From a virus (lineage: Duplodnaviria > Caudoviricetes), in the IMG/VR virus record IMGVR_UViG_3300030090_002418, positions 1-29,426 of that record: a DNA stretch of 29,426 bases. The stretch is one strand, 5' to 3'. This document shows positions 1 to 29,426 of the stretch, piece by piece. The notes beneath the pieces were generated by a model. The model ran no database searches. It was given only the letters and a program-made list of their open reading frames with translations, and had not been told where the DNA came from. The first letter of the stretch is position 1. Each line of letters opens with the position of its first letter. A program made the translations under genes and the position numbers.

Positions 1-34
1 TTCCAAACCTATAAAAATTAACATCTAACTTCAT
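1..34 (-). CDS. 5' end of a hypothetical protein running off the window (MKLDVNFYRFG...)
   Basis: ATG at 34 preceded on the minus strand by the SD-like GAGAGGAAGG; open to the window edge. Confidence 0.55.
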   Translation of the reverse strand, partial: MKLDVNFYRFG

Positions 35-52
35 TATTTACCTTCCTCTCTA

Positions 53-220
53 TTAGTTATTAACATCTATCTTTATAATATCTTCAATATAAAGATTATC
101 ATTTTCAATATCGTCTTTAATATAACCTTGAGCATTATATTCCATATCTTTAACAGATTGTTCAGCTACATCATTAACTACGATTACTACTCTAAAACTA
201 CATCTTTTATCTTTTTTCAT
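53..220 (-). CDS. small hypothetical protein, 55 aa (MKKDKRCSFRVVIVVNDVAEQ...IKIDVNN)
   Basis: Translated by hand, absent from the ORF track; SD GAGAGGA; ATGA overlap with the upstream gene. Confidence 0.7.
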   Translation of the reverse strand: MKKDKRCSFRVVIVVNDVAEQSVKDMEYNAQGYIKDDIENDNLYIEDIIKIDVNN

Positions 221-372
221 TTTTTTTGTCGTTCCTCTCTATTTTGTTTTTTAAATAAAATTAATTTCTTATCCATACTTAAACCTGTATATAGTGAATA
301 ATCTTTTGCGCCTGTGTATACTCTTGCAAAATCTTTTACAAGTTCATCAGTCCATTTAAATTCTTTAGCCAT
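217..372 (-). CDS. small hypothetical protein, 51 aa (MAKEFKWTDELVKDFARVY...)
   Basis: Translated by hand; SD GAGGAAGG; overlaps both neighbours. Confidence 0.7.
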   Translation of the reverse strand: MAKEFKWTDELVKDFARVYTGAKDYSLYTGLSMDKKLILFKKQNREERQKK

Positions 373-535
373 TTTTAGCCCCTTCCTCTAAAGCTTTTAC
401 TCTTTCTTCTAATTGGTAAACTATATCAAATAGCTGAATTGTAAAATCTTCTAATTTTTCTATTTCAGATTCAACAGTTATTGATTGATTTGTATCTTGA
501 TATGTTTGTGTTAGCTCTTTGTATGTTGCTTTCAT
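365..535 (-). CDS. small coiled-coil hypothetical protein, 56 aa (MKATYKELTQ...LEERVKALEEGAKNG)
   Basis: Translated by hand; SD GAGGAAGAG; abuts the upstream stop; heptad pattern at the C-terminus. Confidence 0.7.
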   Translation of the reverse strand: MKATYKELTQTYQDTNQSITVESEIEKLEDFTIQLFDIVYQLEERVKALEEGAKNG

Positions 536-832
536 TTATTTACTCTCTTCCTCTAGGTCCCATTTTTCGGACCTTGTTAGTTCATTGTTGTATATTCTTT
601 CATAGATAATTTTTGATAATCTTCTTCTATGTGTCCCATCTAGAGAACTATACCAATCACCAAAGTTTTTTTGCATCATTTTAAATTTACCAATTGCATA
701 GTCCCCGTAATCAGTTTCTTTCGTTCTATTATGCATTTGTTTTATGTATTCATCACCCATTACATTAAAAGACCATTTGCGGGCTTCGTATAATGTCCTT
801 TCAATGGTAGTTTTTATTTCTTTTTCTTCCAT
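536..832 (-). CDS. hypothetical protein (MEEKEIK...; probable start 832 rather than 847)
   Basis: ORF track; SD GTGAGG lies just upstream of ATG 832. Confidence 0.75.
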   Translation of the reverse strand: MEEKEIKTTIERTLYEARKWSFNVMGDEYIKQMHNRTKETDYGDYAIGKFKMMQKNFGDWYSSLDGTHRRRLSKIIYERIYNNELTRSEKWDLEEESK

Positions 833-833
833 A

Positions 834-1097
834 TTATTCTTCCTCACTTTCGCAGTAACATTCTTCTATTTTTTCTTCGCAATCATCACAGGCTTCTACT
901 TCTTTTTCTTCTACATCTAGTGGAGTCCAAAATTCTAAACAAAAGCTATTCCAACATTCTATGTCCCCGCAGATATATGTTGAATACGGGGTTTCCGATA
1001 TTTCTGTTTCTTCTATGTTTCTACCACAGCCATAGTTACAGCTGTAATCTTCTGTTGCGGTGTCCCAACCATTGACTACTTTTATTTTAGTTAGCAT
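834..1097 (-). CDS. acidic Cys-rich hypothetical protein, possibly metal-binding
   Basis: CxxxC, CxxxxC, CxxC and CxC clusters; SD GTGAGG; TAATG coupling. Confidence 0.75.
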   Translation of the reverse strand: MLTKIKVVNGWDTATEDYSCNYGCGRNIEETEISETPYSTYICGDIECWNSFCLEFWTPLDVEEKEVEACDDCEEKIEECYCESEEE

Positions 1098-1288
1098 TAT
1101 TTAGCCTCACTTTCTTTTATACTTATGCATTCCCAACAATTATCTGTATCCATTTCTTCTTCGCCATTATGTATTCCATCATCAACATTACGCATAGCCT
1201 CATCTTCACTTGTTGCATATGTAACATATCTATATTCTCGGCTTTCAGCCATTATTATTATATATTTTTTACGTTTCTCTTTTAACAT
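1097..1288 (-). CDS. hypothetical protein (MLKEKRKKY...; probable start 1288)
   Basis: ORF track frame; SD GTGAGG before ATG 1288; YxxxAxSEDEA pattern common in small phage early proteins. Confidence 0.7.
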   Translation of the reverse strand: MLKEKRKKYIIIMAESREYRYVTYATSEDEAMRNVDDGIHNGEEEMDTDNCWECISIKESEAK

Positions 1289-1289
1289 A

Positions 1290-1712
1290 TTATTTAGCCT
1301 CACTTTCATTATAAAACTCATCAGGCTCTTCAACTATCTTTTCTATAACTTCTTTAACTTTGGCTCTATCAGTTCTGTATTTGTCTAGCTTTTTATCATT
1401 GTCGTATAAAACTTTGTAATCACTACTTTTTGGTAACATCATTTTATCACCTCTTAAAGTTCCGTAAATATCATGATTCCAGACACCAACTACTTCTATC
1501 TCTTCAAAGTCAAATACATTGCCCTTTTCGTATGATTGCGTAAGTCCCAGCAATCCTTCTACACCTTCTAGTTTGTGATTAACTACATATTCAGTAAATA
1601 TCCAATCAAGTAAATCTTTCTTAGACATTTCTTTCATATGGTCGTTTTTAGTGAGATACTTCTCTAGTCCGTTACCGAACTCTTTTCTCATTTTTTCTAT
1701 ATTCTTTTCCAT
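1290..1712 (-). CDS. hypothetical protein, 140 aa (MEKNIEKMRKEFG...), directly downstream of the hammerhead
   Basis: SD AAAGGA before ATG 1712; the longer 1763 start would run through the ribozyme. Confidence 0.75.
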   Translation of the reverse strand: MEKNIEKMRKEFGNGLEKYLTKNDHMKEMSKKDLLDWIFTEYVVNHKLEGVEGLLGLTQSYEKGNVFDFEEIEVVGVWNHDIYGTLRGDKMMLPKSSDYKVLYDNDKKLDKYRTDRAKVKEVIEKIVEEPDEFYNESEAK

Positions 1713-1730
1713 TTTCTTTTCCTTTATATT

Positions 1731-1806
1731 GCGGTTTGTCTCATCAGTAATACAGATAACCACTCTGTATTATATACCCACAATTTAGATTGTAGGTATT
1801 TCGACA
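1731..1806 (-). ncRNA. type II hammerhead ribozyme with loop I / 3'-tail pseudoknot
   Basis: Minus strand reads UGUC-GAAA-UACCUACAAU-CUAA-AUUGUGGGUA-UA/UAAUACAGA-GUGGUUA-UCUGUAUUA-CUGAUGA-GACA-AACCGC. Core CUGAUGA and GAAA are intact; stems I (9 bp), II (4 bp) and III (11 bp) pair; cleavage triplet AUA. Confidence 0.93.
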
Positions 1807-1962
1807 TTATTTTACGTTTTTAAGGACCTTTTTTAACCTATCTAGGTCTTGGTTGCTTAACCTATCAATTGCGCCTGTATTGATTGCTTTTACAAAACCA
1901 AATATATCTTTTTTTGTGATATTATTTTCCATACTTACAAAACTTGTTTTTTTCTTTACCAT
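1807..1962 (-). CDS. small hypothetical protein, 51 aa (MVKKKTSFVSMENN...)
   Basis: Translated by hand; SD AGGAAAGG; its stop codon abuts the 5' end of the hammerhead. Confidence 0.7.
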   Translation of the reverse strand: MVKKKTSFVSMENNITKKDIFGFVKAINTGAIDRLSNQDLDRLKKVLKNVK

Positions 1963-1963
1963 A

Positions 1964-2107
1964 TTACTTTCCTTTCCTTTTTTTATAAATGACCATTAAT
2001 CTTTCTAGGATTTCTTCATCTCTTGCATTAGTAACCATTCCCTGTCCTTGAATTTTTAATTGATAATATTTTATTGTTCTTTCTAATTCTTCTTTTCCTA
2101 TAAACAT
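1964..2107 (-). CDS. small hypothetical protein, 47 aa (MFIGKEELERTIKYY...KRKGK)
   Basis: Translated by hand; SD AGGAAAGG; 1-nt gaps to both neighbours. Confidence 0.7.
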   Translation of the reverse strand: MFIGKEELERTIKYYQLKIQGQGMVTNARDEEILERLMVIYKKRKGK

Positions 2108-2108
2108 A

Positions 2109-2297
2109 TTACTTTCCTTTCCTTTTATTTAATCTAATAATTTCTTTATTTAATCTAATAATTTCCCTACATAGCCTGTCGTGCATATCTCTTAATAAAT
2201 TATTTTCATTTTCTATTATTTTTTCCATTGCTTTTTTCTCTGCTTTTACTGCTAATTCTACCATGTTTATACTTTCAAATTTCTTTACCATATTCAT
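2109..2297 (-). CDS. small coiled-coil hypothetical protein (start uncertain: 2297, 2291 or 2264)
   Basis: ORF track; no clear SD at the upstream starts. Confidence 0.6.
   Translation of the reverse strand: MNMVKKFESINMVELAVKAEKKAMEKIIENENNLLRDMHDRLCREIIRLNKEIIRLNKRKGK
2124..2165. repeat. perfect 21-bp tandem duplication encoding the heptad EIIRLNK twice
   Basis: tttatttaatctaataatttc at 2124-2144 and 2145-2165. Confidence 0.9.
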
Positions 2298-2299
2298 AC

Positions 2300-2334
2300 A
2301 AAAAAAACCCGCACAAATTAATGCGCGGGCTTTT
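2300..2334 (-). terminator. intrinsic terminator
   Basis: Minus strand GCCCGCGCA-TTAATT-TGTGCGGGT followed by a T tract; the G-U pairs form only on the minus strand. Confidence 0.85.
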
Positions 2335-2346
2335 AGTCCTCTCTAT

Positions 2347-2754
2347 TTAGTTAGTTGTTACTGTTTCTTCGTTTTGGGTTGCGTCCTCAATTTCTTCATT
2401 AGATGAAGCTTTTTCTAGCTCTGCTTGTATATCTCTAAAAGTATTTTTAGCATCATCAATATAACCTTCGCCTTCCATACAATTATCATCAGCATAACCC
2501 GCTTCATATTTAGCATTATCCGCATTACATCTTGCATCTTGCATTGCGTTTGTTGCGCTTTCTAATGACCTACCCATTTCTATCATTTTATCATTAAACC
2601 ACGTTAGGTCTATGTTGCTTTTGCTATTTGAATTGGTTTCTACTTTTTCTAATATTTCGGTCCTATGACAATCTAGACTATCACATAATTTGTCTACTAT
2701 TTTACTGTCGTTGATTAGACCTTGAACGCACTCTCTAACTATTTTATTTTCCAT
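2347..2754 (-). CDS. helical/coiled-coil hypothetical protein, 135 aa
   Basis: ORF track; SD AAAGGA; lies between a predicted promoter and a terminator. Confidence 0.8.
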   Translation of the reverse strand: MENKIVRECVQGLINDSKIVDKLCDSLDCHRTEILEKVETNSNSKSNIDLTWFNDKMIEMGRSLESATNAMQDARCNADNAKYEAGYADDNCMEGEGYIDDAKNTFRDIQAELEKASSNEEIEDATQNEETVTTN

Positions 2755-2814
2755 AGCATTTTCCTTTATTTTTTTTCTATGTTTTTTATTAATTATGTCC
2801 CGAAGAACAATAAA

Positions 2815-2843
2815 AATATATGATATTACAGACTAATAAACAA
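2815..2843 (-). promoter_or_regulatory. sigma70-like leftward promoter
   Basis: TTGTTT (2843-2838), 17-nt spacer, TATATT (2820-2815). Confidence 0.5.
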
Positions 2844-2860
2844 CATAAATATATTTATGT
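2843..2860. promoter_or_regulatory. 18-bp perfect palindrome, candidate operator between divergent promoters
   Basis: ACATAAATATATTTATGT is its own reverse complement. Confidence 0.55.
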
Positions 2861-2884
2861 AAATATATATAAAAGTATTATATT
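2855..2884 (+). promoter_or_regulatory. rightward promoter for the 2924-4059 cassette
   Basis: TATATT at 2879-2884; only a weak -35, which overlaps the palindrome. Confidence 0.4.
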
Positions 2885-2886
2885 AT

Positions 2887-2898
2887 TAGTGCGAACTA
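2887..2898 (+). repeat. left copy of a 12-bp inverted repeat (TAGTGCGAACTA)
   Basis: Exact reverse complement at 4057-4068. Confidence 0.8.
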
Positions 2899-2923
2899 AA
2901 ATAAAAAATAAAATGGAGTTAAA

Positions 2924-3184
2924 ATGAAAAATAATAAACCAATAGAAATAAATAGCGAGTGTAAATTTTTAGAAGACCTAGAAAACAATACTAAAATGGC
3001 GCTCTACAATTTAACAATCGCAGTTGGTCAAGTATACTTAGTGACAAAAGGAATAAAACCAAGCAGACATTTCAAAATATCACAACTGAAAAATTATTTT
3101 GGAATGAATGGAGGGCCTGAAGTATTTCATAGTAAATTAGTTAAATTACAAGAAGTAATAAATAAAGGAGTTAAAAATGGATAG
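2924..3184 (+). CDS. hypothetical phage protein, 86 aa
   Basis: ORF track; SD GGAG. Confidence 0.8.
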   Translation: MKNNKPIEINSECKFLEDLENNTKMALYNLTIAVGQVYLVTKGIKPSRHFKISQLKNYFGMNGGPEVFHSKLVKLQEVINKGVKNG

Positions 3185-3428
3185 AGATAGCGTTAATGTT
3201 ATTATTGATTATTTCGTTGTTAGTGCATTGCAGAACGTAATAAATCTAATTAATGACCGTATAGATAAGCATGATAAAGAAGCCCGTGAGATATTAAAAT
3301 ATACTGACGGCATTACAGAAAGTGATGATGCAACAGTTGATGCATTACATCACGTAATTTACGAAGCACAAGAAATAATAAAAGAAATCAAAAACTTAAA
3401 AGAAATGGAGGTTAAAAAAAATGGATAA
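3177..3428 (+). CDS. helical hypothetical protein, 83 aa
   Basis: ORF track; SD AAGGAG; overlaps the upstream gene. Confidence 0.8.
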   Translation: MDRDSVNVIIDYFVVSALQNVINLINDRIDKHDKEAREILKYTDGITESDDATVDALHHVIYEAQEIIKEIKNLKEMEVKKNG

Positions 3429-3678
3429 AAGAAAATTACAAGCAGTTATAAATCGTATTGAAGATGATGTAAACGCTTTAAAACATTGGCTAAAAAGTCA
3501 ATATAAAAGACGTGAAAAAGTAGATGTAGATGTAATTGTAGACCAATATGACAATGAAGTTATAGATGTAGAAGCATATCATATTGATTTACATATAGAA
3601 TGCGTAAGGGGTAATATTGACGCATATGAAGACGTATTAAAAAGACTTGATATGTTGAAAGAGTCAATTAATAAATAA
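3421..3678 (+). CDS. helical hypothetical protein, 85 aa
   Basis: ORF track; SD GGAGG. Confidence 0.8.
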   Translation: MDKRKLQAVINRIEDDVNALKHWLKSQYKRREKVDVDVIVDQYDNEVIDVEAYHIDLHIECVRGNIDAYEDVLKRLDMLKESINK

Positions 3679-3723
3679 TAGATAACTTACAAATAAAGAG
3701 CATAACAAAAAGGAGTATATAAA

Positions 3724-4059
3724 ATGATAGACAACTACAAACCAACAATAGGAACACACAGAACAACAGTAACTAATATCCCAATGGAAAAAGAACAGTC
3801 ACGTTTAATAGTTACGTTTCATAATACCGCAGTAGTTCAAGTAGTAAATGATAGGTATGTAATATTAAATAGTGGTGGTTGGGATACACCAACAACTAAG
3901 CGCAGAATGAACCAAGCATCAGAAGTATATAAATTAAATTACTTAGTATATCAAAAGGGTTGGATATGGTATGTGCAGACACCAAAGCAGGTGAGCGAAT
4001 TTAAAGATAATATTATTGTAGATAAATATACAGGTGATATACTATATAGACTTCCATAG
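3724..4059 (+). CDS. conserved phage hypothetical protein (LNSGGWxTxTTKxRMN family)
   Basis: SD AAGGAG; I recognise HNTAVV...SGGWDTPTTKRRMN...VYQK..WYV as widespread in phage early regions; function unknown. Confidence 0.8.
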   Translation: MIDNYKPTIGTHRTTVTNIPMEKEQSRLIVTFHNTAVVQVVNDRYVILNSGGWDTPTTKRRMNQASEVYKLNYLVYQKGWIWYVQTPKQVSEFKDNIIVDKYTGDILYRLP

Positions 4060-4068
4060 TTCGCACTA
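4057..4068 (-). repeat. right copy of the 12-bp inverted repeat
   Basis: TAGTTCGCACTA on the plus strand; begins at the TAG stop of the last cassette gene. Confidence 0.8.
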
Positions 4069-4092
4069 TACACAGCCCGCAACAACCCACAC

Positions 4093-4131
4093 AAAAAAAG
4101 CCCCGACATTTATGGTTGGGGCTTCTCTTTT
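4093..4131. terminator. probable bidirectional intrinsic terminator
   Basis: AAGCCCCGAC-ATTTATG-GTTGGGGCTT flanked by A7 on the left and TTCTCTTTT on the right. Confidence 0.8.
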
Positions 4132-4332
4132 ACGAAAACATTACATATAAGCTACGTAAGATTATAATGTTGCAATTTTTACAGAATTTTCAACCTAGTC
4201 AGAGGGGTCATACAGGCACACATAGGGGGGGGTCTTACGGTAAAAAACACCCACACACATTCTAATACTATTTTTAAAACTTTTCCTTTACTTTATAATT
4301 ATTATACTAATTATAGCTGTTTTGGTGAGTTT

Positions 4333-4546
4333 TGGGTAGAGACTATCTAATCCCCCTATTATAAATAAAGAGATTAGTCTCAATTCCCATATAGCTGTTT
4401 CGGAGCCTGTTTCTTATGGTAGGGTAATCTTTTCTGTTACTAGCTCAATTACCTTCGACTTGCTTCTGACTGTGTAACTAATCCCCTTCTAGTAGTCAAT
4501 TGTTGTGCGCTATACGCTAGAAGTGTCTAACCAACCCATATAGCAT
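4333..4546 (-). ncRNA. candidate structured non-coding RNA, divergent from terS
   Basis: No ORF; 14-bp hairpin with three minus-strand-specific G-U pairs (4347-4377); further stems; upstream promoter-like element. Confidence 0.4.
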
Positions 4547-4550
4547 GGCA

Positions 4551-4580
4551 ATATTACAAAATAATAATTATTCTATGCAA
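4551..4580 (-). promoter_or_regulatory. sigma70-like leftward promoter
   Basis: TTGCAT (4580-4575), 18-nt spacer, TAATAT (4556-4551). Confidence 0.45.
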
Positions 4581-4603
4581 TCATTATTAATACGATGTAT
4601 ATT
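4575..4603 (+). promoter_or_regulatory. promoter for a possibly leaderless terS transcript
   Basis: ATGCAA, 17-nt spacer, TATATT (4598-4603); ATG 5 nt later; no SD. Confidence 0.4.
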
Positions 4604-4608
4604 ATTTT

Positions 4609-5364
4609 ATGGAATTAAAAAAGATAAAAGGCGTAGAACACAGACTTTATGATAGTTATGATGAGTTTAAGGCCTTTCAGGGCGCATTAACGCCCAAAAA
4701 TGACTGGCGTCAGGCAAATGAAGGTGATTGGGTATATACAGATGACCATTATGTCGTGCAAATTCTTAAGGTATACTACATTACAGTGCCGAACTCTAAA
4801 GAAAAACGCAAGTGTGTGCGCACTATATGTGGTAGTTTTGTCTGTAAGCAGAAAAATGCTAAGATATTAGGCGAAAATGGCGTTGCAGACAACATTTACA
4901 CGTTTTCTGGCAATTATGAGTCTATAAATAAAATACGTTCTACTAAATTATCTTCTAAAAAGCTATTGTTTGCTAAATATGTAGCCGCAGGTATAGATAT
5001 GGAAGAAGCATACAGGCGTGTGTACCCAAAAGCAAACGATACGCAGTATATCCGCAATGCGGCTAACAAATTATTACAACAAAAAAAGGTAATGCAAATG
5101 GTTAAAGAAGAAATATCCTTAATTTTAAAAGAAGAGGGTGTAACACCAGAGTATATTATACAAAAGTACAAAGATATAGCAGACGTTTCTGAAAGAGACC
5201 AAGACAGGCTTAGAAGTCTAGATGCACTAGCAAAGATGTCTGGTTTATTTGAAACAGAAAAGAAACGTGAAGAATTAACTGTATGGGCTGGTTTTAGCCC
5301 TGAACAACTGGAGGCTATTAAAGGTGGAGAAACCAAAGTACTTGCACATAAAGAAAAAGAGTGA
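4609..5364 (+). CDS. terS: terminase small subunit with an N-terminal extension
   Basis: C-terminal half fits the SF6/SPP1 G1P-type TerS pattern (KKLLFAKYVAAG..EEAYRRVY..AANKLL; TPEYII; RLRSLDALAKMSGLF); first gene of the packaging operon. Confidence 0.7.
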   Translation: MELKKIKGVEHRLYDSYDEFKAFQGALTPKNDWRQANEGDWVYTDDHYVVQILKVYYITVPNSKEKRKCVRTICGSFVCKQKNAKILGENGVADNIYTFSGNYESINKIRSTKLSSKKLLFAKYVAAGIDMEEAYRRVYPKANDTQYIRNAANKLLQQKKVMQMVKEEISLILKEEGVTPEYIIQKYKDIADVSERDQDRLRSLDALAKMSGLFETEKKREELTVWAGFSPEQLEAIKGGETKVLAHKEKE

Positions 5365-5563
5365 GTTGTCTAATAAGATAGACCCTTGCCCTGTATGTGA
5401 AAAAAACCTGTATTATGACGAAAACGCTAGTAAAAGAATAGGCGTTATCGAAGAAGACGGTGAGATAAATTCATGGAAATGTCCTGCTTGTAAATCAGAG
5501 TTTGATTTGGAAGATAATATTTTGTATATTTATGGCAGCGAAACAGAAGGTGGACATGCATGA
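5324..5563 (+). CDS. small zinc-ribbon protein (start may be TTG 5366)
   Basis: CPVC...CPAC pairs. Confidence 0.7.
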   Translation: MEKPKYLHIKKKSELSNKIDPCPVCEKNLYYDENASKRIGVIEEDGEINSWKCPACKSEFDLEDNILYIYGSETEGGHA

Positions 5564-5847
5564 AAACTAAAGATGCAAGATTAAGAAGAGCTGGAGTTAG
5601 TGGTTATAACAAACCTAAGCGTACTCCTGGTCATCCTAAAAAATCCCATATTGTAGTGGCTAAAGAGGGTGATAAAGTAAAAACTATAAGATTTGGCCAG
5701 CAAGGCGTAAAAACCGCTGGTAAACCTAAAAAAGGCGAGTCGCAAAGACAAAAAAATAGAAGAAAGTCTTTTAAGGCTAGACATGGTAAAAATATTGCTA
5801 AAGGCAAAATGTCTGCAGCATATTGGGCTAATAAAGAAAAATGGTAA
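5560..5847 (+). CDS. conserved basic phage protein (KTIRFGQQG / SFKARH / SAAYWANKxKW family)
   Basis: Motifs recognised from many aquatic phages; ATGA overlap; function unknown. Confidence 0.85.
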   Translation: MKTKDARLRRAGVSGYNKPKRTPGHPKKSHIVVAKEGDKVKTIRFGQQGVKTAGKPKKGESQRQKNRRKSFKARHGKNIAKGKMSAAYWANKEKW

Positions 5848-5856
5848 GGAGATTAT

Positions 5857-6015
5857 ATGCCTAGAAAAAAATCAGGACTATACGCTAACATACATGCAAA
5901 GCGTAAAAGAATTAAAGCAGGTAGTGGCGAAAAGATGCGTAAACCTGGAGCAAAAGGCGCTCCTACAGCTAAAGCATTTAAAAAAGCTGCAAAAACAGCT
6001 AGGAAAAGAAGATGA
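5857..6015 (+). CDS. small Lys/Arg-rich conserved phage protein, 52 aa (MPRKKSGLYANIHAKRKRIKAGSGEKMRKPG...)
   Basis: Translated by hand, absent from the ORF track; SD AAGGAG; GLYANIHAKR motif; ATGA overlap with the next gene. Confidence 0.85.
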   Translation: MPRKKSGLYANIHAKRKRIKAGSGEKMRKPGAKGAPTAKAFKKAAKTARKRR

Positions 6016-6260
6016 TAGATAAAAAAATTTCTGTAGGGTCTATTCTTACAATAGCTTCAGTTATTATTGGAGCAGCAGTGTCTTATGGTATCAACTCTAA
6101 TAAAGTTGAAAACATTAAAACTGAACAGGTAAAAACTGTTAAAAAAGTAGAAACTAATGAAAAAAGTATTGTTAACTTAAAAGTTAGCGTTGCAAAGATA
6201 GAAACACAACTAGATAATAGATTTGATAGATTAGAAGAAATATTAATGGACCTTGAATGA
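6012..6260 (+). CDS. single-TM plus coiled-coil membrane protein, holin-like or lysis accessory
   Basis: N-terminal hydrophobic helix (ISVGSILTIASVIIGAAVSYG) then heptads; upstream of the endolysin. Confidence 0.6.
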   Translation: MIDKKISVGSILTIASVIIGAAVSYGINSNKVENIKTEQVKTVKKVETNEKSIVNLKVSVAKIETQLDNRFDRLEEILMDLE

Positions 6261-6442
6261 TAGTATCTAAATTAATAATAAACGCTGTAGCTAAACATTT
6301 TAGTTTAGATAAAATTATGAAATATGTATTTGAAGATAATGAATTAGATAAAAAAACAAAAGAACTTGAAGGTAGAATTGAGTTATTAGAAGTATTACAG
6401 AAAATGCCTAGAAAATTTAAGTGTGATTGTAAAAATGAATAA
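6257..6442 (+). CDS. hypothetical protein, 61 aa
   Basis: ORF track; ATGA overlap. Confidence 0.7.
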   Translation: MIVSKLIINAVAKHFSLDKIMKYVFEDNELDKKTKELEGRIELLEVLQKMPRKFKCDCKNE

Positions 6443-6818
6443 AAATTTACAAGATATAAAAAATCCATTAATATTAGATTTGATTGATTCATTTTTTAAT
6501 TCAACATATAATGAGGAGCTTATTAAAAATCCTTGGCTTGAAAATTATTTATATAACCCAGTAAATATTAATGGAGAGCCAGCAACAGTTTACTCTACAT
6601 CATACAAAACTAAAGATGGAAAAGAAAGAGTTATTCCTACAATTCTTCCAAATTTTACAAAAAGTGAAGGATTTTTAAGTTTAATACCTGATGTAGAAGA
6701 TGCTATAAATATAAATAAAGAATATGGTTACGGTATAGATTTTGATAATTTAAATACTGCTAATCTTTTTTCAATGTGGTTATCAAATAAACACAAAAAC
6801 TTATTGGAAGGAAAATAA
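6435..6818 (+). CDS. hypothetical protein (probable start ATG 6435)
   Basis: ORF track frame; fills the gap before the endolysin; very AT-rich. Confidence 0.7.
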   Translation: MNKNLQDIKNPLILDLIDSFFNSTYNEELIKNPWLENYLYNPVNINGEPATVYSTSYKTKDGKERVIPTILPNFTKSEGFLSLIPDVEDAININKEYGYGIDFDNLNTANLFSMWLSNKHKNLLEGK

Positions 6819-6820
6819 TA

Positions 6821-7219
6821 GTGCCAAGATTTGGAAGTAGGTCAAGAAAAAATTTAGCAACATGTCATGAAGATTTACAGGATTTATTTAATGAAGTTAT
6901 TAAACATGTAGATTGTTCTGTTATTGAAGGACATAGAAGTAAGGAAAGGCAAAACAAACTTTATGAAGAAGGTAAAACTAAAGTTAAATACCCAAATGGT
7001 CGTCATAACGCTAGTCCTAGTAGGGCTGCTGATGTTGTTCCCTATCCTATTGATTGGAATGATAGAGAGCGTTTCCACCTTTTTGCTGGCTTTGTCTTGG
7101 GCATTGCTCAATCTATGGAAATAAATATTCGTTGGGGAGGCGATTGGAATAAAAACTTTGAGGTAGATGATAATAATTTTGATGATTTTCCTCATTTTGA
7201 GCTTATAAAGGATTTTTAA
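6821..7219 (+). CDS. endolysin, peptidase M15 family (T5-like L-Ala-D-Glu peptidase)
   Basis: EGHRSKERQ, Zn ligands H..(RAA)D, IRWGGDW and DFPHFEL motifs. Confidence 0.92.
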   Translation: MPRFGSRSRKNLATCHEDLQDLFNEVIKHVDCSVIEGHRSKERQNKLYEEGKTKVKYPNGRHNASPSRAADVVPYPIDWNDRERFHLFAGFVLGIAQSMEINIRWGGDWNKNFEVDDNNFDDFPHFELIKDF

Positions 7220-7220
7220 T

Positions 7221-7655
7221 ATGAAACAAAAACAAGCAGGATATGATTACGAAGAGTTCAAGTCTCAACCTTATCGTGAGCGTAATTTATTAGAAGCTTT
7301 ATATAACTATACTGCATACGGTGTGTCTCCTAGTGAGTTAAAAGGCGCACACTCAGATATAGATAAATTAATAGAAAATGCAGACCCTAAAGCTAAAATA
7401 GCTGAAGTTGCAACTATATCTATGAATAGAGACCTAGAAAGATTATTTAGAGTTTTGAACCCAGATAGCACAGTAAAAATGATTTCTGTTCTTGGAGACA
7501 GATTTCTTGATGATGAACAGTTTGGCAGCTTAGACGCTGGTCTTCGTGCTAGAGCTATTCGTTCTATGAATGAAAGGCCAGAATATAAAGGGATGGATAA
7601 GAATTTAGCTGCATTTTTATTAGCGGCAGCAAGAAACAACCCTTATCAACCTTAA
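7221..7655 (+). CDS. hypothetical protein, 144 aa
   Basis: ORF track; SD AAGGA; TAATG coupling to terL. Confidence 0.75.
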   Translation: MKQKQAGYDYEEFKSQPYRERNLLEALYNYTAYGVSPSELKGAHSDIDKLIENADPKAKIAEVATISMNRDLERLFRVLNPDSTVKMISVLGDRFLDDEQFGSLDAGLRARAIRSMNERPEYKGMDKNLAAFLLAAARNNPYQP

Positions 7656-9211
7656 TGGCCAATTTAAATCTTAATGGTAATGTTAGTAAAAATGAGGAAG
7701 CTCTTCATTTAGCATACAATGATTTAATTACATTTGGCAAATTATTTAGCCCACAAGACTTTTTAGCATCAGCAACACCTGATTTTCATAGGCAAGTTGG
7801 TGAATTATTTTTAAACCCACAAAAACAGCAATTAGCACTTGTGTTACCTAGAGACCATGCAAAGTCTACTATGGCTGCTACTGCTATTATGCATAAGTTT
7901 TTGTTTGCAAGTAAAGATGAACCTCAATTTATAGCATGGGTAGGTGAAGCACAGGACCAGGCTGTAGATAACATTTCATGGATTCAAAATCATATTTATA
8001 GTAATCCAGCTATACATTACTACTTTGGAGACCTTGAAGGTGATAAATGGACCAAAACAGAGTTTACACTTAAAAATGGTTGTAGAATGATTGGTAAAGG
8101 TGCATCGCAAAGATTAAGGGGTAAAAAGCAAAACTCTACAAGATATACTGGAATTGTGTTAGATGACTTTGAATCAGAGCTAAATACTAAAACGCCTGAC
8201 TCTAGACGTCAAATAAAAGAATGGGTAACAGCTGCGGTATATCCAGCTATTGATTTTGATAAAAAAGGATTTTTATGGTGTAATGGAACTATTGTACATT
8301 ATGATAGTTTTTTAAATGGACTAGTGACTAAACATCAAGAATGTCAAAAAACAGGTGAAGAGTTTGCCTGGGAGGTGTTTACTAGAAAAGCTATAGAAGA
8401 TGGTAGTCCTATATGGCCCTCTAGATGGCCTATTAAAAAACTAGAAGAACGTAAACAGTTTTATATAGATTCAGGCACACCTGCAAAGTTTTACCAAGAG
8501 TACATGAATCAGGCTAAATCGCCTGAAGACCAAATATTTAGCGAGGAAGATATAAATAATGCACAGTATAAAGGTTATGCTAGGTATGACCAAGAGTATG
8601 ATTCTTGGTATATTAAAATGGATGACGGGAGACAAGAGTACGTTAATATATACATTGGTGTTGACCCTGCCTCAACAGTTGGTGTTAGGAACGACTATAG
8701 TGTTATTATGGTTATTGGCGTTACTGATAGCTATGATTACTATGTTATTGAATATTGGAGGGAACGAGTTTTACCGATGGACTGTGCAGACAAGATATTT
8801 GAAATTGCAAAACGATACCAGCCGATACGAAGAATAAACATAGAAACAATTGCATACCAAGAAATGTTAAGAGACTATGTTATGAAACGTAGTAAAGCAG
8901 AAGGAATGTTTTTACCAGGCATAGAAAAAGGTATTAAGAATTACAATCAAAAGAAAAAGGATAGATTATTTGAAGGGCTTCAGCCAATGTTTAAAGCAGG
9001 CGCTGTACATATTAAAAAAGAAATGCATGAATTTATAGGTGAGTTGCTTGATTTCCCAAAAGGAAGTCATGATGATACTATTGATGCGTTTTGGCTTGCG
9101 ACACAGTTTGCTAAAGGTCAACCTAAACGTAAAAAGAAAAGTAAAAATAAATCTGGCGTTTGGACAAAACCACGTAAAGCATATAATTGGTTGACTGGAG
9201 CTAGGAAATAA
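7655..9211 (+). CDS. terL: terminase large subunit
   Basis: Walker A-like PRDHAKST, Walker B GIVLDDFE, coupling motif GT, RNase H-like nuclease motifs IGVDPA and HDDTIDA. Confidence 0.95.
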   Translation: MANLNLNGNVSKNEEALHLAYNDLITFGKLFSPQDFLASATPDFHRQVGELFLNPQKQQLALVLPRDHAKSTMAATAIMHKFLFASKDEPQFIAWVGEAQDQAVDNISWIQNHIYSNPAIHYYFGDLEGDKWTKTEFTLKNGCRMIGKGASQRLRGKKQNSTRYTGIVLDDFESELNTKTPDSRRQIKEWVTAAVYPAIDFDKKGFLWCNGTIVHYDSFLNGLVTKHQECQKTGEEFAWEVFTRKAIEDGSPIWPSRWPIKKLEERKQFYIDSGTPAKFYQEYMNQAKSPEDQIFSEEDINNAQYKGYARYDQEYDSWYIKMDDGRQEYVNIYIGVDPASTVGVRNDYSVIMVIGVTDSYDYYVIEYWRERVLPMDCADKIFEIAKRYQPIRRINIETIAYQEMLRDYVMKRSKAEGMFLPGIEKGIKNYNQKKKDRLFEGLQPMFKAGAVHIKKEMHEFIGELLDFPKGSHDDTIDAFWLATQFAKGQPKRKKKSKNKSGVWTKPRKAYNWLTGARK

Positions 9212-9220
9212 TACTATATT
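9191..9220 (+). promoter_or_regulatory. promoter for a possibly leaderless portal transcript
   Basis: TTGACT (9191-9196), 18-nt spacer, TATATT (9215-9220); ATG at 9228; no SD at normal spacing. Confidence 0.5.
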
Positions 9221-9227
9221 ATATACT

Positions 9228-11252
9228 ATGATACAAGAAGATTTAAGAGTAAAAGAAATAAATGAGTTGTTTGATAGATGGAGAGATGCCAGACAAGACT
9301 GGGATGTAGCCGCTAGAGAAGACATTGACTTTTATTTAGGTAATCATTTTTCACAATCAGAGCTTGATGAACTAGATTCACGCAATCAGTCATCTATGCC
9401 TATGGATAGGTTGTATGCTGCAATAGAACAGTTTAAAGCAATTGTTACATCTAAACAACCTAAGTTTAGTGCAGTAGGTAGAGAAGACTCTGATAATAAA
9501 ATAGCAAACGTATGGAAGACTATATTAGAATATGTATGGGACAAATCAGATGGTAACGAAGTATTTAAGCAAGTTGTTCATGACTACGCTGTTACTGGTC
9601 TTGGTTATTTTTATGCATATCTAGATAGAGATGCTGATTTTGGTAGAGGTGAAGTTAAATTTACTTACGTAGACCCTTTTAGAGTTTATGTAGACCCTAA
9701 CTCTAGACATAAATATTTTGATGATGCTTCAGGTATTATAGTGTCAACTATATTAACAAGACAGCAGTTAATAGATTTATATCCACAAATGAGTCAACCC
9801 ATAAGTGAAGACTCAGAAAAATTATTAATAGATGAGATAGAAACATTTAACAAGGAGGAGGACTATCCTGATGCAACTAATAGAACGACTATGGAAAGCT
9901 TTACGCCAGATAATACAAAAGATAAAGACTATCATATTGAAAAGTATAGATTACTTGAACATTACAAAAAGGTAAGAGTACCTTATTATAGAGTTGTTGA
10001 CGCTAGAACTGGCGATGAAAGAATAATGACTCAAGAACAGTTTGCTGCAATGGCAGAAGATAGAGACTTTGCTGCAGCTATAAAGTCTGGACTTATTGAT
10101 TTTGTTGAAGTAACACAAACAAGAATTAAGTTAACATGTACTGTTGGTCAAATAGTATTGTATGAAATGATATGTGATACAGATATATATCCTGTTATAC
10201 CAGTACCAAACATATGGACCAACACACCATACCCAATGAGTGATGTAAGAAAGAATAAAGCATTTCAAAGGTTCCTCAACAAGACGGTTTCCCTCATTAC
10301 ATCACACGCACAGGCTTCAGCAGGTTTGAAGCTTTTAGTTCCCCAAGGTAGTGTTAGTGATATTGAAGAACTAGAACGAGATTGGGCGAATCCTAATGCT
10401 ACTATCGAATATGACCCATCTTTTGGGGAACCTCATTTTCCTTCACCACAACCATTATCAGGTAGTATTTTAACATTACCTAAAATGATTGAAGGCTATA
10501 TTGATTTAAATATTGGTATATTTGAAATGATGCAAGGTAGTACAGATGCAGCACCTAGAACATACTCAGCTACTATGATGATGGAGAATGTTGGACAAAG
10601 ACGTTCAAAGTCTAAGTTAAGAGATATTGAAGGGTCAATGAAAAGATTAGGTCAAGTTATATATAATATGGCTAGACAACACTATAGATTTAAAAAGACG
10701 TTTAGAATAGTACAACCTAACAATGATATAAGCGAGTTCACAGTAAATGCTCGTTTATACGATGATAAAACTAATGAGTTAATGTCAATTGAAAATGATA
10801 TTACAGTAGGTCAATTTGATGTGCGCATACTTGGAGGTTCTACATTACCATCTAATAAGTATGGTGAGTTCCAATTATACATGGAAGCTTATCAAGCAGG
10901 ATTGATAGATAGAGTAGAAGCACTTAAAAAGACTGAAATCTTTGACAAAGAAGGAGTATTGCAAAGAACTGACGAAGTTAGTAAATTACAGGGTATGCTT
11001 GCACAGGCGCAAGAACAACTTAAAAAGCTTTCAGGCGACTTACAAACTGCAGATAGAGAAAGTGTTGCAGCTAGAAAACGTACTGAAGTTGAGAAATTTA
11101 AAAGCCAACTGGCCGAGCAGAAGTATGAATCTCGTGCCGCTAACAAATTGGCAACAGGTAGGTTAAAAGACGCAGTGAAACTTGAATCCGAGAGATTACG
11201 TGTAAATGGTAGTCAAACTCAAAAAGGTGACGAGACATTGCAGGAAGGATAA
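9228..11252 (+). CDS. portal protein, P22-like
   Basis: Follows terL; DIDFYLGNHF, VTGLGY and VYVDPNSR motifs; long C-terminal coiled-coil barrel. Confidence 0.9.
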   Translation: MIQEDLRVKEINELFDRWRDARQDWDVAAREDIDFYLGNHFSQSELDELDSRNQSSMPMDRLYAAIEQFKAIVTSKQPKFSAVGREDSDNKIANVWKTILEYVWDKSDGNEVFKQVVHDYAVTGLGYFYAYLDRDADFGRGEVKFTYVDPFRVYVDPNSRHKYFDDASGIIVSTILTRQQLIDLYPQMSQPISEDSEKLLIDEIETFNKEEDYPDATNRTTMESFTPDNTKDKDYHIEKYRLLEHYKKVRVPYYRVVDARTGDERIMTQEQFAAMAEDRDFAAAIKSGLIDFVEVTQTRIKLTCTVGQIVLYEMICDTDIYPVIPVPNIWTNTPYPMSDVRKNKAFQRFLNKTVSLITSHAQASAGLKLLVPQGSVSDIEELERDWANPNATIEYDPSFGEPHFPSPQPLSGSILTLPKMIEGYIDLNIGIFEMMQGSTDAAPRTYSATMMMENVGQRRSKSKLRDIEGSMKRLGQVIYNMARQHYRFKKTFRIVQPNNDISEFTVNARLYDDKTNELMSIENDITVGQFDVRILGGSTLPSNKYGEFQLYMEAYQAGLIDRVEALKKTEIFDKEGVLQRTDEVSKLQGMLAQAQEQLKKLSGDLQTADRESVAARKRTEVEKFKSQLAEQKYESRAANKLATGRLKDAVKLESERLRVNGSQTQKGDETLQEG

Positions 11253-11255
11253 CAA

Positions 11256-11978
11256 ATGAGTGACGCATATGAAAACGGACATCTAGAAGGTGAAACCGTT
11301 GATAATGTAGGGCAAGACGAAAGTGTTAATACGCAGGAGACTTCTGGAAACTGGGAAGAACAAGCAAAGTACTTCCAAAGTGAAAAGGATAAACTCGCAG
11401 CGGAAAACTCTAAACTAAAGCAATATGAAAAAATAGGGCAATTATTGGAATCTCGTCCAGATATAACCCAGACCATAACTGGTATGGTACAAGGACAAGG
11501 TCAACCAGCACAACCTGAACGTATTGAATTAGCTAAAGATGAATTTGACCCATGGGAAGCCTATAATGACCCACAGTCTAAATCGTACAAGTTCAGACAA
11601 CAAGAACTACAGGACTCTATAAATGGAGCTGTTAACCAACAAATGCAAGGATTACAAAGAAATCAAGGCGAAATGCAGTTAAAGACCGAACTACAACAAA
11701 GAGGCTTAAGCCCAGAAGAAGTAGACTCTTTTATGAATTTTGCAGCACAAAATCCTGCTGAGTATGGTGTTGATGGCGCTATTAAAATGTGGAGAGCTGT
11801 AGCTAACTCTGAACAAGGCCAGCAAATAGAAAGACCACTTGATAGTGTACGTCAAACACAAGGAACACCTGCTCAAGGCGGTGTATTACAAGGACAAGCT
11901 CCTCAAACTCCTAAGTCTGACGAAGATGCTATGTGGGATGGTATTTTAAAAGCTGGTAGTCGTACTAATGTATTGTAA
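11256..11978 (+). CDS. capsid scaffolding protein
   Basis: Between portal and capsid; acidic/Gln-rich, with a coiled coil (KYFQSEKDKL). Confidence 0.7.
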   Translation: MSDAYENGHLEGETVDNVGQDESVNTQETSGNWEEQAKYFQSEKDKLAAENSKLKQYEKIGQLLESRPDITQTITGMVQGQGQPAQPERIELAKDEFDPWEAYNDPQSKSYKFRQQELQDSINGAVNQQMQGLQRNQGEMQLKTELQQRGLSPEEVDSFMNFAAQNPAEYGVDGAIKMWRAVANSEQGQQIERPLDSVRQTQGTPAQGGVLQGQAPQTPKSDEDAMWDGILKAGSRTNVL

Positions 11979-12005
11979 ATTATAATATAACTTAGGAGAA
12001 AAAAA

Positions 12006-13346
12006 ATGGCTAATTATGAAACAGGCCAAGTAAAATTTGGTACTCCTGGCGGCAATACAGTAGACAGTGCAAATTTAAGCACAAGAAGACTGTATGACTT
12101 TAGTGATAGAATTGCTGAGTTAGCCCCAGAAGAGTCACCATTTTTTGTATACTTGTCAAATGTAGGTAAAGTACCTACAGCAGACTCGCAATTTAGATTT
12201 TTAGAAGATAGAACTAAAATTGCAATGACTGATAGAAGCTTTACTACATCAAGTAATCTTGGTGCTATAGCAGAAGATACTACAGACACAATGACTATAT
12301 CTTCATCACCATGGATAATTAAAGGCATGGTACTTATGGTTTCATCTACTATATCTGGTATGGGTGAAGGAACAAATGCAGCAACATGTGTTGTTACAGG
12401 CGTAAATTCAGCAACAGAAATAGAAGTTAGATGGTTACGTGAAAACTCAACATCTGCAGTTACTATTGATGGTTCTGGCACAGCAGTTAAATGCCAAGTA
12501 ATTGGAACAGCATTTGCAGAAGGTTCTGGAGCGCCAGATGTGTTTTCACAAAAGTTAGACAATGATTATGGTTTTACTCAAATATTTAAAACTGCATGTG
12601 AAATGTCTAATACAGCTAGAGCTACTGTGTACAGAGGATATGCTGATGAATGGCAAAGAATATGGAATCTTAAATTAAGAGAACATAAAATTGACATTGA
12701 AAGAGCAATGTTATTTGGACAAAGAGCTTCTGTTGGTGGCGTTCAATACAGTGAAGGTATTGTAGGTCATATTATTGCTGAAGGTGCAGCTCCTGCGGTA
12801 GACAATACTCAACTTTCTTATACAGAAGGTGCAGCTTATCATAAATCTATAGCTTCAGGCAATATGACATATGATAACTTTCTTTCTGATTTAGAAGTTG
12901 TTTTTGACCCTGCAAGAGGCGGAAGCGCATCTAAATTAGCATTATGTTCATTACCTGTTATATCTCTATTTAATAAAATAGGTGGTAGTTCTTTTATAGA
13001 TGATTCTTTTGGTGGTACAGAAGATAATCCTGGAAGATACATGTTTGAGCGTTCTAATGGAACTTTTGGTCATAAAATAATGAAGATTGAAACAATTCAT
13101 GGTGATTTATCACTTGTGAAAGAACCTTTATTTAGAGGTTTAGCTTCAACATTTATGGCTTTAGTTGATTTAGACCACGTATCTTACAGACCATTAGTTG
13201 GTAATGGTATTAATCGTGATACATCAATTACAACAAATGTGCAACAAGCAGATGAAGATTTAAGAAAAGATATGATTCTTACAGAAGCAGGTCTTGAAAT
13301 AACTCTTCCTGAAACACATGCGTTGTTTAACATAGAAGGAGCTTAG
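12006..13346 (+). CDS. major capsid protein (SU10-type / DUF5309-like, HK97 fold)
   Basis: Strong SD; LAPEESPF, NDYGFTQIFK, EHKIDIERAMLFG, IETIHGDL and ILTEAGLEI motifs. Confidence 0.9.
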   Translation: MANYETGQVKFGTPGGNTVDSANLSTRRLYDFSDRIAELAPEESPFFVYLSNVGKVPTADSQFRFLEDRTKIAMTDRSFTTSSNLGAIAEDTTDTMTISSSPWIIKGMVLMVSSTISGMGEGTNAATCVVTGVNSATEIEVRWLRENSTSAVTIDGSGTAVKCQVIGTAFAEGSGAPDVFSQKLDNDYGFTQIFKTACEMSNTARATVYRGYADEWQRIWNLKLREHKIDIERAMLFGQRASVGGVQYSEGIVGHIIAEGAAPAVDNTQLSYTEGAAYHKSIASGNMTYDNFLSDLEVVFDPARGGSASKLALCSLPVISLFNKIGGSSFIDDSFGGTEDNPGRYMFERSNGTFGHKIMKIETIHGDLSLVKEPLFRGLASTFMALVDLDHVSYRPLVGNGINRDTSITTNVQQADEDLRKDMILTEAGLEITLPETHALFNIEGA

Positions 13347-13350
13347 TTAT

Positions 13351-13806
13351 ATGAGAAGTGACGTATTAAACTCAAATAGCAATAGCTATGGTCAAGTACC
13401 TAGTTATTTAAAAACTACAGCTAAAACTGCTGACTTTACAGCAGCTTCTGGACATGTGTATGTTGTAACTAAACTAGATGGATGTGCTGTTACATTACCA
13501 GTTCCAAAAGTTGGAGATGTAATTAAAGTAATTTTTGATGGCGCAACAAGTAATAGTCATACAATTACATCAGATGCATCAACTACTTTGTTTGAAGGTT
13601 GGGCATCAATGTCAGATACAGCTGACCAAACTGCAGCAGCTATGGAAAACTTTGTTGCTGACGAAACAAATGACCGAATTATTACATTAAATCGGACAAC
13701 TACTGGTTTGTCAGGCAAAGTAACATTAGTTGGTGTTGCTAATAACAGGTGGTATGTAGAAGCAGAACTTCAATCAAATGGAGATGCTGCTACACCATTT
13801 AGTTAA
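13351..13806 (+). CDS. probable virion structural/capsid decoration protein
   Basis: Directly after the capsid gene; beta-rich; AVTLP..VGD and RWYV motifs. Confidence 0.6.
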   Translation: MRSDVLNSNSNSYGQVPSYLKTTAKTADFTAASGHVYVVTKLDGCAVTLPVPKVGDVIKVIFDGATSNSHTITSDASTTLFEGWASMSDTADQTAAAMENFVADETNDRIITLNRTTTGLSGKVTLVGVANNRWYVEAELQSNGDAATPFS

Positions 13807-13931
13807 ACCAAAACAATAAGGTTTAATAGTTTTGTAGAACTATGGGGCATGTCATATAAAAGGCTTGCCCCGAATCTACTAAGAATTTTTTATAACAAGT
13901 ACGTTCATGCTCATGCCAGAGCTTAAAGTAC
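13803..13931 (+). other. structured intergenic region (three stem-loops); possible terminator or regulatory RNA
   Basis: TTAAACC/GGTTTAA; GTAGA..GGGGCA/TGCCCC..TCTAC followed by a T tract; GTAC..GCTC/GAGC..GTAC. Confidence 0.5.
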
Positions 13932-13949
13932 ACTCAAAAGGAGAATAAA

Positions 13950-14252
13950 ATGGCAAACTCAAGTTTACATAAACTTACAGTCGTAGAAGCACAAAATGCT
14001 GCTTTAGGTCAGGCTGGAGCTAAATTCATATCAGACCAGGCGGTTCACTCAGGAAACTTTGTAGCAATACAATGCATAGAAGATACTGTATTTAATGCGC
14101 TAACGCCTGCAGATACTACAAATGGTTATGGTGTAGGTTCATATAATGGTAACACAATGGCTTCAGAAACTATACCAGCAGGAATGACTATTTATGGTCG
14201 TTGGACTAGTATAGATTTAACTTCTGGTGCAGTAATAGCTTATATAGGTTAA
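13950..14252 (+). CDS. small beta-rich virion protein
   Basis: SD AAGGAG; TIPAGMTIYGRWTSIDLTSGAVIAY motif typical of small phage structural proteins. Confidence 0.7.
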   Translation: MANSSLHKLTVVEAQNAALGQAGAKFISDQAVHSGNFVAIQCIEDTVFNALTPADTTNGYGVGSYNGNTMASETIPAGMTIYGRWTSIDLTSGAVIAYIG

Positions 14253-14253
14253 C

Positions 14254-15441
14254 ATGCCTTTAGGATTAGGTAGTAACTTATCAAGAGCAATTTCTAAACC
14301 TATAACACCTGGTATAGTAACAGATAACCTCGTACTAAAGCATAAGTATGATGCAGGCAGTGTAGTACCTATAAGTGATGGTTCTGTATATACTAATGGT
14401 GTTAGTGATAATATTAATTTTGGACCTTTAGATATGCCTTCTGGCGCATTTACTATTGGAGGATGGTTTTGGTTTGCTTCAGGACAATTAGAAGAAAGAC
14501 CCACTTTAATAGGAAGAGCTACATGGGCAGGAACAACAAAAGGATTTATACTTAGATTTAATACTGATTCTTCTGCTAGCGACACAACCGCTTTGCATGT
14601 AACTATGGGAGATGCAACTTCTAGCGGAAATAATCAAACTGATGTATATAGTACTACTATTGTAAGGGACCAGTGGAACCATATAATGTTAACAGTAGAT
14701 GGTGAAGCTTCTGGTTCTAAAACTTTAAAATGTTATTTAAATGGAGCTTTAGACTCTACGCACACTTCAGTGCATTATGTTCCAGACGATACTTCAACAA
14801 CTGATTTTTTAATTCATAAAGCAGATAATATGAATGCTGCAGATTCAGAAGTAAAAGGTTATGTGTGCAATTGTGCTTTATGGCAAACAGATTTAACACA
14901 AGCACAAATTAAATCTATAATGAACAAGAAGTATGCTGAATTAACAGACAGCGAAAAAACAAACTTAGTATCATGGTGGAATTTAGATACAGCTTATGAT
15001 TCAATAGTATTTGATAATCATCATAATGGCGGTGAAACACTGGGGTCTGAACTATTAACTAGTTGGACTAATAACGATTTTACTTCGTTTTCTTCGAATG
15101 GAACTGATATAACATCAGCTGTAAGTGATGGTAGTGGAAACCACGAAATATACAGTAATCAAATAGATATAACTGCTGGAGACACGTTTAAAGTAACTTT
15201 TACTATTGGTGGTAATGCTGGTTCTGGTTTAGATTTTAGATTAAGTCCACATTCTCATTTAGGTAGCGCTGATTATGATACTTCAGCTTTATCTGCTGGA
15301 ACTTATGAATATTATATTAAATCTGGAATTACCGATAGTACATCGTTTTTTGGATTTCGTTCAGCTAATCAAACTTGTGATTTTTCTATATCAAATTTTT
15401 CAGTAAAAAAAATAAACGGTAATACGGGGAAACTTACATAA
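14254..15441 (+). CDS. LamG/concanavalin A-like domain virion protein
   Basis: FTIGGWF, QWNHIMLT, CYLNGAL and LTQAQI motifs. Confidence 0.8.
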   Translation: MPLGLGSNLSRAISKPITPGIVTDNLVLKHKYDAGSVVPISDGSVYTNGVSDNINFGPLDMPSGAFTIGGWFWFASGQLEERPTLIGRATWAGTTKGFILRFNTDSSASDTTALHVTMGDATSSGNNQTDVYSTTIVRDQWNHIMLTVDGEASGSKTLKCYLNGALDSTHTSVHYVPDDTSTTDFLIHKADNMNAADSEVKGYVCNCALWQTDLTQAQIKSIMNKKYAELTDSEKTNLVSWWNLDTAYDSIVFDNHHNGGETLGSELLTSWTNNDFTSFSSNGTDITSAVSDGSGNHEIYSNQIDITAGDTFKVTFTIGGNAGSGLDFRLSPHSHLGSADYDTSALSAGTYEYYIKSGITDSTSFFGFRSANQTCDFSISNFSVKKINGNTGKLT

Positions 15442-18400
15442 TGGCAGCTACAGTACAAACAATAGTAAAACCAACACGAGCTAGAGGATTAGATACTTCT
15501 GGTAACAAAAATCATGCACAATTATATTCAGGTAGAGCATTAGAGTTTGATGGTGTTACTGATTATTTAACCACTGGTTATGATTGGGCTGATGACTCTA
15601 TAACAGTTTGTGTTTGGGCTAAACATTTTGAAGATAGCGGCTCAAAAACAATTTTTGATACAAGACAAGCTAATGATTCAGGAATGGCGTTACGATTTTC
15701 TACTACTGAAAAATTAGACTTTTTTATAGATACTAGCGACATAAATTATAATGACTATACTTTTACTAATAGATGGGTTAGGATATGCGCTGTATATGAC
15801 AAATTAAATCAAAAACAAACCTTGTATATAAATGGTGTAAAAGTAGCAGAAAAGACTAGCGTAGATATGAGTGCAATCCCTGATTCGGCAACAACTAATG
15901 GTTGCACAATCGGAGCAAGGTCTATAACTGCTCATCAAAATTATTATAATGGATATTTGTCTGATTTACAAGCATGGAATGTACCTTTTTCTGCAGATGA
16001 CGCATTATACGATTATCTTAATCCAGAACAATTAGCATTAAATAGAGGTGGTACATCACTAACTAACTCTAATCTTAAACTATGGTACCCAATGAATGAA
16101 GGGCATAGAGGTAATCAGTCTTATGTACTTGATGCTTCTAATACAGGTGTTGGTGATGATATTGTAAACTGGAGTTCAACTTTTAATGCTAGTGGAACAT
16201 CAACTGATGATTTTGGTAGTTGGACTACTAATGCAAATGACTCTACTACATTTTGTACATTTGACCATGATAATAAAACTATAAGACTTAGAAGCACTGA
16301 CGGAACTCATTTACAAGCAAAATATAGTCCAAATATTATGCGAGAAGGTATAATGTATAAATTTGAATATACTGTAAGCAAATTAACATCAGGAAGTGTA
16401 AGAGTAAGGCCACAAGGTAATACAGACTACACAAATCATACAGAAGTTGGAACATATAGTTATATTACTACTCCTGCAAGCTCAAGTGATTTAGTCTTTC
16501 GAATAGAAAGAGGTTTAACTAGTGGAGCAAATGATTTTACTGTTAGTGATGTTAAGGTATACCCAATAAACAATAAATATAACGCAACAACTGTATTTTA
16601 TGGTGATGAACTAAATACAACTACAAATAATAGAACTTTTGCAGGTAGTGGTGATTGGGCAGCTTATAATGGTACAACAGTAGATGTAAATAGCACAGTT
16701 GCTGGTAAGATGCATATTACATTTGAGGGAGATGGTACATCACAAGGTGCGCAACTTACTATAGGAAATATGGGTGGCACAATAGTTGCTGGAAGAAAAT
16801 ATAGAATAGAAGCAGATTTAGATTATATTTCAGGAGCAGATACAGATATAAAAATTAAGTTTTGTATTGGAGGAACTAATGATGCTACTTGTGTAGTAAG
16901 CGCTACTGACGGAAGTCCTAGTGATGGTGGAATTACTACAACAGAAGAAACGTATTATTCTGAAGTTGTTGCTGCAAATAGTACAGGAGCGTTATTAATT
17001 TTAGCTAAATCTGCTGAAAATGATAATGCTTCAGACCCTGCTTTAATTACTGTTGATAATGTATCAGTTAAAGAAATAGGTATAGCATCAGGATGGACAG
17101 ATGCAGACCAACAACTTGATATACCTCAAACAGCTTTGCAATCTTATAATCAATTGACTTTTTTTGATGGAAAGGATAATTATTACCAAACTTCTTCTGA
17201 TATAACTCCTGGAGACCATACTTCGGTTTCATTTTGGGTTTTTATAAATCAAGGTGGAGCAGACGACTCTTATGGCTTACTTAGAGCAGGAACTTATGGA
17301 GACCAAAATTTTAGAATATTAGGTCAAACAGATAAAATAGATATTGTAACTTACAATGAAGATGAATCTACTGTAACTGAAACTCATAGTTTTGCTACAA
17401 CTGTTGAGTTAGGACAGTGGCATCATATAGCAGCTTATATACCAAGGCAGTCTGGAAATTCTGCTATTTTATATTTTAATGGACAAAAATTAACAACTGA
17501 TGCAATGGCTAGAGATATGAAAGTTGAAGCTCATAATTGGAGATTAGGTTTGGGTTATGGTATTACATATCAATATCTTCAAGGAGCTATGACAGAATTT
17601 AGTTATTTTAATGTAAAATTAACTGATGATGAGTTTTTAGAATTATACAATAACGGAAAAGTTCTTAATGCTTTAGACCATTCTCAAGCAGGCAATTTAG
17701 TGCATTATTGGAGAAACGAAGGTCTTGGTAATTGGAATGATTTAAAAGGCAGTAATAATTTAACTGCTGCTGGTTCTCCAACAGAAACAATGCTTATTAC
17801 AGCAGGTGTAGACAGTTCAAGAGATTCACAAGGGTTTTTTATGAATAGGCCAAGAACTACTAATAGTTTGAATAACAATACTATAATAGATGGAGATATT
17901 GATAGAGGTGCTTATAGTAAAGTAGAAACTCATCCACTTTATACAGGAAGTGTTGTAACAAATTATAGTATATCTTTTTGGATGAAAATAGGTATAAAAC
18001 CAAGTGATTTTTTATCTTCTGGTAATAGTTTTTCTTTATTTGATACTACAATATCTAATTCTATTAGAGCCTTTAGAGCAAGTTTAAATCATAATAATAT
18101 ATTATATATGTATACATACTATGGCACTTCTGCAGGTAATGAATCAGTTTATTGTGATTACGATTTAGACAGTTTAGGTGGTTCTATAGTAAACCCTCCA
18201 ACCGCAAGTAATAATGGAATTGGAGAAGCATTTGACCCAAATAAATGGTATCACGTTACCTGGACATTTGACCATGATAGAACTACAGGAAGTGGTAATG
18301 CAGACAATACAAATGCTGAAGACCATAATTTTACACCCTATTTTGTTTATATTAATGGAATACAGGTTGCTGCAGAAGGAAGAGAAGGGGCTAATTCAGC

Positions 18401-18599
18401 AATGACTACAGCTCGCTCTATGTTAAATTCAAATGTTCCTATGATAATAGGTTCCGATATGGCAACTGGTGGAAATCCTTCAGAAACAAGTTATCAAGAT
18501 TTTCCAGGTGAAATAGATGATGTATGTTTTTATTCAGATACATTGACAGATGAAGAAGTATTAAGAAATTATAACGCAGGTAAAAGGAGTCACAAATAA
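15441..18599 (+). CDS. large multi-LamG fibre/decoration protein, 1052 aa
   Basis: Three LamG-like units (ITVCVW..YING; SVSFWV..QWHHI..YFNG; SISFWM..KWYHV..YING..GEIDDV) plus two jelly-roll-like inserts. Confidence 0.8.
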   Translation: MAATVQTIVKPTRARGLDTSGNKNHAQLYSGRALEFDGVTDYLTTGYDWADDSITVCVWAKHFEDSGSKTIFDTRQANDSGMALRFSTTEKLDFFIDTSDINYNDYTFTNRWVRICAVYDKLNQKQTLYINGVKVAEKTSVDMSAIPDSATTNGCTIGARSITAHQNYYNGYLSDLQAWNVPFSADDALYDYLNPEQLALNRGGTSLTNSNLKLWYPMNEGHRGNQSYVLDASNTGVGDDIVNWSSTFNASGTSTDDFGSWTTNANDSTTFCTFDHDNKTIRLRSTDGTHLQAKYSPNIMREGIMYKFEYTVSKLTSGSVRVRPQGNTDYTNHTEVGTYSYITTPASSSDLVFRIERGLTSGANDFTVSDVKVYPINNKYNATTVFYGDELNTTTNNRTFAGSGDWAAYNGTTVDVNSTVAGKMHITFEGDGTSQGAQLTIGNMGGTIVAGRKYRIEADLDYISGADTDIKIKFCIGGTNDATCVVSATDGSPSDGGITTTEETYYSEVVAANSTGALLILAKSAENDNASDPALITVDNVSVKEIGIASGWTDADQQLDIPQTALQSYNQLTFFDGKDNYYQTSSDITPGDHTSVSFWVFINQGGADDSYGLLRAGTYGDQNFRILGQTDKIDIVTYNEDESTVTETHSFATTVELGQWHHIAAYIPRQSGNSAILYFNGQKLTTDAMARDMKVEAHNWRLGLGYGITYQYLQGAMTEFSYFNVKLTDDEFLELYNNGKVLNALDHSQAGNLVHYWRNEGLGNWNDLKGSNNLTAAGSPTETMLITAGVDSSRDSQGFFMNRPRTTNSLNNNTIIDGDIDRGAYSKVETHPLYTGSVVTNYSISFWMKIGIKPSDFLSSGNSFSLFDTTISNSIRAFRASLNHNNILYMYTYYGTSAGNESVYCDYDLDSLGGSIVNPPTASNNGIGEAFDPNKWYHVTWTFDHDRTTGSGNADNTNAEDHNFTPYFVYINGIQVAAEGREGANSAMTTARSMLNSNVPMIIGSDMATGGNPSETSYQDFPGEIDDVCFYSDTLTDEEVLRNYNAGKRSHK

Positions 18600-18952
18600 T
18601 GGCACATTATGAAATGTATTTTTGTATACCTAGCAGTGCATTTAATAGTGCTGTAGGTGACAAAATAAAAGGGTTATACCCTATAGTAGAATCAGTAAAT
18701 GAAGAAACTGAAGAAATAACTTATATGTCAGCACCTACATGGAATGATATTATAATGGCAGGTAAAGTAGGGCCACCTAGATATTCACATGATAAATCTT
18801 ATGTTATTATAAAAGGTGAATGGTCTATGAAAGATGGTGTACTTACAGAGCTTATAGAGCTAGGTTATGGGTTAGACTATCCTAACTTTACAGTTTTAAC
18901 TAAAACAGAAGCACAAGCATTAGTAGTAAGTAGTACATTTACAGGAGAGTAG
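18599..18952 (+). CDS. hypothetical protein coupled to the LamG gene
   Basis: SD AAGGAG; TAATG overlap. Confidence 0.75.
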   Translation: MAHYEMYFCIPSSAFNSAVGDKIKGLYPIVESVNEETEEITYMSAPTWNDIIMAGKVGPPRYSHDKSYVIIKGEWSMKDGVLTELIELGYGLDYPNFTVLTKTEAQALVVSSTFTGE

Positions 18953-18985
18953 TATGTATAAAATAATTGGGAGAACTAAAATATA

Positions 18986-19183
18986 ATGGCTATATTTATA
19001 TACTGTGAAGACTGCGATAAAACGGTAGAACCAGGCAGTTGTAAGCATAAAAAAAATTTTAAAACAAGCTCTGAAAAAATGAGTAATTATATAAATATGA
19101 GAAAAACTTGGAGTGGGCAAACTAAAGTAGAGTTTAGCACAACAACTATGGACCAAGATATAGCAGATAGGAATAATAGATAG
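18986..19183 (+). CDS. small hypothetical protein with CxxC..CxH
   Basis: ORF track; GGGAG upstream. Confidence 0.65.
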   Translation: MAIFIYCEDCDKTVEPGSCKHKKNFKTSSEKMSNYINMRKTWSGQTKVEFSTTTMDQDIADRNNR

Positions 19184-19830
19184 TGGCAACATTTAATGCA
19201 CAATTACAAGACTTAGTAGGAGAAGCAATATCAACAGATACTGATGCTATGGACCAATTTTTAAGAGATGGTCTTAAACAGCTGTATAATGTTTTGCCTC
19301 CTGATAAACTATTAGAGTGTGTTACACATACAGAGCTTAGTAATTCACCTTCTACACTTGCATTAAATACAAACACTATTGGCCCTATAATGGCTGTAAC
19401 AAGAAAAGATTCAAAAGGGTTTAATCAAATATGTAGACAAGTATCTCCTATGTTAGCATCTAGAGTTACAGATACAAATGATTTAATGCATGCAAAAGAA
19501 ACAGACCCAGTATATTTTATTAAAAACTCTGTACTTAATGTGTTTCCAGACCCTACTGCTGGGCAAACTGCAGAAGTATTATATTTACCACTTACGCAGA
19601 TAGCAAATGGTGATGAGGCTATAGTTAATTTATCTAATGATATGGAATATGCTGTAGTTTTATACGCTGCAATTAAAATGGCTGAATATTTACTTGCTTC
19701 AGAAGAAGACACAGAGCTTTATGTTCCTATGATTACAGCATTAAAACAAGACTATGCACAAGCAATTCAAACTATGGGTGCAAATCAACCTCAAAGACAA
19801 GTAGCTGCAGGAGGTGAACGTGAAGGTTAA
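19183..19830 (+). CDS. head-tail adaptor/ring-like protein
   Basis: N-terminal helices, DPVYFIKNSVLNVFPDP strand motif, C-terminal EYAVVLYAAIK helix; position. Confidence 0.6.
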   Translation: MATFNAQLQDLVGEAISTDTDAMDQFLRDGLKQLYNVLPPDKLLECVTHTELSNSPSTLALNTNTIGPIMAVTRKDSKGFNQICRQVSPMLASRVTDTNDLMHAKETDPVYFIKNSVLNVFPDPTAGQTAEVLYLPLTQIANGDEAIVNLSNDMEYAVVLYAAIKMAEYLLASEEDTELYVPMITALKQDYAQAIQTMGANQPQRQVAAGGEREG

Positions 19831-20125
19831 AGAATTAATACAACAAATAGAATATACAATGGGAAGGCAACCCGAACAGTATATGATTCAACTTATAAAT
19901 GACGCATTAATGGATATGTCAGGCAAAGTACAACATTATACTACAGAAAAAATACAAAATTTAAATTCAAAACAAAGATGGTATAAATTAGATGACTCTG
20001 TTATAGATATAACAAGAGTTGAAATTTTAGATAACAATGATAGATATGTGAAGGTGCCTATGTTGGCAGACTCGCATAAATTATTAAAGGATGATACAGA
20101 CGAAACGTCTGATTCATTAAAATAG
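19820..20125 (+). CDS. adaptor-like protein, N-terminal half (probable start GTG 19820)
   Basis: SD GGAGGTG; VKELIQQI..LINDAL..QRWYKLDDSVIDITRVEI pattern. Confidence 0.55.
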   Translation: MKVKELIQQIEYTMGRQPEQYMIQLINDALMDMSGKVQHYTTEKIQNLNSKQRWYKLDDSVIDITRVEILDNNDRYVKVPMLADSHKLLKDDTDETSDSLK

Positions 20126-20134
20126 GAGTAAAAA

Positions 20135-20611
20135 ATGGCAAGTACAGTAACAGCCTCAACAATGACAGTTACAATATCTGAGTCAATAACATTAAATGGT
20201 AAAAACCAAGGTGGCACACAAACTTTATCAATCCCTTCAGTTAATGAAGTTTTAAATCATATTGTTTCATGCACAACTGACAAAAATGAAGTTTTAGGTT
20301 TTATAGCTTCTGGAACAGCTAAAGGTAGTTTTTTAGAAGCAAATGTTAGATATATGCGCTTCACTAATCTTGATGATGCAAATCATGTTGTTTTATTTTT
20401 TACAAATGAAAGCGATGATGAAGTTGCAATTAAATTAGATTATGGACAATCTTTTATATGGAATGGAGATTTATCAGGTGGAGTTGTTGATACTATGGAT
20501 GCAAATAGTGCAGGAGCTGCATCATCAGGGCAATTAGCTGACATAACAAAAGTTTCAATCCAGGCAGACACTGCTACAGTTGATGTTCAAATTTTTGTTG
20601 CATCAGCATAG
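20135..20611 (+). CDS. beta-rich probable structural protein, 158 aa
   Basis: SD AGGAG; YMRFTNLDD motif. Confidence 0.7.
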   Translation: MASTVTASTMTVTISESITLNGKNQGGTQTLSIPSVNEVLNHIVSCTTDKNEVLGFIASGTAKGSFLEANVRYMRFTNLDDANHVVLFFTNESDDEVAIKLDYGQSFIWNGDLSGGVVDTMDANSAGAASSGQLADITKVSIQADTATVDVQIFVASA

Positions 20612-20619
20612 GAGCATAA

Positions 20620-21027
20620 ATGGCTACAGATAAAAGAAGTTATCCAAATAGTTATTTTGCATGGTATAATGACGATGAAAGATTAGCTTTAGTATGTAAA
20701 GTTATATCTAATGATGTTAGCGACACAACTGAAACTACAATAGATAAGTATGATACGTATTCTGGTAGTAGTGTTACAGGCGGTCTACGTATACATACTC
20801 ATTCTAAATATGGCAAAGTAGAAGAATTAACAGATGATTTAAAAGCTAACTCTGGATTAGATACCTCATTACATTCTTCAATAATAGATTATGTAAAGTC
20901 TAGACTATTAGAAGATATGGGTGATTTACAAAGAGCTGGATATTATAGAAACAAATATGAGAGAACTATTAAAAGATACCCTCATAGAAAAAGTGGAGTA
21001 AGAGCTTTATCAGTTCCTAGAATGTAA
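20620..21027 (+). CDS. adaptor-like protein, C-terminal half
   Basis: SD AGGAG; LHSSIIDYVKSRLLEDMGD..AGYYRNKYE C-terminal helices. Confidence 0.55.
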   Translation: MATDKRSYPNSYFAWYNDDERLALVCKVISNDVSDTTETTIDKYDTYSGSSVTGGLRIHTHSKYGKVEELTDDLKANSGLDTSLHSSIIDYVKSRLLEDMGDLQRAGYYRNKYERTIKRYPHRKSGVRALSVPRM

Positions 21028-21028
21028 G

Positions 21029-21328
21029 ATGGATATACTAAATGTTATAGAACAGTTTGGAGTGCCAGTTGCAATGACAATGGCATTTGGTTTTTTTATA
21101 TGGAAACAAAATAACTGGATTCAAGATGATTTAAAAAAAGATTTAGACGAAGCTAATGATAGGTTTGAAGGTATTGTTATAAAGCTTATAGATTCGCAAA
21201 AACAGATGCAATTAGAGCAAAAAGATATTAAAGCAAGCTATAGAGCAATTGTAGAAATACTTGCTGCATTAAGCGGTAATGGGCTTAAAGAAAAATTTTT
21301 AAGAAACAGAAATTACGAACAACACTAG
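21029..21328 (+). CDS. holin-like single-TM protein (BhlA/UviB-like pattern)
   Basis: IEQFGVPVAMTMAFGFFIWK then a coiled coil. Confidence 0.55.
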   Translation: MDILNVIEQFGVPVAMTMAFGFFIWKQNNWIQDDLKKDLDEANDRFEGIVIKLIDSQKQMQLEQKDIKASYRAIVEILAALSGNGLKEKFLRNRNYEQH

Positions 21329-21336
21329 GAGATATT

Positions 21337-21666
21337 ATGCCATACGGTGAAGGTACATATGGGTCTAAAGTAGGAAGACCTAAAAAGAAAAAAAGAACTA
21401 CAGTTCAAAAAGGTAAAATGCCTAAAGTTAAAACTGACTTAAAAGGAACAGCTGTAGATAAAGTTATAAGTCCTACTGCAAAAGGTCTTAAAAAAAGTGG
21501 CAAAGCGATTAAAGAAATTGCAAAAAACATTGGTAAAAAAGCTAATAAAGCCATGAAAGAAAATCAAAAAGTAGTTGGAGCTGCTGCGCTAGGTGGCATT
21601 ATGGGAAGTGCTATGGCAACTAGAGATGCAAGAAAGCGTTCAAAAAATAAAAGAGGACCAAAATAA
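21337..21666 (+). CDS. highly basic protein (MPYGxGTYGSKVGRP family)
   Basis: SD AGGAG; Lys-rich. Confidence 0.75.
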   Translation: MPYGEGTYGSKVGRPKKKKRTTVQKGKMPKVKTDLKGTAVDKVISPTAKGLKKSGKAIKEIAKNIGKKANKAMKENQKVVGAAALGGIMGSAMATRDARKRSKNKRGPK

Positions 21667-21696
21667 ATAATTAATTAAATAACAAAGGAGTTATTA

Positions 21697-21882
21697 ATGT
21701 CAGGATTTGGTAAAATAGTTGCTGGATATATATTCAATGACGAAATGAAAGAAAAAATGATTAACAAAATGAATGAGAATGTAGACATTCCATTTATATC
21801 AGAAAAAACAGAAGCTAAAATATTAGACGCTATCTGGGATTCTGTTGAAGAAGTAGTTAAGGAAGCTTTAATAGAAGACTAG
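21697..21882 (+). CDS. small acidic hypothetical protein
   Basis: SD AAGGAG; NENVDIPFISEKTE motif. Confidence 0.75.
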   Translation: MSGFGKIVAGYIFNDEMKEKMINKMNENVDIPFISEKTEAKILDAIWDSVEEVVKEALIED

Positions 21883-24800
21883 ATGCCTAAACAAGTATAC
21901 CATATAAAATCTTTTGATGGTGGTATTAATAAAAAGGCTGACCCAAGAGACATAGAAAATGACGAGTTAGTAGAAGTTACTAACGCTAGCGTTTCTAATG
22001 TAGGTAGAATAACTATGTCAGGTGACGGTAAATCTGCTTTTGCAACCGTAAACGCAAAAAATGTTTTAGTTAGCCCTACTAGCTCAATAGAAGACCAAAA
22101 TCATCATAACAATGAAACGCCCATAGCATCAGGACATGGGCTATTTTCATTTATGCATGACTATAGTTTTGATAATACTAATGATGACACAGAGCCTCAA
22201 GAAATAACTACAGAGTTTATTTGTATTAATGATGGGGCAGATATAGATGTATGGACGGATATAGATGATGGTCAATATGGACATTGGAAAAACAATTTAA
22301 TATCTATGGGTTCTGTACATAATACTGGAACAGATGGTACAAGTGAAAACTTATTAGATGTAAAAGTTGTAAAACCTGTTTATTATAAAGCAGATAATGG
22401 ATTAAGAGTTTGCGATGGTAATTTTGGCGAAGAATTAACTGCTCAAACTACAAATGAAATAGTAGATGAAGAAAATGAAGTAAGTATAAATGTTACAGGT
22501 ACAGGTACAAATTTTATTGTAGGCGAGTATATTAGAATTAATTCAGAAGTAATGAAAGTAAATACTACAGGCGCTTCATCAATATCTGTTATTAGAGCTA
22601 GGTTTTCAACTAAAACTGAAAAACATGCTAATGGTGACAATATTTACAGAATAAACGTACCTAAAATATTTACTCACATTAAACGTCCTATGCTTAAAAA
22701 AGCTGGGGCCAATACAAGCATCAATAGGTGGGTGCAAGATATACAAGTTCCAGAAGCTCCTGAGTATGATGCGCTAACTGTATTTAAATCAAACATTATA
22801 GGATATGATGGAAGTAAAATATTAAATGGAAGTTTATATCCAGCCAAACCTGAAAGAGTTAATCTTGGTGTATCATTAAATACCGTAGAAACTAATTCAA
22901 CTTTAAGATTTCATGTTGGAGATACTGTATCTTCAGATACAACTAGCACCCAAACGGTTGTTACAATTACTTTAGCTAGTGAGGCAGATAATACAACTGA
23001 AGTAGATGTTACAAATGCAACTTATAATTTTGCTATTGGTAAGTTTATATCAATAGATGGAGCAACTGGAGAAGGTGCCGCACTAAATGGTGTGCATGAA
23101 ATTGTAGGATTTGGTGACGGTACAGGAGAAGTTAAAATTGCTGCAGACTTAGACACTGTTGGGTATACACAGACTGGTGATGAAGTTGTGATATTAGAAG
23201 ATGAACTTATAGATGATAATTTAAAAAATAGATATATATTTGGAATGTCGTTTTTATATGATGGTGGTGGCTCTACACTGCAAGAGTCAAGAGTTACTAC
23301 AGGACTTACTAGTAACGCTCCTAATTTAATAGGCTTAGATAGCACATTTCCTGGAGTTGCTACCAGTGGTGCTAGATGGCGTACTATAGCTGGAAGTGGC
23401 GATAATATGACTGGAAGCCCTTCTGATTTAGCTAAGGGAAGCACTACAAATAGTTTTGAATTTAAAAATCCTGGAACAGTTATTTCTAATTCTAATAGAG
23501 ATTGGATATTTTATGAAGCTGATACAGATGTTGTAGACACTAGCACTGAATATTATATATCAGGCTCACTTACTTATACTAATAAAGGAGAAACAACTGA
23601 GGATATAAAGATTTACGTTGGAATAGGTCCTACTGAGCTTTCAGCCGCAGGAACACCTTTAACAGTTTCTGCACCATCTTCTAGTTTTTCAGGATTAATT
23701 GAGTTTTCTGGAACAGCTACATCACACTCAAGTGTAGACGCTACAGTTCCAGTAGCTATACAAGTTAGAAATGCTGCAGGTGGCGGTGGTGAACTAGTTA
23801 CTTTACACTCTATAAGTGTAACTAAAAAGAATTTAGAAATAATGTCAGCAGATAATTCATTTGATTTTAGACAGGTAAAAGATGTGGCAAAATCATATTT
23901 AATGTTTTTGTGTAACAATTCTAAGTCTGGTAATTTTAATGATATTACTCCAAATAATTCATGGAATGAACGTATAGAAGGTTTTAGAATATATATGAAG
24001 CAAGTAGACATTATTGGAGGCGGGCTTGCTGATGAGTGGACAATGTTATATGATGTAGACCTAAAAGAGGGTACATACATTATGCACGCAAAAGATAGTG
24101 ACTTAGAAGAATTAAGACTTGGAGATATTAATACACACGCTTGGAACGCAACCAACACTACTATTGACCAAAGAGCGCTTGTAACAACTAATGTTAAAGG
24201 CGATTCTATTAAAACACCTCCACTTATTACATATGAATCAGAAAACGGGTATAAATTTGACACAAATTTAGCAGCAAGATATAAATGTGCAACTGTTGTC
24301 GATAGAAAAGTGTATATAGGTAATTTAAAAATTGGTGACAAAACATTTCCAGACAGAATGTTACGTTCAGATACAGACAAGTTTGACACATTCCCAGATG
24401 ATGGCACACACTTTATTGATGTAGCTACATCTGACGGTGAAAGTATTATAGCACTAGAATCTGTAGGGGACAAATTAATACAGTATAAAGAAAAAACTGC
24501 ATACGTTATTAAGGTAACATCTGAAGGTGAAGAGCTTGTAGCTACATTTTCTGGAGCGGGTGTAAAAAACTCATGTCAAATAGCAAAGTCTAGTGACGGT
24601 ATATATTGGGTAAATTCTAATGGTATATATTATTATGACGGTGAAAAATTAAGTAATGTAAGTAAAGATAAATTTAACATTAACAACTGGATTACAAGCG
24701 AAGATTTTAAAAAGCCTGTAATTGTAGGTTATGATAAACATTCTAATAAAATTATTATACTAACTACAAATGCATCAGGAGCTGAATCTAGTGGATATAT

Positions 24801-24909
24801 ATACGACATAAACAATGGAGCTATAACACAACATGACAATTTGTTTAATTGGTATGCTTTATCTAACCCATCTGATGTAATAATTGGTAATACAGAAAGC
24901 GAGTTATAA
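21883..24909 (+). CDS. tail nozzle / tail tubular B-like (P22 gp10-like) protein with inserted domains
   Basis: N-terminal FDGGIN..DPRDI..E motif; C-terminal beta-propeller-like blades (GESIIAL, GIYWVNSNGIYYYDG, YIYDI). Confidence 0.65.
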   Translation: MPKQVYHIKSFDGGINKKADPRDIENDELVEVTNASVSNVGRITMSGDGKSAFATVNAKNVLVSPTSSIEDQNHHNNETPIASGHGLFSFMHDYSFDNTNDDTEPQEITTEFICINDGADIDVWTDIDDGQYGHWKNNLISMGSVHNTGTDGTSENLLDVKVVKPVYYKADNGLRVCDGNFGEELTAQTTNEIVDEENEVSINVTGTGTNFIVGEYIRINSEVMKVNTTGASSISVIRARFSTKTEKHANGDNIYRINVPKIFTHIKRPMLKKAGANTSINRWVQDIQVPEAPEYDALTVFKSNIIGYDGSKILNGSLYPAKPERVNLGVSLNTVETNSTLRFHVGDTVSSDTTSTQTVVTITLASEADNTTEVDVTNATYNFAIGKFISIDGATGEGAALNGVHEIVGFGDGTGEVKIAADLDTVGYTQTGDEVVILEDELIDDNLKNRYIFGMSFLYDGGGSTLQESRVTTGLTSNAPNLIGLDSTFPGVATSGARWRTIAGSGDNMTGSPSDLAKGSTTNSFEFKNPGTVISNSNRDWIFYEADTDVVDTSTEYYISGSLTYTNKGETTEDIKIYVGIGPTELSAAGTPLTVSAPSSSFSGLIEFSGTATSHSSVDATVPVAIQVRNAAGGGGELVTLHSISVTKKNLEIMSADNSFDFRQVKDVAKSYLMFLCNNSKSGNFNDITPNNSWNERIEGFRIYMKQVDIIGGGLADEWTMLYDVDLKEGTYIMHAKDSDLEELRLGDINTHAWNATNTTIDQRALVTTNVKGDSIKTPPLITYESENGYKFDTNLAARYKCATVVDRKVYIGNLKIGDKTFPDRMLRSDTDKFDTFPDDGTHFIDVATSDGESIIALESVGDKLIQYKEKTAYVIKVTSEGEELVATFSGAGVKNSCQIAKSSDGIYWVNSNGIYYYDGEKLSNVSKDKFNINNWITSEDFKKPVIVGYDKHSNKIIILTTNASGAESSGYIYDINNGAITQHDNLFNWYALSNPSDVIIGNTESEL

Positions 24910-25853
24910 TGGCAAGTAATGAAGAATCAAATAAACCATTTAATTCACTGAGGTTAAATACTCCTGTATTAGACCCAAGTTCTAGACCAACTACTGGTCC
25001 CGCAGCAGCATCAACTATACCAGGAGAGCCACTTGTATTGCAACAAGGAGGAAGTGACGCTAATATTCCTGAAACATCTAATAATATATTCAGAAGTAAT
25101 ATGATTATGTCTAACAATGGTGGTTTAATTATGTACACTGAAACAGACCAGGCTTTAAATTTAGGTAGCGTATCTGTATGGGATGATTCACCAAGAGATT
25201 TGTGGAACCACACAAAAGCTGCAGAAAAATTTAAAGTTAGAACAAAAGATTTTGATTTAACAAGAACTGTTACTGGTCAAAGTACTTACTCTGGCCCTAG
25301 TAGAAGAAAAAAGATTTATAAAATATATGTAACATTTAAGTGTCAAAGTTATGTGTCAGGAATTAAAGTAAACTACGCAATTAATGGTTCTAATAGCTTT
25401 ACAGGAACATTTCAAGATACTACATATTACAGTAATGCTAAAGGTTTTGATGCTTATAACGCTGGAACAAGTAGTAGTCAGTGGATAACAGTAGGACTAA
25501 AGCCAACAGCTAGCATTAATAATGTGTACTCAATAGCATTACAGTTTAGTTATGCAGATGCAGGGCAAGTTCAAAAAATAGCTGCGCAACCATCTTCTAC
25601 ACAAATTACATTAACAGGCAGCTCAAGTACAGATGATTACTATAATGGTATGCCTGTATTTTTTTATAGTGGCCCTGGCCAAGGGCAAATAAGAAGAGTT
25701 ATTGATTATGTTGGCAGCTCTAAAGTTGCTACATTAAATTCAGCATTATCTACAAATGTAACTACATCAACTGCATATGATTTAGGGTATATACATTCAT
25801 CATTCCAAATAAACGATATAAGCATAGTATACAGAGAAAAAAGTATTAAATAA
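24909..25853 (+). CDS. tail protein resembling the C-terminal domain of nozzle proteins
   Basis: RTKDFD..RRKKIYKIYVTFK and FQINDISIVYREK motifs; TAATG overlap. Confidence 0.55.
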   Translation: MASNEESNKPFNSLRLNTPVLDPSSRPTTGPAAASTIPGEPLVLQQGGSDANIPETSNNIFRSNMIMSNNGGLIMYTETDQALNLGSVSVWDDSPRDLWNHTKAAEKFKVRTKDFDLTRTVTGQSTYSGPSRRKKIYKIYVTFKCQSYVSGIKVNYAINGSNSFTGTFQDTTYYSNAKGFDAYNAGTSSSQWITVGLKPTASINNVYSIALQFSYADAGQVQKIAAQPSSTQITLTGSSSTDDYYNGMPVFFYSGPGQGQIRRVIDYVGSSKVATLNSALSTNVTTSTAYDLGYIHSSFQINDISIVYREKSIK

Positions 25854-26950
25854 TGGCTATAAGACAATCAAGAGGGATAACTTTAGGCAAAGGTACTCCA
25901 CAGCGTCTTGAAGGCCAAAATGGGGATATAACAATACGCTCATCTAGAAAAGGGCTAAAGTTATATGTAAAAGAATCTAATAAATGGCACAGTGTAGACC
26001 TTGATATAGACCTAAGACAAATAGCATCTACTGTTAGAAGGTTAGAAGATGAGGTTAAAAGGCTGTCTACTAAAACAAATAACACTCCTGTTGTAGATAA
26101 ATTATTATTAAGACAACCAGGTGGAACGTCATCAGTTGGTATACAAAATAAATCAGGTAACATAGCATTTAGAAATTCTACTGACACTGGTGAAGCCAAA
26201 ATACAATCTGTACCTTTTGATATAGGAACTAACAATTCTTCTGGTAAAAGTTGGGGGCAATTCTATTACGACTCTTCTTCTAAAAAACATTTTATAGAAT
26301 CTAGAGGTTTAATTAATTATGCAAATTTAAATAATCCAGACTCAACAGCCAACTCTCAAATTACATTAGTGAGCGATGAGGGAGATTCATCTTTAAATTT
26401 TATGGAAAGAGCAAATCTTAAATACATTTTAGGTTATGACCATTTAAAAGCAGATGGGTCTACTTCAGATGCAAGATTTAAAATACACACTGGAGCTGCA
26501 TTTGCTGATGATTCTGTATTTAATTTAGATGCTAATGGAACTTATATTATGGGTAATGTAGGTATAGGCACTACAAGTCCTACTACTACACTTGACGTAG
26601 AAGGTACTGTATCATATAAACATACTGCATTTAGTACAGCAGGGCCTACAGATGGTATTGATGTATCAGATACTACAGTATTAGAAGTAGATACTTCAAG
26701 TAATAATGTTGTAATAGGAGGGTTTAGTGGTGGCGTACAAGGGCAAATATTACATATAGTAAAAACAGATACTGCTAATCTTATACAATTAGAGCATAAT
26801 GAAACACCAGCAGCAGGTTCTCATCAAAAAATTTATTTAACGTCAGGTGCTGATGAAAGAGTTGTAGGATATGGTGGCTATACATTATATTGTAACGGTG
26901 CTTCTTGGTTTTCATTAAGCAACCCAACAGGAGCTGCTGATGCTGGATAA
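25853..26950 (+). CDS. tail fibre/spike-like protein
   Basis: Short coiled coil followed by a beta-rich region with GNVGIGTTSPTTTLDVEG. Confidence 0.6.
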   Translation: MAIRQSRGITLGKGTPQRLEGQNGDITIRSSRKGLKLYVKESNKWHSVDLDIDLRQIASTVRRLEDEVKRLSTKTNNTPVVDKLLLRQPGGTSSVGIQNKSGNIAFRNSTDTGEAKIQSVPFDIGTNNSSGKSWGQFYYDSSSKKHFIESRGLINYANLNNPDSTANSQITLVSDEGDSSLNFMERANLKYILGYDHLKADGSTSDARFKIHTGAAFADDSVFNLDANGTYIMGNVGIGTTSPTTTLDVEGTVSYKHTAFSTAGPTDGIDVSDTTVLEVDTSSNNVVIGGFSGGVQGQILHIVKTDTANLIQLEHNETPAAGSHQKIYLTSGADERVVGYGGYTLYCNGASWFSLSNPTGAADAG

Positions 26951-27034
26951 TAAAAGACTAGGATTATTAAAAAATATTTATTATGAATATTTAATATATT
27001 TTTATAAATTACACACAGAACTGTAAGGAGAATA

Positions 27035-27919
27035 ATGGCACAACAATTTGCATTAGAAAATTTAGCATCAAAAATAAACTTGTCTGAAAAAAGAGCAAGA
27101 CAAGACTATTTAAATAAGGAAGCTAATCAAGCTACTAAACTTCTTGAAAAACAGTTAGATGATATGCAGAAAAAAGCCCAAGAAGATACAGGTTTATTTG
27201 CTAGATTTGGTAAAAATGCAGGAATAGCAAAAACACTGACAACTATAGCTTTAAATGCTATACCTGGCTTTGGACAAGCTGCAGCGTTTGCTTTAAACGC
27301 AGCTGATTTAGCTAAGTCTCAATCAGACATGAAAAAAAATATTAAAGAAGTTTCTCAAGCTAAAGGAGTACCTGCTAGGTTTGCTGGTACATTTTTAGAA
27401 GATTATCTTAGAGGTGGACTTATGGGCGCTCAATCACAATTAAAGTCAGGATTGCAGGGAGGTATGCAAACAAATTTATTAACTGGTCTTGCATCTTTAG
27501 TTCCATCAGCATTAGGAGCAGCAGGACAAGCAGGAGACCTTTTAAATATTACGCAAAAAGTTGTAGACCCTGCTAATGTAGCTAAAAACATTATGGCAGG
27601 AACAGGTGGAAAGTCAAATATATTAAATGTTGTAAAATCTGCAGGTACTAAAGTTATTGAACCAACTAATTTTAGTAACATTTTAAATAGATTAAAAGAG
27701 GCTTCTGTACCAGGCGGTATGGGAGCAGTTGCATTTAAAGACTTATTAAAACCTGTTGCAGATACTGGTATAGAAAACCCTGCATTAAAAGCGCTTGCTA
27801 GTTCTGCTTTAACACCAGCAAATTATGCGCCATTATTACAAGATTTATATATGAATTATTTAACTAAACCAGCTGGAGAGCCTGTAATGACAAGGGCATC
27901 TGCTCCAAAAGTATATTAA
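27035..27919 (+). CDS. probable internal virion/ejection protein
   Basis: SD AAGGAG; Ala/Gly-rich hydrophobic segments (AIPGFGQAAA); follows the tail genes after an AT-rich gap. Confidence 0.55.
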   Translation: MAQQFALENLASKINLSEKRARQDYLNKEANQATKLLEKQLDDMQKKAQEDTGLFARFGKNAGIAKTLTTIALNAIPGFGQAAAFALNAADLAKSQSDMKKNIKEVSQAKGVPARFAGTFLEDYLRGGLMGAQSQLKSGLQGGMQTNLLTGLASLVPSALGAAGQAGDLLNITQKVVDPANVAKNIMAGTGGKSNILNVVKSAGTKVIEPTNFSNILNRLKEASVPGGMGAVAFKDLLKPVADTGIENPALKALASSALTPANYAPLLQDLYMNYLTKPAGEPVMTRASAPKVY

Positions 27920-27927
27920 GGACTTAT

Positions 27928-28638
27928 ATGAGTGTATTAGATTATTTACTACCAAAATCATTTATGTCAGATGTGCAAACTACATTTGGACCTAAAAGAT
28001 TTGACACATTAAGTGACCAAGACTTTACTCCAGGTAGGTCAGACCAGGATGTTTACAATAAGTATGTAAATATGATGGACCAAGGTTATTTTATAGACCC
28101 AAAAGTTTACGATGTTTTAACAAGTAGTTCAAACGAAAGAGCAGCTTTTTTTGAAAGTTTAGGAATTTCAGATGATATTGGTGATTGGTATGAAGGAATT
28201 ACTGACCCAGAAAGTGAGTACTACGCTTTTACAGCTCCAGAAGATGTAAAGCAAATTCAAAATATATTTGGAGGACAATCATTAGCAGAAGGTTTTCAAC
28301 AGGCTGGTGTTTCAGGGTTTGACCCAAGCATGGCTTCACCAATGAAATTATCTTCACTTAGAAATATAGACCCTGGAAGTTATACTAAAGAAACTTCTAT
28401 GAAAAGAGGTACACTTGCAGACAAATTAGCATCAAGAAGAGCGGCTGCATCTCAAGTAGGTGGTGGATTTGCTGGTTATGGTAGAAGAAATTTAGCAGAA
28501 GATTTAGCAGAGCAACAATTTATTGAAGGCTCTAGAGGTGTTATGGAGGATGTTAATAAGCAAAGAGCAGACGCTTTAAGCGAATTGTATGCTGGATTAG
28601 AAGATTATCAAGGTTTAATTAGCAGTATGGAGGGTTAG
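27928..28638 (+). CDS. probable internal virion/ejection protein
   Basis: SD AAGGA; C-terminal GGFAGYG plus helical region. Confidence 0.5.
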   Translation: MSVLDYLLPKSFMSDVQTTFGPKRFDTLSDQDFTPGRSDQDVYNKYVNMMDQGYFIDPKVYDVLTSSSNERAAFFESLGISDDIGDWYEGITDPESEYYAFTAPEDVKQIQNIFGGQSLAEGFQQAGVSGFDPSMASPMKLSSLRNIDPGSYTKETSMKRGTLADKLASRRAAASQVGGGFAGYGRRNLAEDLAEQQFIEGSRGVMEDVNKQRADALSELYAGLEDYQGLISSMEG

Positions 28639-28641
28639 CAG

Positions 28642-29426
28642 TTGGCTAAAGTATTACCCGCAGGAGCAAATGTAAATTTAAATTTAGGTGAAGACCCATT
28701 TGATAGACTGTTAAAAACTATACAAACTGCATCACAAGTACAAGGTGTTGTCAATCAAGCACAACTACAAAGAGATAGACGTAACGCTATCAAAACAGAA
28801 TCTTTGCAAACTATGATGATAAATGCAGTTTCTGGTATGGATGCTGAAAATCCATCAAGCATTGCAGAAACAAAAAATTCTCTTGTAGAAATGAAAGACA
28901 AGTTTATTGCTGAAAATCCAGGCTTATCTGATGATATTGAAACATTCTACGGGACAACATATAACACTACAATTAAGCCAATAGAAGATGTACATTCAAA
29001 ATTTAATTTAGACAAAGAAAGATTATATTCATCTATTCAAAAATTAAATGACAATATTTTAGCCCTTCCAGATGAAACAATTGTCCCTCAAGATAAAATA
29101 ATGTTTAAACAAGAGCTGATGGGACTACATAAAGCTTTGTCTAGTCTTAAAAGTAATGCAGCTTTATATAATAAAACTATGCCTGGATTAAGTGGCGCTC
29201 TTTTGTTAGATGCAGATAATGCTGAAAGGTTATCTAGAAAACTACCAGAGTTGATGGTGGGTCTTTTTGATGATTTTGAACAAGACTTAACTTCACAACT
29301 TCTAAATAACCAACTTTCTTTTCCTTTATACGAACAAGAAATGAATAAATATTATGCAGAAGGCGAGGGTAAAGCTGCTAGTATTATTGTTCCTAGACTA
29401 GAAAATGAACTACAATCTCTTTATAA
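28642..29426 (+). CDS. 5' part of a large helical protein, probable ejection protein, truncated by the window
   Basis: GGAGG at 28629-28633; TTG start (MAKVLPAGANVNLNLGEDPFD...); frame open to the end. Confidence 0.7.
   Translation, partial: MAKVLPAGANVNLNLGEDPFDRLLKTIQTASQVQGVVNQAQLQRDRRNAIKTESLQTMMINAVSGMDAENPSSIAETKNSLVEMKDKFIAENPGLSDDIETFYGTTYNTTIKPIEDVHSKFNLDKERLYSSIQKLNDNILALPDETIVPQDKIMFKQELMGLHKALSSLKSNAALYNKTMPGLSGALLLDADNAERLSRKLPELMVGLFDDFEQDLTSQLLNNQLSFPLYEQEMNKYYAEGEGKAASIIVPRLENELQSLY

What the first reader, a model, noticed from the sequence alone, without database searches (positions are those of the whole stretch)
1731..1806. Complete pseudoknotted type II hammerhead ribozyme inside the leftward gene array
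Seen: on the minus (coding) strand the 94-nt gap between two small genes is almost filled by a hammerhead. Stem II is UGUC/GACA (open), followed by GAAA, an 11-bp stem III with a CUAA loop and the cleavage triplet AUA. Stem I is a perfect 9 bp, followed by CUGAUGA. Loop I GUGGUU can pair with the 3' tail AACCGC. Established: this loop-tail pseudoknot characterises natural type II hammerheads, and hammerheads are known from phage intergenic regions, though their role there is largely unresolved. Inference: cleavage between 1773 and 1772 would cut the polycistronic mRNA 34 nt after the upstream stop. That leaves a hairpin-protected 5'-OH leader about 60 nt before ATG 1712, uncoupling the stability or translation of the downstream eight or more genes. 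The upstream stop codon abuts stem II, so a terminating ribosome could gate folding.
Basis: partly seen in the sequence, partly recalled or inferred. Interest (0 to 1): 0.85.

Follow-up and report, generated by a model that had tools for sequence, protein, structure and literature searches.

The report
Shuffled phage cassette carrying hammerhead ribozyme
A textbook self-cutting RNA motif (a type II hammerhead ribozyme) fills the gap between two small genes of an uncultured phage and likely splits their shared message in two; such elements have been known in phages since 2011, and here the motif is an optional passenger of one shuffled gene cassette.

Summary
Rfam misses this AT-rich copy. A covariance model built only from 38 type II hammerheads outside this phage group scores it 50.9 bits (E about 1e-12). 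In 13 related phage contigs the core is invariant and all stem I/III changes keep pairing (3 compensatory pairs).

The element is optional: 8 of 13 informative relatives carry it, one copy each. It travels with the upstream small gene while the downstream gene varies. It likely cuts the array transcript into two messages with structured ends, the role proposed for phage hammerheads in 2011 (PMC3088659).

A stop codon abutting stem II is family-wide (56 of 82), but the other tightly packed junctions of this array are equally compact, so ribosome gating is neither shown nor excluded. Cleavage, transcription and host are untested. The scan found this kind of element before on other DNA. New member of a known kind; low interest.

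The parts
1731..1806 (-). type II hammerhead ribozyme with loop I-3' tail pseudoknot
1803..1806 (-). stem II 5' strand, directly after the upstream stop codon
1799..1802 (-). core GAAA (G12-A15.1)
   Evidence: invariant in 14 of 14
1775..1798 (-). stem III hairpin, 10 bp, CUAA loop; would end the 5' product
1772..1775 (-). AUA triplet (1775-1773) and predicted cleavage site between 1773 and 1772
   Evidence: sequence plus hammerhead rules; cleavage not tested
1748..1772 (-). stem I hairpin, 9 bp, loop GUGGUUA; would start the 3' product
1741..1747 (-). core CUGAUGA (C3-A9)
1737..1740 (-). stem II 3' strand
1731..1736 (-). 3' tail pairing with loop I (pseudoknot)
1720..1724 (-). Shine-Dalgarno-like AAGGA, 7 nt before ATG 1712
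   Evidence: sequence
1807..1962 (-). upstream 51-aa ORF of unknown function (KKDxFGF family), the cassette that carries the ribozyme
1290..1712 (-). downstream 140-aa ORF of unknown function; exchangeable among relatives
1963..1981 (-). junction repeat holding the ribosome-binding site (second copy 2108-2126); likely crossover point for cassette shuffling
   Evidence: sequence, gene maps; crossover role inferred
2303..2334 (-). terminator-like hairpin after the first gene of the array

Best explanation
This is a complete pseudoknotted type II hammerhead motif between a stop codon and a Shine-Dalgarno-like site, and it likely cuts itself without a trigger at 1773/1772, which would split the transcript of a shuffled small-gene phage array into two messages. 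Shown: the motif, its conservation with compensatory changes, its position, one copy per genome, its linkage to the upstream gene. Inferred: (1) the minus strand is transcribed through it; (2) it cleaves fast, like tested type II hammerheads; (3) only the 4-bp stem II joins the products, so they would part at once and not re-ligate; (4) the upstream message would end in the stem III hairpin with a 2',3'-cyclic phosphate, and the downstream message would start with a 5'-OH on a fully paired stem I / pseudoknot ending 18 nt before ATG 1712; (5) both ends are probably protective, so the downstream block gets its own half-life and its first gene initiates on its own instead of by coupling to the upstream stop.
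For: Motif and chance tests. Among 12 distinct rows from 14 phage contigs: core invariant, 99.4% of cells paired, 3 pairs with two-sided changes, every stem I and III change keeps pairing; slid controls pair 28-53%. It stays near-identical in phages whose first array protein is only 40-46% identical. Stems I and III are predicted at P of 0.89 or more in up to 363 nt of context; the product hairpins fold alone; stem II duplex is only -2.1 kcal/mol. Family-wide geometry: 56 of 82 distinct viral type II hammerheads have a same-strand stop within 8 nt of G12 (opposite strand 5 of 82, random positions 8.4%); 77 of 88 have an SD-led ATG within 150 nt, 72 of the 77 at 19-43 nt, median 29, window 28. 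PMC3088659 section 6: three tandem arrays cleaved 2-kb polycistronic RNAs in vitro, one also in E. coli. PMC7967978 passages: 5'-OH products are stable in E. coli.
Against: No cleavage or transcript data. Absent from 5 of 13 informative relatives, so dispensable. Without the pseudoknot, which ViennaRNA cannot model, stem II has only 0.09-0.20 probability in 150-360 nt contexts. A conserved terminator-like hairpin lies upstream and promoter-like sites do not exceed chance (22 found, 28 expected). In a host with RNase J, hammerhead products can be degraded instead. An AU-rich RiboJ variant holding an open frame cleaved poorly in context (PMC7536230 passage), and this copy is AU-rich with an open frame. 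The pseudoknot shows no two-sided change within the phage group itself.
Confidence: 0.6

Rival explanations
1. Translation-gated cleavage: ribosomes ending at TAA 1809-1807, or re-starting at the overlapping ATG 1807 and reading 27 codons through the ribozyme, keep it unfolded, so the cut depends on how heavily the upstream gene is translated.
For: Stop within 8 nt of G12 in 56 of 82 family members and 0-1 nt from stem II wherever an upstream stop was seen in this phage group. A TAATG overlap opens a frame across the whole motif (read; same frame listed for relatives); TAATG-type junctions occur elsewhere in this array. Stem II is marginal in context.
Against: 8 of the 9 other junctions of the array are as tight (-8 to +1 nt), so no special spacing is needed. 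19 of 82 family members have the stop more than 15 nt away. The overlapping frame is closed at codon 6 in L154 and L225 by a stem-preserving change, ends at different places in others, has no SD-like site, and most family members lack the ATG.
Confidence: 0.13
2. Down-tuning: the cut exposes a 5'-OH end that a host 5' exonuclease (RNase J type) degrades, lowering expression of the downstream block, as for glmS.
For: PMC7967978 passages: glmS and hammerhead products are rapidly degraded by RNase J1. The host is unknown (one search found no relative of the capsid protein in prokaryote genomes).
Against: The 3' product is predicted to begin with a 9-bp helix with no unpaired 5' base, which by recalled RNase J behaviour is a poor entry point. 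The element sits just before an SD in 77 of 88 family members, in many unrelated phages.
Confidence: 0.12
3. Near-neutral passenger: the ribozyme rides on one cassette, spreads by recent recombination, and its cutting matters little or happens rarely in vivo.
For: Missing from 5 of 13 informative relatives; the six hammerhead-free arrays examined also gave no KKDxFGF match; the same downstream gene occurs with and without it. Near-identity could reflect recent exchange.
Against: All changes in stems I and III keep pairing, 3 of them two-sided, and the core never varies. In L153 it is kept behind a different upstream gene.
Confidence: 0.12
4. One of a pair of ribozymes that excise and, with a host ligase, circularise a gene-sized RNA.
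For: Raised as a possibility in PMC3088659; other phages in the collection carry up to 5 copies within 3 kb.
Against: One copy only in the window and in each of four relatives 72-93% complete; no other ribozyme class by Rfam in the window. Type II geometry with a 4-bp stem II disfavours re-ligation (inference). PMC3088659 did not detect circles.
Confidence: 0.03

Closest known systems
Type II hammerhead ribozymes with loop I-3' tail pseudoknot (Rfam RF02276 Hammerhead_II; Perreault et al. 2011, PMC3088659)
   Same: Same topology, core, short open stem II, pseudoknot, and position between small co-oriented phage genes that vary among genomes.
   Different: AT-rich (34% GC), longer stems III and I, AUA triplet with a U-A pair closing the core (AUA in 4 of 92 clusters, GUC in 74); below Rfam's detection; single copy rather than tandem.
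RiboJ ribozyme insulators (synthetic; described in PMC7536230 passages)
   Same: A hammerhead just upstream of a ribosome-binding site that would give the downstream message a fixed 5' end whatever lies upstream.
   Different: Natural, type II, pseudoknotted, inside an operon-like array; insulation not tested here. Works like, not a member.
PeSL elements of T4-like phages (as summarised in PMC4503421 passages)
   Same: A regulatory element at gene junctions in a region where small genes are shuffled among related phages.
   Different: PeSLs are repeated promoter/stem-loop elements; here one ribozyme per genome, and the repeats at junctions are ribosome-binding-site motifs. Not a PeSL.
glmS ribozyme (PMC6765202 and PMC7967978 passages)
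   Same: Self-cleavage upstream of a bacterial start codon leaving a 5'-OH.
   Different: Different class; metabolite-dependent; no ligand site is evident here.

Membership tests
Hammerhead ribozyme | Core CUGANGA and GAAA with C3-G8 and G10.1-C11.1 | tested here: met
   invariant in 14 of 14 contigs
Hammerhead ribozyme | NUH triplet with A15.1-U16.1 between stems III and I | tested here: met
   AUA at 1775-1773
Hammerhead ribozyme | Three helices around the core supported by covariation | tested here: met
   stems I and III 100% paired with 3 two-sided changes; stem II invariant, so silent within the group
Hammerhead ribozyme | Site-specific self-cleavage giving 2',3'-cyclic phosphate and 5'-OH | not testable with these tools
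   needs in vitro transcription
Type II hammerhead (Perreault 2011) | Stems I and III closed by loops, stem II open | tested here: met
   definition read
Type II hammerhead (Perreault 2011) | Pseudoknot of 4 or more pairs between loop I and the tail after stem II | tested here: met
   6 potential pairs, 97% of cells paired in the group but no two-sided change; other AUA-triplet copies show different, still complementary loop/tail sequences; 13 of 30 pattern-independent copies have 5 or more pairs against a swap mean of 6.1, maximum 12. Formation itself untested.
Rfam RF02276 as curated | Score at or above the 37-bit gathering threshold | tested here: not met
   no match; the four close relatives given were also missed, while look-alikes in GC-richer phages scored up to 61 bits
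Type II hammerhead (own model R1) | Significant score with a model built without this phage group | tested here: met
   50.9 bits, E about 1e-12 (rough calibration); training rows came largely from a pattern modelled on the window's motif, so the test is not fully independent
PeSL-type shuffling element | Repeated promoter plus stem-loop at many junctions | tested here: not met
   single copy; promoter-like sites not above chance

The most novel reading that the evidence does not exclude
The ribozyme plus ribosome-binding site is a natural RiboJ-like insulator built into the 3' end of a mobile gene cassette: it breaks the chain of translationally coupled genes and hands any gene that recombines in downstream a fresh, protected 5' end, with ribosomes on the upstream gene timing the cut. 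Relatives with and without the cassette but sharing the downstream gene at 98% identity form a ready natural experiment on why phages keep hammerheads.
Probability: 0.2. Interest if true: 0.55.

Novelty: new member of a known kind. Interest (0 to 1): 0.22.

Why it matters
The purpose of self-cleaving ribozymes in phage operons is still open (PMC6765202 passages). This copy does not answer that, but it offers a clean comparison: single copy, fixed place in the array, present in some relatives and absent in others that share the downstream gene. It also shows that Rfam RF02276 misses AT-rich, AUA-triplet members, so counts of phage hammerheads from Rfam are low. The phage is uncultured and its host unknown, which limits direct tests to reporters.

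Tried and rejected
Rfam scans of the window, of 1700-1830 and of the record with RF02276: no hammerhead hit. PHROGs and Pfam: no significant family for any gene of the leftward array. Cultured relatives: best terminase matches only about 25% identical. Host: no relative of the capsid protein in prokaryote genomes. Expression: no RNA holder listed; the one run offered is contigs of uncertain kind and covers intergenic and coding pieces alike, so no evidence either way. A conserved leader peptide across the ribozyme was rejected: the frame is closed at codon 6 in L154 and L225 and ends variably. An internal promoter at the TATAAT inside the motif was rejected: it is not among the scan's sites and reads TATAGT in 12 of 14 rows. 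A second weak model hit at 4368-4461 (10.3 bits, E 0.32) was rejected as a hammerhead. One search used a pseudoknot mis-registered by one column and is superseded. Alignment A2 (63 rows) was too poor; 38 of those rows that aligned well were realigned as A3, and the other 25 were dropped before model building. The 'clade' label printed was too loose; I counted 13 of its 21 rows as this phage group by sequence. No look-alike finding in the scan's relatives index.

Full report
Observation. A descriptor scan for all three hammerhead permutations on both strands finds this one site only: type II, stem II 4 bp, stem III 10 bp plus A15.1-U16.1, stem I 9 bp, H17 at 1773. Of 200 dinucleotide shuffles of the window, 0 gave a strict match and 2 a loose one. 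The 96-nt stretch folds into the three-way junction at -23.1 kcal/mol, z -3.64. The gap between ORF 1807-1962 and ORF 1290-1712 is 94 nt. The predicted cut is 34 nt after the stop and 60 nt before ATG 1712.

Membership. Rfam does not call the site. A pattern search returned 138 viral loci. In 12 of those loci Rfam gave 24 matches to RF02276, 14 of them above the gathering score, all in other phages; the four close relatives of the window among the 12 were missed. I built a covariance model from 38 copies outside this phage group (25 of 63 rows were dropped for poor alignment). It scores the window's copy 50.9 bits, E about 1e-12, with the next hit at 10.3 bits. The training set came largely from a pattern modelled on this motif, so the test is not fully independent. 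The copy is an AT-rich variant with the rarer AUA triplet (4 of 92 clusters). That AUA sites can cleave well is recalled, not checked.

Conservation. Thirteen related phage contigs carry a near-identical copy (mean column identity 96%). On 12 distinct rows, 99.4% of cells pair, 3 pairs change on both sides, and no change in stems I or III breaks a pair; structures slid by 1-3 columns pair 28-53%. The tool warns that related sequences can beat its shuffles without structure, and 4 cells is a small number. The pseudoknot is 97% paired but shows no two-sided change within the group; its outer pair is broken in 2 of 12 rows. Other AUA-type copies have different, still complementary loop and tail sequences. 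Among 30 copies that did not match the search pattern, 13 have 5 or more possible pairs, against a partner-swap mean of 6.1 and maximum of 12. A metagenome scan added 13 rows of the same group out of 21, some the same records as the viral set.

Setting. The window is 60% of a tailed-phage genome by CheckV, with terminase, portal and head genes on the plus strand. The ribozyme lies in a leftward run of small genes with no family assignment. Calling these early genes is inference from their size and orientation. In relatives the run starts with the same first gene and terminator-like hairpin, then 1-5 variable genes, the ribozyme, then more variable genes. At least four different gene families follow the ribozyme. 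The gene before it is of the KKDxFGF family in 13 of 14 contigs; 15 of 16 distinct KKDxFGF matches are followed by the ribozyme at 109-125 nt, although most of those loci were fetched through the ribozyme pattern. For an unbiased count I took 28 contigs found by an unrelated conserved site and searched them with the model: 9 of 28 match. By my reading of the contig coordinates, 13 of the 28 extend at least 3.3 kb towards the array; 8 of these 13 have the ribozyme and 5 do not. The ninth match is on a shorter contig, and the other 14 are too short to tell. I checked the gene maps of the five negatives: the array is there, without ribozyme or KKDxFGF match. L141 has the downstream gene at 98% identity behind an ordinary junction repeat. 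Four relatives 72-93% complete hold one copy each, and a fifth, more distant one holds none. So the unit that moves is upstream gene plus ribozyme plus ribosome-binding site.

Family geometry. From all loci then held I extracted 140 distinct type II motifs in 92 clusters. Of 83 clusters with enough upstream DNA, 82 had an ORF end, and 56 of these lie within 8 nt of G12 (opposite strand 5 of 82; random positions 8.4%). Of 88 with downstream room, 77 have an SD-led ATG within 150 nt, 72 of them at 19-43 nt; the window's 28 nt is near the median of 29. ORFs were called by a simple rule, and the set is biased by the search pattern. The window is thus a typical member. The tightness is not special to the ribozyme: 8 of the other 9 junctions in this array have gaps of -8 to +1 nt, the exception holding the terminator-like hairpin.

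Mechanism. Most likely (0.6) it cleaves without a trigger and splits the array transcript. After the cut only stem II (-2.1 kcal/mol) would join the pieces. The upstream piece would end in the stem III hairpin. The downstream piece would begin with a fully paired stem I and the pseudoknot, which lies wholly within it and ends 18 nt before the start codon. The Shine-Dalgarno-like site is predicted to be more open in the product than in the precursor (unpaired probability of its two G about 0.6 against 0.13). Cleavage, transcription and end protection are inferred. Against: stem II has only 0.09-0.20 probability in longer contexts when the pseudoknot is not modelled; the route of transcription past the hairpin at 2334-2303 is unknown; the element is dispensable. 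Rivals are ribosome gating (0.13), RNase J-type down-tuning (0.12), near-neutral passenger (0.12) and circularisation (0.03). No usable RNA data were found and the host is unknown.

What is known. Perreault et al. 2011 (PMC3088659; passages and all of section 6 read; supplements including Dataset S1 not read, so this sequence or a relative might be listed there) report natural type II hammerheads, the loop I-tail pseudoknot and its need for fast cleavage, arrays in prophages with non-constant flanking genes, the proposal of processing into shorter mRNAs, and cleavage of three native polycistronic fragments. Weinberg et al. 2019 (PMC6765202; passages) call the bacterial roles largely elusive. 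PMC7967978 (passages) gives the host-dependent fate of 5'-OH products. PMC7536230 (passages) describes RiboJ and an AU-rich variant with an open frame that failed in context. PMC4503421 (passages) summarises PeSL shuffling. Searches (listings and abstract starts only) showed no paper that quantifies stop-codon adjacency or cassette linkage of phage hammerheads; the library lacks most subscription papers, so this is weak. The scan's own index lists 25 findings holding the search words; the eight shown are phage hammerheads, four of them type II with the same reading (unchecked notes, not support).

Verdict. A real and well-supported type II hammerhead motif, a new member of a kind known since 2011. 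The additions are modest: an AT-rich variant invisible to Rfam, a single optional copy tied to one shuffled cassette, and natural with/without pairs for testing. Interest 0.22.

Noticed in passing
window 4315-4550: About 230 nt of non-coding DNA upstream of the small terminase gene is almost invariant in 8 aligned relatives, with three pairs of short direct repeats and one inverted pair; a pattern from it finds 28 viral contigs. Neither strand folds better than shuffles (z -0.47 and +0.56) and Rfam has no hit, so a DNA-level site (packaging or origin) is more likely than an RNA.
   Followed up: partly
window 2303-2334 (-): Terminator-like hairpin after the first array gene, found in 20 of 21 related loci; the next gene often starts within a few bases of the U-run with no Shine-Dalgarno-like site. 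How the rest of the array is transcribed is unexplained.
   Followed up: partly
window 1-2297 (-): Each small gene ends with the ribosome-binding site of the next inside its last codons (C-termini such as KRKGK, ESEAK, ESEEE); gene order and content differ among most relatives, as expected for cassettes exchanged at these repeats.
   Followed up: partly
window 1724-1807 (-): The upstream stop overlaps an ATG that opens a 27-codon frame across the ribozyme; in L157, L160 and L165 it is in frame with the downstream gene, in L154 and L225 it closes at codon 6.
   Followed up: yes
L004, L042, L080 (5 each), L032, L039 (4 each), L022-L025: Unrelated viral contigs with 4-5 or more type II hammerheads within 3 kb, mostly between a stop and an SD-led ATG; better material than this window for studying tandem processing.
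   Followed up: partly
L152/L167, L159/L163, L221, L222, L227: Other phages carry the same AUA-triplet type II variant with different but complementary loop I / tail sequences, in front of larger genes.
   Followed up: partly
window 14254-18599 (+): Two proteins with laminin-G / concanavalin-like domains, probably tail or receptor-binding parts; a weak Pfam hit to a related receptor-binding fold lies under the much stronger laminin-G hit.
   Followed up: no
window 4609-13346 (+): Small terminase, endolysin, large terminase, portal and major head protein by PHROGs: a tailed phage with no close cultured relative.
   Followed up: partly
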